A stretch of 64,000 bases of DNA from a virus. Of this stretch, positions 1-64,000 are shown in pieces. Made by a program: the position numbers and the translations under genes. The notes beneath the pieces were generated by a model. The model saw nothing but the letters and a program-made list of their open reading frames with translations. It ran no database searches and had not been told where the DNA came from. The stretch is from IMG/VR virus record IMGVR_UViG_3300045988_169928, positions 32,001 through 96,000 of that record; one strand, 5' to 3'. Every line of letters starts with the position of its first letter. Positions within the stretch are counted from its first letter, which is position 1.

Positions 1-3000
1 GAACTGCGAAATTTGATCCATAACTTGGACTTTGAACGTGCCAATACAAACTACTACCATATCCATGGGCATTTCCATAAGAATCAAACCAAATACCAGA
101 CGCTGAATTTGATTCGTCCCAATTAACATTGTATTGAGGTTCAATAGTATGTTCTAGTAAAGTGCTATAAGGGAGGGAACCATAAAAGGACAGTGCTGGT
201 TGGGTTGCCGGATTTCCAAAGTTCATCTCACCAGAAATACCAATCCCTGATTTACCATTAATTGAAATGTGCATTCCACCACGATAACTATCCAAAAATG
301 AATAGCTGGAATTAATTTCCAAACCTTCACTGGTTAGTTGTGTTTGCCCTGCAATTCTAACACCCAAAAAGTTACCAGGATTACTAATATGACTTAATTG
401 TAATGATCCCAAGGGGCTAAACTTAGTCTGATACTCATTCACATATTGAGTTGAACTAGTGGTCGTTTGTCCCACAAAGATACCCATACGAACACTATCT
501 ACAGAAACAACATAGGCTTTTTCATTACTACTAATACCCTTACTAATTAAATTTAGTTGTAATAGATTATTGTTAATATACTGTTTATACTCATCTTTCC
601 AAACAAAGTAAAAGTCATACGTATAATAACCGGGCATTAGTGGTTGAAATTCACCATCAATTTCAGTGTAAATACTATCATTACCGGGCTTGGCTACCCC
701 TAGGTTAATTTGTGCGAAACTAGCATTGGTTCCACTCTCGTAGTTAATAGGAATCGAAACAACAACCTTATCACCAGCAGTTAGGTTGTCTGAACGTATA
801 AGCCCCAATACCCCAAATTGGGAAGCGTCTAAGTGTGGATAAGGCATACCAAAGCGGCCACCTAGGGAAGTTAATGTATCTAATCTACCACCAATTAGCT
901 TAGATGTAAATTGGCTAAGATCAACTGCAAATGGATCGGTGACTGAAAGAGGTACCCCGTAGTTATCCCCTTGATTACCTCCCGGATTTGCTGATTCAAC
1001 ATAAACACTATGCAAATAAACATCACTTGATGGAGTATAAGCGACAATACTGTAACCACTTTGTTGGTAGCTGACTGGATTTCCGAAGAAATAGTGTGTA
1101 TTTTGAAGAGCAGTATCTGAATCTGAAACTTCAATAGTAACTCTGGCCCCATTATGCAAACCACAATGCCAAATATAAGCCCCAAAAACATAGGTTACGT
1201 TTGCAGATAGTTTAATTGTTTTATTTTGGGTCGGATATAAATCCGAATTCGATCCAAAAGTAAACAAAGATCCAACTAATCTAGGGAACTCAACAGTTGA
1301 TAAAGTCCAGCTAAGAGTATCGGAACCACCCCAGCCATTCATACCATTGCTATTCATACTTTGATTTACAGAACTGGTAATTGAATCAGTAATATTATAG
1401 TTAATAGTATACTGATTCATACTTCCTTGTTTGTCTTTATCCCAAATTGGAATATAATTTCTAGTGTCTGATACCCCATTAACTGGGGCACTGAACCGGT
1501 GGTTCCAACCATAAGAATCAGCATAAATATCACTTGTCACACCCAAAGCCCGCATAGCGTTATTAGGGGCACTACCAGTACCATTAAAGTTAACTTGACC
1601 AGTTGTCCAAGCGTTATTTAAACTAAGGTAAGAAGAGTTAACACCTGCTATTGAATTCATCAAGTTCAAGTCTTGGGACATACCAAAAGTGGTTTCACCA
1701 ATACTTGATACATGATAACGATACTTATCGGCTTCACTTAGCTTTGAATGATAAGCAGTCCCAATATCTAATTCAGACCCTTCAATTACACCATCTGAAT
1801 AAGTCCCATTAGAAATTTGAGCGTTTTTCGAGGTAGAGGTCATTGCCCCATTGCCATCAATTTTAAAACCTGAACCAAACACAATCTCACTATTTTGACT
1901 CGTCAAGGTAAGTTTATCAACAGACACATTACCATGAATTACAGCGTCTTGAGCGATTAAGGTACCAGATGAGGTTATCCACGTCTTAGTATTCCCAGAT
2001 TTATCCTTTGTAGCAAACAGACCAGCGTCACCAGCTAGAGAATCATTACTACCATAAGTGCCTGCTGTGCTTTGGCTACCAACTGATGGCCCTTGAATGG
2101 TTAAGCCACCCTTGGAAATGACAACACTACCACCACCTTGGGGAGAAACTTCCATTCCATTTTGGTCAATGGTAAAGGAGCCGTTTGCCGCTACAATCGA
2201 ACCATTAACAGACAACGTACCACTTAAAGTAAGATCTTGTCCTGAAAAGTCAACCCCTGATATATTACCTGTTGAGATGGTAGAACCTGTAATAGTAAGA
2301 TTACCATTGGTATCAACATGGAACACATCTACTCCCGACTTCTTAATTGCAAAACCATTACTTGAGTTAACTATTACCTGTGTTTTGTCTGCTGTGGCAG
2401 TTAAACCATTGTCATTAAGGGTGACACCCTTATAAGTTACGTCCTTACGAACAGCATTGGAAGATACATCGGCAATATTAGATGAATAATTAGTAGACAA
2501 CTTGTCTACCGTTACCATAAAGTTAACCCGGTTTACCTCATCTGGAGAGAAACTATATCCAGCCCGGAAGTAAGCAGTCTTAGCCGGCGCATTAGCATAT
2601 GCAACCAGTCGAGTGTTATTGGTACTAGAAATATGACCATTTGATACATAAGCGGTTAAGGTGGAAACTTGACCGTCCCCCTTCGAGCTACTTACCAACG
2701 TTTCATTGCTAGACCCTTGATAAGCAGGAGTGTGCCCGACAAAGGCAAAGGAAACCCGTCCCTGTAAATCAGCAGGTGCATAGGTAGAAGGCAATCCATA
2801 CGACTGTAACAAGGTACATAGATCTTGTGACGCTGTTTGGAAGTCGGTAGAATCTTGAATAAAGCTATCTCGGGTTGCAATTGCTACTACTAGATCTTGA
2901 CTAGAAATTGATTTTAAGTAGTTTACTAAAGCATTAGCATTATCAACCGTAGCAAACGTGTCCCAATATTGTGTATCTACCCTTCGTCCAGAATATGGAT

Positions 3001-6000
3001 CAAAAGTGGCAACAGTAGTGCCTCGCCCAGAAACAGCTAACTTAGATTGTAATAAACCAGACGTTTGAATATAAAGGTCTTGATAATTAGTTGTCGCGGC
3101 TTGAGAAACAATACTAATTTTTAGCATTCGTTCATTGTAGTAAACCCCATTCAAACTTTGTGGGTTAGTAAATTGACTATTATTACCATCTAAAGTGGAA
3201 TTTCCTTGATGGTTATTAGTACCATTAGAAATAAAATTGTGATCACTATCTGCAAACTCAACACTAGCACTAGTAGTTATTCCCGGATAAGCAGGATAAT
3301 CGTAGTGAGTTAGGAATACCCGTTGGCCCTCACTAATTGGATACCAAGGTGTATAGTATTTATTTTGTAACCAACTAGCATAGATACTGTCAGAAGGGTT
3401 AGGCGACCAAGGGTGGGCAACGGTACCTTCCTCGACCATTGGTAATCGTACATAAGCATCACAACTTTCACTCTTAGCATGGTAGATGATATGTGCTTTG
3501 TTTGCACTATTAACAGTTCCGCTGACAGCATATCTTGTCCAGTTGCTAGTTAAGGTGACTACTTTTGTAAAATCACCTTCACGACCAATCATAAATGTGC
3601 CAGACCCTTTCATTTCGACTGAGAACGTTTCTGAATCACCAATCGCAAATGGTTCTGTACTATTAGCATAGATAGCATTCCATCTACCATAGAATCCACC
3701 ACTGCTTGTGGTGCTTGTGATATGTGCTGTTGCTATGCCATCACTACCGGTATTCCAATCAACGGTTGGATTGTTTATATCTGTATTTGCAAAAGATTTT
3801 GAATTAAGCCATAGGTTTAGTCCGCCTCTATTGACAGAACTACCTTTTTGCAAAGTAGTTAAGTCCCAATAGTTACTACCCTGTGCTACCGTAATACTAT
3901 CGTCCCTAGTGTAATCTTTAATTGCATTCCCAGCAACTAACTTTACACTCCTAAAGGAAACGGTACCCTTAGTTTCACTATTGTAAACTTGACCCAATAA
4001 AGCAGTTAAAACAGACCCTTTATCCCACGTACCAGAAACAGTACACGTATAAGTTACCCAATCAGTAGTTAGTAATAACTTAGTCTCACTATCTGTACTG
4101 GTAAAGGTGCTAGTTTGGTTTGGAACACTAGGTGAAGTGGTAACTGATACTTGGGTGGTTTTATTCTGTAATTGTGAATATGCGTTCCCCCAAGCAGGGT
4201 ACATATGAACATAATCGCCGCTAACGGTACTTTTAGCTTGAACTTGGAATGTATAAGTAGTATCAGTTGAAGTATAGTCAAAAGGATAATCCCCATTGTA
4301 AGTGCTAGTCGAATCTAGAACAGGATTTGAGTAGTAAGTAACATCATCAACCATTAACAGGTTTTTATCACCATTGATATTGGCCTGTAAATTACTATCT
4401 AATGACTGAATAGTCAATTGTTGTAGTGTCCAATCGCTTTGAGTGAATGCACCGCTTGGTCTAGCAGTTGTACAGAAATAAGTTGACCCAGATGTTGTCC
4501 AAATATCCCCTAAATCATAGGGAGTAGTTGGGGTAGAGGTAAAGTTACGTTTCTTAGATGAATCAAACATCTTTACCCATGTGTACTTGGTAGGGTCATC
4601 TGAACTGGTTAGATTGTAATCAGTATAAGTACCAAAATAATTATAAGAATTATTACCAGGTGTATCTGTAAATCCTACACTACCATCTGCTGAATTAGCA
4701 TAAGCAATATGGAAATAAGTAGTTTGACCATCTGCACCTGGCTTACCTGGAACCCCATCGGCACCCTTAATTAAACTCCATGTATAATCAGTAGCTGTAC
4801 TTGACTCATTGCTACTTTCCTTGTTGTAAGCTATCCCGATATAGCTCATTCCCGTTGGTGAGTCGCTCATGCTACTCCCGCTACTATCAGTGGCATACTT
4901 AATCCACGTATAGTAAGTTTTGCCATCTACACCCTTAGCTCCTGGAATACCTTGGTCACCCTGATCACCTTTGGGACCTTGTACTAATTGCCAAGAGTAA
5001 AGTGCTGGATTAGTGCTATCAGTTTGTATGAAGTCCGTATAACTACCAATGTATTTTCTAGAACCAGGAGTATCAAGAGAAAAGTTTGTTTTACCATCAC
5101 TGCTATCAGCATAGGCAATATGGAGGTATGGTGTCTTACCATCAGCACCTGGCTTACCCGGTACCCCATCTTTACCATCTGCACCATCTGCACCCTTGAT
5201 TAATGACCAAGCGTATTTAGTAGGATCAGTGCTATCTTCAGATGTAAAGTCAACATACATACCAATATAAGTTCGATTGCTATCTGATACTGTAAAGTCA
5301 GTTTTACCGTCTAAAGAGTTAGCATAAGCAATATGAGTGTAACTTGACTTACCATCTGCACCAGCAGGTCCTTGAATACCTTGTTCACCTTTTGGGCCTT
5401 GAAGACCTTGTAAACCCTGTTCACCAGGGTCACCCTTTAGTCTAGACCATGTGTACTTAGTATGATCAGAGGAATCTTCTTCAGTAAAGTCAGTATAAGT
5501 ACCAACATATAAAGCATTAGCAAAGTAAGTTAAGTTAAAGCCATTAGTACCATCACTACTATTAGCATAGGCAAAGTGTACATAACTTGTTTTACCATCA
5601 GCACCTGGTTTACCCGGCACCCCATCTTTACCATCTGTACCATCAGTACCTTTCATTAATGACCACGTGTACTTAGTAGGGTCAGTGCTATCTTCAGATG
5701 TAAAGTCAACTAGCAAACCAATATAAGAAGCACCACTAAAGCTATCTACACTAAAATTACTCTTACCATCAGCACTAGTTGCATAAGCAATGTGGGTATA
5801 ACTAGTTTTACCGTCTGTACCAGGAATACCTTGTGGACCCTGGGTAGGAACAACTACCCATGTACCATTTTGATACTGTTTTAGTGTACCATCTGTATCT
5901 GTCCAAAAGTCACCATCATTAGGGTCAGCTGGGGCAGAACTAGCAACATAATTATTGTTAACATTATTATCAATAAACTGTACCCAATTCTTGCTAGAAA

Positions 6001-7945
6001 TATCCCATTTGTAAACATTGTACTTAGTCTTACCATCACTAGTAGAAGCAACATTTTGATACCATAAATCACCATCATTGTATTGAGTACCACTAGGTTC
6101 GGTGGCTTGATAGTAGTTATGAGGTAACTTATCTGCGGTTTCTTGGGCTTTTTCAGCGGCTGTCTTTGCGTCTTGGTAGCCCTTGAGGTTAGCTTCCTGC
6201 CAGACACTATTGGTATACTGCATAATATTGCTAGTACCATCAGAGTTAGTTTGAAGCCAAAGGTCGCCCTCTTTAACGTTAGCTCGATCTGGTTCTTGTG
6301 ACCCTTGATAGATAGAGTTAGCCTTATTAGAGGTTTCACCAACCTTCTGGTTTAACTGGGAAGTAAACTTGCTCCGATATGTTTCTAACAAGCCCATGAA
6401 GTCAGTAATTGCTTCATCAATCTTTACCCGATCAACTTTAACATTACCCTCGGTTTCAAAAATCCAATCGGTTAAGTTTTTTAAGGAGTTTTCATTCGTT
6501 TTGAGTTCGCTAACGTCAATTCCAACCGTAGTCCCATAGTCCATTAAGGCTTGGCACTGTGAATACAAAGCATTGAGTTGCTGTTGTAATTGGGCCTTAT
6601 CATGGGGGGTTAAAATGTCGGGGTCTGAACTAGCGTCCCCACTAATTTTAACCCCAGTTGAACCTGATGTTCCATTATTAACCTGAATCGAACCCGCTGT
6701 AATGGTTCCCATATCTGGACTAATATCAGACAGTTTAATAATGTTCATCTTATCAGCCGTGACTGTCTTATCCTTTAGCTTAGTACCATCAATGGTACTA
6801 TCTTCAATGTTATCCCCAGAAAAGTTCTTAACTGTAATCTTGCTAAAGTCCATGACCCCGCCGTCAAGGAACATACTAAGAGCGGATAGGCTATTTGAGT
6901 TAGAATCAAATAACTTAACATCATTGATATAAACCCCGTCCGTCCGAACTTCAAGATTAGTGGCTTGCTCCTTGGAATCAACTGTTGTGGAACTCTTTAA
7001 AGAGATAGTATCATCTTTGGTTTTCCCTAGGTCGAAAGTAACAGTCGTTGGGGCACTATCAAAATCAGCAGTATAGGTCTGATCTTCTTCACTAGCCCGA
7101 GGTAGGCCTGCCTTTTTCTTTTGGTGGCCGATATACTTGTTGAGTTGCATACCGTTCTTATCCATATGTAAGACGGTAGAAACTCCAGTAAAGGAGGTGT
7201 TAGTAAAGACTAACTCAAAATCCCCGGACTTATTAACATAAAACCGGGTAATGTGATTATCTGCGTCTAAGCCATTTGGGTTATCCTCATGGACAAGTAA
7301 CCAATCCCCGGCTTTTTCCCGTTGTGGGTCATGGATCTTTCCATCAATGGTTGAATAAGGAACCAAGGATAAGTCAGTATAAAGTTCTGAATAGTCTTGG
7401 GAAGTATCATCATCAATGACCATAAAGGAATAACCATTCAAACTTTCAAATAGCCGACCGGAACCCGATCGATAACTAATTTGACCAGAATGGTGAACGT
7501 GTTGTTCTGCTAGACCTGTTTCAGCAATGTAACCATCTTTATCATCACCACTATCAAATAGGGTTGGTGAAATAGCTTCGTATTGTTCCCCATTAGGAGC
7601 ATATACCCCAATTACAATTGGTGACGTCTTGTGACCATTAAGATAAGCGATGGCTACAGTATCACCAATCTGAACTGGGCGGTAGTGTCCATAAGTACGA
7701 CCTTCACTATCTTGGCCAAAGTAATCAAGTGGAATCCGAGCGCTCCCAGTCCCATTACCACTACCATCAGCAACAATACTAGATACCCCGCTAGTCAACT
7801 TAAAGTCTAGGGTTCCTTGGTGATAGTAAACCTTAGTAACTTTACCCAAGACAATTAAACTAGCGTCCTCACTGGAACCAATATTTACCTTAGATAAACT
7901 AGCTTGGTGTGTCGTGGGGTCAAGATTAAAGATATTATTACTCAT
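1..7945 (-). CDS. Giant tail fibre / adhesin-like structural protein. Only the 5' part is here; the gene runs past the window start, so more than 2,640 codons lie in the window. It has collagen-like Gly-X-Y runs and about six tandem ~75-aa repeat modules, followed by a Gly/Ser/Thr-rich, beta-helix-like C-terminal region.
   Basis: I translated the reverse strand by hand from the ATG at complement 7943-7945 (mRNA-sense AAGGAGG sits 10 nt upstream) and met no stop down to position 1. The ORF track shows only short ORFs here because edge-crossing ORFs are omitted. Collagen-like segments include GPQGIPGTDGKT and GDPGEQGLQGLQGPKGEQGIQGPAGADGK. Repeated modules of the form YTHIAYA.S.DGK..F.....YIG.Y.DFT.EDS.DPTKYTWS..KG show up as DNA tandem repeats at about 4690-5900. 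Confidence 0.7.
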   Translation of the reverse strand, partial: MSNNIFNLDPTTHQASLSKVNIGSSEDASLIVLGKVTKVYYHQGTLDFKLTSGVSSIVADGSGNGTGSARIPLDYFGQDSEGRTYGHYRPVQIGDTVAIAYLNGHKTSPIVIGVYAPNGEQYEAISPTLFDSGDDKDGYIAETGLAEQHVHHSGQISYRSGSGRLFESLNGYSFMVIDDDTSQDYSELYTDLSLVPYSTIDGKIHDPQREKAGDWLLVHEDNPNGLDADNHITRFYVNKSGDFELVFTNTSFTGVSTVLHMDKNGMQLNKYIGHQKKKAGLPRASEEDQTYTADFDSAPTTVTFDLGKTKDDTISLKSSTTVDSKEQATNLEVRTDGVYINDVKLFDSNSNSLSALSMFLDGGVMDFSKITVKNFSGDNIEDSTIDGTKLKDKTVTADKMNIIKLSDISPDMGTITAGSIQVNNGTSGSTGVKISGDASSDPDILTPHDKAQLQQQLNALYSQCQALMDYGTTVGIDVSELKTNENSLKNLTDWIFETEGNVKVDRVKIDEAITDFMGLLETYRSKFTSQLNQKVGETSNKANSIYQGSQEPDRANVKEGDLWLQTNSDGTSNIMQYTNSVWQEANLKGYQDAKTAAEKAQETADKLPHNYYQATEPSGTQYNDGDLWYQNVASTSDGKTKYNVYKWDISSKNWVQFIDNNVNNNYVASSAPADPNDGDFWTDTDGTLKQYQNGTWVVVPTQGPQGIPGTDGKTSYTHIAYATSADGKSNFSVDSFSGASYIGLLVDFTSEDSTDPTKYTWSLMKGTDGTDGKDGVPGKPGADGKTSYVHFAYANSSDGTNGFNLTYFANALYVGTYTDFTEEDSSDHTKYTWSRLKGDPGEQGLQGLQGPKGEQGIQGPAGADGKSSYTHIAYANSLDGKTDFTVSDSNRTYIGMYVDFTSEDSTDPTKYAWSLIKGADGADGKDGVPGKPGADGKTPYLHIAYADSSDGKTNFSLDTPGSRKYIGSYTDFIQTDSTNPALYSWQLVQGPKGDQGDQGIPGAKGVDGKTYYTWIKYATDSSGSSMSDSPTGMSYIGIAYNKESSNESSTATDYTWSLIKGADGVPGKPGADGQTTYFHIAYANSADGSVGFTDTPGNNSYNYFGTYTDYNLTSSDDPTKYTWVKMFDSSKKRNFTSTPTTPYDLGDIWTTSGSTYFCTTARPSGAFTQSDWTLQQLTIQSLDSNLQANINGDKNLLMVDDVTYYSNPVLDSTSTYNGDYPFDYTSTDTTYTFQVQAKSTVSGDYVHMYPAWGNAYSQLQNKTTQVSVTTSPSVPNQTSTFTSTDSETKLLLTTDWVTYTCTVSGTWDKGSVLTALLGQVYNSETKGTVSFRSVKLVAGNAIKDYTRDDSITVAQGSNYWDLTTLQKGSSVNRGGLNLWLNSKSFANTDINNPTVDWNTGSDGIATAHITSTTSSGGFYGRWNAIYANSTEPFAIGDSETFSVEMKGSGTFMIGREGDFTKVVTLTSNWTRYAVSGTVNSANKAHIIYHAKSESCDAYVRLPMVEEGTVAHPWSPNPSDSIYASWLQNKYYTPWYPISEGQRVFLTHYDYPAYPGITTSASVEFADSDHNFISNGTNNHQGNSTLDGNNSQFTNPQSLNGVYYNERMLKISIVSQAATTNYQDLYIQTSGLLQSKLAVSGRGTTVATFDPYSGRRVDTQYWDTFATVDNANALVNYLKSISSQDLVVAIATRDSFIQDSTDFQTASQDLCTLLQSYGLPSTYAPADLQGRVSFAFVGHTPAYQGSSNETLVSSSKGDGQVSTLTAYVSNGHISSTNNTRLVAYANAPAKTAYFRAGYSFSPDEVNRVNFMVTVDKLSTNYSSNIADVSSNAVRKDVTYKGVTLNDNGLTATADKTQVIVNSSNGFAIKKSGVDVFHVDTNGNLTITGSTISTGNISGVDFSGQDLTLSGTLSVNGSIVAANGSFTIDQNGMEVSPQGGGSVVISKGGLTIQGPSVGSQSTAGTYGSNDSLAGDAGLFATKDKSGNTKTWITSSGTLIAQDAVIHGNVSVDKLTLTSQNSEIVFGSGFKIDGNGAMTSTSKNAQISNGTYSDGVIEGSELDIGTAYHSKLSEADKYRYHVSSIGETTFGMSQDLNLMNSIAGVNSSYLSLNNAWTTGQVNFNGTGSAPNNAMRALGVTSDIYADSYGWNHRFSAPVNGVSDTRNYIPIWDKDKQGSMNQYTINYNITDSITSSVNQSMNSNGMNGWGGSDTLSWTLSTVEFPRLVGSLFTFGSNSDLYPTQNKTIKLSANVTYVFGAYIWHCGLHNGARVTIEVSDSDTALQNTHYFFGNPVSYQQSGYSIVAYTPSSDVYLHSVYVESANPGGNQGDNYGVPLSVTDPFAVDLSQFTSKLIGGRLDTLTSLGGRFGMPYPHLDASQFGVLGLIRSDNLTAGDKVVVSIPINYESGTNASFAQINLGVAKPGNDSIYTEIDGEFQPLMPGYYTYDFYFVWKDEYKQYINNNLLQLNLISKGISSNEKAYVVSVDSVRMGIFVGQTTTSSTQYVNEYQTKFSPLGSLQLSHISNPGNFLGVRIAGQTQLTSEGLEINSSYSFLDSYRGGMHISINGKSGIGISGEMNFGNPATQPALSFYGSLPYSTLLEHTIEPQYNVNWDESNSASGIWFDSYGNAHGYGSSLYWHVQSPSYGSNFAV

Positions 7946-7960
7946 ATACACCACCCCTCC

Positions 7961-8500
7961 TTAAAATTTAAGCATATACTTAACTACCTTAGAATTGGTA
8001 TTAGTATAAGTTTCTAACATTCGATTCTCATAAAAGAGTAAGGAACCTGTACTTGATACAGCATTGGCCAAAAGAGCATGACTAGCTAAGTCTTTTTGAA
8101 AATCAACAACTCCAATTTGGGTGTACTTAAAGGTATCTAATTCTGATACTGATAGGGTTCCTACTAAACATACATAACGTGCGTCTTGAGTTGGGATCCC
8201 CGTACTAGGTAAAACCGTAGTCGGGTCTACAATTGACCACGCCTTTGACTTATAAGTAATGGTTGTGTCAGTATCGGTAGATGACGTAGAAGCAGTATTT
8301 GTGTCATAACACAGATAAAGATGGTCAACCTTTAAAAAGGCTTTGGGGTCTGTTAAAGAAGTAGTTGTTTCGTTCTCTGCTTCCAGGTTATTAGAATCTG
8401 GCCAGTCAGCTTCCTTAGCAAACTCAAAGTAGAGATGACTATGATTATTAATAAAATTGATTGCTTGTTGAATATGTCCAACTTGTGTTGTAATTGCCAT
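7961..8500 (-). CDS. Hypothetical protein lying between the two fibre genes; possibly a fibre assembly or accessory protein.
   Basis: ORF of 179 aa, tightly packed with only 15 nt to the downstream giant gene. I recognise no motif. Confidence 0.4.
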   Translation of the reverse strand: MAITTQVGHIQQAINFINNHSHLYFEFAKEADWPDSNNLEAENETTTSLTDPKAFLKVDHLYLCYDTNTASTSSTDTDTTITYKSKAWSIVDPTTVLPSTGIPTQDARYVCLVGTLSVSELDTFKYTQIGVVDFQKDLASHALLANAVSSTGSLLFYENRMLETYTNTNSKVVKYMLKF

Positions 8501-8511
8501 ATTTTCCTCAC

Positions 8512-10383
8512 TTAATTTGTTTCCATTGTGAATGTTTCAGCACTATTAGCTAATGTAATTATATCACTTGGGGCGTTAAATAAATACCCTAGGTAATTAA
8601 CTGATAGGATAGTGATATTAGCTACTGTTGGCCAAACCTGAAACATGAAGTTACCCCCATCTGATAGATATGGGGCTATACTTGATAGATTAACCTTAAA
8701 GATAGTGTAATCAGAATGAACTTCATATTCAATAATTGGCTTGACCCAAAGATGGAGATTGTAGTCATATAATTCTAAACGAACATCTTGGGTTAAATCA
8801 ATGTTGGCTTGGTTTTGCAAAACAAGTTCTAATCGTTGGGTATTAGAATTAGCTAAGTTATCTAGGATAAACTGCTTAGCAGTCTGTTCACTAGATTTAA
8901 TTGCTTGCTTGTATACGGTTAAGTAACCTAAAAGATCAACCCCACCTAACAGGCTAGTTTGTGTTTGATCAACGGTAAACGAACTAGCTTGACTATCAAT
9001 TGAACTAATCAAAGTTGGTTGGGTAGTAATTTGACTACCTAACTGTTGTTTTAGGTTTTGTGAGGTAATACCCAACTCTGCTTGTTGCTTAGTTTGTAAC
9101 CAACTATTATAGATACTATTAGAAGGATTAGGTGACCAAGGAGTAGCTATACTACCCTTTTCAATTTTGATGTGTTTAATCTTTAGCAAAGTTGATTTAT
9201 TGGCATAAATAACCCAGTTAACCCAGCCACTATTCCTATTAACAGTGAAAGTATTTGATATTCTTTGCCAATCGCTAGTTAAATTAACTTGACCTAAATT
9301 ACCGTTATCACTACCTTCATAATGAAAATTGCTTCCTTGAATAAAACCATTCCCACATACATCAGCGGATAATGTATATACTTGTCCTACCTCTGGTATA
9401 AATGTACTGGCCCAAGCACCCCAATAGGGACCAAGGCCACTAATTGGTGCATTATTAGCATATTGGACATAGTCTGTTTCATCATCATACTTCTGTATAG
9501 TCTGTGTTCCGTTGTTGTTATGGAAAGGAAACTCAAATTTTGCTGTTCCTGTTAATAAGTTAGTACCACCACCAGTCGTATCAATGACTGTATCATAATC
9601 TTCTTTGTTACTCCCAATATATACTACTGGGTTATAACTAGAGTTACTGGTTGCATACTGTTTTCCCGCATTTAGGTTATCCTTGTTATAGTTAAAAGGA
9701 TCACCTACATAGGTTGCTAAGTCGAGCTTACTATTTAGATAGGCGGAATTAGTCTGGGTAAAGTTAGCATAGTCTGTATCTGAACTTTCAATAATTTGAG
9801 TGGTTGGTAAACTCAAGTCTAAAATCGGTGCTGTATTATTAATTACATTGACTAAACTTGTTACTACCCAATATACACCGGCCGGTCGAAATAGATTGAT
9901 AATCTCATTTACAATCTCACTGTAAGGGCCTTCAATTTGAACATCAATTACTGCATAACGATAGTAGGGATCAGTAAAAAATTTATGTGTATTATAATGA
10001 CTAGCATTCCAAACAAACATATCTCGCCAAGGTTCATAAATGTAGATATGATCTTGGTTAATCTTTAAGAAATCAGTTAAGGCTTTAGTTAAGGCCGGAA
10101 TGGTGTTCCGTTCATGCAAAACATGATTAACCAAAGCGGTTCGATAATCATCATCGCTTCGGTTATCCCGGTGTAACCCTAACCAACGACCCCAGTAATC
10201 AAGCCATCTACCATTAGCGGTATCAAGATATGTTTCTAGTTTAGAACTGTATAGGTCTAATTCTGTTTTATCTAACTCACTCTGTAAACTACTAATAAAA
10301 GCGTCATTAGCTGAACCATCGTCCTTAGTAATACCTTGGACGTTAAACCCCCAAAAGGGTTGTAAATTATCTTTAATTGCCAT
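8512..10383 (-). CDS. Tail fibre or baseplate-distal protein. It shares a conserved segment (..PWSPNPS.SIY.SWLQ..) with the giant fibre.
   Basis: ORF of 623 aa. The motif ATPWSPNPSNSIYNSWLQ at about 9105-9155 matches HPWSPNPSDSIYASWLQ in the giant gene at about 3375-3425 at both protein and DNA level. Confidence 0.55.
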   Translation of the reverse strand: MAIKDNLQPFWGFNVQGITKDDGSANDAFISSLQSELDKTELDLYSSKLETYLDTANGRWLDYWGRWLGLHRDNRSDDDYRTALVNHVLHERNTIPALTKALTDFLKINQDHIYIYEPWRDMFVWNASHYNTHKFFTDPYYRYAVIDVQIEGPYSEIVNEIINLFRPAGVYWVVTSLVNVINNTAPILDLSLPTTQIIESSDTDYANFTQTNSAYLNSKLDLATYVGDPFNYNKDNLNAGKQYATSNSSYNPVVYIGSNKEDYDTVIDTTGGGTNLLTGTAKFEFPFHNNNGTQTIQKYDDETDYVQYANNAPISGLGPYWGAWASTFIPEVGQVYTLSADVCGNGFIQGSNFHYEGSDNGNLGQVNLTSDWQRISNTFTVNRNSGWVNWVIYANKSTLLKIKHIKIEKGSIATPWSPNPSNSIYNSWLQTKQQAELGITSQNLKQQLGSQITTQPTLISSIDSQASSFTVDQTQTSLLGGVDLLGYLTVYKQAIKSSEQTAKQFILDNLANSNTQRLELVLQNQANIDLTQDVRLELYDYNLHLWVKPIIEYEVHSDYTIFKVNLSSIAPYLSDGGNFMFQVWPTVANITILSVNYLGYLFNAPSDIITLANSAETFTMETN

Positions 10384-10387
10384 TTAA

Positions 10388-11941
10388 TCAACCCTCGTCA
10401 ACAACACTATACAGGACTTTAGTATTTCCATTTACATAGTAGATGGTAGTCTTTGTCCATAAGTAAGGTTTGTCATCAGTCGTTTGTACATAATCACTAG
10501 ACCAGTCACCATCCGGTCGAACGGTTTCAGAATTAGCTGTCTGATAAGTAACCTCTGTCCGCCGAATACTTGTGTTATCCAATAATTCGTTAGCTTCATA
10601 GAATTGAACGTTAATGCTACCAACCCTTAGTAATTCATTGGGGTTAGTACGGTAAACGTCTACAATTTCAACCCCACGGTCAATTGTCTTGTTACCATCA
10701 GAATCTAAACTAACTGCCTGTTGCCAATTGTTACCATTCGAGGAAGCAAAGTCCTTGCGATCTCGCTTTAACCCAATTTCCCCGTAGGTGTCATTAGCTG
10801 TAATATCCACCGGTTGAAGATAAGGGTGATTAATCATTGTTCCCTTAACATTAGTCATTGAATCATCAGAGATGGTTGCATATTGAAGCATAGTATCATC
10901 TGGATAGGCGGTAATATTAACCTTGGTATCAGCAATCCCGGTATCGGAAATATCCATTACTTGCTGTTCAATATCAGAGATATAGATATTCTCACCAGCG
11001 GTAAACTGATTAATGTAGTTTTGAATGGTAGCACTAACCGTAGTTAAGAAGTCATCTGTTTGTAAAGTTTCATAATTAACTTGAACCCCAATCGATAAAG
11101 CTAAATTAGTTTTATGCGTTGGCATAACGGTTACTCGAATCCCCGCCGGCCGATATGGTTCCACGGCCTCTGCAATTTGTTGGGCTAAATCATCACTTAA
11201 ATTACCGTTAGCATCATGACAGAATAAAATAACTGAACCATATGTTTCTTCATACTCATACACTCCGGCTACGTTATTTACACTTTCTGCCGCATAAACT
11301 AATGACTGGTTAGTACCCTTAGCAATGGCCTGAATCATCTTACGGAAACGTACTTGTTCTTGATCGGTGGTTTCTTCATCGTTCCCAGTTGTAAATGCTT
11401 GAATATTAGTGACACTAGCATAGCTTCCTACGTCCGTACTAGAATCAATTACATTAGCTGGGATATTCCCGTAAGACCCTTGAACCGTACAGTAAACAGA
11501 TATGGTAAAGGTTTGGGTTCCCTTGGGAATTGTATAATCATTTTTAGTTACATAAACCTGTTCATAGGCACTATTACTAGAATAGAACTTAGTACCCCGG
11601 TTAATAATTGAAGCATTAGCCAAAGGGGCGTTCAGTGTGATTGTAATGTCCCCATAGGCCGTTGTAGCGTTTTGCTTAGAAAACCCAAAGGCACTTGTCA
11701 AACCGTCTACAATCGCTTCCTGTAAGTTCTCAAGGGTATAGTAATAGAGCTTCTCAATCTCAATTGATTCTGCTTCAATTAAAGTCCTAGTAATTGAACC
11801 CTCGGTGAAGTCATTTAAATAATCTGTGTGCGTAGTAATGTAATTAATCTGATCAGTTACCATATCGGTTGCTTTCTTAAAAGCAAAGCCGTTGGTACTA
11901 ATTGTTACTGTATTAGAATTGGTATCGACAGATACGGCCAT
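10388..11941 (-). CDS. Baseplate J-like (wedge) protein.
   Basis: ORF of 517 aa. The N-terminal region (DFTEGSITRTLIEAESIEIEKLYYYTLENLQ...) resembles the Baseplate_J family pattern. Its position in a baseplate block upstream of the fibre genes fits. The call rests on recall of the family, not on an alignment. Confidence 0.5.
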   Translation of the reverse strand: MAVSVDTNSNTVTISTNGFAFKKATDMVTDQINYITTHTDYLNDFTEGSITRTLIEAESIEIEKLYYYTLENLQEAIVDGLTSAFGFSKQNATTAYGDITITLNAPLANASIINRGTKFYSSNSAYEQVYVTKNDYTIPKGTQTFTISVYCTVQGSYGNIPANVIDSSTDVGSYASVTNIQAFTTGNDEETTDQEQVRFRKMIQAIAKGTNQSLVYAAESVNNVAGVYEYEETYGSVILFCHDANGNLSDDLAQQIAEAVEPYRPAGIRVTVMPTHKTNLALSIGVQVNYETLQTDDFLTTVSATIQNYINQFTAGENIYISDIEQQVMDISDTGIADTKVNITAYPDDTMLQYATISDDSMTNVKGTMINHPYLQPVDITANDTYGEIGLKRDRKDFASSNGNNWQQAVSLDSDGNKTIDRGVEIVDVYRTNPNELLRVGSINVQFYEANELLDNTSIRRTEVTYQTANSETVRPDGDWSSDYVQTTDDKPYLWTKTTIYYVNGNTKVLYSVVDEG

Positions 11942-11952
11942 TTAGTTCCCTC

Positions 11953-12666
11953 CTATCTTAATGAGATATTCCCCGTCTTGGAACGGTACAGATACAAGTC
12001 AAAAGCCTGATCATAGTTAATCGGGGTGACAGTAGCATTGATAAATATTTCATCATAAGTGAGTTGACTTTTAGTAATCTTACAGTCTGCAACCCTTGAA
12101 TCAGTTGTAATGGTTCGCCTTAGCTCCACAGCCGCCTCACTCAATAATTTATCATTCATTGGTTGGCCTAACATATCGACTAAACGAGAACCATAGTTAG
12201 GGTGCATAAGTAAGGTTCCCCGTCTAGTTAAGATTCTTAAAATCAAAGACTGCTGTAAATTAGCTAACCCAGATACTCGCTCAAAGGTATAACCATTATC
12301 ATCACTCTGTAATACCCCCATCTGTTCTGTTAATAACGAATCAGTTGAGATATTTAGTTTTAAGTCCATACCCAATGAAGTATCATAATAATAATTCTTA
12401 TAGTGAGCGGTGTTGCTTTCTTCAATTAGGTTTGAATTAGCAGTATCTATATCATTACTATTAGGTAATAGTAAAGACTGTCCCCATGTTAAGAGATGGT
12501 CTGGGTCTTTGAGTTGTTCCTCTGGACTGTCTACAATATACGGGTACTTTAAGTGATTCAGTTTGGCTAATGTTTGCCACTGATCTATATCATTATACAA
12601 CTTTTGGGCAATAACCCGTAAGTCCTCACCAGCCTTGATTACATAATGCTTGTATACTGACAACAC
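11953..12666 (-). CDS. Baseplate protein with an N-terminal LysM-like motif (P2 gpX-like).
   Basis: ORF of 237 aa. YVIKAGEDLRVIAQKLYNDIDQWQTLAKLNHL fits the LysM pattern, and the gene sits in the baseplate block. Confidence 0.4.
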   Translation of the reverse strand: MLSVYKHYVIKAGEDLRVIAQKLYNDIDQWQTLAKLNHLKYPYIVDSPEEQLKDPDHLLTWGQSLLLPNSNDIDTANSNLIEESNTAHYKNYYYDTSLGMDLKLNISTDSLLTEQMGVLQSDDNGYTFERVSGLANLQQSLILRILTRRGTLLMHPNYGSRLVDMLGQPMNDKLLSEAAVELRRTITTDSRVADCKITKSQLTYDEIFINATVTPINYDQAFDLYLYRSKTGNISLR

Positions 12667-12674
12667 GCCACCCC

Positions 12675-13244
12675 CTATTTTGTATGCCCATAAGTGGACA
12701 ACACATAAGCTAATCGATTTTCCAGATAACCTAAATCAATTTCAAACTTACGTAATTTATTAATAATATCCACGTAATAATCAGTTTCACGGTTCATTAT
12801 ATCTTGATGATCGCCAAACCAATCACATAACAAATTTAAATTCTTACGAATCCGTTGAATATCCACCTTAGAAATTTCATTTACTAATTCAACTTGGTTT
12901 ACCACAGCCCAGTTGAAAGCTACAATTTCCAAATATTGAGCTACCAACACCATATAAACCCCCGGGTGGGAATGAAATAAGTTAGTTTGTTCAATGTATT
13001 CCTCAAACTGACCGGTGGTAGATGAAGTATTAGTAAACTTAACTGGTAGGTAACTACTGGTAACTTTAGTAAACAGATATAGTAATCGAGAAGTTGATAA
13101 ATCCGGTTGCCCATACCCATTAAAATCAGATAAGTAACGGTCGGGTATTACAACCTTATCATCATTAGTTACATTTAATAGCTTATATAATAAATATTGC
13201 TTATAAGTAATACTTGGAAATACACTTGCTGTACTAACCGCCAT
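12675..13244 (-). CDS. Hypothetical baseplate or tail protein.
   Basis: ORF of 189 aa, operon position only. Confidence 0.35.
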   Translation of the reverse strand: MAVSTASVFPSITYKQYLLYKLLNVTNDDKVVIPDRYLSDFNGYGQPDLSTSRLLYLFTKVTSSYLPVKFTNTSSTTGQFEEYIEQTNLFHSHPGVYMVLVAQYLEIVAFNWAVVNQVELVNEISKVDIQRIRKNLNLLCDWFGDHQDIMNRETDYYVDIINKLRKFEIDLGYLENRLAYVLSTYGHTK

Positions 13245-13252
13245 CTACTCAC

Positions 13253-13843
13253 CTACTTTCCATCATTTAACATTTGTCGAACCGTATACCCAATATTAGA
13301 ATAATACAAATTAGATTGACCACTATTGTTTGCATATGGATCAGTAATTAACGTCTGTGACTTATCATCTGTACTGGCAGTATCTAATCTTCCTCGTACA
13401 ATCATGGTAATAGAATAACGTACTAAAATTGGTTCTGAAACATCTTGGGTAAAAGAATAACCATTTGGACTAATTGCCACATCATACCAATAATCATCAG
13501 TATAGTTCCAAAATTCAAGATAGTGTAAACTAGACGTTGCGGGAGGTGCCATACGAGAATCTGTATATGCGGTAAGGAAAAGCCGTAACTTTTTATAGTC
13601 CTCAAACCCTAAACCTTGACGCCAACCTGTTGTCCCAGAGATGGTAATTGTACGTTCCCCAGTACCTAGTTCCTGAACACTACCCCATTGAGCAGTATTG
13701 ATATAACTTGTTCGGGTTGCTACCTGTTCTTGGATATTTTGGGGATTGATAGCAAAATTAAAGGTATCAATTACATTCCCATTTACGTCAACTTGTTTAA
13801 ACGCTACCCGACTTAATCTGTGGTAGCCATCTGCAATTGCCAT
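13253..13843 (-). CDS. Hypothetical baseplate or tail protein.
   Basis: ORF of 196 aa, operon position only. Confidence 0.35.
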   Translation of the reverse strand: MAIADGYHRLSRVAFKQVDVNGNVIDTFNFAINPQNIQEQVATRTSYINTAQWGSVQELGTGERTITISGTTGWRQGLGFEDYKKLRLFLTAYTDSRMAPPATSSLHYLEFWNYTDDYWYDVAISPNGYSFTQDVSEPILVRYSITMIVRGRLDTASTDDKSQTLITDPYANNSGQSNLYYSNIGYTVRQMLNDGK

Positions 13844-13914
13844 TTATTTTATCCCCCCTTATTCAAATTTAATATACGAAAAAGGGAACCTATCAAGGCT
13901 CCCTTTATTAGTTA

Positions 13915-16900
13915 TTATGATACTTTCTTGCTTGGGTCGTATTGCAAGTAACAACTTAATTTACGCACTCTAGGCGTCCTGAAATTGTTAGGACTTTGCA
14001 AGTATAACCTTACCTTGAATTGTGTTGCTAAGTGGTTTTGATCAGTTGCAGTCGGTACTACCGCCTCATATACATAACGGGTAAAGTAGTTTGTCTGTGC
14101 CTTGGTACTGGTTGGTGTAGAACTGGTAGCATTAGTCTTAGTTGTAGTGCTTGAAGCTCCACCACCACTAGGAAAGTTATACCAAGTTGTCCCACCATCA
14201 ACTGAATACATTGGGTTGACTTGTGGTAAGGCAGTACCAACTTCTGGAATGTAGGCGTCATACTGGAGCTTTACATAATTGAAGGCGGCGTCACCGCTTT
14301 CATCGACATTGATACTTTCATAACTAGCGGCCTTTCCAGTTAATACAGCCACTAATGATAAATCTTCTGTGGTTAAAACAGGTGCAATATAGTCATCAGA
14401 ATTAAAGTCGGCCTTTAGTTGCATTGCAAAGGTATTCTTAAAGGAGATTACCTCGCCATCTACCGTTTGAATGCTATCATCGCTAGTAACCGCTGGAACC
14501 CCATCTGTACTTGTAGCCGAAGGCATAGCCTGATTATTGTTATTTACAGGCAACGCTAACCATGGACAGTTAGCTAAAGCAGTCGATACACTAGCCCCTG
14601 TGTAAGTTGAAGAATCACCTTGCAATACCCGAATATACCAATTCATAGACGTGTTTTGGTAGGTTAAGTAAGAGGTTAGAGCGGCCAACCGATCTAAGGC
14701 AGTTAGCCGGTTCTTATTAGTAGAACTCTTACCATCAAGATTATCCCCTAAGTCCTTTATCCATGTTTCACTAGACTTAACCCAGTCAGCAATCACAATC
14801 GGGTCAAAGAGAATCTCGCCATTCTGTTGGTACTTACATACGTTAACCGCAAACTTAATTGAGCTTGTTCCATCAGCAGTCCAAGTTTGGGCGTTGTTAG
14901 AAATAAACATTACCCCATTTGAGTTTGGTGCCGAGGTTAAAGTATCACCAACAGATACGGTAACTGTATTGGAAATCTGGACATTCTTACCAGTAGCATT
15001 CGGGTCTTTGTTACTGATTGCATTCGGGTTAGTGTTGTAAACCGTAGCACTGGTTCCGGCGCTAACAACCTTTTGACCCTTGGTTGCCGAGAACACTTCA
15101 TAAGCATTACTATCAGAAATCAAGACGATCGCATAACCCCGATTACCAGTCAAAGTAACTGAATCGGTAAATGTTACTCGAGTACCTAAACTCCCATCAT
15201 CGGAAACTTGAATCTGATCTGGCGTTAATGTAACACTAGTCCGAACCACGTTGTTAGGATAACCATCATCTGACAATTCCCGAATTTGAACAATTAAATC
15301 AGAAGTGTGAGCAGTGTCACTCTTATCAGCCTTCTTATAGAAGTAGAGGTCAACAGAGGATAATTGCCGAGTTTCACCAATGGTAAATGATTGGGCCAAC
15401 GGGTCAACAATATCAACTGAATATACCCGCTTTTCAATGATATTTTCAGTTGTCTTTAAAGTACCTTGGGCAATGTAGTTGGTGCTTGCCTGATCGTTGG
15501 CATTATCAATAATCTTAACCGTCCGAGTACCACAACGAATTACCCCACCCGGAATCGTAAAGGTACCACGGATTTCACCATTAGCATTAGTCTTAAAGGC
15601 TCCATTAGTACCTTTATAATCATCACTAGCAGGCGTTGGGTCAAGAACCGCTACCCCATCAATGGTGATCTTATATCCATCGGAAAAGGCCGGTAAGTTT
15701 TGAGCCACAAATGAAATGGTTCGTTGCCGAATATACTCAATGGCACTTTCAGTAGTGGTAGACCCACCATCGGTTAGCATATACCCGGTCTGTTGACCTT
15801 CGTTTATCCAATTAATACCTTGTAAGTTAGAGTATTGGTACTGTTGGCTAATAGCGTCAGCATAAGATTGTGTTTTACCCGTCCGTCCGACAGCTAAATC
15901 CCCATTAGTATGGTACCACCACTTATTAAGGCTAACCTTACCAGCATCAGTTTCCCGAGTAACAGTAGTAGAATCTGTATCAATCCAATTATCACTAGCT
16001 GGGTCAATTGTTAAAGTCCCATTAGCACTAAAGATATTAAATTCGTTAACATTGGTTGTCCCAGTTGAAATTGGCTGATTAATTGCCACTTCTTCATGAT
16101 ATGGTGGGGTAACTAATGACCCCTTAATTGCTACTTGTGAACTGTCAAAGTTAACATTAGGAGTTAAGTCAGCCATTGCTTGGCTAGGTAATAGGATTTC
16201 ACCATTTTCAAAGTCATAAGCAACCGTAGAATTTTCATCGTCCCGGTTATTAATCGTGTTAAAGCTATCAGAAAGAACATCTTTCATCAAGCTAGGATCT
16301 TCCGACCGAGCAACCGTTTGGTTCATGTTAGCAATTGCTAAATTGTATTCGGTGTTAGTTAGCCGGCGTCCCCATTGTTGTAGTGTTTCAAAGGTTTGTC
16401 GAGTTACAGTCTGCATAGTAAAGACTGCATTGTGGGAGTTAGGATAGATTAATACATAACCTAATTCCAAGGTATACGGGTCATTAACCACAGGTGGAGT
16501 AACTGACGCAAGTGGGGCCGGTTGCCCTTCGATAACCTTGAATGGATTTGAGTTATCCATTGTAATCCTAATCATATCAATTCGTGCTTCAAAGTACACA
16601 TAAGATACAATGATAGTCGAACCAGCTACCGGCTTAGCCCCATTTGAATCATCAATATCAATATACGTAGTTCCACCATCTGAAACCACAGTATAATCAG
16701 TACCTTGAACTGCATTAGTTGAATAGTCATAAACTACTGTATAGGACTGACCTTGATTAGGAACATTAGCACCAGCCAAAGGCTTACCAGAAAGATCTTG
16801 ACCCCAGTGAATAACGTTGTTAACGTAGGTAAAATCTACACCTGCTGTATATTGGTTGGTGTTATCATAAACCTGACGAATATAGGTAACATTATCCGGG

Positions 16901-18396
16901 GTAAACGTATCTAGATTGCCACCACCAACAGGGCGAGTATAGGTTACTGTTTTACGTGAAGTAAAGCTAACCCCATTAACCACCTTAACAGGTTGGTTAA
17001 TCAGCTCATACTTACTACCGTCACCCTTATAGTAGTGACCTTCATTGGTAGTAGTTCCTGTATCGTTAGCAATTCGTACCCTTAAATTAGTTGTCGAATC
17101 AGTGGCAATCGAATAACCTTGAACATATGCTTGACCCTTATCTACATCTAACAAAATCTTGTTAGCGTCCATTGGGTCTTGAGCACCCTTAGTTGAATCA
17201 GAGTTTAAGTGAGGGTGAACCTCAAAGCCTTCTGTTCGGAAAGACCCTGACTGGTCATAAGTCCGCTTAGCTAAAATCTTGGTGATATTAGTGTAGTCTG
17301 GACGAACCTCACTTTGGTTAATAACGTTATCTTGGAATACAACGAAGTCAACGGCTGAATTATCATTATAGGTTAATACCACTTGATAATTCAAACGGTC
17401 AGCCCCAGCTAAACCATTAGTAACCGTACCCGGGGTATCATCTAATAAATCCTTATCATCGGCACTAGTAACAATCGTTTCATTTAATGCTAAACCAATT
17501 GTTTCCTTACCAGTCCCGGTAATGGAAAATGTTTGTTCATCAAATTCACGAACTAGCCCACCTAACCATACTCGACCAGCGGTAACTTTGTAATTCTTAA
17601 CCTTCTCTGTGCTAGAAGCAGTGGTTGTGTCCTTACTAGAAATTACATAAGGCTTTTCGGTTGTTCCTTCCACAACCATTGGGTTATTAATTACAACCCC
17701 TACAATGGAATTTGAGTTGTCATACCCCGCATTAATATATAATGCTAAGTCTGTATTACCAGAAATCAGGGTATCGAACACAACAACCACTTTGTGTGCA
17801 GTAGTAGTATTAATGTTTACCTGATTATTATTTGAATCAATGTTGTAGTTCGCACTCGCCATATCTGTTAATGACGAATTAAGCATTGCTACTCCATCAA
17901 GTGTCCACTTCTTTAAAGTAAGTTGAGAACTATCAAAGTCCAGATTTAACTTATCTAGAATACCCGTAGTCTTGGTAACGTTAAGGGCAATAGTTAGACC
18001 TAAGCCCTTAGTAACATTAACACTGAAACCCATTGCTGATTGGTCTGTGCTAACGTTAGCCGCACTGGTAAAGTTAATGTTACCCTTAGCTACATAATCA
18101 GTCGTAGAAAGGGTTGCATTAGTAGCACTAAGAGTGGCGACACTAAATAGGTTTTGACTATTACTGGTAGAAGAAGCCGTAGTAGCTACCGGTACCACCT
18201 GCATACCAGAAACTACCGCACCCTCGGCAAACACGGTTGATCCTAGCATATTTAACTGGTCATTTTTAATTGATTGTTCTTCTAATAACTCTTGGGAAAG
18301 GGCGGGGCGTCCCGGACGAAATAGCACCTCGCTAAAACGCTTTGCCCGATTAAATTTATTATTGTAAGGCAAAACGCTTGTATCAATTGTTGCCAT
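13915..18396 (-). CDS. Large tail or baseplate structural protein, possibly hub/Tal-like.
   Basis: ORF of 1,493 aa, two genes downstream of the tape measure protein. I see no recognisable catalytic motif. Confidence 0.5.
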   Translation of the reverse strand: MATIDTSVLPYNNKFNRAKRFSEVLFRPGRPALSQELLEEQSIKNDQLNMLGSTVFAEGAVVSGMQVVPVATTASSTSNSQNLFSVATLSATNATLSTTDYVAKGNINFTSAANVSTDQSAMGFSVNVTKGLGLTIALNVTKTTGILDKLNLDFDSSQLTLKKWTLDGVAMLNSSLTDMASANYNIDSNNNQVNINTTTAHKVVVVFDTLISGNTDLALYINAGYDNSNSIVGVVINNPMVVEGTTEKPYVISSKDTTTASSTEKVKNYKVTAGRVWLGGLVREFDEQTFSITGTGKETIGLALNETIVTSADDKDLLDDTPGTVTNGLAGADRLNYQVVLTYNDNSAVDFVVFQDNVINQSEVRPDYTNITKILAKRTYDQSGSFRTEGFEVHPHLNSDSTKGAQDPMDANKILLDVDKGQAYVQGYSIATDSTTNLRVRIANDTGTTTNEGHYYKGDGSKYELINQPVKVVNGVSFTSRKTVTYTRPVGGGNLDTFTPDNVTYIRQVYDNTNQYTAGVDFTYVNNVIHWGQDLSGKPLAGANVPNQGQSYTVVYDYSTNAVQGTDYTVVSDGGTTYIDIDDSNGAKPVAGSTIIVSYVYFEARIDMIRITMDNSNPFKVIEGQPAPLASVTPPVVNDPYTLELGYVLIYPNSHNAVFTMQTVTRQTFETLQQWGRRLTNTEYNLAIANMNQTVARSEDPSLMKDVLSDSFNTINNRDDENSTVAYDFENGEILLPSQAMADLTPNVNFDSSQVAIKGSLVTPPYHEEVAINQPISTGTTNVNEFNIFSANGTLTIDPASDNWIDTDSTTVTRETDAGKVSLNKWWYHTNGDLAVGRTGKTQSYADAISQQYQYSNLQGINWINEGQQTGYMLTDGGSTTTESAIEYIRQRTISFVAQNLPAFSDGYKITIDGVAVLDPTPASDDYKGTNGAFKTNANGEIRGTFTIPGGVIRCGTRTVKIIDNANDQASTNYIAQGTLKTTENIIEKRVYSVDIVDPLAQSFTIGETRQLSSVDLYFYKKADKSDTAHTSDLIVQIRELSDDGYPNNVVRTSVTLTPDQIQVSDDGSLGTRVTFTDSVTLTGNRGYAIVLISDSNAYEVFSATKGQKVVSAGTSATVYNTNPNAISNKDPNATGKNVQISNTVTVSVGDTLTSAPNSNGVMFISNNAQTWTADGTSSIKFAVNVCKYQQNGEILFDPIVIADWVKSSETWIKDLGDNLDGKSSTNKNRLTALDRLAALTSYLTYQNTSMNWYIRVLQGDSSTYTGASVSTALANCPWLALPVNNNNQAMPSATSTDGVPAVTSDDSIQTVDGEVISFKNTFAMQLKADFNSDDYIAPVLTTEDLSLVAVLTGKAASYESINVDESGDAAFNYVKLQYDAYIPEVGTALPQVNPMYSVDGGTTWYNFPSGGGASSTTTKTNATSSTPTSTKAQTNYFTRYVYEAVVPTATDQNHLATQFKVRLYLQSPNNFRTPRVRKLSCYLQYDPSKKVS

Positions 18397-18440
18397 TAAT
18401 TTTAGTCCTTTCTATAAGGTTTGTTCTACTTTAATATAGT

Positions 18441-18785
18441 CTAGTGTTCCTCATTGACTACTTGTAGTTCTTCTTGATCGGTCTTTTTTCCATACTCAAA
18501 AATCTTCTTGGGGTTAAAGCCGTCCCAATAATCAATAGGGTTGTTATCCTTGTCCACAACCTTAACTACCGGGAATGACATTGCATTATAACGGGTCTTT
18601 AACTTATCTACCAAGTGTTCCCGATAAGCAACCTTGTCCGGGTCATCAGTCGTGAAATCAGCTAGATTAGGCTTTGATTCATCACCATAGTAGTTAGTAG
18701 CAACAGCGGACTTCATGCCCCGCAACAGGGCCATCGTACGCATACAATTAGAACAGTCTGTCTTTTCATAGATTACAAAGTGCAT
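18441..18785 (-). CDS. Glutaredoxin / NrdH-like small redoxin.
   Basis: ORF of 114 aa. The N-terminus VIYEKTDCSNCMRTMALL (CxxC) and the later FPVVKV fit a thioredoxin fold of the glutaredoxin type. Confidence 0.55.
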   Translation of the reverse strand: MHFVIYEKTDCSNCMRTMALLRGMKSAVATNYYGDESKPNLADFTTDDPDKVAYREHLVDKLKTRYNAMSFPVVKVVDKDNNPIDYWDGFNPKKIFEYGKKTDQEELQVVNEEH

Positions 18786-18797
18786 TCTAGTTCCTCC

Positions 18798-21700
18798 TTA
18801 ATGTGAGTAGTAGTCTAACATTATCTGTTGTTGGCTATTATTAACCCACGCATTAAATGTATCGTTAATGATACTATCTATAATATCATTTTTATTCCGG
18901 CTTTGAACGGCTTGTGACGTATCTATTTTAACTTTTATTTTCGGAGCATTTCTCTTTACCCTATGAACAACGCTATTAGCTTGGTTAAGGGTTGTGTAAC
19001 GAGTCTGCAAAGCCCTCAAGTCAAGCACAGATACTGGGGCACTTTCTCGGCTAGTACACATACCTTGAATAGGGCCTGTCATACTCCCCCCGGTAGCATG
19101 AGTTACTAAGCCCCCATTAGCATAACCTCGGGTAGGGCCAGAAGGCGACCAACCAGCGTGACCATAGAGATAGCTGGCCCAGTTAGCAATGTTAAAGAAA
19201 GCATAAAGTTGATCAACCCCGGAAAGGATATTATCGTGACCCTTAACTTTATACTTGTTAAAGGTTCCTTGAATCATCTGTAATAGCCCTTTAGCCGGGT
19301 CACCATTAGCTGAATTAACATCTTGAATTTGTTGAGTAATTGTTTGATCATAGTTTGATTCACCAGCAATTAACTTCATTAAGTTTTCTAGCTGTGAATC
19401 ACTAATGTCAACCCCCATTGCCTTAGCAACTTCCTTGGCCTTCTTTAACCAGTATTCCTTTGACTTAGTTGCCCCATCATTGGAAACGTCACCAGCAGTC
19501 TTAGAATCACTTGAACCATTCTTGGCCGCATTCTTAACTTTCTTATATATCTCGTTGAACCACATTCTCAAATGTTTAATTAATTGCTTTTGAGAAGCAT
19601 TAACATCTTTGTGTTTAACACGATATACGCCTAGCTCGGACAGAAAATGTAAAATCCCGTCCTTAATACTAGTAAGAATACTTTTATGCTTAGCTGACTT
19701 TTTACGTGGTGTATATGCTTGACTATTTTGTGTACGTGATTGTGTACGTGATTGTGTACTGGTCATCTTGGCTTTGTTATCCTTGTCTTTGGTACTTGCC
19801 TTAGCATTGCCTGACATTAATAACAAACCAGTTCCAATCCCAACCCCTATACCAACAATGGTACCAACTTTACCTGTCTTAGGCATTTTAGACAGAACCG
19901 AAAGCCCAGATTTAGCAACACTCTTTATACCAGCCCCCATTGTCGCCATTGTACCACCTTCAATAGCGGCATTGATAATACCATCACCAGCTCCCATCAA
20001 GGCACTTCCACCAATAATTCCCATTGCACCTATCTTTGGGTGAGAATTGACAAAAGAACTTAGATTACGTCTTAAACCATCTAGTGATTGGGACGCTTTA
20101 ATTTGTGATGATTGAATTGCTTGCTGTTGGGAGCGAATGGAGCTAGTACCAGTCTTATGATACTTCTTACTATTTACCCCTTTACCTTTAGTCTGTTTCT
20201 TAACGTTAGCACGGGTAAACTTGCCATCAGCATACAACTTGACTAATGAATTAGCCTGTTCATATGATAGTGAGTTTCCAGACAAAGTTACCAAGTTTTG
20301 AGTAGTAACTGCAATTGCCCCGGACTTGCTACTGGTTTGCTGTCTAGCAGTCCGATATAAGTTACCAATAGGTGTCTTGTATAGATAAGGGTCTGACTTA
20401 GCCCGTTGTGCAGTCTTTAAGGCTACCATATTACCGGATTGATTATACCCAGTAAAGTTCTTGTTATCTAACCATAATGATAACTGTTGGTTTTGGTTAT
20501 TAGCATTATTAGATACATTAGCTAAACCAGAATAGGCTTGGGCACCCGCACTACCTTGCCAAGAAGAACCAGTCTTACTCATCATTGACTGGAAACCAGC
20601 AATATTAATCTGATCATTAGTGGTCAACTTACCACTAGTTGCCGCTGTCTGATACATACTAGATAAGGCTTTTAATTGGGAATCAGCCTTCGCACTAGTA
20701 TGAGAATTGGTTAAGCTATTCTGAATTGCGTCTGCTAAACGTTCACTATCACTTGCTGACAAGCCTTGCGTATTAGTAAGCCCAGCCACACCTAATAAAT
20801 TAACAACTGTATCGTTACTTGCCCCGTTTGTAAGAGCCAAAGCTCCCCAAGTGTTAGTAAGACGAGAAATAGACTTGTTTGATAAATTACCTTTACCAGT
20901 ATTGCGAGTATACGCCCCTAAATAAGCTGAACTTTCTGATAAGTCCATTCCTAACTTATTATTACCCAAGGTGTTGACAATGCTGTTATCACCACCGCCC
21001 CGTGCATACATAGCACCGGCAATATTGTTAAAGTTAGTAAGACGGGCATTACTACCTTGTGATACATAATAAGGGCCAGCAATTAAAGCGGTTCTAACTG
21101 CTTGACGAATTAAGAAAGAATGGTGATTGTGGATATACCCAGCAATAGAATCATTGCTAGGTAATACCTTAATGGTATCTTTGGTATCAGTATTATTAGT
21201 AACATTATCAATACTGGTCTTAGCGTGAATTGCTTCACCAGTCCTAGTAACCGCTTCTTGAGCTTGAGTTAGCCGATTAGACAACTCATCTAGATACTTA
21301 CCACTCTTTGATAAGTTATTTAATTGCTCCCTAATTCCTGCTAGGGTGTTTACATCATCGACACTTAAACTATCTTGGCCCTTAATTTGATCTTGTCGAG
21401 AACTTAATTCGTCAATCTGGGATTGAATGTTATTCCGTTGATCAGTTACTTGGCTATCTAAATCAGTTATTTTTTCTCGGGTATACTGATTATTTGATAC
21501 ATACTCCTGATACTTTTGGTAAGTAACAACCCCAGAATCGACACTCTGATTCCAACGATTAGATTGAGTTGTTGATCTTAAAACGATATTCTTAACTTCT
21601 TTACCTAATTCAGAATTAACAAAATCGTTGGCTTGTTGTTGATCAGCATACTCTGAACTCTGATATACCTTTGATGAAGATAGATTAAATGACTGAATAT

Positions 21701-22052
21701 CTTGATATTTATCACTGTTGGCTAAGGAATTAATTTGACCAATTCCTTGGGTAGCTTTATCTAAGGCGTCAACCAATTGTTGATAAGCCTGTCGGTTATA
21801 AAGGGTGGTACTATTTAATTCACCCTCAAGGTTATCTTGTTGTTCCTTGAGTTGGTTAAGTGCGTCTACTAGATCACGTTGTAAATTCGTAGACCGCTTA
21901 TTAGAGATTGTATTATTGTTGTTAACCCCGGATTTATAAACCCGGTCAATTTCTTTCTCAAGCTGTTTAACTCGTTTTTGTAAAGGAACAGCAGTCCCAC
22001 TTGCCAGCTTTAATGTTAAATCATATTCAGTCATTATTTCACCACCTATCAA
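18798..22052 (-). CDS. Tape measure protein with a C-terminal lytic transglycosylase (SLT-like) domain.
   Basis: ORF of 1,084 aa with coiled-coil, Q-rich stretches. Gly-rich membrane-like segments (GAMGIIGGSALMGAGDGIINAAIEGGTMATMGAGI and GTIVGIGVGIGTGLLLMSG) are typical of tape measure proteins. The C-terminal IAGESNYD..GLLQMIQGTF..Y is an SLT-type motif. Confidence 0.8.
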   Translation of the reverse strand: MIGGEIMTEYDLTLKLASGTAVPLQKRVKQLEKEIDRVYKSGVNNNNTISNKRSTNLQRDLVDALNQLKEQQDNLEGELNSTTLYNRQAYQQLVDALDKATQGIGQINSLANSDKYQDIQSFNLSSSKVYQSSEYADQQQANDFVNSELGKEVKNIVLRSTTQSNRWNQSVDSGVVTYQKYQEYVSNNQYTREKITDLDSQVTDQRNNIQSQIDELSSRQDQIKGQDSLSVDDVNTLAGIREQLNNLSKSGKYLDELSNRLTQAQEAVTRTGEAIHAKTSIDNVTNNTDTKDTIKVLPSNDSIAGYIHNHHSFLIRQAVRTALIAGPYYVSQGSNARLTNFNNIAGAMYARGGGDNSIVNTLGNNKLGMDLSESSAYLGAYTRNTGKGNLSNKSISRLTNTWGALALTNGASNDTVVNLLGVAGLTNTQGLSASDSERLADAIQNSLTNSHTSAKADSQLKALSSMYQTAATSGKLTTNDQINIAGFQSMMSKTGSSWQGSAGAQAYSGLANVSNNANNQNQQLSLWLDNKNFTGYNQSGNMVALKTAQRAKSDPYLYKTPIGNLYRTARQQTSSKSGAIAVTTQNLVTLSGNSLSYEQANSLVKLYADGKFTRANVKKQTKGKGVNSKKYHKTGTSSIRSQQQAIQSSQIKASQSLDGLRRNLSSFVNSHPKIGAMGIIGGSALMGAGDGIINAAIEGGTMATMGAGIKSVAKSGLSVLSKMPKTGKVGTIVGIGVGIGTGLLLMSGNAKASTKDKDNKAKMTSTQSRTQSRTQNSQAYTPRKKSAKHKSILTSIKDGILHFLSELGVYRVKHKDVNASQKQLIKHLRMWFNEIYKKVKNAAKNGSSDSKTAGDVSNDGATKSKEYWLKKAKEVAKAMGVDISDSQLENLMKLIAGESNYDQTITQQIQDVNSANGDPAKGLLQMIQGTFNKYKVKGHDNILSGVDQLYAFFNIANWASYLYGHAGWSPSGPTRGYANGGLVTHATGGSMTGPIQGMCTSRESAPVSVLDLRALQTRYTTLNQANSVVHRVKRNAPKIKVKIDTSQAVQSRNKNDIIDSIINDTFNAWVNNSQQQIMLDYYSH

Positions 22053-22090
22053 TCGTAATATACAAGAAAAGACCTACTTTTCGGTAGGTC

Positions 22091-22705
22091 TTAATCATTA
22101 TCTTGATACTGTTTAGAATCTTTAAGAATGTCGTCCCAATTCTGTTGAATCTGTTGGTGGGCACTTTCTTGTTTCTTTTGATGTTCATACAGGGCAGTAT
22201 TGATCTTTTCAGTAATTTCTTTATCATACTGTGATAAGTCCTTAGCTTGCATACCAGCATTAATATCTGTCTTTTGCTTTAATTGTAAGGACTGTTGATA
22301 AAGTTTATCTAGATCTTCATCACCCTCAAGAAGATCTTCTTCCTTGTTAGAATAGAACTTCTTTTCAAAACTATCATCAGAGTACGAAGCCGTTTCTTCC
22401 ATACCCTTAGCGGCCAATTCTTGTTCATGAACGTCCTCATTCATAGACTGAATGATAAATTCACGCTGTGCATAGGTTAATGACCTAAGTTTAGGGTCAT
22501 TAGGAAGAACCCTAAAAAATTTCATGATTGCCCACAAGTTACGACCAGAAACTGACTTAACTAGTGGTTCAATCCCACCAACCTTATTGATTGCGGGACT
22601 AACTAATGGGTTGTAATTCTCAACTTCATCATCTTTATTGTGCTTGGGTGTCCAGAAAGGAGTATAACCATTCTTGATAGTCCCCCCATACTTGGAATAA
22701 CACAT
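22091..22705 (-). CDS. Tail assembly chaperone, frameshift-extension (T-like) frame.
   Basis: ORF of 204 aa overlapping the upstream ORF by 71 nt in the +1 frame, directly upstream of the tape measure gene. This is the canonical G/GT position. Confidence 0.5.
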   Translation of the reverse strand: MCYSKYGGTIKNGYTPFWTPKHNKDDEVENYNPLVSPAINKVGGIEPLVKSVSGRNLWAIMKFFRVLPNDPKLRSLTYAQREFIIQSMNEDVHEQELAAKGMEETASYSDDSFEKKFYSNKEEDLLEGDEDLDKLYQQSLQLKQKTDINAGMQAKDLSQYDKEITEKINTALYEHQKKQESAHQQIQQNWDDILKDSKQYQDND

Positions 22706-23279
22706 CTGTCCGATAAGTGTTATCTAAATTAGTAAACCATACAGGGACATTATCACCAACTACTTGGAAGTAGGCAATAGCTAGGAATAAATCCTTTGCA
22801 TTAGCTAGGAAGCCATCACCTAAACCATTAGTCAACTCAACGTAATTTCCTTGAATCTTGGCCTGTTCTGCTACGCTCGGTGCGTGCATTTTAACCACAA
22901 TCTTCTTTTGCTTAGTTCCATTGGTAGGGGAACTAACATCATAAGTATATTCCTTGACAAAATGATAAGCGTCATTCGAGCTAGTAATATCAGCTAATGC
23001 TTCTTGTTCCTTGGAATAACGCTTAGAACTATTCTTAGCGTCAAGCTGATCAGTTAAATCAGCATTTTCTTCCTTGGCCTTCTTTAACTGTTCCTCTAAT
23101 TGCTTAACTCGTAAATCCGTGTCTACCGGAGTATCTTTCTTCTCAACCTTCTTTTCTTCCTCTTTAGGAGCCGTTCCACCTACTGGTGCCCGACCCGTCC
23201 GCTTAGCAATTTCAGCTTGCTGACGTTCCTTCTCCCGCATTTCCTTTAGAATCTGTTCTCGTTGTTGACTTGTTGCCAT
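22635..23279 (-). CDS. Tail assembly chaperone (G-like).
   Basis: ORF of 214 aa with an acidic, coiled-coil N-terminus. It precedes the tape measure gene and overlaps ORF 22091..22705. Confidence 0.5.
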   Translation of the reverse strand: MATSQQREQILKEMREKERQQAEIAKRTGRAPVGGTAPKEEEKKVEKKDTPVDTDLRVKQLEEQLKKAKEENADLTDQLDAKNSSKRYSKEQEALADITSSNDAYHFVKEYTYDVSSPTNGTKQKKIVVKMHAPSVAEQAKIQGNYVELTNGLGDGFLANAKDLFLAIAYFQVVGDNVPVWFTNLDNTYRTDVLFQVWGDYQEWLYSFLDTQAQ

Positions 23280-23537
23280 CTAATCTTCACCTCGTTGTTT
23301 CCTGATACTTGTATCAAGTTTTCTGATTTCCTTAATTATATCATCTAAAGGTAAACCAGAAACCTTAGCCAAAGCATAATAGAACCTTACAGACTTATTA
23401 TAAATATTTCCTTGATAAGCAAGGTCAGAATTTAAAACATTAAGAGGTACTTTAAGAATCTTTGCAAACTGTTCTTTGTCAATATCATGATTCTTAACAT
23501 ACATACCAATTGCGTTTAATCGATCTGGACTAACCAT
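23280..23537 (-). CDS. Small protein, possibly HTH, translationally coupled to the chaperone gene.
   Basis: ORF of 85 aa. Its stop abuts the ATG of the 214-aa gene. Confidence 0.4.
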   Translation of the reverse strand: MVSPDRLNAIGMYVKNHDIDKEQFAKILKVPLNVLNSDLAYQGNIYNKSVRFYYALAKVSGLPLDDIIKEIRKLDTSIRKQRGED

Positions 23538-23544
23538 AGTATCA

Positions 23545-23769
23545 TTACTTCCCTTCTTCTAACTTTAAGCATTCTTTCATTACTTCGCCTGTCGTTTTGT
23601 TGACAAACTTAGCAAGGCTTTCCATATGGCAAAAACGGATATTACCAAACTTAGAATGAGCACGGTAATTAACTGACTGCTTGAACACACCCTCAAATTC
23701 AGCTAGTTTCACCTGACTAATTCCGTGCTTCTTGAGATACTTTCCATAACCGTTTAACAATTTAATCAC
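23545..23769 (-). CDS. XRE-family HTH transcriptional regulator (Cro/CI-like).
   Basis: ORF of 74 aa. ISQVKLAEFEGVFKQSVNY matches the HTH_3 pattern. It is the first gene of the minus operon; a TTGACA / ATAATA promoter lies upstream on the minus strand (rc of about 23795-23826). Confidence 0.55.
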   Translation of the reverse strand: MIKLLNGYGKYLKKHGISQVKLAEFEGVFKQSVNYRAHSKFGNIRFCHMESLAKFVNKTTGEVMKECLKLEEGK

Positions 23770-23874
23770 TCCTTTGTTCCTTTATGACATCTTTATTATG
23801 CAACAATCATAGCTAATTGTCAACACTTTTTTTAGATTAACAGGTTATATTAAGTAAGAAATGGTGGTGATTAA
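23770..23874. promoter_or_regulatory. Divergent promoter region between the minus tail operon and the plus 23875 operon.
   Basis: The minus strand has TGTTGACA, an 18-nt spacer, then ATAATA. The plus strand has TATATT about 17 nt upstream of the RBS GGTGGTGA. HTH genes sit on the minus side. Confidence 0.45.
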
Positions 23875-24849
23875 ATGGAAAATGAAACAGTCGAACGTCT
23901 GAACCCACTCTATGTTCAGTCACAAATGAAACCAATCGAGATTAAAGGAGTTGTCCAATTAATCGAACAACACTCGATTGAAAGTATCTATGAACAGTCC
24001 TACAAGTGTCCCTGTGTCGATCCACAAACCTTACAACCAAGACCAGATTGCCCAATCTGTCATGGGCAGGGCTTTATCTTCATGCACCCTAAATCTTTGG
24101 ATATTGCTTTTGTATCTGACCAAAAACAGTTCAGTCTAAATACCCAAGGAATAGATCAAAATGGGGCAACTTTGGCAACTCCTCAAATTACTATTAACCA
24201 AGTTGAGCAAGGAATTAAACCCGGAGATCGTATTACAGTCCCCGGTTGGACTACTACTGAAAACTATATCTTCAACGTAGACCAGCAACGATTGAATAAT
24301 GGTATCTATTTACCATATAAAGTACAATCCATTAATGAAGCCTATGCCATTTCAGGTGGTAGTTTATCCCGGTTAAAAGAGGGTGATCTAACCCTTGATG
24401 GTGACTTCTTAAAAGTAACCAACGATCAACTATTGAATAGCACTATCTCCCTAAGCCTAGAGGTAGTTAAACGTTTCTATGTAGTTAGCCTTGATAAGGA
24501 ATTACGTTACCAGAAATACTTAAACCTAGCTCAAAAGTTGTGGGCGCTTGGTAATGGTACTGGCGAAATCAGCAGTGATGAAACTGATGATTATACGACC
24601 CTTAATAGTTACCTTAGTAACCAACAGGCTATGCAAATGGATAAGGTTAAATTTCCACAAGTTCAAAAACGAGATGGGAAGCTAATTGATACTGGCAAGA
24701 AACAAATCTACCGTTTGCCACCCCAGTTAAGATTAAAGCGGGAAAACTTATATTTCTCAAATATTAATCTTACTAATAAGGAAAGCAATGGTAATACAGC
24801 TATTACTGACCCACGGGTTACTGAAATGAATGACTTCTTAGGTGATTAA
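23875..24849 (+). CDS. Hypothetical protein with a CxC..CxxC zinc-ribbon motif.
   Basis: ORF of 324 aa containing KCPCVDPQ..PDCPICHG. Confidence 0.4.
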   Translation: MENETVERLNPLYVQSQMKPIEIKGVVQLIEQHSIESIYEQSYKCPCVDPQTLQPRPDCPICHGQGFIFMHPKSLDIAFVSDQKQFSLNTQGIDQNGATLATPQITINQVEQGIKPGDRITVPGWTTTENYIFNVDQQRLNNGIYLPYKVQSINEAYAISGGSLSRLKEGDLTLDGDFLKVTNDQLLNSTISLSLEVVKRFYVVSLDKELRYQKYLNLAQKLWALGNGTGEISSDETDDYTTLNSYLSNQQAMQMDKVKFPQVQKRDGKLIDTGKKQIYRLPPQLRLKRENLYFSNINLTNKESNGNTAITDPRVTEMNDFLGD

Positions 24850-24851
24850 TC

Positions 24852-25565
24852 ATGGCTAGTATTGGTAACTTAATCGGGCGTGAAGGTATTAACGCTTTAA
24901 AGAAATACCTTGAAGATGATATTAGTAAAGAAAAATATGTTAATTCATATGCTAAAGGGTTACAAAAGCAACTAGAACAAACTTTTGGTAAACAAGCAAT
25001 TAAACTTAGCACTAATGGTTTGAAGGTTGCCTATAAAATAATTGAAGATACTAGTACCAATGAACAAATTAGGTTCATTGATCTAAAGCCATACTTCATG
25101 CAGTCACCCAAAGCTAAGCCAACCAAAGATGGTGGCTGGTATCTAAAGATTCCAGTTGGTGGTTTCCAATCCACTACCAAAATGCGAATGGCCTATGGAC
25201 GGTCACTGTGGGACGATATTAGCCACTTAAACTTTGGGGAAACTGGTGGCCAGAATGCTAATATTGAACGCTTTAAGAAAGTCCTTAATAGTTCTGGTGA
25301 AGGCGAGGGGGTACTAGCTTACCAATGGAAGTCCACCAACATTACCCGTATTCAATCAGGTGGTGGTAAGTATGGACACTACATTACTTTCAGAACCGTG
25401 TCCAATAAGTCCGACCCTATGAGTTGGGTTGTGGGGCGTAATGCTATGCAACAACAAGTCAACGCCCGGTCTTTTGACCCTCAAAAGGCTAAAATAATAT
25501 CTAATATCATTCGTGAAGCCATTATTAGAAACATTGAACAGTACAACCAAAAGGAGGATATGTAA
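24852..25565 (+). CDS. Hypothetical protein.
   Basis: ORF of 237 aa, tightly coupled to its neighbours. Confidence 0.4.
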   Translation: MASIGNLIGREGINALKKYLEDDISKEKYVNSYAKGLQKQLEQTFGKQAIKLSTNGLKVAYKIIEDTSTNEQIRFIDLKPYFMQSPKAKPTKDGGWYLKIPVGGFQSTTKMRMAYGRSLWDDISHLNFGETGGQNANIERFKKVLNSSGEGEGVLAYQWKSTNITRIQSGGGKYGHYITFRTVSNKSDPMSWVVGRNAMQQQVNARSFDPQKAKIISNIIREAIIRNIEQYNQKEDM

Positions 25566-26401
25566 TGGCCATTGTAAACGTAGATCAGTTACTATTAGAT
25601 GAAACCAATTCAATCTTAACTGGTGTCCTTGCTAATAGTAACTATCTAAAAAACAATATTCTTAATTCTCTCCCCAGTGATATGGTAGATTCATTTATTA
25701 ATGAGTATTGTACTGATAGCAATCACCTTGGAAAGAAGATTAACACCTACTTTGCCTTCCCAACTACTGCCCCAACGACCGCATTCCTCTTATTTCAATT
25801 TAAAGGGTCAGAAGAAGATGATGAATCTAGTGCCCTCGGGAGTGTTGAAGGACAAACCATCTCTAATAGTGTTGGCCAAGCTATTCATGAAAAGTTAGTT
25901 GTTAAAACCAAAAATGCAACAGCTTGGGTTGAACCTACTCAACAAATTCATAGTGTTATCTCAATCCCCCAAACCACTAATTATAACTTGCAAGATAATA
26001 AAGTTTATCTAACATATATTCCACCTTATGGTGATGGACAACACAAAATTGACCTGTATTACAATACAAAGGTTGAAAAAGATGGTTATAGCAGTCCAAT
26101 TGGTATCAATACTAATGAAGGGGTAACAATTGACTTTGTATGTAGCAACATTAGTACCATTCGTTGTTTGTCTGCTATCTTTACTTATATTCGTATATAC
26201 TTAAAACAAACCTTGGAAGAAAACTATAATGTTTACCTTCCAACAATTGAGATGAATGGTATGGACGTAATTGAAGATACTAAAAGTAATGGTTTAGATA
26301 GCCAACCACTATTCTACCGGCGCTTAACAGTTACCTACAAAGTTACCCAAACCATTGATCAGAATACTAGTCTCATTGAAAATATTAAAACAGGGTGGTA
26401 A
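25565..26401 (+). CDS. Hypothetical protein.
   Basis: ORF of 278 aa; its start overlaps the preceding stop (ATGTAATGG). Confidence 0.4.
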   Translation: MAIVNVDQLLLDETNSILTGVLANSNYLKNNILNSLPSDMVDSFINEYCTDSNHLGKKINTYFAFPTTAPTTAFLLFQFKGSEEDDESSALGSVEGQTISNSVGQAIHEKLVVKTKNATAWVEPTQQIHSVISIPQTTNYNLQDNKVYLTYIPPYGDGQHKIDLYYNTKVEKDGYSSPIGINTNEGVTIDFVCSNISTIRCLSAIFTYIRIYLKQTLEENYNVYLPTIEMNGMDVIEDTKSNGLDSQPLFYRRLTVTYKVTQTIDQNTSLIENIKTGW

Positions 26402-26404
26402 AAC

Positions 26405-26611
26405 ATGGTCGAAAAGAAAACAGAAAGCAAAGTTAAAGTATTTAGCCTAGACAAGTTTATTCAAACAGCTAAGTCACTTCCTAAGTACAAAGGAGTAACT
26501 GATATTCAATATGCGGGTTTTATCCGTTTAATGGAAACCCAAGATCGGCAGTTCAGCCTTGAAGGCGGAGCCGATTATGTAAAAGACCTAGACGCTTATC
26601 TAGGTTTGTAA
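26405..26611 (+). CDS. Small hypothetical protein.
   Basis: ORF of 68 aa. Confidence 0.35.
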   Translation: MVEKKTESKVKVFSLDKFIQTAKSLPKYKGVTDIQYAGFIRLMETQDRQFSLEGGADYVKDLDAYLGL

Positions 26612-26717
26612 ATAAATAAGCACCTACCAAACTTAATGGTGGGTGCTTTTATTATGCCTGTATTTGGCCTTGAGAAGCTCATACAGCCATCTTAGATATA
26701 TGTGTGGTTAATTATAC

Positions 26718-27653
26718 CTAGATCTCGTTATAACGGTTAATCAGCTCCTCTGGAGCTACTTCGTCATCATCAAAGCCTTCAACATCATGGTAAAGACTTT
26801 GCAAGTTCTTGAGAATCTTTTGGTCATGGAAGTTAGCCTTACCATAGTAGTTGTTAATAGACTTGGTGATAACGTCCTTTAATTCACTCGCCTTAACTAC
26901 ATCTTCATCTACGGACTTAGCAACTTCATCAGAAGCAGGGTCAACCGACTTACCTTCTGGGAAGCTCTTAGATACTTCTTCCTTTTCATCTTCTTCATAG
27001 ATAGACTTAGCTACCTTGTCAATCGACTTAGCTACTTCGGCCTTCTTGCTTTCTCCGTCCGTAGACTTAGCTACTTCTTCTTCGGACTTTTCAACGCTGT
27101 CCTCTGGTTCTTCAACCGACTTTTCAACTTCCTTATCTGGATCTGGTTCCTTAACAGACTTTTCAACCATACCAAGCAAAGATTGGTTCTGAACAACGAC
27201 AGACTTAACCAAACCAATTAATTCGTTAGTAGCACCAATCAAAGACTTAACCATTTCATCGTCCTTTGGTTCATCTACTGACTTTTCAACGTCTGGGTCT
27301 ACATCTTCGGACTTCTTAGCCTTGTGACAAGATTCTTCTACTTCGTCATCTTTACTCTTGATAGCGTCCTCATCATCTGCACCATCTTCATCATCTGCAC
27401 CATCTTCATCGCCCGAATCATCAGACTTATTGGACTTCTTAGCCATCTTTTCCTTTTCCGGCTTGTCGTCTTCGTCACCGTCACCATCAGGAATTTGGCC
27501 ATCATGAATTTGAACAGATTCCTCTACTTCATCATCTTCGGCGTCATCTTTCTTGAGTTCCTTATGTTCAAGGGACTTGGCTTCGTTTTCTTCGAGGGAC
27601 TTCTTAATTTCATCAATGTGTTCAAAAACGTCTTTTAATTCCATATCTTTATA
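26718..27653 (-). CDS. Acidic repeat-rich protein, probably a scaffolding protein.
   Basis: The true start is the ATG at complement 27651-27653, with an AAGGAGA RBS. The ORF track extends it to 27746 through the protease stop. It is rich in E/D/K with VEKSV / VAKS repeats and lies immediately downstream of the prohead protease. Confidence 0.5.
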   Translation of the reverse strand, partial: YKDMELKDVFEHIDEIKKSLEENEAKSLEHKELKKDDAEDDEVEESVQIHDGQIPDGDGDEDDKPEKEKMAKKSNKSDDSGDEDGADDEDGADDEDAIKSKDDEVEESCHKAKKSEDVDPDVEKSVDEPKDDEMVKSLIGATNELIGLVKSVVVQNQSLLGMVEKSVKEPDPDKEVEKSVEEPEDSVEKSEEEVAKSTDGESKKAEVAKSIDKVAKSIYEEDEKEEVSKSFPEGKSVDPASDEVAKSVDEDVVKASELKDVITKSINNYYGKANFHDQKILKNLQSLYHDVEGFDDDEVAPEELINRYNEI

Positions 27654-27663
27654 AATCTCCTTA

Positions 27664-28518
27664 TTAATCATTACCTGGATTGATTGAATTTTCAAGTTGT
27701 CTAAGACGATTATCTGTATCTGCTTGTTGATCAACTGTTCGCACAATTAACCGGGCGTCTGCTTCGGATAACCCACTAAATAACTGAACAAAGATAACCC
27801 TTGCGTCCTCGTCAGCGTCATTCTTATCTAATTCTTCGGCTAAACTAGTTGCCACCGTTTCCAATCCAAGTTTCTTGGCCTGCTTTAAGTTAAATACTAG
27901 ATTGTTAAAGGTGCCTAAAAAAGATTCCTTACGAAAGGCGGCCCCACCTTGAACTGTTGCACTATTTACGTCATACCCAGCAGTCATAGTTTCCATGTCT
28001 TTGATTACTTGGTCGCTACTCTTGTTTTTAGAGTTAAACAAAGACTTGTTTAGTACCTGCCAACTACAAGCGGGGTTAGCCGGGTGTGTAGTTACTGCTA
28101 CCCCAGTAATCTGAACCTGACGAATAATTGAATCATCTTCATCGTCCCGTTCAATAACTTTACCTTCAACTGAAAAACCTAAATGACGATCAATATCATT
28201 TTCCTCAATGTTTTTGTACAGCTTAATAATATTCTGTACCTGTTCCATATTAGAAAATAGCTTAGCCTCTAGAAATAAACCCTTGTTATCTAAATGTGTA
28301 TTCTCCGTTGGTACCCCGATAATCTGATCAGTATCATGTTCATAGTCGATATAACCATGATCTAACAAATATTCATAGTGAATACCATTAGGGTCAATTG
28401 TTTCTCCCTGATAATCTCTGTCCCCTGTCGATGAGTAGCCACTAATCGTAATGACTTTATCATCATCAGACTTGGCAACTTTATCAAATGGGAGAAACAC
28501 ATCAAATTTTGCCACCAA
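27664..28518 (-). CDS. Prohead maturation protease (HK97 / S78-like).
   Basis: ORF of 284 aa. The N-terminal ...VITISGYSSTGDRDYQGETIDPNGI, then YLLDHGYIDYEHDTDQIIGV...GLFLEAKLF and GFSVEG, match conserved blocks of HK97-family prohead proteases. Confidence 0.75.
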   Translation of the reverse strand: MVAKFDVFLPFDKVAKSDDDKVITISGYSSTGDRDYQGETIDPNGIHYEYLLDHGYIDYEHDTDQIIGVPTENTHLDNKGLFLEAKLFSNMEQVQNIIKLYKNIEENDIDRHLGFSVEGKVIERDDEDDSIIRQVQITGVAVTTHPANPACSWQVLNKSLFNSKNKSSDQVIKDMETMTAGYDVNSATVQGGAAFRKESFLGTFNNLVFNLKQAKKLGLETVATSLAEELDKNDADEDARVIFVQLFSGLSEADARLIVRTVDQQADTDNRLRQLENSINPGND

Positions 28519-28622
28519 ATCACCACCAATACATACTATATACTACTAATAATATAAACACGATTAAATTATTAGCCAATAAAAAAACCTAGGTAAGATA
28601 CCTAGGCTCTTATTAGTTATAC

Positions 28623-30113
28623 CTACGACAATTCAAACAGGGATTCAGCGTCACTAGCATATAATACGTTGTGGAGCTTCACAATTCGCTTAGGGTAAAT
28701 TACCTGTAATGCGCCGTACCAGAGCATTGCAAAGTTCGTAGCAGTGGTCGTTACAGCCAGTGGGAACTTCATAATTGGTGCAAACTCAAGGTAACGAATG
28801 TTTTCTGGACGCCGGTCAAGAATGAATACGTCAGCCGTACCCGGAATAGTTTCGTTAACATCGGTGTAAGTCAAAGTCCCGTTTTGGAACTTGGACATCG
28901 GTACCCGGTCAATCAGACGGAAATCTTCATCGCCCGGTACATCAGACTTCCGGTAGATGGCTACATAGTGCGGAAGGTCAGTTACCAATGGAGAAAGAGT
29001 AATCGTAAGAGTTACCCCGTCAGTTGCGGCAGTCGGAGTAGCCGTAGCAATATCAGATGGAAGGCTGTCGTGAGCGCCAACAGCAACTACCCGATATTGA
29101 AGTTCAGTCCCTACTTCCTTGCTAAGGATTGTCCGACCCTTTGCGTCCTTCTTATCGTCAGTTAAGAAGGCACCACCTTGACCAGCAACTTGCTTAGCTT
29201 GAACCGTAGGAGCGGCCCCAGCATTAACATCTGGAGTGGATTCAGTATCAAGTACCAAGTCAAGATCCATGATAGTAGAACCATGCAGGTTAATATCCCC
29301 ATTAGCGGAGATGAACCGGGTAATATCAAACCCAACTTGCATTCCGTGGTCAGCCGGGTTCGGTTGAAGAATCCGTTGGGAACCAAGGTGTTGGTTAATG
29401 AAGTCAGCCTTGACACCAATCGGCATATAAGCGTCAGTTGCCTTCCCGTAACCACGCTTACCAATCATCGTAGCGGCTTCGTTCAGCTTACCCGGATTTA
29501 AAGCGCCACCATGAAGGTCAATGACGTTATCTTGATCCATCAGCTTGGAGATACCGTCAAATTCGTAACCTTCACCATCTTGGGTAGCAAGGTCAGAATC
29601 TCCATAGAAGGTAGCATATTCAATTGCCTTAGCAATCGTATTTACCCCACTAATTTCCAGCAGGGTTTGGGTGTCAACCGTAGTGTTAGCCCATTGCATA
29701 GCAAAGGAAGCACCCTTAGTGTCAACTACGAACTTAACGTTAACGGTCTTTTGACGTGCGTTAGGCGTGTTAACACTTAACTTAGCAATTTCTGGTTGGA
29801 ACAGTTGGTGTCCCGTCCGCCCATGGTTGTAGTATACGGTGTACTTTTGAACGGTTTGGTTAACCGGAACCCGTTCCAAGTCCTTGTAAATGGTGAAGTC
29901 ATTTTCACCAAAAGTAGTAATGTTCAGAGTTGGGTCAAGACTTTCCAACCGGTAAGCCGCCCCATCAACTTGTGTGTCGGGGGTAATACCATAACCGGCC
30001 TCTAAAGCCTTACTAATTTCTGAAACCATACCATCGTTCTTGGCAATTTCTTCGGAACGATTCGTGGACTTAAATACAGTATCCGCGTGACTCTTTGTTT
30101 CTAGCTTAGGCAT
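28623..30113 (-). CDS. Putative major capsid protein.
   Basis: ORF of 496 aa between the portal and protease genes. It has its own terminator and promoter region upstream, consistent with high expression. I have no family-level motif to confirm it. Confidence 0.45.
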   Translation of the reverse strand: MPKLETKSHADTVFKSTNRSEEIAKNDGMVSEISKALEAGYGITPDTQVDGAAYRLESLDPTLNITTFGENDFTIYKDLERVPVNQTVQKYTVYYNHGRTGHQLFQPEIAKLSVNTPNARQKTVNVKFVVDTKGASFAMQWANTTVDTQTLLEISGVNTIAKAIEYATFYGDSDLATQDGEGYEFDGISKLMDQDNVIDLHGGALNPGKLNEAATMIGKRGYGKATDAYMPIGVKADFINQHLGSQRILQPNPADHGMQVGFDITRFISANGDINLHGSTIMDLDLVLDTESTPDVNAGAAPTVQAKQVAGQGGAFLTDDKKDAKGRTILSKEVGTELQYRVVAVGAHDSLPSDIATATPTAATDGVTLTITLSPLVTDLPHYVAIYRKSDVPGDEDFRLIDRVPMSKFQNGTLTYTDVNETIPGTADVFILDRRPENIRYLEFAPIMKFPLAVTTTATNFAMLWYGALQVIYPKRIVKLHNVLYASDAESLFELS

Positions 30114-30211
30114 ATGTTCTAATAACTTCCTTTCATCTAGATGAATATCTATTTATTAATTCTAAGTACAATATAGATAAACCCTTGTTCTAAAATTAAT
30201 ATAAGAAATTA

Positions 30212-30248
30212 TAACAAAAACAAAAAGACCATGAACGTTAATTCATGG
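30212..30248 (-). terminator. Rho-independent terminator after the portal gene.
   Basis: Hairpin CCATGAA-cgttaa-TTCATGG (30229-30248). On the minus strand it is followed by cTTTTTgTTTTTgT (plus-strand acaaaaacaaaaag at 30214-30228). Confidence 0.6.
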
Positions 30249-30364
30249 CCTCTTTGCATTGTAGAAAGACAAATCAAAGAAAAGAAAGAAGTTTTATCAC
30301 TCGGCTTGACTAAAGCCTTGACTATATATTAACACACTCTATCAAATTGTCAACACTTTATCGA

Positions 30365-31915
30365 TTATTTTTCTTTAGTTTCTTGCTTTTGCTTTTCTTC
30401 GGCCATTTCAGCACCAGATACTCCCTTGTCAGGGTTACTCTTATCCTTTTGCTGTAATTCCTTATTGGAATCTGGGTCATTTTTAGCAATGGTATTAAGG
30501 TACTGAATATAAGCAGGACTACCCGGAACATCACCATTCTCTACTGGCTTCAATCCCATCATGGCCCGACCTTCATTAATAGTTAAGCCAACTTCTTCCT
30601 TAGACTTAATTAAAGCAACTTCTTTTTCAGCCTTTTCTTCGTCACTCGGTGTGAAAATAAATTGATATTCATTATCAACATAAGCAAGAATACTGTCAGT
30701 CATTAACCGTTCAATATTCTTGAGCAAGGGAATTAAACCTGATTCCTTAGAAGCGGTTAACTTAGCTTGAGCCGTCTTACCTTCATTTAAAACAGAAGAT
30801 CCTTTACCACTACCATTTACCCCACCACGGTTATTAACATTAATTTCTTCGGGTTGAATATTAAAAACAGCACAAATCTCATTTGTTAAATACCCTAAGA
30901 ATTGGGTAAACTCCATGTCTTTAGAGTTCTGTTGCATATTAACATACTTGGCGTCATGACCAAACATGATCGGAATCTTCCAACTACCATTAACCGACTG
31001 GGCCGGGGTTAAATTACGCCGTAAGGCGTCTAGACTGGCCCGACTTCCCGTTGTTCCATCACCGGGGTCAATCAACAGCATACCCCGAGTTAAACCACCT
31101 TGGGAGAAGAAACGGGCGTTAAACTGTTCAGCATTGGTTCGGTAATTCAATTGGGGAATGGTTGCTTCCACCGGACTTTTACCATAACCACCAGAACGAA
31201 CGTTTGGTTGAGACCAGAAAGTCTTAAAGACTAAATCCTTGCTAGTATACGTGCTTTGCTTTTTGTGGTCAACATACTGGACATACGTCTTTGGGCGGTC
31301 AACAGATTTAGGGAACCGCTCAATTAAAATGTTACCAGCACTAACATGGTTAAAGTGGTTCAGTTGATTGCTAGACTTAGATTCAAAGATACGCTCAATA
31401 TTAACCTGATCAAAGACGTAGTAGTCATAGATAACCTTAGCAAGAAACTCACTAAAATTGTCACGCCAATCAAATTGATCTTTACCCGTATAATAGATAA
31501 ACCGTTCAAGTTCCTTAGAACGTTCCTGTTCCTTTTTGGTCATAGAAGAATAGGTTTTACCCTTCTTAACTACCCTAAACCCATCACCAGTTGGACTTAA
31601 ATGTGCGGGAGTAGCATAACGAACAACTTGGTTAGTTCGAGTACGGATAATTGATTGAACCAGAATATCTTCTGCATACTGGGTCAATTGGGCCTTCTTA
31701 CGCAAGAAATAGTCTTGGTCAATCTGTGTACGCTGACCACTCCTTTGGTTTTCCCGGTCATTACCAATCGTAATAGATAAATCATCTAGTCGTTGGTCAG
31801 CTTTCCCCGGAGTAAACTTCTTGGCTAAGTCATTCTGATAGGACTTAGTTAGTTCCTCTGGACTAAAGTAATTCTTTTGTTCTCTAAACATATCAAATAA
31901 TCCCATGATTATCAC
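30365..31915 (-). CDS. Portal protein.
   Basis: ORF of 516 aa directly downstream of the large terminase (4-nt overlap), about 60 kDa with an acidic C-terminus, consistent with portal proteins. Confidence 0.7.
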   Translation of the reverse strand: MIIMGLFDMFREQKNYFSPEELTKSYQNDLAKKFTPGKADQRLDDLSITIGNDRENQRSGQRTQIDQDYFLRKKAQLTQYAEDILVQSIIRTRTNQVVRYATPAHLSPTGDGFRVVKKGKTYSSMTKKEQERSKELERFIYYTGKDQFDWRDNFSEFLAKVIYDYYVFDQVNIERIFESKSSNQLNHFNHVSAGNILIERFPKSVDRPKTYVQYVDHKKQSTYTSKDLVFKTFWSQPNVRSGGYGKSPVEATIPQLNYRTNAEQFNARFFSQGGLTRGMLLIDPGDGTTGSRASLDALRRNLTPAQSVNGSWKIPIMFGHDAKYVNMQQNSKDMEFTQFLGYLTNEICAVFNIQPEEINVNNRGGVNGSGKGSSVLNEGKTAQAKLTASKESGLIPLLKNIERLMTDSILAYVDNEYQFIFTPSDEEKAEKEVALIKSKEEVGLTINEGRAMMGLKPVENGDVPGSPAYIQYLNTIAKNDPDSNKELQQKDKSNPDKGVSGAEMAEEKQKQETKEK

Positions 31916-33753
31916 TCACCAAATTCCTTTACATCTGTCACCCCATACTCACGTTGTAAGTCGGTCTGTTCTCCATTAAATAATTCCGGTGATAAAAACT
32001 GCATTTCAATAGCGTTCCGATGTGCTAACGCATACTCTTTCATCAACTTATCTAGACCCACAAAGGAGTAGACTAATGTTTGCATTGCATGATCAGGCCC
32101 TTTACGTAAAATAACCTTGTCATATACAATCGTATGTGTAGCCGGATCTTCCTTTTCATCAGTTCTAAAGACAACATTTTGGACGTGCTTAATAAAAGTT
32201 TGAATAATTGGGTCTAACCGTGAACCCCGCCAAAACTTAATATCGCCACGCTTAATGTTAGCAATCATCATCATATTCTGTGTGTACTTATCAATAGTAA
32301 CTGTATTATCAGCGTCACTGAAATGTGAATTGTAGTCACCATTGGTTTTAGCTGATCTAACCTTAACAGAGTATACCCTTTCAGAGCCATAGTAAGCTAA
32401 CAACTTTTGATCATATGACCCAGAAAAACCTAAGTCTGGACAAATAATATCAGGGTTGTACTGATTAATCTTTCTAACCACTTGGTTTAAATCTTGTTCA
32501 ATATGTTCAGCACCAGTTGACCGAGGAATAAAAGTAATATCCATAAGTCTAATTTGACCGGTGGTAGTCATTCCAATAGTCACAACAGTATGGTTATGTT
32601 CTCCCCAATCAATCCCGGTTGCTACGAACCGATATTCGTCTGTTCTCTGTTCGGGCTTTTCATAATCAATTTCATTAGAGTATACATCATAATCGTGAAA
32701 GGCCACGGACTTATCTTCATAAGGCATACCTAAAGAATAGTTATAGAAAAACTGTTTTGATGGTGCCCGTAACTCATCTTGCTTGAGCTGATCGGCACTC
32801 ACCCACACGGCGTCCATTTGAGAAATAGAATACCCATGTGTCCGTCCGGCTAGTGGTCGTTCAGTTACCCAATGACCACTATACCAACGATCTAAAGGAC
32901 GCCCACACTTAGCACAGACAAACTGGAAGGTACCGGGTTGTACTGTTAAACCAATATCATCAACCCCATCTGGGTTAATTTGTTGAATATTCTTTTCATA
33001 GTCCAATACTTGTTCATACCCACAATGTGAACATTTGTGGTACCAGCGCCGTTGATCAGATTGTTCAAATAGTTTGTGGATCCCGTATGATGGGACGGTC
33101 GGGGTACTCCATCGGCGCAACATTTTATACTTTGAAGAAGTCATACCTTGCAAAGCTGATTGTTCCGCTAATGGGTTTAGCCTGTCATACTCATCAAGAG
33201 AAACGAAATCCAAGTCCATACCTTCCATAGTAGCCCCGCTAGAACTGGAGCGGAAAACTAAATTTGAATCTCTAATCTTCATCTTCTTTAAAGTCATCGA
33301 TTTAGGATCATAAATCAATGAACGATAATAACCATGATTAAATTCAGGTTGTAAACGTTGGGCTACAAAGTCCTCCAACTGTCGATTAGTTGGGAAAGTA
33401 TACAAAGCATTGACCCGATCAAATGAATGTGTATCTAACCACCAGATTAATTGTTCAATCCCTAATTCAGATAACCCTAACTGCCGGGACTTAATAATAA
33501 TCACATCTTGATAGGTGTCATTTAAAATACCAACTTGAAATGTACGGTGAGCCAAAGCCCGATTAATATTATGGTCAGGAATATTAAAGGTAATCGGATT
33601 TCCCCGAATTGTATGGTTAGCAACAATATAGTTACTAGGCTTACTCATCATCAATACATAATTTAATTGATCCATCGTTACCCGATCATCTGGGGAAAGT
33701 TTAAACATCTTTCTGGTAGCTTTAACCAGTTGAGTACCATTCAATAATAACAC
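31912..33753 (-). CDS. Terminase large subunit.
   Basis: ORF of 613 aa. It has a deviant Walker A (IIIKSRQLGLSELG), a Walker B (LDFVSLDEYDRL) and a C-terminal RNaseH-like nuclease region (GIDWGEHNHTVVTIGM). Confidence 0.85.
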   Translation of the reverse strand: MLLLNGTQLVKATRKMFKLSPDDRVTMDQLNYVLMMSKPSNYIVANHTIRGNPITFNIPDHNINRALAHRTFQVGILNDTYQDVIIIKSRQLGLSELGIEQLIWWLDTHSFDRVNALYTFPTNRQLEDFVAQRLQPEFNHGYYRSLIYDPKSMTLKKMKIRDSNLVFRSSSSGATMEGMDLDFVSLDEYDRLNPLAEQSALQGMTSSKYKMLRRWSTPTVPSYGIHKLFEQSDQRRWYHKCSHCGYEQVLDYEKNIQQINPDGVDDIGLTVQPGTFQFVCAKCGRPLDRWYSGHWVTERPLAGRTHGYSISQMDAVWVSADQLKQDELRAPSKQFFYNYSLGMPYEDKSVAFHDYDVYSNEIDYEKPEQRTDEYRFVATGIDWGEHNHTVVTIGMTTTGQIRLMDITFIPRSTGAEHIEQDLNQVVRKINQYNPDIICPDLGFSGSYDQKLLAYYGSERVYSVKVRSAKTNGDYNSHFSDADNTVTIDKYTQNMMMIANIKRGDIKFWRGSRLDPIIQTFIKHVQNVVFRTDEKEDPATHTIVYDKVILRKGPDHAMQTLVYSFVGLDKLMKEYALAHRNAIEMQFLSPELFNGEQTDLQREYGVTDVKEFGE

Positions 33754-34167
33754 CTACCCTTCGTTTGCTTTTAAATTATCATCATTCTGTGCCTTAAACT
33801 GTTGATCTAACATCTTATCAACTTCTTCGCTAGATAAGTTCAATAAATCCTCTTGGTCAACAACCTTAGAACCATCACTAGGATCTTCTTTAACATCTAA
33901 ATCTTTACTTAGAATATTAACGACTTCGGGACTAGCTTGTGGTGTTCCTAGGGTACTATCTTGTTCCCCAGACTGTGTTAGTAACATATAAACACTAGCC
34001 AGATCTTTAATATCCTTAACATCTAAGTCTAGTTCGTTATTCTTAATCTTACCTAGTAATTTTTCAGACGCCAAGTCTAAGGACTGCTTAACATTATCAA
34101 GGGATTGGTCTTTATCCCCGGTTCCATTATCTGCTAAAGAATTACGTAATGAATCGATTAGTCCCAT
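33754..34167 (-). CDS. Acidic small protein abutting the large terminase; possibly a terminase small subunit.
   Basis: ORF of 137 aa immediately upstream of the large terminase. The composition is acidic, which is atypical for small terminase subunits, so confidence is low. Confidence 0.3.
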   Translation of the reverse strand: MGLIDSLRNSLADNGTGDKDQSLDNVKQSLDLASEKLLGKIKNNELDLDVKDIKDLASVYMLLTQSGEQDSTLGTPQASPEVVNILSKDLDVKEDPSDGSKVVDQEDLLNLSSEEVDKMLDQQFKAQNDDNLKANEG

Positions 34168-34463
34168 TAGCTATTGCCAACCCCCTTCCTTTTATTATAA
34201 AACAAATAACAAGTCTTAGAATCAAAGCATAAATTGGTTTCAAAGCCGGGTACTATCTGTAAATGCTTATGTTTAACCGTCACAATATACTTCTGGTTAG
34301 TCAACATATATTCTGTTAAATGACGACCACACAATGCACAAACCCTTAGAGTGTGAATAGAACGATTACATTTTTTAACTATTTTAGTATTAATGGCTTC
34401 ATTAGTGATTAGCTTTCGTTTCTTCTTATAATCTTCATACAGAATAATAAAACCCCCAATCAT
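34167..34463 (-). CDS. Small basic Cys-rich (zinc-ribbon-like) protein.
   Basis: ORF of 98 aa containing KCNRS...CALCG...C. Confidence 0.35.
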   Translation of the reverse strand: MIGGFIILYEDYKKKRKLITNEAINTKIVKKCNRSIHTLRVCALCGRHLTEYMLTNQKYIVTVKHKHLQIVPGFETNLCFDSKTCYLFYNKRKGVGNS

Positions 34464-34498
34464 ATATAATATATAAGATCGAGGGTATTTATATTAGA

Positions 34499-35110
34499 TT
34501 ATTTATCTGCTGAACTAGCTGGTTCGCTGGCACTCGTGGAAGCGGAAGCTGATTCTGGTTCACTTGCAACTGTTGAAGCCGAAGCGGGTTCACTTTGGCT
34601 ATCGCTAGTTGAGGCTGATTCTGGTTCGCTTGCAACCGTTGAAGCTGATTCAGGTTCACTAGCACTTGTAGAAGCGGGGGCTGATTCACTTTGAGTAGCT
34701 CTTGCACTAGCCGATTCGCTTTGGCTATCAGCCGTTGGAGCGGAAGCCGGTGCAGAATCACTGGCACTTGTTGAAGTAGAAGATGGTGCGGGATCACTTT
34801 GACTTGCGCTTTGCGGTTGGCTTGCACTCGCACTTTGCGGATAGGTTACACCGTCAACTGTTTCTCCAACAAAATCTTTGCCCGTAATCTTACTATAATC
34901 ATCTACTGATACATAACCGGGCGACCAGGTACTCCTAACAAAGTTATCAATGTTACCAGTCATGCTATACAACAACTGCTTGGAATCATAGTCAAGTTTG
35001 TGTCGTGCCTCTGAAAACATGGAATCTTGCAGTTCTTGGAGTTGTTGCTTAGACTTTGATAACAGTCCCATTAACTCATTAATCTTTTCTGAACGTTCCT
35101 CTGGCGTCAA
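34499..35110 (-). CDS. Hypothetical protein with a Ser/Ala/Glu/Pro-rich low-complexity C-terminal tail.
   Basis: ORF of 203 aa. The last ~110 aa are (SASQ / SEPESAS / ASTSASEPAS) repeats, encoded by ~45-nt imperfect tandem DNA repeats at about 34540-34800. Confidence 0.5.
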   Translation of the reverse strand: MTPEERSEKINELMGLLSKSKQQLQELQDSMFSEARHKLDYDSKQLLYSMTGNIDNFVRSTWSPGYVSVDDYSKITGKDFVGETVDGVTYPQSASASQPQSASQSDPAPSSTSTSASDSAPASAPTADSQSESASARATQSESAPASTSASEPESASTVASEPESASTSDSQSEPASASTVASEPESASASTSASEPASSADK

Positions 35111-35112
35111 AA

Positions 35113-35475
35113 TTATTCACCTTCCTGTGGGTCTGTACTACCACCTAGCAATAACCTTGTCAATAATGAAACACTGTTTTGTAAATCAACAAAGTTATTC
35201 TTTAAGGCAATAACATCATCAGCAATACTTGCGGATTGATTTTGTAATAGATTACTACTGTTAGCCGCCACTAATTCTTGGTTTGATCCTGTCCAACTAT
35301 TTGTATCAGGGTGCCAAACAGCGTCATCAAGAATAATCTCCTTGCCATTAACCATAGCAATCGGCGGAATTAACGTCCCATTACTCGGAACATCTGTCAT
35401 ATCAACCACAGTTAAATATTGGTAAGTAGTTGGGTCAAAGATAAATACTTGCTGTTTTTCCTGCTTTTCTGCCAA
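35113..35475 (-). CDS. Hypothetical protein.
   Basis: ORF of 120 aa. Confidence 0.4.
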   Translation of the reverse strand: MAEKQEKQQVFIFDPTTYQYLTVVDMTDVPSNGTLIPPIAMVNGKEIILDDAVWHPDTNSWTGSNQELVAANSSNLLQNQSASIADDVIALKNNFVDLQNSVSLLTRLLLGGSTDPQEGE

Positions 35476-35495
35476 AGTTTTACCCCCTTACTTAT

Positions 35496-36095
35496 TTAGT
35501 GAGCGGAACTTGCGGGTTCAGATGAACTGCTTGCTGGTTGACTGGCGCTTGTAGGGCTTGAGGCACTCGTAGCCGGTTGACTGGACGTACTTGCGCTTGC
35601 AGGTGCTTGACTAGCGGAACTGTTAGCCTTAACGTCAGCATTAAGTTCAGGAACACTCGTAAGGTATGCGTCATAAGTATGAATGTTGTAAGTCCCTAAA
35701 ATGTGAGCCTTGAGGGCTTGAAGAAGCGCTTGCCCATCGTCGCCAAAATAACTTACTTGACGAAGCGTGTTAAACCGTTCGTACGGTTGATCTTCCTTGT
35801 GTTCAACCTTGTAAGAAACTTGCTTCTTATCACTATCTAAAGTAATAACTAACTTACCCTTTGTAGGGTCAGAGAATTGTTGTTCAGTTACATGATATAC
35901 ATTACTCCCAACAATTGCAAAGAACTGCGGATAATCGCCCCCATCAACGTAAACGTTACCACTATCAGTAATGTTCTTAATTACCACAAACTTGTTGTTA
36001 AGATCAGCTAACTTAACGCCACCTACTGCCTTAATTAAATTAGTAAGGTTAATCTTCATTTCTTGTTCTGCCTGTTCGGCGGTCTTTAAAGCCAT
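35496..36095 (-). CDS. Hypothetical protein with a Ser/Ala/Pro-rich C-terminal tail.
   Basis: ORF of 199 aa ending ANSSASQAPASASTSSQPATSASSPTSASQPASSSSEPASSAH. Confidence 0.5.
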   Translation of the reverse strand: MALKTAEQAEQEMKINLTNLIKAVGGVKLADLNNKFVVIKNITDSGNVYVDGGDYPQFFAIVGSNVYHVTEQQFSDPTKGKLVITLDSDKKQVSYKVEHKEDQPYERFNTLRQVSYFGDDGQALLQALKAHILGTYNIHTYDAYLTSVPELNADVKANSSASQAPASASTSSQPATSASSPTSASQPASSSSEPASSAH

Positions 36096-36135
36096 TTATA
36101 AACCCCTTTTCTGTACTTGTTCTAATAATAATATA

Positions 36136-36167
36136 TCAAAAACAAAAGCCTAGGCTGTTACACCTAG
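36136..36167 (-). terminator. Candidate terminator downstream of the endolysin gene.
   Basis: Short hairpin CTAGG-ctgttaca-CCTAG followed on the minus strand by cTTTTgTTTTTg. The stem is only 5 bp. Confidence 0.35.
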
Positions 36168-36246
36168 ACTTTAACATGGAAAACTATTTGAAGGAGGATA
36201 GTATTAACTGTCTTTAGTATAACATACTATTACCATCTGTCAACCA

Positions 36247-37716
36247 TTAATAAGATAAAACTTGGCCCGGGTAAATCAAGTTAGCATTGGAAAGACCATT
36301 CTTAGCCTTTAATGAATACCAAGATACCCCTAACCGACTAGCAATACCAGATAGTGTGTCACCAGACCGGACTGTATAAGTACGTGAACTAGATTGACTA
36401 CCACTAATCTTTAAAACTTGACCCGGATAGATCCAGTTTGGGTTAGAAATACCATTTAGGTTAGCAATGGCACTAGCGGTTGTCCCATAACGACTAGCAA
36501 TACTAGAAAGGTTGTCACCACTCTTAACCGTATAAGTAGTAGCCGATGAACCATTAGAACTACCACTAACCTTAATTACTTGACCCGGATAAATCAAGTT
36601 AGCATTACTAATTCCGTTTAAACTAGCCAAGGCACTGGTTGACATTCCATAACGACTAGCAATCCCCGATAAGGTGTCACCACTCTTAACAACGTAAGAA
36701 TTAGTGGAAACATTATTAGCAATTGGGGCCGTGGCCTTATTTGAAACACTACCACCCTTATCACTATCAGCAACTCGGAGTGTTTGTCCCGGGTAGATCA
36801 AGTTCGGGTTAGAAATACCATTCAAGGTAGCTAAGGCGTTTACAGTCATGTTGTACTTGCTTGCAATGGCTGATAAGGTATCACCACTCTTAACAGTATA
36901 ACTGTGTGTATCTTGGTGCAGTTGTTGACCAGTTACAGTTGCCGGTGTCTTAGTTGCTGGGTGTTGAGCATTCCCGTTCTTATAACCATTCTCGGTAATA
37001 CCAGTAAAGTCTACATTTCCATCAAGACCACCAGCAATATAGGTTGATGTAAATTGTAACATCTGGACATTATCAAAGGACGGGAAATAGTTATAATTTG
37101 GTTCGGTGGTCACTTGATAATTTGGATATTCGGCCAACCATAACGGGTACTGATTAGCAATCTCTTGCAAGCCATCTGTCCCCAAGTGGTTAATCAAGAA
37201 TCCCTTATAACCGTAAAGAACAGCCGTGTAACCAGCGTCTTGCACCCGCTTTAACGCATACTCAACACTTGCCGTGTCTGGATTACCAGATTCCACGTCA
37301 AGGGCCACAATCGATCCTTTAGGTGTTTGAATCCTAGGAAGGTAGTAGTTAAGCATTTGGTCGGCTTGCCATGTACCACTAAACTGGGCAAAAATGTACG
37401 TATGGGCACGCTTGTTTTGGGCGATGGTATTAGCAACTTGAGAAGAATAAGTGCTTTGAGGTATAAAGGTACCATTGTAATACCCACCAATTTGGGAGAT
37501 TGAAAAGTCGTCTCGTGAATATCCCCAGATACCAGAATTACCTTGATACTTTGACCAGTCCACACCATAGTGCTTAATTGTTGCGGCATGGGCAACTAAC
37601 GTAGTAGATACCTTATTTTCAGCTAAAGGTACAGCACCAGTAGCAACCGGAGTTGATAGAGCAAGAGTAGCCATCGCTAATACAATTGGCACTGTGTATC
37701 GTTTTTTAAATGTCAT
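36247..37716 (-). CDS. Endolysin: N-terminal signal peptide, GH25 muramidase domain and four C-terminal LysM repeats.
   Basis: ORF of 489 aa. [28 protein letters not shown] is signal-peptide-like. [11 protein letters not shown] ... [14 protein letters not shown] is a GH25 signature. There are four copies of [14 protein letters not shown]......L..LNGISN.NLIYPGQ.L. Confidence 0.85.
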
Positions 37717-37804
37717 GAAAATTAAGTCCCCTTTCTTCTTTTAATTTAGCTAAAAAGCCCAAGTGATTAAACTTAGGCTTTAATGTTAGCTTATAAATTA
37801 ATAT

Positions 37805-38329
37805 TTACTTGGCTGGGGAATCTACCTTTGGTTCTGCTTCCGCTTCCGGCTTTGGTTGTGCTTCTACCTCCGGTTGTGCTTCAACTTCTTGCTTTGGTTC
37901 AGCTGGCTTGTTATCTACTACCAAATCCCCTGCACTCATGTATTGTGCGTGAGCCTGTTCAAGCGTATCTACCTTTGGTTCAACCGGCTTCTTGTATACT
38001 GCCAAAGTCCCGGCACTCTTGAGTTGTGAATAAGCCTGTTCAAGTGCATTCCCTAACACTTGTTCATCAACCTTATCATAACCTAACTTAGCTAATTCTT
38101 CCTTAGCGATTGCAAGGGCCTTAGCAAACTGTTCATTACCAGTTAAGCTATCCAAAACCCCGGTCTTTTCAGCTACTACCACAGCGTCCTTAGCGACCAT
38201 TGGTAACACACCAATCAAACCTGATAAAGCAGAACTCTTACCCATCGCCTTAGCAATATAACCAGTAATAACTGGCAAAGCCAACACAGCTAAAGCTACA
38301 ATTACATCGGCGAAATTACGTACTACCAT
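37805..38329 (-). CDS. Membrane-anchored protein with repeats; a component of the lysis cassette.
   Basis: ORF of 174 aa with an N-terminal TM segment (VIVALAVLALPVITGYIA). Two ~27-aa repeats (..LEQA.AQYMSAGDLVVDNKPAEPK) are followed by EVEAQP/EAEP repeats. It is translationally coupled to the upstream gene. Confidence 0.45.
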   Translation of the reverse strand: MVVRNFADVIVALAVLALPVITGYIAKAMGKSSALSGLIGVLPMVAKDAVVVAEKTGVLDSLTGNEQFAKALAIAKEELAKLGYDKVDEQVLGNALEQAYSQLKSAGTLAVYKKPVEPKVDTLEQAHAQYMSAGDLVVDNKPAEPKQEVEAQPEVEAQPKPEAEAEPKVDSPAK

Positions 38330-38707
38330 TTTGATTAATCTCCTTTGCCTGATCCAAGTTAGTATTTAGACGGCTCACCTTTTTGGTTAAATCATCTATC
38401 TGCTTATTTAATATATCAATTTTATCTTTAAGTTGTTGGTTTTCAAACTCTTTTTCTTCTCTTAATCGGCGTTCATTAATCAGATTGTTATTTGCGTCTG
38501 TCAACTTACTATTAAGTTCATCAACAGTCTTGTTTAATTTATCCACCCGGTTAAATAGTTCCCGTAAGGTTGAATTAAACTGTTCAATTAACTGATTATT
38601 GCTGTTAACTGTCACTTCCTTACGTTTAGCCACATAGGATAGAATGGCGGACAAACTAGAACCACCTAGAAACGAAACTAATAAGGTTACAATAGCATTA
38701 TTCATTA
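38316..38707 (-). CDS. Holin-like protein: one N-terminal TM segment plus a charged coiled-coil C-terminus.
   Basis: The likely true start is the ATG at complement 38705-38707 (MNNAIVTLLVSFLGG..) with a GGAGGT RBS, overlapping the upstream stop as ATGAATAA. The ORF track begins it at 38753. Confidence 0.5.
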
Positions 38708-39156
38708 TTACCTCCATTATCATCAGAACTAATGGAAGATAAACTAGATTCAATTAACAGGCGAACCACTACAAAGCCAATTAGAACCGTGCCGGCTGAA
38801 AACGGCGGGAGAAATGGTTTAACCATATCCTGAACAAGATAGGCCATGAATAACGCTAACCATACCCCCGTTCCTAAGGCCAAGACAATCTGATCTAGAT
38901 GATAACGATGGGTTCGGAGTAAACCAACCACCAATAACAAAAAACCAGTTAAAATTAATATCATGGATCCCCAAGGGCCACCAAAGAATGAAAAAGCGTG
39001 CAAAACCGGCTTAGTAGCGTCATCTTTAAAATATGGGTGGACTAAGAAAGACAAACCTACTAAGATTGATTCGACACCTGTGACAATCAGAAAGGTGTAT
39101 CGTCTAAAAAACATTTTTAATTTTACACCACCTACATTATAATTGAACTGAACCAC
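38698..39156 (-). CDS. Membrane protein with four predicted TM segments; holin or antiholin candidate.
   Basis: ORF of 152 aa. The four hydrophobic stretches are FLIVTGVESILVGLSFLV, SMILILTGFLLLVVGLL, IVLALGTGVWLALFMAYLV and VLIGFVVVRLLI. Confidence 0.5.
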   Translation of the reverse strand: MVQFNYNVGGVKLKMFFRRYTFLIVTGVESILVGLSFLVHPYFKDDATKPVLHAFSFFGGPWGSMILILTGFLLLVVGLLRTHRYHLDQIVLALGTGVWLALFMAYLVQDMVKPFLPPFSAGTVLIGFVVVRLLIESSLSSISSDDNGGNNE

Positions 39157-39187
39157 TATATAATATAGCTAGACAGGAGGTGCGAAC

Positions 39188-39397
39188 ATGAAGTGTGTAA
39201 CCGGTAAAATCTGTTATAAAGATCGGCTTGACGCTATTATTGCGCTTAGTCGGATTCAAGAGAAAACTAAAAAACTATATAAAAAAGAGTGGCACTACCC
39301 AATCAGGGCATACCACTGTAATTTGTGTCAATATTGGCATTTAACTTCCAAACCATATTTTAGAAAGGAAGATGATCAATCTCGCCATCACCCATAA
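39188..39397 (+). CDS. Small C4 zinc-finger protein.
   Basis: ORF of 69 aa with a strong RBS (AGGAGGTG, 5 nt before ATG). It contains C..C....C..C and is a lone plus-strand gene embedded among minus-strand genes. Confidence 0.5.
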   Translation: MKCVTGKICYKDRLDAIIALSRIQEKTKKLYKKEWHYPIRAYHCNLCQYWHLTSKPYFRKEDDQSRHHP

Positions 39398-39809
39398 GAG
39401 GCATATTATCTTCCTTGGGAACCCGGTGCTTAACTGGTTGATCTTGATCAGCGTTCTTCAATGATCTAATAATCTGACTAGCTTTTTGCTTAGTCAGATT
39501 ACTCAATTCATCTTCATCTTGAACGTGTAAGCCCGCTCGTTTCTGTAAGCTACGAATATAGCTGACTTGCTTCATTGTTACCAGGTTATTATGTGGTTGT
39601 GCTTCCTCTTGTTGTTCATAGGAAGATCCACTAGACGTCTTAGGGCTAATCTTTAGAGTAACCACTAGCTGTTTAGCTTGACCTAGTTGTTTCATACTTA
39701 GGATTGTAATATCATTATCCTGATTATCTTCCCACAAGTAGTTTAACTGTTTCTCTAAGTCAGGGGCAGTTTTCCAAGTAATCACTTTGCTAAGTAACAT
39801 ACGTATCAT
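39360..39809 (-). CDS. Hypothetical protein.
   Basis: ORF of 149 aa. Confidence 0.4.
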   Translation of the reverse strand: MIRMLLSKVITWKTAPDLEKQLNYLWEDNQDNDITILSMKQLGQAKQLVVTLKISPKTSSGSSYEQQEEAQPHNNLVTMKQVSYIRSLQKRAGLHVQDEDELSNLTKQKASQIIRSLKNADQDQPVKHRVPKEDNMPLMGDGEIDHLPF

Positions 39810-39822
39810 TCCTTTCTTGATT

Positions 39823-40005
39823 CTAAACTAATGATAGCTTTTGCAGGGTTTTTAATAATTTAGGGTTTCCCAATAATTCATTCATAGCTGATTTAAAGTC
39901 AATCTCAACAGTCTTGTTTACAACACTGCTTATCTCTTTACTGGGGACTTTAACGAATTGTCCTCTTAACTTTTGATTCATTATTTCAACTCCTTTCTTT
40001 ACCAT
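39823..40005 (-). CDS. Small hypothetical protein.
   Basis: ORF of 60 aa. Confidence 0.3.
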   Translation of the reverse strand: MVKKGVEIMNQKLRGQFVKVPSKEISSVVNKTVEIDFKSAMNELLGNPKLLKTLQKLSLV

Positions 40006-40020
40006 CTATTATATCAGTAA

Positions 40021-40833
40021 CTAACTATTTAATGAAAAACCAATTAACTTATTATATTTATCACGTTGTTTAACAGCTTCTTCCAATGTTTTGAACTCAC
40101 CTAAATACTTATCTTTGCGTCCACCATATGAAACCCATTTACTACGGCGCTTATCATAATAAATATAAGAGTGTCCACTCAAACCAGGGCGTACATCACG
40201 ATTACGCTGTTGTGTCTTATGTGAAGCCCATCTAATATTACCAGGAACATACCCCTTATGATTATCAATTCGATCAACAGTATAATCTGGACTAGGCTTT
40301 GGCCCTAACTCCTTAAAAAATCCAACTGGAGAATTAATCCAATCAGGATATACTTTAGGGCCGTCAACAATCAATTCATCATAATGCTTAAATGCCTTAT
40401 GCCGAGGATTAGTAGTTCGTGCAATCATAGCAATCCAACTCTGGTATCTAGGATCATTAGACAGTCCATTTTGAGACCGGGAAATATGACCACAGCTACT
40501 AGTATGTCCACTTTTAACATCACCAATTGTAGATATAAACAATTTACCACAGGTACACTGAATTTGATAATACCAATTAAAATACTTGTCATGATACATT
40601 GGTTTAATAACCTGAAGGCCATTAATAATTTGTCCAGAATAATCAACTTTAGGACACCAATGGCACTTAACTGTATCACCATTACGTAAATGATCAGCTC
40701 GTACATCAATGTGATGTCCACAATCACACTTACAGTGATAATAACGAGGACGATCCTTCAAACTTTCTATGACAACTAATTTACCGAACCGTTTACCAAC
40801 TGAAATTGGCGGATATTTATGGATATTAGCCAT
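40021..40833 (-). CDS. Free-standing HNH homing endonuclease.
   Basis: ORF of 270 aa. GKLVVIE..YYHCKCDCGH and a second TCGKLF...SGHTSSCGH are zinc ribbons typical of phage HNH_3 endonucleases. The C-terminal GYVPGNIRWASHKTQQRNRD is an HNH-type motif of the N..W......N form. Confidence 0.65.
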   Translation of the reverse strand: MANIHKYPPISVGKRFGKLVVIESLKDRPRYYHCKCDCGHHIDVRADHLRNGDTVKCHWCPKVDYSGQIINGLQVIKPMYHDKYFNWYYQIQCTCGKLFISTIGDVKSGHTSSCGHISRSQNGLSNDPRYQSWIAMIARTTNPRHKAFKHYDELIVDGPKVYPDWINSPVGFFKELGPKPSPDYTVDRIDNHKGYVPGNIRWASHKTQQRNRDVRPGLSGHSYIYYDKRRSKWVSYGGRKDKYLGEFKTLEEAVKQRDKYNKLIGFSLNS

Positions 40834-40956
40834 ATTAAATCAACCCCCTATAAAATAAAAATAGATATGCAAACTACTTATCGTCTGCATATCTATTATA
40901 AAACATACCTATTTAAATATCAATCAAAATAGTATTAATCATTGGGGTAGTAGAGA

Positions 40957-41574
40957 TTACCACCAGCCATTGGCTACCCAATGATCCTTAGCATTTTGCC
41001 AGCTACCGTATCGTTCTAAGCAGTAATTATCAGCTACTTGTTCTTGGTTTGCTGGCGAATAGTCACCATTTAGGTAAGAGCTGGAAAGTTGGTAGCGACC
41101 AGTATATTGACCGTTCTGGGCGGTGTAGGAGCCACCGGATTCACGCTGGGCAATCCATTCCTTAGCTTCCTGTTCACTGCTAGATTGGTTATTGCTAGTG
41201 GTGTTATCAACTGGTTGCTGGTTAGTTTGTGGTTGACTAACACTGGCAGTTTGGTTAGCCGGTTGATGACTAACCGGTTGTTGGTTTACTGACCCAGTTA
41301 AATTTAATTGTTGACCAACCTGAATAAAATCCTTATTAGCAAGGTTGTTATCCTTAACTAATTGATCAACACTGGTATTGTAGGTAGTGGCAATTTCACT
41401 TAAAGTATCACCAGATTGAACCGTGATAATGTTTCCATTGCGAGTGCTGGCGTCAGCTTCGTCACTGTTTGATGTTACGCCAATAGCAGTCACACCTAAC
41501 ATTAATCCAACACCTAATACTAACTTTAACTTATTATGATTAGACTTATTAGTTTCTTTTAAAATAAAAACCAC
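40957..41574 (-). CDS. Secreted LysM-domain protein with a C-terminal lysozyme-like domain (Apf-like, related to aggregation-promoting factors).
   Basis: ORF of 205 aa with a signal peptide (LKLVLGVGLMLGVTAIGVTSNSDEADA). The LysM is TVQSGDTLSEIATTYNTSVDQLVKDNNL. The C-terminus is WIAQRESGGSYTAQNGQYTGRYQL...ANGWW, a pattern seen in Lactobacillus Apf / SLT-like surface proteins. Confidence 0.55.
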   Translation of the reverse strand: MVFILKETNKSNHNKLKLVLGVGLMLGVTAIGVTSNSDEADASTRNGNIITVQSGDTLSEIATTYNTSVDQLVKDNNLANKDFIQVGQQLNLTGSVNQQPVSHQPANQTASVSQPQTNQQPVDNTTSNNQSSSEQEAKEWIAQRESGGSYTAQNGQYTGRYQLSSSYLNGDYSPANQEQVADNYCLERYGSWQNAKDHWVANGWW

Positions 41575-41659
41575 CCTTTCTATTATGTTAATAATATAAC
41601 CTTATAGGTTTAATTGCAATAACACAGTTATATCATTTACTTTACAAGTATTACATTTA

Positions 41660-42106
41660 TTACTTGTTCTGTAACACAAACTGAACGAGGAACTCATCAT
41701 TAAATTCTTGGAACTTTGGCGTACCATCGTCATTACTACCAACACATACCGCTTCCCGCTTAATAACCTTTAATGATGGTGAGGTTACTGGGGTTAGAAT
41801 CTTACTTAGTTTTAGATACAGCCAGTTAAACTCCTTTGGCAAGTAACCAATGTGTAATGGCTGATTAATGGCCTTAAACACCACCTTAACGGCGTTGTGG
41901 TCGTACTGGTTATCTGGTTCGGTAATCAGATCAATGGAATAGTTGTAAACCCTTTCTTGTTGACCGTTTTCATCATAACTAAAATCTGGCATTGCCTTCA
42001 TTAACAGTTCATCGACTTCATTCTGGTGAAAGGTAGTACCAACCACCTTAAAAGTGACTAAGATCTGATTATCGTCTAAATCATAGATTACAAAGTGACC
42101 CTTCAT
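41660..42106 (-). CDS. HIRAN-domain protein.
   Basis: ORF of 148 aa. VVGTTFHQNEV..L...L.TEPDNQYDHNAVKVVF.....IGYLPKE matches the HIRAN signature. Confidence 0.5.
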   Translation of the reverse strand: MKGHFVIYDLDDNQILVTFKVVGTTFHQNEVDELLMKAMPDFSYDENGQQERVYNYSIDLITEPDNQYDHNAVKVVFKAINQPLHIGYLPKEFNWLYLKLSKILTPVTSPSLKVIKREAVCVGSNDDGTPKFQEFNDEFLVQFVLQNK

Positions 42107-42121
42107 GTTGAAACAACCTCC

Positions 42122-42352
42122 TTAATTCTCATGGTGATAGACAATGGTTAATACAGTTGCATACTGTGCAATATCAACTAATTCAGTGTCAATCTTAAAA
42201 GCGTCAACCTTGACGTCTTGCTGGTCATACTTAGCTAACCATTTATTTAACTTATTAACACATTTTTTTACATCTTCATCACTATAGTATGGTTCAATAT
42301 ATGCTGATTTATTAACCTTATTACCATAGAAACTATTAGTTAGATACTCCAT
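42122..42352 (-). CDS. Small hypothetical protein.
   Basis: ORF of 76 aa. Confidence 0.4.
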   Translation of the reverse strand: MEYLTNSFYGNKVNKSAYIEPYYSDEDVKKCVNKLNKWLAKYDQQDVKVDAFKIDTELVDIAQYATVLTIVYHHEN

Positions 42353-42899
42353 AGTTCTTCTACCCCCACTTCATGTACCTTACGTCCGTCTGGGAATACC
42401 ACTGTGAACTCCTCTTTTAATAAGTTCACGCCAAGTAACCTAACTGGCTTACCTTGGTACATTACTGCTTGTCCAGTCTGAAAACAATGTTCTGCTTGAT
42501 TCATTTCCATCTTAACTACTGACCTTCTTATCCGAGAAACAGTGCTACTAACAGTAAACTAACCAGACTACCTACGATCACACTGGTGGTTAGGTTAATT
42601 AAATCATAGTTAAACTGATCTTCTTCTTTCATCTAGTCCATCTTACTTTCTATTTGATTGTCTTTATTATCTACCACTACGTCCTAATTGTCAATACTTT
42701 TTTCTAATCAATGGTAAAAATAAAGTTCTGACTATTTCTATCTTAATAATATTAACCTAGTTAGTTGTTCTAATCTTTATCCCTAATTAATGAATGTTTA
42801 TTCCAGTTTTTCAGTTATATTCATTTCTATTAATTCTTACAGTAAATACTGGTGTTATATCCTTGTTGTAAGAATATTCATTTCTAACTGTTATATGTA

Positions 42900-44050
42900 T
42901 ACTAGCTAACTCCGTCCTAGCTATTCTAACCTAACCTAAGAGTTAAACCAAGAATGTTAACCAAGAAGATAAAACTTTAAGGGTTAAACCTTTAAGAGTT
43001 ATCTCTTTCTGGATAACAGTTTACAAGGAAGTAACCTGTTATCCAAAGTTTAACCTTGACAATATGTGAACACCCGAGTTTGGGTTGAGGGAGTGAAGGG
43101 GAAGGTTAAACTTTTACCTCCTACTCCGGACAGAAAATACAGATTAATACATAGGAATTAACTGATGGAATAGGGGGTAAGAGTTGTAAGTGATTAATAT
43201 TGGGAAACACCGAGTTTGGTATATCGGTCGTTCGGGTATAGTACATCACAGGGGAACCTTTACTATGAAACGTATTTCAACTGGATCAATCTAACAGCTT
43301 TTTAAAACCTCCGGAAGTCCCGGTTTCTGATCATTGGTATTATCACTAATACCTTTAACCATAATTAGTTAAGCAGTGTTCACCATTCCTGATTACTTTT
43401 TAGCTTACCTAGTTCCAACAAGTGTCGGTCTGTTAGCTCCTCCCCTTGGTTACTTGTAACTTAATGTTTAGCATATCAAGACCAAACATCACCAGTTACA
43501 AGACCGTTAGGGAACTTCCCTACCAGCCGTGCCTTATAGTAGCACTCACTAATACTAAAGCTACGGCCCTAGGTTTTAATTGGTTCCCCCATGAATCAGG
43601 CTAATTTGTAGCTTCGCATGAATTTTATAGTTAGGCTCATGACACCATCTCAATCGGTTTTAAGACCCTTATTCCTCTCTGGCAACCTAGTAGCAAGTCA
43701 TATGCTATTCAGTTGTGATAGTCCAGTCTTGGATATAGAACCCGGAACTTGCTTGATTTATAGTTCCCAAACCTGTAATTGTAACGCGCCTCATGAGACC
43801 TTGCCTTGTGGGGGGCGTTCACCTCGTTATCCCATTGCCTAATCAAGTAGGCTTAACTCAAACGGTGAAGTTGATATTTAACTGTAAGATACTAGGACAC
43901 ACGGTTTTGCCCTTATCCTAGTAGGGTACTCGTAGCTATTTCAACGGGTATTGAACGTTCTACTCATACTCACCAATCTCTTGGTTTTAATTTAACCCTA
44001 GTATATCACAACCAACAATAGAGGCAAGGGATTTGCCTAAATTTATCAAA
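42900..44050. ncRNA. Candidate large structured ('ornate') non-coding RNA of the GOLLD/ROOL class. Strand and exact ends are undetermined.
   Basis: About 1.4 kb with no plausible CDS between divergent operons (42650..44067). It is GC-richer than its flanks and dense in nested inverted repeats, for example GGTTAAACCTTT..GGATAACAG[16 nt]CTGTTATCC..AAAGTTTAACC at 42982-43056. CCGAGTTTGG is repeated at about 43075 and 43211. It lies about 1 kb upstream of two tRNA genes. Confidence 0.4.
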
Positions 44051-44067
44051 AAAAATTTGAAATTCTC

Positions 44068-44096
44068 TTGACGTTGATAAAAAGTGGGTATAAACT
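44068..44096 (+). promoter_or_regulatory. Sigma70-like promoter for the 44128 operon.
   Basis: TTGACG (44068-44073) is followed about 15-17 nt later by TATAAA (44089-44094). The ATG at 44128 has the RBS AAGGAGA. Confidence 0.5.
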
Positions 44097-44127
44097 AGAA
44101 CCATGAAATAGAAAAGGAGACACAATT

Positions 44128-44451
44128 ATGCACTGGTACCGAATGAATTTAGGAACTAATTTCCCAGTTTTAAGCGAGAGAACCACCAGTGCCTTTGTCA
44201 ACGTATTACGGGATAATAACTCCCCAGAACATAAGGCTGTTGAAAACTACGACCACTTTGGCTTAGTTCACATTGGATTAGATGTTCACGGGGTATATTT
44301 ACAGACACAATCAAATAGCATTGAATGTGCCCACGAACGATTCACAGAGATTATCTTGCAAGTAATTAAATCTCTTAATATCAGCGAAGTTAACGATGAA
44401 ACTATTGAACACGCCGTAGTAGAACAAGGAATCATTAGACAAGGGCTATAA
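44128..44451 (+). CDS. Hypothetical protein.
   Basis: ORF of 107 aa with a strong RBS. Confidence 0.5.
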   Translation: MHWYRMNLGTNFPVLSERTTSAFVNVLRDNNSPEHKAVENYDHFGLVHIGLDVHGVYLQTQSNSIECAHERFTEIILQVIKSLNISEVNDETIEHAVVEQGIIRQGL

Positions 44452-44467
44452 AGCAGGTGAGGAACAT

Positions 44468-44989
44468 ATGAGTAAGAACAAACGATTAGAACAAATGCAA
44501 CAAAATCTAACTGAACCTGTTTATGGTATTGATCTTGATTTTGGGGTAGCAATTAACGGGTTGGTAGTTATCTACCAATACCGGACAGATAGCCATGCTT
44601 TAGAAATTCTAAAGGAAAACAACCTGTTGTATGGAATTGAAGATACCAGCGGGTTCCCTTTTGGCAGGACTATGACTGGTTTTCGTATGCAATGTCAAAC
44701 TACTGACTATAATGCCATTGCTGATTTAGTAGCTAAGATGGTTGTCAAGGGAGTTGAATCCACAAGCAAGCTCAAGGGTGCGGTTGAATATCAAAAGAGT
44801 ATCGATCGTTCTCTGTTGATTGTTTCTCCAGACTTCGTGATTCCTAGTGAAGTGTTGAAGATGTATCAAAACGTTAATTCAGTATCACGAATTAGTTTTG
44901 ATCATGCAAAGAGCGGTGTGGGTCGTTTAGCTGATATTGTGGAAGCTCACTGGACTAATCTTCAATTCCCTCAAAATTATCTTAGATAA
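44468..44989 (+). CDS. Hypothetical protein.
   Basis: ORF of 173 aa with the RBS AGGTGAGG. Confidence 0.5.
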   Translation: MSKNKRLEQMQQNLTEPVYGIDLDFGVAINGLVVIYQYRTDSHALEILKENNLLYGIEDTSGFPFGRTMTGFRMQCQTTDYNAIADLVAKMVVKGVESTSKLKGAVEYQKSIDRSLLIVSPDFVIPSEVLKMYQNVNSVSRISFDHAKSGVGRLADIVEAHWTNLQFPQNYLR

Positions 44990-44993
44990 AGTG

Positions 44994-45022
44994 TTGACAT
45001 TGTAATTAATCTTTGATAATAT
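44994..45022 (+). promoter_or_regulatory. Consensus sigma70 promoter upstream of the tRNA cluster.
   Basis: TTGACA (44994-44999), a 17-nt spacer, then TAATAT (45017-45022). Confidence 0.6.
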
Positions 45023-45179
45023 ATAAACCATCAGGCGGGAGAACCATCGGGTACAGGTGTTAAAATCTCCCTAAACTATCCAACTACCATCAGCTAAGGC
45101 GTACCCCCTGACAAGAGTATTGCTGGTGGTTAAGTGACAATGCTAACAAGTTCCAGAAGCCTTATAGTTAGCATAATAA

Positions 45180-45252
45180 GCTAATTTAGCTCAATTGGCA
45201 GAGCGCCTGCCTTGTAAGCAGGAGGCTACAAGTTCGATTCTTGTAATTAGCA
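45180..45252 (+). tRNA. tRNA-Thr (anticodon TGT).
   Basis: I folded the cloverleaf by hand. The acceptor is GCTAATT/AATTAGC with discriminator A. The D arm is GCTC-AATTGGCA-GAGC. The anticodon arm is CCTGC-CTTGTAA-GCAGG. The T arm is ACAAG-TTCGATT-CTTGT. Confidence 0.85.
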
Positions 45253-45316
45253 TTGTTGGCCATTTCTAACTTTCTCTTTTTTATCAATTCCCACTAGATC
45301 TTGTGGCCAACATTTT

Positions 45317-45405
45317 GGAGAATTACCCAAGTTGGTTGAAGGGGCACCCCTGCTAAGGGTGTAGGCCGGGAAACTGGTGCGAGAGTTCGAATCTCTCATT
45401 CTCCG
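45317..45405 (+). tRNA. tRNA-Ser (anticodon GCT), a class II tRNA with a long variable arm.
   Basis: The acceptor is GGAGAAT/ATTCTCC with discriminator G. The anticodon arm is CACCC-CTGCTAA-GGGTG. The variable arm is TAGGCCGGGAAACTGGTGC. The T arm is GAGAG-TTCGAAT-CTCTC. Confidence 0.85.
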
Positions 45406-45510
45406 TTGCAACATCAACATATTGTTGAACCGTTGCAAACCTGACCGATATTTGATAATTTTTAGCCCGTAAAAATTTTGCAGTCGCTATTAGTTCAGGT
45501 TGTTTAAGTG

Positions 45511-45545
45511 GGATAGTTATTAACTATCCTGCTTTTATTTATTAT
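45511..45545 (+). terminator. Rho-independent terminator after the tRNA cluster.
   Basis: GGATAGTT-att-AACTATCC followed by tgcTTTTATTTATT. Confidence 0.6.
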
Positions 45546-45613
45546 AATTTAAAAAAATGTATTGACAAAATGCTTGACCATGTTACTATTAAGTTTAAGG
45601 GGGTGGTCAAAAC

Positions 45614-45751
45614 ATGATAGCTGTAAGAGTTCTTTTCATAATTATGTTGATGTGGTTAGTAATGGACGCAATCATTAGTTCCCGTTGGTTCTTAAACTTT
45701 TGTATGAAACTAAGGCACCAATTCTATAAGAAAAGCAAGAAAAGAAAGTAG
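45614..45751 (+). CDS. Small hydrophobic protein of 45 aa, below the ORF-track length cutoff.
   Basis: ATG at 45614 with the RBS AAGGGGGTGG 8 nt upstream. The product MIAVRVLFIIMLMWLVMDAIISSRWFLNFCMKLRHQFYKKSKKRK has one predicted TM segment and a basic tail. Confidence 0.4.
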   Translation: MIAVRVLFIIMLMWLVMDAIISSRWFLNFCMKLRHQFYKKSKKRK

Positions 45752-45763
45752 GAAGATAACAAG

Positions 45764-48739
45764 ATGAAGATCAAGATTATTATTGATTCATATCAGGAAG
45801 ATATGTTCAAAGTGGTAAATAATCAAGTTACCCAACAGGTTGCTAGTTCTAAGCTAGGTCGTATCTTGATGAACGAAGTGATTAATCACCCCCAAAAGGG
45901 GTTAGATACGAAAGATCATGATTTAAGCGTTGGCTTCTTTATTCAGGAAGTTCCTCGCATGATTAACGAAGATACCTATGCTAAGCCTAAAGCTGATACC
46001 ATTAACAAGTATTTAACTAAACTTATCTTTAACATCAAACAGGATAAGCCCGATATTGTAGTTGTGTTTGGGTCTTGGTGTGCTAACGCTTTATGTAAGC
46101 GTACAGAAGTGAAGAAGAAACTATATGAGCTGACTAAGATTGACTTAGATGGGTTCACCACTTACTTTGCCTTTAGCCCTTCTCTCCGGCGGTTAAACCA
46201 ATTGTCACCAATGGAGCATGACCAATACCTAATTCAGAATCGGACTATTAATCGTTTCTTAAAGGGTGGGTTTGTCAACACCCTCCCCCAGTTTGGTAAG
46301 TATGAATTACTAGATGATTTTGATAAGGTAAAACAAACTTTCGATTATGTTTCATCGTTACCAGATAAGCACGTTATTGCGATGGACTTTGAAACTAATA
46401 CCCTAGAAACCTATCGTTCAGGGGCCAAGGCAATCATGCTAAGTATGTCGTGGGAAGAACACCAAGGGGTTTCAATCCCCCTCGAACACAAGTTGTATTC
46501 TAACCTTTGGACAAAAGAACAGTTCGACTATATCATTAATTGGATTTTATCCTTCTTTGATTCCCCACATTGGAAAGTCATGCACAACGCTAACTATGAC
46601 CTTCAAATGTTAATGGATATTTATGGACTAAAACACGCCCAAAGAGTTTTAGATACCATGCTAATGTATTATGAAATGTACACCGAAGAAAAGGGTGCGC
46701 AACGTGGTCTAAAGCACCTTGCCTATCTTTTTACGGACATGGGAGGCTATGAAGATGAACGTGATCTGGCTATGGAAGATTACCTACAAAAGCACCATGA
46801 TCGTTGGGAAAAGGAACAAAAAGAAAAGTTAGCTCGGGGTGAGATTAAACGGATTGTTAAATCACAGTATGAACCCCCTAAAAATGAAGTTGACGGCGGT
46901 AAATTTAACTTTGAATGGTTACCTTTAGATTTACTATATAAGTATGCTAGTGCTGATACAGACGTTACCTTACAGCTGTATCACAAGTTCTTGCCAAAGA
47001 TTAGAGAACACCAAAAATGGTTTGATATGGTCTTTAACTACTACCCTAAGTTAGTAGAAACTCTATCCTTTATGCAAAGCACTGGGTTCAAGGTTGATCG
47101 GGATAAGTTAAATAATTATCACGACCACTTCCTAAAAGAACAAGAAGATATTACTAAGAAGATTTATGATACAGTCCCCGAAGTCAAGGAACTAGAACAT
47201 ATACGTCAGGGTTATGTTCAGGAGAGGGAAAAGATTAAGCAGATTAAGCCTGCTGATCGAACCCCAGAACAGAAACAGAAATTTAAGGACTACTTCAAAT
47301 ACTCTAAAAAAACTAATGGCCTATATGGTTATCAATTTAACCCGGGTAGTCGTGATGATGTAAATTATGTATTATATAAGATGATGGGGTATGAACTACC
47401 ACCAGAAAAAGAATATCTGTCGGACAAGTATTCCCGATATGCTGGGAAGGAAGATCAGATTACTTGGAAGATGTATAAGTCTGATCGTAAGGTTGCTTTA
47501 CCATATATAAAGAATAAGTATCATGAACCATTGGCTGACTTATTACTTACTTACTCTAAGGATAAGAAGATGGTGAGTGGGGTTACTGATTCTTATGGTA
47601 GTTTGTTAGATGACAATAGTATTATCCACACTAAATTCCAGATTACAGGAACCTCGACTGGCCGTCTTGCTAGTCAAAACCCGAACATTCAGAATATCCT
47701 CAAGCCAACTTCTAACGTTTATGACCCTAATTATAATTATCCCGTTAAAGCATTATTCGTGTCTAGGTTTGATAATGGATATATTTTCAACATTGACTAC
47801 AAGTCCCTAGAATACTTTGTGGCTGGATTGATTACCAAGGATTTAGGGCTTATGCAGACGTTAATGGACGGAGCCGATATTCATAAGTCTAATGCTAGTA
47901 AGGCGTTCCATGTTCCTTTTGATGAGGTTACTGCTGACCAACGTTTTAAGGCTAAATCAGTAGGTTTCGGGCTTATGTATGGCGAGACAGAGCAAGGGTT
48001 AGCTGAAACATTGCATTCCAGCCTAGAAGAAGCTAAGGACACAATGCAAAAGGTGTTAGGGGCCATGCCGACCCTATCTAAGGTCATTGACGCCGTACAC
48101 AATTTTGTTGAACAACGCGGATATGTTGAAACTATTCGGGGGCACGTTCGCCGTCTCCCTGACGCAAAGTATGGTAGCTATGGTAGTAAGGCAAGGGCGC
48201 TTCGACAGTCCTTCAATGCGCTTGTCCAAGGTAGTGGGGCTAACGTTACTAACACAGCCTTGATTAAGGTTAGAGAAGTGCTACGGGGCTATAAGTCAGA
48301 ACTGGTTGCAACGGTTCACGATAGTATTGTGCTAGATGTCCACCCTGACGAAGTAATGATAGTTCCTAGATTAGTTAAGGAAATCATGGAACAGGTAGAA
48401 ATTCCTGCCTTCATTCTTAACATTGCTGATTTTCCTGATTTACGAATTGATGATAAGTACAAGATCAATGATAAACAGTTCCGTTTCCCACTCTTTGCGG
48501 AAATTGAATTTGGCCACGTATATGGAGAAGAACTCGACTATGATGTTGATCTAATAGGCCAAGTTGGTATGGACAGGTATTATGATTATGCGAAGAAGGT
48601 TAAGTATTCTAAGGATAAACTTAATACTGACTTAGGCAAAGAAGATGATGAAGATAAGAAGGAACAATTAGTTAAGGAACATGATGAATATCTTAACCAA
48701 CTAAAAACTGGTTTGGTAGGTGATAATAATGACTGTTAA
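45764..48739 (+). CDS. DNA polymerase I-type (family A) with a 3'-5' exonuclease domain.
   Basis: ORF of 991 aa. Exo I is VIAMDFETNTLE. Motif A is DYKSLEYFVAG. Motif B is RFKAKSVGFGLMYGE. Motif C is VHDSIVLDV. There is an N-terminal extension of about 190 aa. Confidence 0.9.
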   Translation: MKIKIIIDSYQEDMFKVVNNQVTQQVASSKLGRILMNEVINHPQKGLDTKDHDLSVGFFIQEVPRMINEDTYAKPKADTINKYLTKLIFNIKQDKPDIVVVFGSWCANALCKRTEVKKKLYELTKIDLDGFTTYFAFSPSLRRLNQLSPMEHDQYLIQNRTINRFLKGGFVNTLPQFGKYELLDDFDKVKQTFDYVSSLPDKHVIAMDFETNTLETYRSGAKAIMLSMSWEEHQGVSIPLEHKLYSNLWTKEQFDYIINWILSFFDSPHWKVMHNANYDLQMLMDIYGLKHAQRVLDTMLMYYEMYTEEKGAQRGLKHLAYLFTDMGGYEDERDLAMEDYLQKHHDRWEKEQKEKLARGEIKRIVKSQYEPPKNEVDGGKFNFEWLPLDLLYKYASADTDVTLQLYHKFLPKIREHQKWFDMVFNYYPKLVETLSFMQSTGFKVDRDKLNNYHDHFLKEQEDITKKIYDTVPEVKELEHIRQGYVQEREKIKQIKPADRTPEQKQKFKDYFKYSKKTNGLYGYQFNPGSRDDVNYVLYKMMGYELPPEKEYLSDKYSRYAGKEDQITWKMYKSDRKVALPYIKNKYHEPLADLLLTYSKDKKMVSGVTDSYGSLLDDNSIIHTKFQITGTSTGRLASQNPNIQNILKPTSNVYDPNYNYPVKALFVSRFDNGYIFNIDYKSLEYFVAGLITKDLGLMQTLMDGADIHKSNASKAFHVPFDEVTADQRFKAKSVGFGLMYGETEQGLAETLHSSLEEAKDTMQKVLGAMPTLSKVIDAVHNFVEQRGYVETIRGHVRRLPDAKYGSYGSKARALRQSFNALVQGSGANVTNTALIKVREVLRGYKSELVATVHDSIVLDVHPDEVMIVPRLVKEIMEQVEIPAFILNIADFPDLRIDDKYKINDKQFRFPLFAEIEFGHVYGEELDYDVDLIGQVGMDRYYDYAKKVKYSKDKLNTDLGKEDDEDKKEQLVKEHDEYLNQLKTGLVGDNNDC

Positions 48740-48953
48740 GATCAAGCTGTTCAAGCCCGAAGATCACTATACCGATACGGACGTGGATAACTTCATTAAA
48801 TCCCACTTCGTTTACCGGATTGAAACTTTCCCTCATGCTAATAAAGCTGGTGCTGGTCACTACGTAGCATTAACCTATAAAGAGAACGAGTATACCCCTA
48901 ATAGCTCACAGGGGGACAATACAGACACTTTAGCCAAGCATATGTACAATTAA
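48729..48953 (+). CDS. Small hypothetical protein.
   Basis: The ORF starts at the MTVKIKLF Met and overlaps the polymerase stop. Confidence 0.4.
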   Translation: MTVKIKLFKPEDHYTDTDVDNFIKSHFVYRIETFPHANKAGAGHYVALTYKENEYTPNSSQGDNTDTLAKHMYN

Positions 48954-48970
48954 TCGAATAATCACTAAAA

Positions 48971-49006
48971 GCCCTTAGAAACGATTCTAGGGGCTTTCTT
49001 TTTTAT
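48971..49006 (+). terminator. Rho-independent terminator.
   Basis: GCCCTTAGAA-acga-TTCTAGGGGC followed by TTTCTTTTTT. Confidence 0.7.
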
Positions 49007-49099
49007 AAAATAAAATGTATCTTTTTTTGTATTTGGTGTTTCAAAAAAATATAAATGTGATATAATAAAGTCATCAACAAATGAAAGAAGGGATTAAAA

Positions 49100-49294
49100 T
49101 TGAAGCAAGAAGATATGACAGAGTTAGATAAGGCTAAGGCTGTTATCGTTGACAAGAATAATAGCTTTGCCAAATTAAGAGAAGTGGCCGGTGGTTCTAT
49201 TTCACGTCTTAATGTCTACCGTCATAACCCTGAAAAGTTAAGAACAGCAAGGTGGATTGTTGTTCACAATCTAGCTAGTCTGTATCATGAATAG
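49100..49294 (+). CDS. Small protein, possibly DNA-binding.
   Basis: ORF of 64 aa with a TTG or ATG start. It follows a promoter with an extended -10 (TGaTATAAT at about 49060-49068) and precedes the antirepressor gene. Confidence 0.4.
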   Translation: MKQEDMTELDKAKAVIVDKNNSFAKLREVAGGSISRLNVYRHNPEKLRTARWIVVHNLASLYHE

Positions 49295-49305
49295 AAGGAA
49301 TAAAC

Positions 49306-50118
49306 ATGGAAAACAAATTACAACTATTTGATTTCAAAGGGCAACAAGTCCGCACAGTGATCATTGACAATGAGCCTTACTTCGTTGGTAAGGACGTTGC
49401 AATGATTCTTGGATATAAAGATTTAAGCCGTGCTCTTAATCAGCACGTAGAAAAAGAAAGCCGCAAGTCCTTGTCCCTCAAGGCTTCGGGCGATTCGTAC
49501 CCTAGCCTATGGGAAGGCAAAAACGATTTTTCAAATAAGATAGTAATTAATGAGTCGGGAGTTTATGATTTGATTTTTAATTCCCAATTACCGAAAGCTC
49601 ATGAGTTCAAACACTGGGTCACTAGCGAAGTCCTCCCATCAATTCGCAAGCACGGTGCCTATTTAACGCCAGACAAGATTGAGGAAGTCTTGTTGAACCC
49701 AGATACTTTGATTAAACTTGCAACAGAACTCAAGAAAGAACGTGAAGGGCGTGTGTTGGCTGAACAAAAAATCCAACAGGATCGTCCAAAAGTCTTATTC
49801 GCTGACGCAGTATCAGCAAGTGACACGCCTATTCTAATTGGTGAGTTAACAAAGATCTTAAAGCAAAATGGGATTGAGATTGGACAGAACCGATTGTTTG
49901 TTTGGTTAAGGAGTAAAGGCTACCTAATCTCACGGAATGGTACAGACTACAATACACCAACACAGAAAAGCATGGAATTAGGTCTATTTAAGATTAAAGA
50001 ACGCACCCGTGTTTCTAGTGACGGTAGTGTTAAGATCACTAAGACGTCAATGGTAACGGGTAAAGGTCAGCAATACTTTGTTAATAAGTTTTTAGGCGAG
50101 AAATATAGTATCAAGTAA
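49306..50118 (+). CDS. Antirepressor (Ant) with Bro-N and KilA-C domains.
   Basis: ORF of 270 aa. The N-terminus FDFKGQQVRTVIIDNEPYFVGKDVAMILGY is a Bro-N motif. The C-terminus resembles KilA-C (ILIGELTKIL...FVWLRSKGYLI). Confidence 0.7.
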   Translation: MENKLQLFDFKGQQVRTVIIDNEPYFVGKDVAMILGYKDLSRALNQHVEKESRKSLSLKASGDSYPSLWEGKNDFSNKIVINESGVYDLIFNSQLPKAHEFKHWVTSEVLPSIRKHGAYLTPDKIEEVLLNPDTLIKLATELKKEREGRVLAEQKIQQDRPKVLFADAVSASDTPILIGELTKILKQNGIEIGQNRLFVWLRSKGYLISRNGTDYNTPTQKSMELGLFKIKERTRVSSDGSVKITKTSMVTGKGQQYFVNKFLGEKYSIK

Positions 50119-50130
50119 AGGAGTTTTACA

Positions 50131-50880
50131 ATGAAATATAAAGAATTTATTCAAGCAGTTGATTCATTAACTAATGAGGCTTTAGTAGCAAACAAGGAGG
50201 CTATTCCTTGGAAGGTCGATATTGATGATCAAGATGTTAAAGTAGTTAATCAAAAGACGGGTCAGCCATTGCTTAAAATCAGTAAACATACTTATGGTAC
50301 TATGCTAGTATATCAACTAACTGATTCAACAGCAGTTAGTATCTTTGAGGAGGCGGTTTTGCTTAATGAAACTCCTCTAGATGAACGTGATGAAGTTGTT
50401 AATTACAATCCCTTACATGATTCCATTAACTTTTTGAAGGAAGTATCTAGCCAACTTACTCGAGGGTTGACCCAACAAAACTGGAACTCAAATGGGGAAG
50501 AATATCGGACGTTTTACTTTGTATGTTTCAAGTTGTGGGCAACCAAAGAATTTGTAACAGTTAATGGCCCACACTTACAAGGGTCTTTATCATTAAAATG
50601 TAAGTCTACGGACACTTTTGAGGATAAGATTAAGAGTTTGATTCATATGGCTAACATATTCAAAGACGCCTTATCTTTGCGTGAAGAAACCATTAATTCG
50701 GCTTTGGAAGTTCTAGATGACCATAAAGATGATCCATCACTCCAGTTTAGCATGGGTAGGATTATCATTAATAACAAGCATATTATTATCTCTACTGATT
50801 CTGGTGCCTACTTCATGTGGACAAATAAGCCAACCTATTTTGGATCACAAAAAAAGTTCCACGAAATCCTTGACGACTAA
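50131..50880 (+). CDS. Hypothetical protein.
   Basis: ORF of 249 aa. Confidence 0.45.
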   Translation: MKYKEFIQAVDSLTNEALVANKEAIPWKVDIDDQDVKVVNQKTGQPLLKISKHTYGTMLVYQLTDSTAVSIFEEAVLLNETPLDERDEVVNYNPLHDSINFLKEVSSQLTRGLTQQNWNSNGEEYRTFYFVCFKLWATKEFVTVNGPHLQGSLSLKCKSTDTFEDKIKSLIHMANIFKDALSLREETINSALEVLDDHKDDPSLQFSMGRIIINNKHIIISTDSGAYFMWTNKPTYFGSQKKFHEILDD

Positions 50881-50899
50881 ACTTTAGTATGCTATTATA

Positions 50900-51480
50900 A
50901 TAAATGTAAACTTGAAGTGGGTGAATAAGGGTCTTGCAAACCCGCCCCTCATGATTACCTGTAAAGCACCTAAGACGTGGTTAAATGGTAGCTTAACTAT
51001 TTCAATTGGTAACAGGTAATAGTGTTACCAACTAGAGAAAAAAATCTAGGGTGGTGGTAATCATGGAAATTAGCTTGAGGATTTAGGGTAGCCACGGACT
51101 GGCTAACCACAATACTATACCCGTAGTTAAATCGCCTTGAACAAGCGAATGACCCAAAGCGGGAGGTCTCATTAAGGTAGTTACCGATGAAGCGTGGTAA
51201 CACGTGTATAACAGTCCAGTGGTGTATGAGTAGCTAACGGTACATAAACAGCAAATTTATGTATATTACAATCTATGCTTACGCTTAGTGAAAGTTGGTG
51301 GGTACCGATCCCAGCCCAGCCTTGGCCATTTGCTATCAGAGCTGTTTGTTGACGAATAAATAGTAAGCCTGATAGGTGCTGTCACCTAATAAAGTCTGTT
51401 TGCTGATATTCCACGTAAACCAATACGCAAGTTTATAAAAGAAGCTCACTACCCAATATGGGTGGTGGGCTTTTATTGTA
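50900..51480. ncRNA. Second candidate structured non-coding RNA of about 0.6 kb, possibly ROOL/GOLLD-class.
   Basis: A 615-nt gap (50881..51495) in an otherwise tightly packed plus-strand operon. It is GC-richer than its flanks and has multiple stems, for example TTGGTAACA-ggtaatag-TGTTACCAA at about 51004-51029 and GTTACC-gatgaagcgt-GGTAAC at about 51180-51202. Confidence 0.35.
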
Positions 51481-51495
51481 TATTACAATTGATAG

Positions 51496-52428
51496 GTGGT
51501 GAAAAGAATGTCTTTAAAAGATATACAAGATTATTTTACAATTGTAGATGACGCAGGTAGCTTACAGAATTATACAGGCAACCCAGATTATGCGTTAGAT
51601 GATAAATGGAAGAATATCAGCCTAGATGATTTAGGGTTAAATAAAGATATTATTCAACAGGAATTACTTGGTTTAGGGAGGGATTTAGTAGACCCAGTAA
51701 CTGGTGAATCCTATTCAGATGAGTTCTATCAGAATATGTTAATTCGGGCAGTCTCACAAACAGAGAAGAAGTTTGACTTGGCAATTCTTCCTCGGTTACA
51801 AGTTGATCGGCTAGACTATCACCGGAATGATTTTAATGCGTTTGCTTATATGAATACAACTTTACGGCCAATTTTGACGGTAAAAGATTTAACATTGTAC
51901 TATAACAATCAAACGATTATGCGAGTTCCTATGGAATGGGTCAAGGTTAATAATCGTTCGGGTCAGATTCAGGTTTCTCCTAGTATCTTAATGCAAGGGT
52001 TAAATACAACCATTAACCCGACTATCTACCCAATCCTTTCTAACCCGTATGGTATGGCTCCAACACCATTCCAACAGATTGAAGTAAGTCCTCAAATGCT
52101 AGGGGTAACATCTGTTGTGGGTATGATGCCGGCTAGTGATCGAATTGGTGAGTTCCATGACTATCAGATTCAGCCAGACGTCCAATCCTATGTGGCTAAA
52201 CTAGCCGCAATTGAAATTCTAGAAAAGTGGGGTCGTAACATTATCGGGGCTGGGATTGCTTCCTATAATGTTTCGATGGACGGAATTTCAACGGGAATGA
52301 ACACCACAGCAAGTGCCGAAAATACGGCTACCACGGCTGATATTAAGTTACTACAATCAGATATGAAATCTTTAGCAGACGGTATCAAAGCATACTATGG
52401 TAACCCAGAAATTGGTTTTTACAATTAA
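51496..52428 (+). CDS. Hypothetical, probably structural, protein. Its last 18-22 codons are duplicated, with synonymous recoding, at the end of the next ORF.
   Basis: ORF of 310 aa (the probable start is the ATG at 51508, with the RBS AGGTGGTGAAAAG). The C-terminus is ..DMKSLADGIKAYYGNPEIGFYN. Confidence 0.55.
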   Translation: MVKRMSLKDIQDYFTIVDDAGSLQNYTGNPDYALDDKWKNISLDDLGLNKDIIQQELLGLGRDLVDPVTGESYSDEFYQNMLIRAVSQTEKKFDLAILPRLQVDRLDYHRNDFNAFAYMNTTLRPILTVKDLTLYYNNQTIMRVPMEWVKVNNRSGQIQVSPSILMQGLNTTINPTIYPILSNPYGMAPTPFQQIEVSPQMLGVTSVVGMMPASDRIGEFHDYQIQPDVQSYVAKLAAIEILEKWGRNIIGAGIASYNVSMDGISTGMNTTASAENTATTADIKLLQSDMKSLADGIKAYYGNPEIGFYN

Positions 52429-52489
52429 AGCTATTGATAAATAAAACAAACTTCTGTATTATTGATGATGTAGATACGGGGGGTTTATT

Positions 52490-53428
52490 ATGGTAAAACG
52501 TAAAACAGATAAACAATTTAAACAAGAGGTCTTTGACCTAGTAGGTAATGAATATACATTCTTAGATACTTATGTTAATACTATGACTAAGATAAGAGTT
52601 AAACATAATAAATGTGGGAATACCTACGAGGTAACACCTGATAATTTTCTACATGGCAATCGTTGTTCATATTGTGCAGGTAATGCTAGGAAAACAGATA
52701 AACAATTTAAACAAGAAGTATTTGACCTAGTAGGTAGTGAATACACATTTTTAGATAAATATGTTAATAGTCAAACCAAGTTAAGGGTTAAGCATAATAA
52801 TTGTGGAAATGTTTACAGGGTTATCCCCAATAATTTTCTTAGGGGTAAGCGTTGTTCATATTGTTATGGTAATACTAAGAAAACAGATAAACAATTTAAA
52901 CAAGAAGTCTTTGACCTAGTAGGTAATGAGTATACATTCTTAGATCCTTATGTTAGTAACGAGACTAAGATAAGAGTTAAACATAATAAATGTGGAAATG
53001 TATATAAGGTAATACCCACTAATTTTCTTAGGGGTAAGCGTTGTCCTTTTTGCACCGACACCCCTAAAGGTGAACTTATTATCATTAAAATTTTAGATAA
53101 GCTAGGTATTAATTATGATTACCAGAAAACGTTTGATGATCTGAAAGATGATAGGCTTTTATCCTATGATTTCTATCTTCCAGATCAGAATATCCTAATT
53201 GAGTACCAAGGACTACAACATTACCAACCAATTGATTACTTTGGTGGAGAAACTAAGTTTAAAATCCAACAGAAACATGACCAGATGAAGTTGAATTATG
53301 CTAAAAAACATGGATACAATTTAATCTTAGTTCCATACACAGTAGATACTTTACCTAAGATTATGAAGGATCTGGCCAATGGTATTAAGGCTTACTATGG
53401 AAATCCAGAGGTTGGTTTCTACAACTAA
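52490..53428 (+). CDS. Putative homing endonuclease: three tandem zinc-ribbon repeats, a PD-(D/E)XK domain (DUF559/Vsr-like), and a C-terminal 22 aa that copies the upstream gene's C-terminus.
   Basis: ORF of 312 aa with three ~62-aa repeats (KTDKQFKQEVFDLVG.EYTFLD.YV...TK.RVKHN.CGN.Y.V.P.NFL.G.RC.YC). YDFYLPDQNILIEYQGLQHY matches the DUF559 motif. The C-terminus IMKDLANGIKAYYGNPEVGFYN is a protein-level duplicate of the upstream gene's end but with divergent codons. Confidence 0.55.
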   Translation: MVKRKTDKQFKQEVFDLVGNEYTFLDTYVNTMTKIRVKHNKCGNTYEVTPDNFLHGNRCSYCAGNARKTDKQFKQEVFDLVGSEYTFLDKYVNSQTKLRVKHNNCGNVYRVIPNNFLRGKRCSYCYGNTKKTDKQFKQEVFDLVGNEYTFLDPYVSNETKIRVKHNKCGNVYKVIPTNFLRGKRCPFCTDTPKGELIIIKILDKLGINYDYQKTFDDLKDDRLLSYDFYLPDQNILIEYQGLQHYQPIDYFGGETKFKIQQKHDQMKLNYAKKHGYNLILVPYTVDTLPKIMKDLANGIKAYYGNPEVGFYN

Positions 53429-53508
53429 ACGTCTATTTAAGATAAAGTTTGCTAATATAGCTATATTGAAAGTAGTAAATTAAATCACTTAACAGAAAAG
53501 GGGATTAT

Positions 53509-55374
53509 ATGGCAACACTAACTAAATCATCTGAAACGATGAAGTTAATTTATCCTAAGGAAACTAATACACGTCCACACGTTGCAACACAATACAATGA
53601 TAACGCATTAAATAATGTTGCAGGTTCTTCGTCCAAGAATATCTTCCTATTAGGATCAGCAACAGAAGGCAACCCAGATAATATCTATGAAGTTAAATCA
53701 TCTTCCCAAGCTCGGGCCATTTTTGGGTCTGGTGATCTGGTTGAAGCAATGGAATTAATCTGGAACCCAACAGGTAGCTACTACCAAAATGGTGGGACAA
53801 TCTATGCACAACGGGTTGAAAATGCAACCCAAGCTCAATTGGTCAAGGGGCCTTTAACTTTTACTTCTACTGTTTATGGGGCAAGTGCTAATAAGGTATC
53901 TGTTTCATTTAACAAGAACCCTGTATCTGGGGCTTATGATTTCCATGTTGATTATGAACCCAAGATGTATTCCCAAACGTACATGAGTATTGGTAATCTC
54001 TTTACGATTGGTTATGACCCGACTTCTTCCAATGTAACGGGGGCTGGGTATAAGATTACAGGTGATCTTTCTGGTGCCCAAACCTTTGAGATTGTACTGA
54101 ATACGTCTGGTGCGTCACAACCAGTCCTAACGATGGATTTAACCAGTACCGCTTACAATAACATTGGTAAGGTTATTACAGCAATTAGTGCATTACCTGG
54201 TTTTACCGTTACCACATTAAAGAGCTGTGCTAACATTGATTCAACCACTTTGGACTTGACCAGTGGTAGTGGTTATCTTACTTTGGGGACTGGTTCCGCA
54301 CCAACCACGATTACCGACTTCTATGGTGACTTACTTTACACCACTCGCTATGATGATTATGTAGGTATTAGTGTTAATCGTTTAGGGGCACCAACAGGTG
54401 TAAGTGCCGAGGCTAGTGGTAGTGACACGGTAGTTACTGCTAATGCACAAGAGATCACTTTTGTACCATTTGACGCTACTAATCTTTCTGGCGGTAGCGA
54501 TGGTAATGTACCAGTTTCATGGGCTGATAAGTTCCAGAACGTTCATGAGGTCAATGCTTACTACATTGTTCCATTGACGAGTGAAGAAAACATTCACGCC
54601 GAACTGAAAGAGTTCTTAAATGAAGAAGAAATTCTTGGCTACAACTACTTTGGTTGGGTTGGTGGTGGATTTAATGAAAGTATGAGCGCCGCCATCAACC
54701 GGCAAACGGCTTTAAAGTCTGATCGTATTGCCTTAGTAGCTAACTCTGGGTATTACAATAGTCTCAGTGGGAAAGTCGTTCACGCACCTGCTTATCTAAT
54801 GGCCGCCTATGTAGCGGGGGTTGCTAGTTCCTTGGGTGTTGGCGATTCTGTTACCCACAAATATCTGGAATTAACTAGTCTTGACCAAAATTTCAATGGT
54901 GATGAATTGAACGCCCTTGATGATAATGGGGTTATCGCAATTGAGAAGGTAGTTAACCGCAACCAATCTGGTGGCTACCGGATTGTCGAAGATGTTACTA
55001 CTTACAACTCCACGAATGAACCAGTTAAGAACCTAGTTTCACTTCGGGAAATCACCGACTACTTATTTGATGATCTTCGTATCTATCTTGAAGATACCTT
55101 TATCGGTTCCAGCGTAGTAAATACGACAGGGAGTTTAATCGCTAGTTTTATTGAAGCATTCTTGAAGCAAAAGGTTAGTGAAGGTCTGTTAGCAAGTTAT
55201 GATCAGCAAAGCATTACTTGTACCATTGATGGTAATAGCGCCTACGTTGCCTTTAGTGCCGCACCTGCACGTGAAGTACGGACAATTCTCGTAAGTGGTA
55301 CTTACACTAACTTCACTAGCACAACTTCTCAAGACAATTCTAATTATACTACCAATAATGGTGTAACTGGTTAA
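53509..55374 (+). CDS. Tail sheath protein.
   Basis: ORF of 621 aa. The N-terminal block NIFLLGSATEGNPDNIYEVKSSSQARAIFGSG...GGTIYAQRV and the C-terminal block VHAPAYLMAAYVAGVASSLGVGDSVTHKYL resemble conserved contractile-sheath motifs. The call is from memory of the family, not from an alignment. Confidence 0.6.
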   Translation: MATLTKSSETMKLIYPKETNTRPHVATQYNDNALNNVAGSSSKNIFLLGSATEGNPDNIYEVKSSSQARAIFGSGDLVEAMELIWNPTGSYYQNGGTIYAQRVENATQAQLVKGPLTFTSTVYGASANKVSVSFNKNPVSGAYDFHVDYEPKMYSQTYMSIGNLFTIGYDPTSSNVTGAGYKITGDLSGAQTFEIVLNTSGASQPVLTMDLTSTAYNNIGKVITAISALPGFTVTTLKSCANIDSTTLDLTSGSGYLTLGTGSAPTTITDFYGDLLYTTRYDDYVGISVNRLGAPTGVSAEASGSDTVVTANAQEITFVPFDATNLSGGSDGNVPVSWADKFQNVHEVNAYYIVPLTSEENIHAELKEFLNEEEILGYNYFGWVGGGFNESMSAAINRQTALKSDRIALVANSGYYNSLSGKVVHAPAYLMAAYVAGVASSLGVGDSVTHKYLELTSLDQNFNGDELNALDDNGVIAIEKVVNRNQSGGYRIVEDVTTYNSTNEPVKNLVSLREITDYLFDDLRIYLEDTFIGSSVVNTTGSLIASFIEAFLKQKVSEGLLASYDQQSITCTIDGNSAYVAFSAAPAREVRTILVSGTYTNFTSTTSQDNSNYTTNNGVTG

Positions 55375-55382
55375 TTTTAGGG

Positions 55383-55507
55383 TTGACATATTGTAATAGT
55401 ATGTTATGATTAAGTTAATACTCCATATATAGTTTTGATGTCAGTCAAAGGACATTCCTAGTGGAAAGGCTGTCTTGTATTAGTTTACAAGGTGGTCTTT
55501 TTATTTT
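55383..55507 (+). ncRNA. Promoter P1 plus a ~90-nt transcript ending at terminator T1; candidate small RNA 1.
   Basis: TTGACA (55383-55388), a 16-nt spacer, then TATGAT (55405-55410). The terminator is CTTGTA-ttagtt-TACAAG followed by gtggtcTTTTTATTTT (55474-55507). There is no ORF. Confidence 0.45.
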
Positions 55508-55518
55508 AGAACAATCTA

Positions 55519-55700
55519 TTGACATTACCATATCAAAATGATACTATATAGTTACATTAATTTAGTCGTTAAGTTAATGTTGGTTAAGTTTACTAACCCC
55601 TTGGTAGCAAAGTATTGTGACGAGACTTGTGCGGTAGGTAGCTTGACATTATTCAGTGCAAAGGCTGTCTTGTATTGGTTTACAGGACAGTTTTTATTTT
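55519..55700 (+). ncRNA. Promoter P2 plus a ~145-nt transcript ending at terminator T2; candidate small RNA 2.
   Basis: TTGACA (55519-55524), a 17-nt spacer, then TACTAT (55542-55547). The terminator is CTGTCTTGTA-ttggt-TACAGGACAG followed by TTTTTATTTT (55665-55700). The 3' ~45 nt repeat the 3' end of sRNA 1. Confidence 0.45.
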
Positions 55701-55720
55701 AGATTTTTTAACAAAAAGTA

Positions 55721-55749
55721 TTGACACTATCTCTACTTGTGGTATTATA
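55721..55749 (+). promoter_or_regulatory. Promoter P3 for the 55796 gene cluster.
   Basis: TTGACA (55721-55726), a 17-nt spacer, then tgGTATTATA (55741-55750), which may be an extended -10. Confidence 0.55.
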
Positions 55750-55795
55750 TAGTTGTCGAAAGGATAAGGACAAAAAGAAAAGGAGAATCATAATT

Positions 55796-55951
55796 ATGGA
55801 TAAGAAGTACGAAGATTACAGTTTTGAAAACGACTTAGGTTATGACGAATACCTTTGGTATCGTGATCACCCAGAAGAAGCTAAGAAGGAAAAGGGATAC
55901 GAGTTTGACCAATGGCAAAAGCAAGCCATCATGGACGACAAGGCAGAGTAG
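55796..55951 (+). CDS. Small acidic protein.
   Basis: The likely start is the ATG at 55796 (MDKKYEDYSF..) with the RBS AAAGGAGA. The ORF track begins at an upstream Met at 55721. Confidence 0.45.
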   Translation: MDKKYEDYSFENDLGYDEYLWYRDHPEEAKKEKGYEFDQWQKQAIMDDKAE

Positions 55952-55963
55952 GAGGTTTACCCA

Positions 55964-56188
55964 ATGGCAAAAGGATCAAGACGGTATTGGCATAAGTACA
56001 TCGTTATGAGAGAGATGGCTCATAAAAATTTGTATCGAGGCATTGACACAGATTTGTCACTTCATGTCAACTTCGTTCGCGAGTTGAATCACCTACCCAA
56101 GTATCACGGTACCAAGTACCGCGGACTAAAAAGGTGGTTGGCAAAAGAAAATTCAACAGCAAAATTAACTAAGGAGGACAAAAGATGA
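55964..56188 (+). CDS. Small basic protein, paralog A.
   Basis: ORF of 74 aa. RRYWHKYIVMREMAHK...DTD...LPKYHGTKYRGLKRWLAK is a paralog of ORF 56610..56831. Confidence 0.55.
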   Translation: MAKGSRRYWHKYIVMREMAHKNLYRGIDTDLSLHVNFVRELNHLPKYHGTKYRGLKRWLAKENSTAKLTKEDKR

Positions 56189-56382
56189 AAATTTATGAGG
56201 TGTTCACAGAAGTTTTACAAGGGCCAAGCCATGTAGTAGTCGCTAACAATAAAAGCGAAGCTATTGAGATGACGATTAATTATCTCAACCAATCCCCAAC
56301 ACACCATGTATATAAGCCTTCTGATTTCTATGCTGGTGTTATTAATGTTGACAAGTTGTCAGAGCCAACAATTATTTGTTAG
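56185..56382 (+). CDS. Small hypothetical protein.
   Basis: ORF of 65 aa with the RBS AAGGAGGA. Confidence 0.45.
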   Translation: MKIYEVFTEVLQGPSHVVVANNKSEAIEMTINYLNQSPTHHVYKPSDFYAGVINVDKLSEPTIIC

Positions 56383-56394
56383 GAGTGATGATAG

Positions 56395-56613
56395 ATGGAG
56401 ATAGATAAGCATTTCATAGAACAAGAGAAATTAGATGAAGAAACAATTAACCAAGTTATTAAAGGATTTCAAAATGCAGGGGAACAATATAATGGCCTTC
56501 AATGTGCAATTGCAATGGAAATCCTATTAAGAACTCTATGCCCAGAAGAAGAACAAAGAACCTTGGTTAAGGAACTTGTAGATAACTTCTATAATGTTGA
56601 GGTGGATAAATGA
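56395..56613 (+). CDS. Small hypothetical protein.
   Basis: ORF of 72 aa. Confidence 0.45.
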   Translation: MEIDKHFIEQEKLDEETINQVIKGFQNAGEQYNGLQCAIAMEILLRTLCPEEEQRTLVKELVDNFYNVEVDK

Positions 56614-56831
56614 CAAAAATAAATCCTAGATCTAGACGTTCTTGGCACAAATACATTGTCATGAACGAGAAGGCTAACAAAAGCGTAGATCGATGTGTTG
56701 ACACGGATTGGCCAATGTTTATCAATTGGCAAGCGAAGCATATGCACCTACCAAAGTACCAAGGCACCAAGTACCGTGGACAAAGAAGATGGTTGGCAAA
56801 AGGAAAGGTAACTAAAGGAGATAAAAAATGA
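56610..56831 (+). CDS. Small basic protein, paralog B.
   Basis: ORF of 73 aa. RRSWHKYIVMNEKANK...DTD...LPKYQGTKYRGQRRWLAK. Confidence 0.55.
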   Translation: MTKINPRSRRSWHKYIVMNEKANKSVDRCVDTDWPMFINWQAKHMHLPKYQGTKYRGQRRWLAKGKVTKGDKK

Positions 56832-57235
56832 CTGGTCAAAGGTTTATTAGTTTTGCAAAGTATAAAGTTCTACAATGGCTATGGCACAATGTTGAAGATA
56901 TGGACGGTATCAGTTACAATGACATTTTCGTTGTTTGGTACTCTAAGACCTTACAGAACCGTAAGGTACTCCTAGGAACTTGCTTTACCAATCATTATTT
57001 TGAATGCACGTTCAATGGAGATAAGGGTGAAATGTATGTTGACGTATACGACAAGGTTCAAAATGAATGTTTCAAGGTTACACAATTAAATAATGCAGAG
57101 ACGTCTAACGGTAATAAAGAAGAAATGGACGTGTACAAGAAAGTACAAAACGTATGCGTTAAGGTTGGCAAAAAGAAATTTAGTATCAGAGATTTAATCT
57201 CAAAGTTAACTAAAGGTGGTAAAAATGGGAAATAA
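56828..57235 (+). CDS. Hypothetical protein with an internal duplicated motif.
   Basis: ORF of 135 aa. GDKGEMYVDVYDKVQNECFKV and GNKEEMDVYKKVQNVCVKV are internal copies. Confidence 0.45.
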   Translation: MTGQRFISFAKYKVLQWLWHNVEDMDGISYNDIFVVWYSKTLQNRKVLLGTCFTNHYFECTFNGDKGEMYVDVYDKVQNECFKVTQLNNAETSNGNKEEMDVYKKVQNVCVKVGKKKFSIRDLISKLTKGGKNGK

Positions 57236-57524
57236 TAAAACCTGTCCGTACTGTCACGAACAAAAGGACATAATTAACACACTGGATCATAGTCGGATTT
57301 ATGTTGCCGGTATGGAACAACCCGGTCAAGTTGTTCATATCTATGATAATCGACTGATCTGTGAGGAGCAGACAATCGAATCACGAAAAATTAATTTTTG
57401 TCCAATGTGTGGACGAAAACTTGACAATGGTAAAGAGAAACATAAAACAAAACCTAAGGCCGATAGTAAGAAACCAAAAACAAATTATATTGATGAAGTA
57501 TTAACGCAGTTTGAAAGAAAATAA
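57216..57524 (+). CDS. Zinc-ribbon protein.
   Basis: ORF of 102 aa containing CPYCHEQ...CPMCGRKL. Confidence 0.45.
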   Translation: MVKMGNNKTCPYCHEQKDIINTLDHSRIYVAGMEQPGQVVHIYDNRLICEEQTIESRKINFCPMCGRKLDNGKEKHKTKPKADSKKPKTNYIDEVLTQFERK

Positions 57525-57543
57525 ATCTAGGAGTGAAAGACTA

Positions 57544-57936
57544 ATGACAATGGATAATCAAGCAGAATTAGTAAACAAGTTGAGTGACCAAGTTCCCCAG
57601 ATGTTAGAGGATATTAATAAGCTAACTAAGAAGTTAGATGATTTAGAACGAAAGGCTAAGGAAACTCAAGCGTTGTGCAATGAGTTGAAGCAAGGTCAAC
57701 CTAAGCGACAAAAGGGTGGAGTTAAGATTAGTTTTGCCCCGCTAGATTCCGGTCTTAAATTCCAAGAATTGGTCTTTAGCAATGTTAGTGAAGCTGAATC
57801 AGCCTTGGGTTCTTCTCGTGGTTCCATTGGTAAGCGGTTGGCAGGTAAGATTAAGTCACTTTCTTTCAATGCGACTTATAAGGGTAAGGAAGGAATTGCA
57901 GTTGTTAAGGTAACACCACACATTGAATTACCATAG
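57544..57936 (+). CDS. Coiled-coil protein with a C-terminal NUMOD1-like HTH motif.
   Basis: The likely start is MTMDNQ.. at 57544 (RBS GGAGTGAAAG). FSNVSEAESALGSSRGSIGKRLAGK resembles the NUMOD1 / homing-endonuclease-associated DNA-binding motif. Confidence 0.4.
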   Translation: MTMDNQAELVNKLSDQVPQMLEDINKLTKKLDDLERKAKETQALCNELKQGQPKRQKGGVKISFAPLDSGLKFQELVFSNVSEAESALGSSRGSIGKRLAGKIKSLSFNATYKGKEGIAVVKVTPHIELP

Positions 57937-57938
57937 TT

Positions 57939-59066
57939 TTGGAGGCGAAACCAATGAAGTTACTGGTTGCTAGTGATATTCACTTAACTAATTACAACGC
58001 TTTTAACGAAGAAATTTCAGGCCAACCCCAAACTGGTTCCCGGCTTAACTATCTGTTAAGTGCTTTATCTTATTTTTTCTGTTATGGTCGAGATCGTGGT
58101 ATTATGCACTATGTAATTAATGGTGACTTATTTGATAAGCGCCAACGGGATAACCCAGCTACCCTAGCTTATATCCGGGCTTGGCTTGCTGGCTGTGCGA
58201 TTAATTTACCTAAGGAAGCGAAGGTATATTTTAATGTTGGTAATCATGACGAGTTAGGACGTGACGTATACCCAAATTCGTTAGTTGATTTTCCTTACTT
58301 AGATAGCCGATTTGTTGTTGTTAATAAAGTTCAGTTGTTTAGTCTGAATGATGATTCTAAATTATTCTTTGTTCCCTACACCGAGAATGTAGAGCAGAGT
58401 AAGAAGGATATTAAAGAATCAATTAAGTACATGAAAGGGCCAACTACTGTCTTTGCACACACTGGTGTTGAAGGCGGTGTCCAAGGACGTTGGCAACATA
58501 GACTAGAGGGTGCTTATAGTTTATCTGATCTAGGATATGACCAACCTAATGTTAAAGCCGTTATCTTGGGACATTATCACAACCGTTACTTTATTAAGAA
58601 ACAACCCAAGCCAGCTTGGTATGTTGGAGATTTACTGGGTTTATCTTTTAATGATTTAAATAAAGATGGTAGTGGGGCTGACCGGGGCTTTGATGAGATT
58701 GATACATTAACTGGTAAGCATACCTTTGTTAATCTGTCTAAGCTATACCCTACCTTTAATCAATTTGATTATGATGAAAGCAAGGTATCAGCATATCAGG
58801 AATTAGCTAAGGATAATTACCTCAAGTTAGTGTTTAGTGACAATAATACCCTGTCAGAGTTCATGAGTGGCCCATACAAGGACTTTAACCAAGCTCATGT
58901 ACAATTATCTATTAGCCCTGCTAAAACGTCTGAAAAAGCCTTAGACGAGGAATTAGAACACAATGCAAGTGACTATGAATTAGTTAAGTCCTATTGTGAG
59001 GATAAATATCCCGAGGTTACAAAGTCCGCACTCAACTACCTAATGAAAGCAAGGGAAAGTGATTGA
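57939..59066 (+). CDS. Calcineurin-like phosphoesterase; SbcD/Mre11-type nuclease.
   Basis: ORF of 375 aa with the motifs LVASDIHL, INGDLFDKRQ, VGNHDELG and LGHYHNRY. Confidence 0.7.
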   Translation: MEAKPMKLLVASDIHLTNYNAFNEEISGQPQTGSRLNYLLSALSYFFCYGRDRGIMHYVINGDLFDKRQRDNPATLAYIRAWLAGCAINLPKEAKVYFNVGNHDELGRDVYPNSLVDFPYLDSRFVVVNKVQLFSLNDDSKLFFVPYTENVEQSKKDIKESIKYMKGPTTVFAHTGVEGGVQGRWQHRLEGAYSLSDLGYDQPNVKAVILGHYHNRYFIKKQPKPAWYVGDLLGLSFNDLNKDGSGADRGFDEIDTLTGKHTFVNLSKLYPTFNQFDYDESKVSAYQELAKDNYLKLVFSDNNTLSEFMSGPYKDFNQAHVQLSISPAKTSEKALDEELEHNASDYELVKSYCEDKYPEVTKSALNYLMKARESD

Positions 59067-60892
59067 TTAAGTTATTAATTGGCAACATTAACATTAAATT
59101 AGTGTTTGAAGATCTACCTGATAAAGAGGTTAAGTGGGTTAAGAAACAAATTCATAATACTTTAGACCCGCTTGACCCACAGCGGTACCATAAGAAAGCC
59201 TACAACCAACGAGATAAGTTCGGGAGTCGTTTCTGGGACGGCCGCATAAAGGTCTGTGACTTAGATAATAATTTAGTTCCCACTGGTTTATATGATGAGT
59301 TAATTAAACTATTGGACACTGCCATTGTTCCCCAAGGCTTTCAGTATTCCTATGAAGATCAACGTAAGCCCCAACTATTAGTTAAAGTTCCTGATCAAAT
59401 TGATTTAAAGGACTTAATGGGTGATGGCAAGGATATAACCTTGCGTGACTACCAATATTCGTCTGTAAGAAGTGCTTTTGATAATCAAGTAGGGATTGTC
59501 TTGTTAGCCACTAACGCAGGTAAGACGAGTGTAGCTGTTAGTATATTCAAGTTTTTATTAGAGCAACGCCTCAAGGATAACGAAAAGCTGTTGTTCATTG
59601 CACCTAACACCAGTGTAATGAACCAGCTTTTTCATGATTATCAACGATATATTGGTGCAGATAAGGTTGGTATTTGGGGTGATAGTAAGAAGGATTTAAC
59701 TAAGCCAATTATTGTTGCTACTTACCAAACCCTTAACTCAACCCTCAAAAAACCAGAGGTTAAGTTAACCAAGAAGAAAGATAAGCATTTAGAGCGGTTT
59801 GCAGTTACTTATCACAATATGATTTTCGATCATGGAGATCCTTATACCAACTTGAAATTGTTAGCACTAAACTTGAAGCCCAAGTACAAGTATCAAGCTG
59901 ACGATCCCCAAGATCTAAAAGACATTTATTCAGTAGTTTCTAATTCAAAACAAACCAAAGAATACTTTGATGGTTTATATAAAAAGTATAAAAAGTTAGT
60001 ATATAAGAACCATAAAGATGAGTTTGAACGATATGACGAGTGTAGGGACTTATTAAATAGTGTGGTTGCTACAATTGTTGATGAGTGTCAAGGGGCTGGG
60101 GCACCATCATATTGGAACATTTTCCAAGAACTGAATAATTCCCGTATGCGGATTGGTTTAACTGGTACCATGCCTAAACAGGATAAGTTAAAGATGGTTC
60201 GTATTAAAGCCTTGCTAGGGATGCCCATTGCTAATATTTCTAATGACGAGATGATTAAACGGGGTTTCTCGGCTAAGCCTCATATTAAGATGGTTAAAGT
60301 TGATCAGCCGGTTGACCTTGAGCAAAGAGTAGGGGCGGAACTACAACGCCGGGCTAATCGAGGAATGATTACTGGTGACCTAGTTAATTACCAACTAGCC
60401 TATCGTTTAGGGGTTATTGATAATGAATACTACAATCAAGTAGTTTCTAACATTGCTTTTAAGGCCAGTGAACGGGTTAAGAAGCATGGTAAAGCAGTTA
60501 TGGTGATGGTTAATTCTCTGGAACACGGGGAGAACATTGCCAAGAAACTGGATAAACTCGGTGCTAAGTATGACTATGTAAAAGGTGAAGATGATACCGA
60601 AACTAGAGAGAAAGTCTTAGATCGGGTACGGAGTGGTGAATTACCAATTGTAATTGCCACTAAGATTTTTGAAGTAGGTATTAACTGTCCTAACATTCAG
60701 GTATTTGTTCAATGTAGTGGTGGTAAGTCTTATGTATCATTAATGCAACGGATTGGTCGGATTCTTCGTATTCAAGAAGATAAACATGACGTTTATGTAT
60801 TTGATCTAGTTAATACCAATTCCGATATATTGTACCGTCAGGCTCAAGAACGGTATCGTCAGTACCAACAGGAAGGATTTGACATTTCATGA
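59063..60892 (+). CDS. SF2 DNA helicase (DExQ).
   Basis: ORF of 609 aa. Walker A is LLATNAGKTSVA. The DECQ box is TIVDECQGAG. The C-terminal helicase domain is VIATKIFEVGINCPN...QRIGRILR. Confidence 0.75.
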   Translation: MIKLLIGNINIKLVFEDLPDKEVKWVKKQIHNTLDPLDPQRYHKKAYNQRDKFGSRFWDGRIKVCDLDNNLVPTGLYDELIKLLDTAIVPQGFQYSYEDQRKPQLLVKVPDQIDLKDLMGDGKDITLRDYQYSSVRSAFDNQVGIVLLATNAGKTSVAVSIFKFLLEQRLKDNEKLLFIAPNTSVMNQLFHDYQRYIGADKVGIWGDSKKDLTKPIIVATYQTLNSTLKKPEVKLTKKKDKHLERFAVTYHNMIFDHGDPYTNLKLLALNLKPKYKYQADDPQDLKDIYSVVSNSKQTKEYFDGLYKKYKKLVYKNHKDEFERYDECRDLLNSVVATIVDECQGAGAPSYWNIFQELNNSRMRIGLTGTMPKQDKLKMVRIKALLGMPIANISNDEMIKRGFSAKPHIKMVKVDQPVDLEQRVGAELQRRANRGMITGDLVNYQLAYRLGVIDNEYYNQVVSNIAFKASERVKKHGKAVMVMVNSLEHGENIAKKLDKLGAKYDYVKGEDDTETREKVLDRVRSGELPIVIATKIFEVGINCPNIQVFVQCSGGKSYVSLMQRIGRILRIQEDKHDVYVFDLVNTNSDILYRQAQERYRQYQQEGFDIS

Positions 60893-61137
60893 AAAAGAGA
60901 GCTACTATTTTATATAATATTCATACCAACAAGGGGTATCGATACGGTTCCCGTGCGGACGCCGCTATTGCGTGTAATGTAACTGGGGCCAAAGTGGGTA
61001 ACGTATGTAATTTAAAGGACAAGCATTTACTCGTTGACGATACCTACACTGCCTTTTATGCCGATGATTATACAGTTGATAATGTTCAAGAACGCATGGC
61101 CAAGATCAAAGAATCATACCCCGACTTGCTAGATTAA
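60889..61137 (+). CDS. Small hypothetical protein.
   Basis: ORF of 82 aa. Confidence 0.4.
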   Translation: MKKRATILYNIHTNKGYRYGSRADAAIACNVTGAKVGNVCNLKDKHLLVDDTYTAFYADDYTVDNVQERMAKIKESYPDLLD

Positions 61138-61156
61138 GTAAGAAGGTGGTGATTAA

Positions 61157-62158
61157 ATGGCTGATAGTAATAAGAGCAGTTCTAACTCAAATAATAGTAG
61201 TAATGCTCAAGCAGAATCAAGTAAGTTAATGCTTGTACCGGAGGAGATTACCCCGGTTGCACACGCAACAGACAAAGAAACTTTAAGGTATGCTCACAGT
61301 GTATCTTATGTGCCATCAGTAGTTATCTCGACCATTGAAGGGACATATCCTTTGGTTCCACGCAACTACTCACATTACTTGCCTAATGGCGCCAGAGAAG
61401 ATTTTATCGATGACATTATCAGTCTACAAACACAGAACTTGATGAGTAATGATATTCCAACTTGTACTATCACTCTTGGAGATCAATACGATTGGAGTTC
61501 TGTTTTGTCAGTTAATGATTTAATTCGTATCGATTTAGTTTTACCGGTTGGTAGTAGTGGTAATAATGATTCTCTTAAACCAAATGTTTCCCTTGCTAAC
61601 AAGCGGTGGCAGTTAAAGACTAGCGGTAGTGGAGATAATACTACTTATTCGACTGAATTTGAAGATACAATTTCTTACTTTCAAGGGGACGCTAATACCC
61701 AAGTTGACGCCATTAAGTACAACATTTACTATGGTCTGGTTTCGTCTTTGTCTAGAAACACTTCTTATAGTTCTAGCCAAACCACCTACACCATTGTTGG
61801 TCAAGGTATGGCAAAGATTCTTTCTAGTATTCAGTTAGCAAGTTTTAGTGAATTATCAGCTAACCTAAGTGGTTATCAAATGTTACCCGATGATGAAAAG
61901 ACCGGGATTGCTTTTGGTAATCATACCAGTGCCAATATCATAAAACAGATTATCAATCGGTTTATTCTTCAAAACCAAAGTGGAAGTAACACTTATGATT
62001 TTGAAAGTGTTAATGATAATTCATATGGGATTGGTATTACAACTCGTTCTACCGCAGTTCAGGTTGATTGGTGGGGCGATCTAATGGGAAATGCGATTAG
62101 CGAGGACACCTATTCAGCATATATGGATAGCATTGCCAATAATGGTGGCAATAGTTAG
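61157..62158 (+). CDS. Hypothetical structural (baseplate-associated?) protein.
   Basis: ORF of 333 aa with the RBS AAGGTGGTGA. It directly precedes the hub-like gene. Confidence 0.4.
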   Translation: MADSNKSSSNSNNSSNAQAESSKLMLVPEEITPVAHATDKETLRYAHSVSYVPSVVISTIEGTYPLVPRNYSHYLPNGAREDFIDDIISLQTQNLMSNDIPTCTITLGDQYDWSSVLSVNDLIRIDLVLPVGSSGNNDSLKPNVSLANKRWQLKTSGSGDNTTYSTEFEDTISYFQGDANTQVDAIKYNIYYGLVSSLSRNTSYSSSQTTYTIVGQGMAKILSSIQLASFSELSANLSGYQMLPDDEKTGIAFGNHTSANIIKQIINRFILQNQSGSNTYDFESVNDNSYGIGITTRSTAVQVDWWGDLMGNAISEDTYSAYMDSIANNGGNS

Positions 62159-62169
62159 GGGGTATAGTT

Positions 62170-64000
62170 ATGGCAGATAAAGATAAAGATAGTAAATCAA
62201 GTTCTAGTTCTAATAACGCTAGTCTTTACGCTAACATGATGAATATCCCACTTGCGGTTGCCGATGGTGATGATATTCCAATGCAAAATCTGGTTGAGTT
62301 TGATATATGGGAAAACTTAGATGAAAGTTACCCTCCTGATACTGGGACTTCTAATCCATATACAAACTACAATGGTTCCATCTTACAAATGATTAAAGAT
62401 GTATCATCGCAACCATTTAACGAAATGTTCTGGACAAATGTACGTGGGATTCCAACTTTTGTATATCGACCAACCCCTTTTGACCCCGAGAATTGGAAGG
62501 GTCTAACTACTAACACCATTCCAACTGAATTAATTACAGATATTAGCATTGAAAATAGTGATAGTGAGCAATCAGCAGTCTTTAAGATTACCCCTACCCA
62601 AAACCTTGGGGACACCACTTATTCAGGAGGAATCAATGCTAATCTTTATCCTTTGACTAACTTAGATCTAGTTCGCCGTTATGGCTATAAGCTCATGGAA
62701 GCTAATACAGATTATTTTAATGGTCAAACACTAGAATTAGATAGTCAGTCACATACGCCCGGAACCACCTATGCAGATAGTGAAGCGATGAAGGGTTACA
62801 CGGATAAGACGGCTCAACTACACTATCCCCCATATACTAGCATTGTGGACGCTTTCTATCTTACTAGTGGGCGTAAAGGTTCTAATGCTAACTTGTCAAT
62901 TCCAAAAGAGTATGGTGGTAGTACCGCTTATAATGCGGTAATGAATGCGTTAAAGGCAACCAATTCTAATGTGGCGTTCTTTAATTCAATTAGTAGTTAT
63001 GGTATTACTAAGGAGCAGGCTAATTCATTGTGGCTAAGTAAAAACTCAATGAGTACCACTAAGTATCTTAGTATCATTGCCCCGAATTATGTACCAACGA
63101 CTACTAATTTAGCTAAAGACACTACTTACTTGAAGTCATATAAAGCCATGAAACAAAACCCTAAAAAGGCGGCCAGTGAATTAATTGGCTTATTGGGGTA
63201 TTCGATTGGTAGTAAACAGGCTTATGAAATGGTTGAGTATGCAATTAATAATGGGGGAACCATTTCAGAAAGTGCCTACAACCAGATTAGAAGCCAATAT
63301 AAGATCACTGATACCGAAGATGGGGTTAGTGGATCTCCAATGAATGGTAATGATTCCGTTAATTTCTTCTTTGCTAGGTATAGTGAGAAGCTGTTTAATT
63401 GGTATGCGGATAACGCTAAGTTTTATTCAGGAACCATAACCTTTGCTGGGCTTGAAAGTGAGCAAACCACTTTTAAAGAGAATAACTTTATTGGTACTCG
63501 GATCTACTTTTATGATCGAGCAAATGGAACTTACTGGGAATTTTATTGTGAGGGTGAACAGTACAGCTTTGACTTTTCTAATGGTTTAATGGTTACTCTT
63601 ACCATTACTCGAGGGGTTCCTTTAGGTGATGATATTACCAATACTAATAAGCGTTTCTCGAATGAATGGTCTTTTTGGGGCACCTTTACCAACTTTGTTG
63701 GTGGGTACTTTGGGGAGCAGACCTTAGCGGCGGCGATTGAGAATGCCACACCAGATTCAGGTAGTTCTAGTTCATCTTCTGGTAGTGATGGTGATATTGT
63801 TTCCTTTGCTAAGAAGGTGGAGGGTAAGAATTGGTCTTACTCCCAAGCTAATCGAACTAATTTTGGGGATATTGGTAAACCAAAGGATAGTGGGTCAGCA
63901 GACTGTTCAAGTTTTGTATGGTATGTTTTAAAATCGTGTGGTTATCAAACAAGTGATAGTCCGTGGACAACTTTTTCAATGGAACCATATCTCGACCAAA
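62170..64000 (+). CDS. Baseplate hub / tail-associated lysin-like protein with an NlpC/P60 (CHAP-like) peptidase domain. It is partial and runs off the window end.
   Basis: ATG at 62170 with the RBS TAGGGGGT. The frame is open for 610 codons to the window edge. It is absent from the ORF track because it crosses the edge. IYFYDRANGTYWEFYCEGEQYSFDFSNGLMVTLTITRG resembles the gpD / gp27-like hub C-terminal block. A Ser-rich linker (SGSSSSSSGSDGD) follows, then ...GSADCSSFVWYVLKSCGY, a catalytic-Cys motif of NlpC/P60 or CHAP type. Confidence 0.55.
   Translation, partial: MADKDKDSKSSSSSNNASLYANMMNIPLAVADGDDIPMQNLVEFDIWENLDESYPPDTGTSNPYTNYNGSILQMIKDVSSQPFNEMFWTNVRGIPTFVYRPTPFDPENWKGLTTNTIPTELITDISIENSDSEQSAVFKITPTQNLGDTTYSGGINANLYPLTNLDLVRRYGYKLMEANTDYFNGQTLELDSQSHTPGTTYADSEAMKGYTDKTAQLHYPPYTSIVDAFYLTSGRKGSNANLSIPKEYGGSTAYNAVMNALKATNSNVAFFNSISSYGITKEQANSLWLSKNSMSTTKYLSIIAPNYVPTTTNLAKDTTYLKSYKAMKQNPKKAASELIGLLGYSIGSKQAYEMVEYAINNGGTISESAYNQIRSQYKITDTEDGVSGSPMNGNDSVNFFFARYSEKLFNWYADNAKFYSGTITFAGLESEQTTFKENNFIGTRIYFYDRANGTYWEFYCEGEQYSFDFSNGLMVTLTITRGVPLGDDITNTNKRFSNEWSFWGTFTNFVGGYFGEQTLAAAIENATPDSGSSSSSSGSDGDIVSFAKKVEGKNWSYSQANRTNFGDIGKPKDSGSADCSSFVWYVLKSCGYQTSDSPWTTFSMEPYLDQ

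Follow-up and report, generated by a model that had tools for sequence, protein, structure and literature searches.

Phage genomes are shaped by homing endonucleases, yet one can rarely observe, step by step, how a free-standing homing endonuclease gene (HEG) comes to settle in an essential gene without destroying it. Within the window, i.e. the entire 64-kb stretch of DNA analysed here, one locus raises the question of how a nuclease gene has come to lie between two copies of the end of another gene. The upstream ORF (51496..52428, on the plus strand as are all features described below) ends with DMKSLADGIKAYYGNPEIGFYN and more likely starts at the ATG at position 51508, which leads to a protein of 306 amino acids. 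A stop codon (52426-52428), a spacer of 61 nt (52429..52489) and a change of frame separate it from a second ORF (52490..53428) which encodes a nuclease of 312 amino acids ending with IMKDLANGIKAYYGNPEVGFYN. The last 21 codons plus stop of the upstream gene (copy A, 52363..52428) recur as the last 21 codons plus stop of the nuclease ORF (copy B, 53363..53428) at an offset of exactly 1000 nt. Because 1000 = 1 mod 3, the nuclease ORF lies in another absolute frame than the upstream gene, and its frame matches that of copy B. The ORFs, the tails, the spacer and the DNA strings quoted by the first-pass annotation of this locus all proved correct on re-reading. With a probability of roughly 0.8, we interpret the arrangement as a free-standing, intron-less HEG residing in the 3' end of the upstream gene. 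The absence of an intron, likewise claimed before, is in agreement with Rfam, which returned no intron match in 52200-53600; as a chance MS2 hairpin was the only hit in this region at E <= 1, a group I intron was rejected.

The gene which carries the insertion is labelled as a tail fiber gene, yet it is the gene of the head-to-tail adaptor, an essential component of the virion. Its product (51508..52428), which is intact and of full length, shows a fold matching that of a solved phage neck adaptor, and its last 21 residues, present in about 100 homologues of the gene, form the end of a long C-terminal helix. While copy A is a replacement tail constituting the present adaptor terminus, copy B is the original adaptor tail which now forms, in frame, the C-terminus of the nuclease. 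Copy B is followed by the native intergenic region (53429-53508), representing the right flank of the insertion, and by the tail sheath gene (53509-55374; PHROG 279 tail sheath, E 3.9e-105). The cassette spacer probably provides the nuclease ORF with expression signals of its own, namely a promoter-like site (TTGATA at 52434-52439 and TATTAT at 52457-52462, 17 nt apart; 10/12 in a promoter scan) and a run of GGGGGG (52478-52483) as putative ribosome-binding site.

The two tails agree in 18 of 21 residues, while 17 of their 63 coding bases differ, changing 11 codons synonymously and three non-synonymously. The duplicated and recoded adaptor end put forward by the first-pass annotation is thus borne out. 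When the 312-aa protein was compared with the window by tblastn, its tail matched at copies A and B alone; since the second of these matches has an E value of 9e-8, the duplication is not due to chance. By the same method, no further copy of the nuclease family or of the tail was found in the 64 kb.

An empty-site allele (L001) is found in Lactobacillus phage LfeInf, compared to which the window contains exactly 1000 extra bases between the adaptor and the tail sheath genes. Window positions 51300-52429 and 53362-53700 align to contiguous LfeInf DNA at 97% identity, the latter segment to L001 4064-4402 at 96.8%, and the hexamer TATGAA is common to both edges of the insert, which consists of the copy A tail, the 61-nt spacer and a nuclease body of 291 codons. 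This presence or absence of 1000 bp between nearly identical flanks supports the earlier view of a mobile cassette at the 3' end of a gene. The uninterrupted allele predicted to exist in related phages is present in LfeInf and in nine further nuclease-less loci, where the adaptor gene is directly followed by the sheath gene. That such alleles end in codons of the copy B type holds for the close ones: LfeInf shares 61 of 68 bases with copy B (about 10% different, all seven coding differences being synonymous) compared to 52 of 68 with copy A. Copy A deviates from LfeInf at 16 of 66 nt (24%), whereas the preceding 855 nt contain 9 mismatches (1.05% over the adaptor body; Fisher p 1e-13). Because copy B is close to the empty-site alleles and the differences of copy A are mainly synonymous, both copies must have evolved as functional ends of a gene prior to their joining. 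One might also envisage that the gene end was duplicated locally in tandem, with one copy diverging in place and the nuclease landing between both later, and the two direct repeats flanking the nuclease gene would suit such an origin. The remainder of the gene is, however, 99% identical to LfeInf, leaving no time for an in-place divergence of 24%; moreover, the almost complete identity of copy B with empty-site alleles, the predominance of synonymous changes in copy A and the existence of a locus which has the diverged copy A and the nuclease but no second copy (L004) speak against it. We deem this origin extremely improbable.

In related phages and metagenome contigs the locus is encountered in several states. 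The site is empty in L001, L007, L009, L010 and L016-L020. In L004 the same nuclease stands free between the adaptor and the sheath genes, lacks copy B and, comprising 302 residues, keeps its native C-terminus SKIKKYLTRHGLNL. The cassette can thus exist without the C-terminal duplication. The fused form is present in the window (together with L005 and L006) as well as in L003 and L012, two diverged fused versions from other samples. Among distinct loci, four bear the nuclease (window type, L003, L004 and L012) and ten do not; as the loci are related by descent, the four nuclease-bearing ones all being metagenomic contigs, these counts are not independent. A search of IMG/VR for further relatives yielded LfeInf itself only, a 21-mer of the spacer had no match in the IMG/VR scan, and a scan of JGI metagenomes added two short loci, which are nuclease-less or partial. 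The spacer is more than 93% conserved in the four nuclease-bearing loci and absent from the empty-site alleles examined. Preceded by the nuclease-linked terminal haplotype of the adaptor gene, it occurs in all four of them, and this haplotype is found in its whole length of 15 codons next to the nuclease only. A strict linkage between haplotype and nuclease is weakened by the nuclease-less loci L021 and L022, whose mixed tails start with the first few codons, making up the first half of the nuclease-linked segment, and continue with a native second half. L013 and L014, nuclease-less as well, combine a KSLAD patch with the native end. Judged by their sequences, these chimeric tails look like scars of nuclease loss or co-conversion. 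No donor of copy A was found; in other Herelleviridae, at the best tblastn places in Semele, 3-521 and Enterococcus phages, nuclease and adaptor lie kilobases apart.

Two trivial explanations of the fused ORF, a chimera produced by metagenome assembly and a 21-residue tail native to the nuclease family, can be regarded as refuted. The identical 312-aa protein is encoded on 11 contigs, the two loci that were read (L005 and L006, from different gut-metagenome samples) show the same arrangement as the window, and two diverged versions exist, which argues against an assembly artefact. All nuclease homologues examined end, as does the consensus of a 65-sequence alignment, in KIKKYLxxHGL(NL). The PHROG profile covers residues 1-290 of the nuclease, profile coverage stopping at residue 290-300, and the window protein leaves the family match after TLPKI, the native last 11 residues of the family being gone. 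The 21-residue tail is therefore native to the adaptor family and not to the nuclease family. This is also in line with the claim that the original 3' end of the gene became fused to the nuclease, copy B being native-type and in frame, with the nuclease family's own end missing.

On the nuclease ORF, Pfam matches are to CapR (PF21817), DUF4379 and YqhI; at E <= 0.1, hmmscan of the 312-aa protein reports these and ChxR_N only. Its DNA-binding part (52490..53056) consists of three tandem zinc-ribbon repeats of the CapR type (52490-52687, 52688-52876 and 52877-53056), which are 77-78% identical to one another. In the structure model a unit of one helix, three strands and a short helix occurs three times over, and the Cys and His residues of the ribbons are invariant, so the three repeats recognised in the first-pass annotation are confirmed by profile and model alike. 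PMC10448857 describes CapR repeats as modules through which phage homing endonucleases bind DNA. The catalytic domain (53057..53362, about residues 190-291) had been assigned as a DUF559/Vsr-like nuclease, of which the Vsr-like part stands, by fold comparison, while no DUF559 or Vsr match is present in Pfam (hmmscan E <= 0.1). Residues 190-291 match nothing in Pfam, NCBIfam or the PDB, whether searched as single sequence or as 65-sequence profile, and with both kinds of query against the PDB there is no sequence-level match to I-Bth0305I or Vsr. The predicted fold nonetheless resembles that of Vsr and I-Bth0305I (EDxHD-like), the likeness existing at the fold level only. Among the members of the Vsr-like EDxHD family are the Hef endonucleases of phages (PMC3239194). 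Glu195, Asp227, Glu238, His244, His263 and Asp264 are invariant in 65 homologues. RefSeq and PHROG 559 label the protein as an HNH endonuclease; as there is no HNH match in Pfam and the model shows an alpha/beta Vsr-like fold instead, we rejected this assignment, and the label seems to have been given generically.

Devoid of the 11 conserved C-terminal residues, the window nuclease could be inactive. The insert might accordingly represent the relic of an HEG or a domesticated derivative which no longer homes, its protein regulating via DNA binding, as HEG-derived CapR does, or being idle, and the distribution of the cassette might result from ordinary recombination between co-infecting phages. 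Besides the lost residues, one could invoke the retention of three CapR repeats, a module known from both HEGs and HEG-related proteins (PMC10448857), as well as the nuclease alleles being clearly mosaic, which points to frequent plain recombination. Yet the ORF is intact and, with a dN/dS of 0.23-0.34 among four alleles (dS up to 0.40), under constraint over its whole length, nuclease domain included. Furthermore, the acidic and histidine residues invariant in the family are kept, and the fused form persists in lineages which are about 13% diverged in DNA. Since five of the ten residues following the junction (Lys290, Ile291, Lys293, Leu295 and Gly298) equal the family consensus, the last helix may be preserved as well. 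A relic or domesticated insert thus seems unlikely to us. In LfeInf, a 390-aa paralogue of the nuclease (gp005) has a C-terminus without similarity to its upstream neighbour PnuC, i.e. fusion to a target tail does not recur there.

If the insert is a free-standing HEG, its history can be pictured as follows. For free-standing endonucleases, intron-less homing is the described mode of movement (PMC2988022). The mobile unit would comprise the last ~15-20 codons plus stop of a diverged adaptor gene, the 61-nt spacer and the nuclease ORF. The nuclease would cut nuclease-less adaptor alleles within or beside the hypervariable five codons after Met286, whereupon the cassette would be copied by repair from a co-infecting nuclease-bearing genome. 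To yield the fused form, the left side would have been repaired by homology, while the right broken end would have been joined to the 3' end of the nuclease via short homology. At the resulting junction, between CCT AAG ATT and ATG, codon 291 of the nuclease is joined to codon 286 of the native adaptor gene, and this is why the native 21-codon tail persists as C-terminus of the nuclease; the imported copy A tail completes the adaptor gene. The junction is identical in the window and in two diverged relatives, and 9 of the 12 bases behind it are equal between the native nuclease 3' end and copy B. Copy A would escape cutting through its re-coded bases and copy B through the loss of the sequence left of the junction. 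The 66-nt direct repeats would permit a later loss of the nuclease leaving chimeric tails behind. The order in which the free-standing form came first and the fused form later is a parsimony argument, and recombination with paralogues could reverse it.

Sequence diversity along the adaptor gene bears on the site of cutting. Calculated for 51-nt segments, it amounts to 0-0.08 in the gene body, compared to 0.35 in the five-codon patch which forms the first part of copy A (52366-52380); this patch is clearly the most diverse region at the DNA level only, being tied with one other region at the protein level. For the second part, the nuclease-linked terminal segment (52381-52428), diversity among nuclease-less alleles is 0.026, while nuclease-bearing and nuclease-less alleles diverge by 0.186. 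The flanking DNA of the occupied allele thus differs from that of the empty allele in the way demanded of a co-conversion or immunity tract. The naive patch AAA GAC TTA GCT AAY is present in six of the eight close nuclease-less loci and in none of the seven tail copies from nuclease-bearing genomes (Fisher p 0.007), a count which predates L021 and L022, both of which also lack it. The five codons by the junction have been shuffled between nuclease-bearing and nuclease-less alleles; since the patch types KSLAD and VELAN occur in either, the patch alone cannot explain immunity. The fusion may, alternatively, have arisen by illegitimate recombination without any cutting by the nuclease, e.g. by replication slippage or template switching between a genome with a free-standing HEG and one with an empty site, which would render the junction uninformative on the cleavage site. 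The homology at the junction (TATGAA and the subsequent 9 of 12 bases) equally suits template switching, and free-standing enzymes cut away from their own insertion site, whereas the cut of intron-encoded ones lies less than 25 bp away from theirs (PMC2988022). The junction, however, directly adjoins the 15 nt in which the gene varies most (0.35 versus 0.08 or less), and the imported haplotype has its left boundary at this same place, which is what one would predict if it is here that breaks occur and repair tracts begin. We consider fusion without cutting possible but rather unlikely. Only tentatively do we propose, as an extension of the homing model, that the population displays the full life cycle of an HEG (naive, free-standing, fused and excised) and that junction and hypervariable patch pinpoint the cut site. 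In a highly improbable variant, the fusion would be more than a scar: with its adaptor tail the nuclease might have gained the assembly contact of the adaptor, might thereby enter the neck or the virion and, delivered together with the DNA, might attack the genome of a resident or co-infecting rival at an early stage of infection.

Empty site, simple insertion, duplicated fused form and probable loss scars thus coexist in near-identical phages of Limosilactobacillus fermentum. As one of them, LfeInf, is in culture, insertion site, likely target and immunity determinants can be tested directly with a few PCR substrates. In addition, the annotation of the target gene is corrected from tail fiber to head-to-tail adaptor, and the Vsr-like fold is linked to the "HNH endonuclease" genes of Herelleviridae, a group which is very abundant but uncharacterised.

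Compared to known phage systems, the locus shares with the free-standing seg, mob and hef genes of T4-like phages the position between conserved genes or at their edge, the lack of an intron, the presence or absence among close relatives and a divergent flank consistent with co-conversion (PMC2988022 and PMC2790892). The T4 review PMC2988022 reports insertions that split genes and, judged by a term search of its text, apparently describes neither a duplicated gene end nor an ORF fusing nuclease and target. Except for Hef, the T4-like free-standing enzymes are of the GIY-YIG or HNH type, whereas the window nuclease has a Vsr-like fold. I-Bth0305I (PMC3239194; PDB 3R3P) is encoded by an intron in recA and binds DNA via NUMOD/HTH elements, in contrast to the intron-less nuclease with its three CapR zinc ribbons described here. 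The CapR homing endonucleases of ICP1 phages likewise have repeated zinc-finger modules of the CapR type with recombination between repeats, and they too lie where genetic exchange has its boundaries, beside essential genes for the virion or for replication, while their catalytic domain is T5orf172 (GIY-YIG-related) instead of Vsr-like; a term search of PMC10448857 found no passage on a duplicated target-gene end. In the phage literature searched, we found no description of a layout with duplicated gene end and nuclease fusion.

The closest likeness is offered by the mobile-ORF gene hybrids of fungal mitochondria (atp6 of Allomyces macrogynus; atp6, atp9, cox2 and nad3 of Glomus; PMC3630166), with which the window has the order of gene core, foreign C-terminus, endonuclease ORF and native C-terminus in common. 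In both systems, the foreign end has departed from the sister genome much further than the native remnant has, yet the encoded protein sequence is retained; DNA identities for foreign and native end are 76% and 90% in the window as against 64-81% and 91-98% in Glomus. The window differs in belonging to a bacteriophage and in encoding a nuclease with Vsr-like fold and zinc ribbons. Its adaptor gene has a stop codon of its own, its nuclease ORF a promoter-like site and a ribosome-binding site of its own, and the native remnant is fused to the nuclease rather than to the host gene. Whereas in some mitochondrial hybrids the endonuclease ORF continues the reading frame of the upstream host gene, here it shares its frame with the downstream remnant, and a free-standing form without duplication coexists in the phage population. 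The window locus is thus the phage counterpart of the mitochondrial mobile-ORF gene hybrids, and the strategy of fungal mitochondria to "bring your own gene end" operates in phages, too.

Re-reading of the window bore out the arrangement described in the first-pass annotation. The ORF of the head-to-tail adaptor (51496/51508..52428), whose C-terminal end is DMKSLADGIKAYYGNPEIGFYN, is followed, after a 61-nt spacer, by the ORF of a 312-aa nuclease (52490..53428) with the C-terminal end IMKDLANGIKAYYGNPEVGFYN, and the two 21-codon tails (copy A, 52363-52428; copy B, 53363-53428) are separated by exactly 1000 nt. Of their 63 coding bases, 17 differ, which changes 11 codons synonymously and three non-synonymously, and there is no third copy elsewhere in the window. 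An assembly artefact is ruled out since the identical 312-aa protein is present on 11 contigs and the arrangement recurs in two loci read (L005 and L006), which stem from different gut-metagenome samples.

The adaptor end is polymorphic for an insertion. Megablast matched the locus to Lactobacillus phage LfeInf (Hopescreekvirus, Herelleviridae; host L. fermentum), in which window positions 51300-52429 and 53362-53700 correspond, each at about 97% identity, to positions 3001-4131 and 4064-4402 of the LfeInf locus L001 with nothing between the two segments. Because both flanks are contiguous in LfeInf, the insert comprises 1000 bp; TATGAA is common to its two edges (52362-52367 and 53362-53367). 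With the LfeInf tail, copy B shares 61 of 68 bases and the whole encoded peptide, copy A only 52 of 68 bases. Mismatches to LfeInf number nine over the 855 nt of the adaptor gene ahead of the tail but 16 over the 66 nt that make up copy A (Fisher p 1e-13). Hence, copy B is the original, native end while copy A was imported from a more distant relative, which is the orientation initially proposed, and LfeInf provides the uninterrupted adaptor gene with a copy-B-type end that was to be sought among related phages.

The adaptor protein matches PHROG 772 end to end, its gene being labelled 'tail fiber protein' in RefSeq. The duplicated tail comprises the end of the long C-terminal helix (residues 276-297) and the last nine residues, and since about 100 adaptor homologues carry the motif DMK..L..(F/Y)YG.PE(V/I)G.., it is native to this family of genes. 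A full-length ROOL RNA (Rfam RF03087; 50893-51438, plus strand; model positions 1-574 of 574; 124.6 bits at a gathering score of 99.1) immediately precedes the adaptor gene and is itself followed by a terminator-like hairpin (51440-51474). Two tRNA genes (45180-45252 and 45317-45405, plus strand) closely precede the DNA polymerase gene (45764-48739). Between the latter and a 249-aa gene, a variable slot (49306-50118, plus strand; L001 1116-1658) harbours a Bro-N/ANT antirepressor-like gene in the window, L005, L013, L014 and L021, AntA/ANT in L012, a small HTH gene in L017, L019 and L020, and a 180-aa 'DNA helicase' in LfeInf.

With regard to the 312-aa protein, the zinc ribbons noted in the first-pass annotation proved to be three tandem CapR-type repeats (Pfam PF21817 and DUF4379; 77-78% identical to each other), while the C-terminal alpha/beta domain, there taken as DUF559/Vsr-like, is matched by no sequence model. 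The ORF is intact and constrained and its product has a nuclease-like fold; E195, D227, E238, H244, H263 and D264 are invariant among 65 homologues, and 538 phage records, for the most part Herelleviridae of Staphylococcus, Enterococcus, Bacillus and Lactobacillus, contain relatives. Among the best matches listed, alignments end at query residues 291-306, and coverage by the PHROG 559 profile is confined to residues 1-290. As the native family end, PYT.DTL.KIKKYL..HGL(NL) followed by the stop codon, differs from that of the window protein, in the latter 21 residues from the adaptor have taken the place of the 11 native ones that would follow TLPKI. That the tail might instead belong to the nuclease, with no allele of the adaptor gene free of a homing endonuclease gene, is contradicted by LfeInf, by the adaptor homologues and by these native nuclease ends.

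Further alleles were retrieved from metagenomes via protein searches and contig look-ups; relatives other than LfeInf are all metagenomic contigs, and distinct occupied loci number only four. Among these relatives, no donor of copy A was found. Empty sites are present in close (L016-L020) and more distant loci (L007, L009 and L010). Free-standing and fused forms of the nuclease coexist. In L004, a copy-A-type adaptor tail and the same spacer precede a 302-aa nuclease, 89% identical to that of the window, whose C-terminus is the native one, SKIKKYLTRHGLNL; the 3' untranslated sequence behind it is of a different kind and passes into the native intergenic region some 58 nt ahead of the ATG of the tail sheath gene, and copy B is absent from this locus. 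L003 and L012 show the fused arrangement with an identical junction (CCT AAG ATT joined to ATG); at the DNA level, their nuclease bodies share only about 87% identity with that of the window. Of the ten residues that directly follow the junction, five match family positions that hardly vary (K290, I291, K293, L295 and G298). The 12 bases behind ATT read AAG AAG TAT CTA at the native 3' end in L004 and ATG AAG GAT CTG in copy B of the window, with agreement at nine of them. Short homology of this kind could have steered the joining of the two ends and at the same time kept the last helix intact.

The dN/dS ratios of 0.23-0.34 for every pair of four nuclease alleles (first 291 codons; dS up to 0.40) indicate past purifying selection. 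A mosaic structure is evident among the alleles: in repeat 2 (52688-52876) the window is close to L004 (93-100% per 60 nt) and matches L003/L012 at only 70-80%, but further downstream it is L003/L012 that it resembles, in agreement with the shuffling of repeats reported for homing endonucleases that carry CapR (PMC10448857). A 390-aa paralogue of the nuclease with four repeats, LfeInf gp005 (L015 2780-3952; 69% identity), adjoins a PnuC-like gene; its approximately 30 additional C-terminal residues do not stem from the PnuC tail.

Two parts can be told apart in the adaptor tail, a patch of five codons behind Met286 and a terminal segment of 15 codons. Nucleotide diversity in the patch amounts to 0.35 versus 0-0.08 per 51-nt stretch of the gene body, and its six haplotypes in the alleles read are shuffled between nuclease-less alleles and the two tail copies: the copy B patch of L012 is that of copy A in the window and L004, and the copy B patch of L003 is that of copy A in L012. 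In the four loci the type of repeat 2 tracks that of the copy A patch (peptide KSLAD against VELAN/VEISN), which could reflect mere linkage or specificity. The patch AAA GAC TTA GCT AAY (L001 4068-4081 in LfeInf; also L016-L020) occurs in six of eight close nuclease-less loci, counted before L021 and L022, both devoid of it, were added, versus none of seven tail copies of nuclease-bearing genomes (Fisher p 0.007); as the loci are related by descent, this association with nuclease absence is only suggestive. The patch includes a perfect 8-bp palindrome, TTAGCTAA, which is broken in every tail copy of nuclease-bearing genomes and may be relevant to recognition by a Vsr-like enzyme. Within the terminal segment, nuclease-less alleles differ little from one another (diversity 0.026) but more from nuclease-bearing ones (0.186), and the complete nuclease-linked terminal haplotype plus spacer is found only beside the nuclease. 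Chimeric tails do exist in nuclease-less alleles: L013 and L014 combine the KSLAD patch of copy A with the native terminal segment, while in L021 and L022 (2850-2921) the patch and the nuclease-linked first half of this segment (GGT ATT AAA GCC TAT TAT GG) precede the native second half and intergenic region. The latter tail looks like a scar, either of nuclease loss by recombination between the direct repeats copy A and copy B or of a partial co-conversion tract.

We consider it probable, at roughly four in five, that the locus carries a mobile cassette encoding a homing endonuclease, which brought in a gene end from elsewhere and left the native one as a remnant. The enzyme would cut nuclease-less adaptor alleles near codons 285-291, and recombinational repair would copy the cassette in, corresponding to intron-less homing (PMC2988022); consistent with the arrangement originally claimed, no intron was found at the locus. 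A single event between a donor with the free-standing gene and a recipient with an empty site may have given rise to the fused form; in it, homology would have guided repair on the left, and the right broken end would have been joined to the nuclease 3' end via short homology. The re-coded terminal segment would shield copy A from cutting, and copy B would be safe as the sequence left of the junction is gone. A target site spanning junction, patch and start of the terminal segment would suit a protein with three DNA-binding repeats; the footprint of I-Bth0305I covers about 60 bp (PMC3239194). This specific account of junction formation and cutting place is tentative and, in our judgement, slightly less likely than not.

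The layout is that of fungal mitochondrial mobile-ORF gene hybrids (Allomyces atp6; Glomus atp6, atp9, cox2 and nad3), in which a foreign C-terminus together with an endonuclease ORF has been inserted and the native C-terminus is left downstream (PMC3630166). A review on T4 describes insertions that split genes (PMC2988022); a term search of it for 'duplicat' gave no match, and no phage example of the layout was found in the literature searched. Among phage elements, the cassette groups with the free-standing endonucleases (seg, mob, hef).

Follow-up and report, generated by a model that had tools for sequence, protein, structure and literature searches.

Two Promoter-to-Terminator Units in the Spacer From Tail Sheath to Early Genes in a Relative of Lactobacillus Phage LfeInf, and the Short Non-coding RNAs Predicted From Them

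Results

Layout of the Sheath-to-Early-Gene Spacer

The window, i.e., the whole 64-kb stretch of viral DNA analyzed here, comes from a relative of Lactobacillus phage LfeInf (Herelleviridae; ≈93% nucleotide identity), whose host is Limosilactobacillus fermentum. A spacer of 421 nt leads from the late tail-sheath gene to a cluster of early genes and contains two promoter-to-terminator units (Table 1). Both units are genuine as sequence features, and each is predicted to yield a short non-coding RNA, RNA1 and RNA2, respectively. Five sequence variants of the lineage were compared (the window, LfeInf, L017, L018–L020, and L040–L043). Three promoters (P1–P3), two terminators (T1 and T2) and a duplicated cassette are present in all five, and as these are five close variants in all, arguments from their conservation refer to few independent events. 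More distant relatives of the sheath gene (59–63% identity) have a plain layout of sheath, terminator and next gene and are uninformative. In the literature on LfeInf we found no study of its transcripts or RNA.

Table 1. Features of the spacer and of related units elsewhere in the window. Promoter timing and RNAs are predicted.
Feature	Position	Strand	Description
P1	55383–55410	+	σA-type early promoter; TTGACA at 55383–55388, 16-nt spacer, TGtTATGAT, 11/12 matches
RNA1	55417–55508	+	Predicted RNA of ≈90 nt without ORF; ends in the T1 hairpin
Cassette copy 1 (T1 + P2)	55460–55553	+	Tandem duplicate of 55655–55754
T1	55465–55508	+	Intrinsic terminator; 15–19 bp stem with four G-U pairs, 6-nt loop, U-tract
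P2	55519–55547	+	σA-type early promoter; TTGACA at 55519–55524, 17-nt spacer, TGaTACTAT, 10/12 matches
RNA2	55554–55703	+	Predicted non-coding RNA of ≈150 nt; indels of 4, 3, 3, and 6 nt among variants
RNA2 5′-terminal hairpin	55554–55580	+	11 bp in the window; begins at the predicted start site
Module common to other phages	55557–55659	+	Whole 103-nt RNA2 body; sequence homology
Cassette copy 2 (T2 + P3)	55655–55754	+	Ancestral sheath-to-early-gene junction
T2	55660–55703	+	Intrinsic terminator; 15-bp stem, 6-nt loop, U-tract
P3	55721–55748	+	Canonical early promoter; TTGACA at 55721–55726, 16-nt spacer, TATTAT, 11/12 matches
P3 transcript leader	55749–55795	+	Conserved ATAGTTGTCGAAAGGA; Shine-Dalgarno AAGGAG at 55780–55785
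First gene of small-gene cluster	55796–55951	+	51 aa; driven by P3; conserved in all lineages
U3	36135–36243	−	Paralogous mini-unit; promoter, ≈72-nt RNA with AUCCUCCUU, terminator
U4	30210–30353	−	ORF-less mini-unit; promoter, CU-rich RNA of ≈106 nt, terminator

Promoters

Both strands of the window were searched with a strict promoter pattern (exact TTGACA, TGn, and TAnnnT with ≤2 mismatches). This gave seven sites, compared with a mean of 0.16 and a maximum of 3 in shuffled sequences, and three of the seven fall inside these 420 nt. The first-pass annotation of the window had described three near-consensus promoters here, and this description holds: they have 10–11 of 12 matches, spacers of 16–17 nt and, in every case, a TGn extended −10. 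P1 begins 8 nt past the sheath stop codon; its −35 is invariant in the five variants and its −10 reads TATGAT, TATTAT, or TAGGAT. In P2 all 14 specified positions (−35, TG, and −10) are the same in the five variants and the spacer varies, and the 14 positions of P3 are likewise identical between the window and L018, again around a variable spacer. With hexamers kept and spacers free to change, P1–P3 have the character of σA/σ70 extended −10 promoters.

P3 is a member of a dispersed family of early promoters, with at least eight sites in LfeInf where promoter and leader are nearly identical. The leader of this family is conserved (ATATAGTTGTCGAAAGGAT) and is followed by a Shine-Dalgarno sequence and an ATG, which supports the earlier proposal that the third promoter drives the small-gene cluster. 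We infer early timing for P1–P3 because a gene for a phage sigma factor is present in LfeInf. As P3 lies 3′ of T2, P2 can serve only RNA2 or read-through of T2.

Terminators and the Duplicated Cassette

T2 was detected by a terminator scan, and T1 by a scan based on RNAfold, which was needed because of the four G-U pairs in its stem. The hairpin energies are −18.7 kcal/mol for T1 and −18.6 kcal/mol for T2 (z = −4.7 and −4.6; 0 of 200 shuffles were as good), and UUUUUAUUUU follows directly after both hairpins. From the predicted start site to the end of the terminator there are 88 nt in the T1 unit and 145 nt in the T2 unit, in agreement with the strong rho-independent terminators first placed ≈90 and ≈145 nt after the promoters. 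In all five variants the stems of T1 and T2 remain paired throughout by means of G-U-compatible and compensatory changes; those in the T1 stem are one-sided and G-U-compatible, plus one compensatory change from U-A to C-G in L018. A stem-loop with a U-tract and pairing kept in relatives is thus found for both, as expected of intrinsic terminators. At 4-fold sites of the adjacent sheath gene the identity between the window and L018 is 0.70. That the promoter hexamers and the terminator pairing have been kept despite a neutral identity of ≈0.70 argues that producing and terminating these transcripts matters.

A repeat of 46 nt covers the two terminator regions (55460–55505 and 55655–55700), with 80% identity along its full length and 93% in its first 30 nt. 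The first-pass annotation had described two copies of a terminator element of ≈45 nt. The two copies are real, but the duplicated unit is longer than stated: it comprises the terminator and the following promoter, ≈95 nt in total, with the repeat families D1–D3 in register at a spacing of 195–202 nt. When the repeat was searched for in this and related genomes, a 25-mer from it was found in two copies in the window at ≤3 mismatches (0.00 expected) and also in only two copies in the whole LfeInf genome, so that a dispersed genome-wide terminator motif could be rejected. Exact-pattern scans for the repeat in metagenome and genome collections gave 0 matches. Five additional 17-mer matches in viral contigs lie inside unrelated sequence and were dismissed as chance.

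T2 is collinear with the single terminator of the sister lineage L026. The sister lineages have one terminator-promoter junction at this place, which makes both units, as judged by this comparison, lineage-specific additions, and two sister lineages lack both units, which are therefore dispensable for this type of phage. The alignments show an ancestral junction of terminator and early promoter to have been copied in tandem. The modular duplication that had been called unusual is in this way explained as a tandem copy of a junction that the sister lineages carry once.

The Body of RNA2 Is Shared With Prophages and Other Lytic Phages

Homologs of the RNA2 body could be identified in several prophages of L. 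fermentum, with 84–87% identity over 87 nt in L035 and 77–79% over 103 nt in L036, L037, and L038; prophage L031 also has a homologous copy. In the sister lytic phage L025 the module is found at positions 2456–2572, inside a tRNA array and in the same orientation as in the window. Its identity with the L025 copy is 0.81–0.83, compared with a neutral identity of 0.54–0.60. The alleles are mosaic across the phages: the 3′ half of the L018 copy is identical to prophage L031 at 56 of 57 positions, and over the module L018 and the window share only 0.69 identity. Judged by this pattern, the RNA2 body is a discrete module exchanged between phages. Comparison of the genomes shows it as a 103-nt segment that was inserted between P2 and T2 and that circulates in L. 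fermentum prophages and lytic phages.

The prophage module adjoins a free-standing group I ribozyme, which lies on the opposite strand. On the ribozyme strand the order is ribozyme, reverse complement of the module, and intrinsic terminator, and the prophage therefore probably makes a ribozyme-linked RNA with a 3′ part that is antisense to RNA2. The presence of the RNA2 body in prophages of the same host suggests a possible interaction between phages at the RNA level.

The 5′-terminal hairpin of RNA2 survives through G-U changes in LfeInf and L017. L018 and L040 have it in a 9-bp form that is changed on both sides of the stem, and it is absent from the module copies of L025 and L031. No conserved fold of the RNA2 body was found with RNAalifold in nine copies (energy ≈0 on both strands), and its folding energy is ordinary (z = −0.8). 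Within the lineage the middle part of RNA2 has an identity of 0.68 as compared with 0.70 at 4-fold sites, i.e., it evolves at about the neutral rate.

RNA1 and Two Further Mini-Units

The 5′ part of RNA1 is CU-rich and unpaired, with ACUCC in the window and AUCCUCC in LfeInf and L040. As for RNA2, the identity within the lineage (0.71) is close to that of 4-fold sites (0.70). The transcribed 5′ part is paralogous to the unit at 36243(−), here called U3 (z = 5.1, p ≈ 0.001), and P1 is 92% identical to the promoter of that unit over 25–27 nt. These matches show that a copy of the 36243(−) promoter and 5′ leader was set in front of T1. A leader-like relic, ATATAGTT...AAAGGA, is also located within RNA1.

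U3 is placed between the endolysin gene and a gene for a 199-aa protein. Its RNA part is identical to that of LfeInf at 87 of 87 positions, compared with 91.6% identity in the flanking endolysin gene and 92–97% in the flanks. Pattern scans of viral contigs for RNA1 and U3 gave LfeInf as the sole match. U4, between the portal and major-head genes, is identical to LfeInf at 114 of 115 positions, compared with 95.4% in its flanks. The window genome also has a ROOL RNA gene and a tRNA operon with promoters and terminators in the style of the mini-units.

Coding Potential, RNA Families and Targets

The absence of an ORF from both units, as first annotated, is borne out. The sole long ORF (55538–55702, 54 aa) has its ATG within P2, ahead of the predicted start site, lacks a Shine-Dalgarno sequence and is frameshifted in LfeInf by a 4-nt insertion; no start codon or Shine-Dalgarno sequence was found within the transcripts. 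Several features could nevertheless suggest a small hydrophobic protein across RNA2. In the window, L017, and L018 the reading frame is uninterrupted, the prophage copies are covered by gene-caller predictions of 82–115 aa, the length of four out of five indels in the body is divisible by three, and an initial count of substitutions looked biased toward third positions. Yet in the nine module copies the variable columns number 16 for the first, 14 for the second, and 20 for the third codon position, which is no third-position excess, and the 3-nt indels sit in an ATT/TTA-rich run that is prone to slippage. L018 and L040 lack the internal ATG. In the prophage “hypothetical proteins” the C-terminal part is antisense to the core of the group I ribozyme, which explains its invariance. 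There were no Pfam, PHROG, or PADLOC matches, and both the 54-aa ORF and the prophage proteins were rejected. What characterizes a small-protein gene (a start with a Shine-Dalgarno sequence, a kept frame, and codon bias) is thus missing. The reverse-strand ORF was also rejected, as it is interrupted by stops in the window and in L017 and reads through the terminator.

Analysis with Rfam at the gathering score gave nothing in 55300–55850, and at E-values up to 10 RNA1 and RNA2 had only chance-level matches (≤16.4 bits); the L025 copy of the module had no Rfam match. A tRNA or tRNA-like nature of the RNA2 body was rejected, since ARAGORN and the Rfam tRNA model were negative and alignments to phage tRNAs were no better than those of shuffles. 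Around the L025 copy, only the flanks of the module resemble tRNA-Tyr (z = 5.3). For RNA1 and RNA2, duplexes predicted with the leader of P3 and with three translation-initiation regions did not surpass those of shuffles. A 14-nt match at 13030–13043 is in sense orientation and at chance level. A type III toxin-antitoxin system of the ToxI kind was rejected because the RNA bodies have no tandem repeats and the downstream proteins no significant PADLOC match. The search of the neighboring small proteins with defense and anti-defense profiles gave nothing significant. A marginal DruC match (E 0.0037, 13.8 bits) of a 141-aa protein (57511–57936) was the only one at E-values up to 0.01.

Discussion

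Proposed Early Small RNAs or Possible By-Products of Cassette Shuffling

RNA1 and RNA2 had been put forward as possible phage sRNAs. Two untranslatable promoter-to-terminator units are indeed present, but their bodies evolve at about the neutral rate and the RNA2 body has no conserved fold. Our preferred explanation, which we hold tentatively, is that RNA1 and RNA2 are early-expressed small non-coding RNAs that arose by cassette duplication and sequence capture. After entry of the DNA, host σA RNA polymerase would initiate at P1, P2, and P3; the P3 transcript would lead into the small genes, and those from P1 and P2 would end at T1 and T2. The products would be untranslated RNAs of ≈90 and ≈150 nt, each with a terminal terminator hairpin, and RNA2 would usually carry a 5′ hairpin as well. 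Both a 3′ terminator hairpin and a 5′ hairpin stabilize small RNAs in Firmicutes. As early small regulatory RNAs, RNA1 and RNA2 might act in different ways: RNA2 by its homology, pairing with or mimicking the matching RNA of co-resident or competing phages, and RNA1, like U3, by its exposed CU-rich stretch, which resembles an anti-Shine-Dalgarno sequence.

A possible, although less probable, alternative is that cassettes of terminator and early promoter recombine and trap passengers, the short RNAs being functionless by-products. Selection would then act only on strong early promoters and on insulating the early cluster from sheath read-through, for which two terminators would be tighter than one. 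It fits this alternative that the duplicated piece is a terminator-plus-promoter cassette and not an RNA, that promoter and leader of the P3 type are a dispersed repeat, and that the region is a patchwork, with P1 copied from 36243(−) and the leader-like relic in RNA1. The RNA bodies with their neutral rate and lack of a fold, and the absence of both units from sister lineages, point the same way, and such cassettes and their recombination have a precedent in T4-like phages (PMC2839356; PMC4122927). On the other hand, a useless promoter that faces a terminator should decay, while the 14 positions of P2 have stayed intact across ≈30% neutral divergence. The pairing of T2 has also been maintained, although T2 would be redundant with T1 if insulation alone mattered. 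The 103-nt passenger, finally, sits behind strong promoters at two loci in two lytic lineages, in the same orientation, and its alleles have been exchanged repeatedly with prophages.

Our preferred reading could be extended, in a form that we consider unlikely, to RNA2 as a weapon of the phage against prophages. Antisense pairing would neutralize the prophage RNA, or RNA2 would be a sense-strand mimic, and recombination would keep its alleles in step with those circulating in prophages. In such a conflict an antisense RNA of ≈100 nt would be supplied from one of the phage's strongest early promoters or, in the sister lineage, from the tRNA operon.

Less Likely Alternatives: Attenuation, a DNA-Level Element or Protein Coding

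The attenuators and decoys also named in the first-pass annotation are both conceivable. Genes preceded by a promoter, a short leader, and a terminator show the classic layout of promoter-proximal attenuators, in which T1 and T2 would be leaky or regulated, P1 and P2 would add a tunable or antitermination-dependent dose of early-gene transcription, and the short RNAs would be the “off” products. U3 and U4 lie directly upstream of late genes (for the 199-aa protein and the major head protein), U3 leaves almost no space for a further promoter, and the inverted repeat at the start of RNA2 could be a binding site for a factor. We nevertheless regard this as quite improbable. Read-through is unnecessary with P3 and its standard family leader downstream of T2, and both hairpins are long (15–19 bp) with good U-tracts. 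The RNAs show no apparent alternative fold that could serve as antiterminator, the neighboring genes include no recognized antiterminator protein, and the 5′ hairpin is missing in other copies of the module.

It is very improbable that the strong promoters, inverted repeats, and AT-rich spacers work at the DNA level, whether as a sink for RNA polymerase, as a replication origin activated by transcription, or as a hot spot of recombination, so that the RNA content would not matter. Three very strong promoters in 420 nt, palindromes at 55537–55558 and 55554–55580, and the mosaic alleles, which tell of recombination here, would all fit, but the hairpins are kept through G-U pairs that are valid only in the RNA of the + strand, and no iterons or tandem repeats were seen. 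A protein encoded across RNA2 is hardly credible in view of the broken frame in LfeInf and the lack of a third-position excess.

Significance

In lytic phages of Gram-positive bacteria a role is known, as far as we are aware, for very few small RNAs, and we know of none for Lactobacillus phages, which matter to food fermentation. The locus offers two compact candidates that can be deleted and whose promoters and terminators are mapped in the sequence, and the sister phages without both units are a natural control. The RNA2 sequence, which the lytic phages and the prophages of one host have in common and exchange, and which is found beside a free-standing group I ribozyme, could expose an RNA-level interaction of phages. 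Should the RNAs prove inert, the locus is still an example, from beyond the T4-like group, of a duplicated terminator-plus-promoter cassette and of captured fragments.

Comparison With Known Systems

The T7 early promoters A1, A2, and A3 are arranged in tandem and all read into the early operon, with no terminators between them. Here, too, three strong promoters for the host polymerase are stacked within a few hundred bases before early genes, but terminators separate them. In phage lambda, the unit of PR′, 6S RNA, and tR′ gates the late operon through antitermination by Q. It shares with our units a strong constitutive promoter and a strong terminator within ≈200 nt, which give a short untranslated RNA; unlike in lambda, the terminators are followed by P3, a promoter in its own right, and no Q-like factor was recognized among the neighboring genes. 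The stable RNAs species 1 and 2 of T4 (RNA C and RNA D), whose function is unknown, are encoded in the tRNA gene cluster, and the L025 copy of the module likewise lies between tRNA genes of a phage tRNA operon. This likeness is one of position, and the module in the window has its own promoter and terminator.

Phage RNA mimics, such as the pseudo-ToxI of PhiTE and RNA anti-CRISPRs, imitate the sense strand of RNAs whose protein partner is known. As with these, a lytic phage bears a copy of a short non-coding sequence of another genetic element of the host. RNA2 differs in being a candidate, which might be a sense mimic or an antisense RNA, and its body is free of tandem repeats.

PeSL (promoter-early stem-loop) cassettes of T4-type phages are composite intergenic motifs of ≈100 nt in which a strong σ70-type early promoter is joined to a terminator stem-loop. 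Many copies are scattered over plastic genome regions, where they duplicate, recombine with the formation of mini-circles, and underlie differences between close relatives (PMC2839356; PMC4122927). The cassettes described here also unite early promoter and terminator in one conserved motif, which is duplicated in register and collinear with the sister junction. The stem-loop, however, lies ≈15–25 nt upstream of the −35, with the two stem-loops ending 18–25 nt before it, whereas that of PeSL lies between the −35 and −10 or over the −10. The part with promoter and leader has at least eight copies in LfeInf and the terminator part only two, and the cassettes flank non-coding segments where PeSL flank ORFans. 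The host is moreover Gram-positive, and the phage belongs to the Herelleviridae.

Members of the Herelleviridae are reported to produce non-coding RNAs, both short and long, whose function is unknown, with short ncRNAs in phage K and long ROOL/GOLLD-like RNAs near tRNA genes (PMC10383478). As in these cases, a lytic myovirus of Firmicutes would make transcripts that lack an ORF, and the window genome has a ROOL gene; RNA1 and RNA2 differ in being predicted RNAs that have no sequence or Rfam relationship to those described.

Architecture of the spacer downstream of the tail-sheath gene

The spacer between the tail-sheath gene and the small plus-strand genes carries two intact ORF-less promoter-to-terminator units that are kept by selection, and both were assembled through cassette duplication and the capture of pre-existing sequences. 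A close relative of the phage is Lactobacillus phage LfeInf (Herelleviridae, Hopescreekvirus; host Limosilactobacillus fermentum), with 92.7% identity over the queried 601 nt.

The three promoters proposed in the first-pass annotation, P1, P2 and P3 (55383, 55519, and 55721), all have an exact TTGACA, a 16–17-nt spacer, a TGn and a −10 element with 4–5 of 6 matches. A strict promoter pattern finds only seven sites in the 64-kb window, both strands included (0.16 in shuffles), all intergenic and each aimed at a downstream feature. As LfeInf encodes its own sigma factor, such host-type promoters are probably early promoters, and the two units would then yield early RNAs of ≈90 nt (RNA1) and ≈150 nt (RNA2). 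Both terminators were confirmed (T1 −18.7 and T2 −18.6 kcal/mol; z = −4.7 and −4.6), each followed by UUUUUAUUUU; T1 was overlooked by a consensus scan solely owing to its four G-U pairs.

The repeat noted around the terminators is real (46 nt, 80% identity, 93% over 30 nt), but the unit had been drawn too short, since what is duplicated is a terminator together with the next promoter, copied as one unit with repeat families D1–D3 in register. The repeat is not dispersed: the window has just two copies, and so does the complete LfeInf genome.

Table. Coordinates of the features discussed (window positions unless a related sequence is named).
Feature	Position	Strand	Remarks
Spacer holding both units			421 nt; between tail-sheath gene and small + strand genes
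Tail-sheath gene	53509–55374		upstream of spacer; PHROG 279, E 4e-105
Small-gene run, function unknown	from 55796	+	downstream of spacer; then SbcD-like nuclease and helicase
ROOL RNA gene	50893–51438	+	RF03087, 124.6 bits, full-length
ROOL flanking signals	−35 at 50870; 51440–51474		own to ROOL gene; sigmaA-like promoter, strong terminator
U3, ORF-less unit	36135–36243	−	promoter, ≈72-nt RNA with AUCCUCCUU, terminator; between endolysin gene and 199-aa gene
U4, fourth ORF-less promoter-to-terminator unit	30353 to 30210	−	between portal and major-head genes
Free-standing group I ribozyme	L035 992–1195	+	RF00028, ≈67 bits
Free-standing group I ribozyme	L036 641–844	−	RF00028, ≈67 bits
Free-standing group I ribozyme	L037 2619–2827	−	RF00028, ≈67 bits
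Free-standing group I ribozyme	L038 532–740	−	RF00028, ≈67 bits

Coding potential and known RNA families

The units had been described as free of ORFs, and this holds for both: the sole sizeable ORF (55538–55702) has no Shine-Dalgarno sequence and starts between the −35 and −10 elements of P2. It was rejected as a gene, as LfeInf has a 4-nt insertion that shortens it and two variants lack its internal ATG. No third-position excess was seen across nine copies of the RNA2 body, and protein searches against Pfam, PHROG, and PADLOC gave no matches. Rfam has no family for either unit. The genome does contain one ROOL RNA, also present in the sister phages L024 and L025, and two tRNA genes, whose promoters and terminators are of the same style.

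Relatives and selection on the signals

Relatives were gathered via the sheath protein. The order P1-T1-P2-T2-P3 is complete in all five variants whose sheath identity is 90% or more (the window, LfeInf, L017, L018–L020, and L040–L043). The sister lineages L026/L022 (86% sheath identity) and L024/L025/L021 (82%) have a single terminator, after which come P3 and the first small gene. T2-P3 is collinear with this single junction through the whole leader ATATAGTTGTCGAAAGGA, while T1-P2 diverges from it past ATATAGTT, which makes both mini-units additions within one lineage.

Between the window and L018, where identity at 4-fold sites in the sheath gene is 0.70, P2 and P3 are each identical at 14/14 specified positions while their spacers differ. 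Pairing is kept at every position of the T1 and T2 stems; the changes are valid solely as G-U pairs in plus-strand RNA, apart from one compensatory change per terminator. The RNA bodies are at the neutral level (RNA1 0.71, middle of RNA2 0.68).

The gap from sheath to tail-tube gene is ≈10 kb in this lineage (53509–55374 onwards; L024 7356–19179) and holds small early genes, the SbcD-like nuclease and the helicase; in relatives whose sheath is 63% identical (L023), the tube gene lies within ≈2 kb. Just 5′ of the sheath gene, a 312-aa protein (52490–53428, +) has three KQFKQEV...treble-clef zinc-ribbon repeats, which match CapR/DUF4379, and a C-terminal domain. In L012, L015, and L023, similar genes lie 3′ of the sheath gene, and the gene looks like a mobile one of the homing-endonuclease type. 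The L018–L020 variant has a TnpB/IS605 OrfB gene (390 aa; L018 1–61, L019 and L020 1–216) ≈2.8–3 kb upstream of the sheath gene.

RNA1 and related orphan units

P1 is 92% identical over 25–27 nt to a promoter at 36243 (−), that of U3, and the similarity extends into the transcribed part as GTTAATACT...CC...ATAGTTTT (z = 5.1, p ≈ 0.001). The AUCCUCCUU of U3 is a perfect anti-Shine-Dalgarno sequence, and U4 carries a long CU-rich run. Compared with LfeInf, the U3 and U4 RNAs are identical at 87/87 and 114/115 positions, against 91.6–96.9% for the flanks. Orphan promoter-to-terminator units thus form a small set in this phage, RNA1 being a diverged copy of one of them. In both the window and LfeInf, TTAGAACAA follows T1 and the terminators of U3 and U4 (55505–55513; 36125–36133, −; 30185–30193, −); after T1 it is not kept in L017 or L018.

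The RNA2 module in other phages

Homologs were found for the entire RNA2 body (55557–55659). L025, which has no units after its sheath gene, carries a copy inside its tRNA operon, in the tRNA orientation and flanked by tRNA-Tyr-like halves; it is 0.81–0.83 identical to window-type copies, against a neutral expectation of 0.54–0.60. The locus (L025 2446–2617, +) is a tRNA-Tyr-like pseudogene with a 7-bp acceptor-type pairing and a tRNA-Tyr-like 3′ end (z = 5.3), the RNA2-like module replacing its interior. The L025 array has four tRNAs and the window two (45180–45406).

Copies in five L. fermentum prophages (L031 and L035–L038) were located by pattern scans and via "hypothetical proteins" called over the module; the adjoining DnaC-like gene has homologs in L. 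fermentum. The 3′ half of the L018 module is identical to prophage L031 at 56/57 positions, while L018 and the window are just 0.69 identical across the module, and the 5′ block of L018 matches prophage L035. Such mosaic alleles show that the module is exchanged among lytic and temperate phages that share one host, which also accounts for the seemingly neutral divergence inside the lineage.

In the four prophage copies with flanking sequence (L035–L038), a group I catalytic ribozyme adjoins the module (67–68 bits, E ≈ 1e-15, full model covered). It is intergenic, lies on the strand opposite to the module and runs antisense to the phage genes on either side, with an extended −10 sequence just 5′ on its own strand. 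No exons were recognizable, nor any 3′ exon ORF downstream; the core resembles introns within tape-measure and DNA-polymerase genes of other phages. On the ribozyme strand, the reverse complement of the module starts ≈64 nt past the ribozyme and is followed by an intrinsic terminator predicted to function in that direction only. Judging from this arrangement, the prophages may make an RNA in which the ribozyme is linked to a 3′ part antisense to RNA2.

Possible functions and comparison with known systems

We tentatively prefer a function of RNA1 and RNA2 at the RNA level, because P2 serves RNA2 alone unless T2 leaks, T2 is redundant as an insulator, the RNA2 body stands behind strong promoters at two loci in like orientation and was repeatedly exchanged with prophages, and the paralog of RNA1 is unusually conserved. 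The main rival, that the RNAs are inert by-products of cassette shuffling like that of the promoter-early stem-loop (PeSL) cassettes of T4-type phages (PMC2839356, PMC4122927), is possible if somewhat doubtful; it agrees with the patchwork make-up of the region, with RNA bodies that evolve at the neutral rate and show no detected fold, and with sister lineages that have neither unit. It is unlikely, though of high interest if true, that RNA2 is a lytic-phage antisense RNA or mimic acting against the ribozyme-linked prophage RNA. Attenuation or antitermination is quite improbable, and suits U3 and U4 better than the RNA1 and RNA2 units because P3 comes after T2. A DNA-level element is very improbable, and an encoded small protein scarcely credible.

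The likeness to PeSL cassettes lies in the mode of origin, but their stem-loop within the promoter was not seen here. The arrangement matches none of the curated RNA families and is similar in form to other phage small-RNA genes. Herelleviridae are already known for the expression of non-coding RNAs, short as well as long, to which no function has been assigned (PMC10383478).
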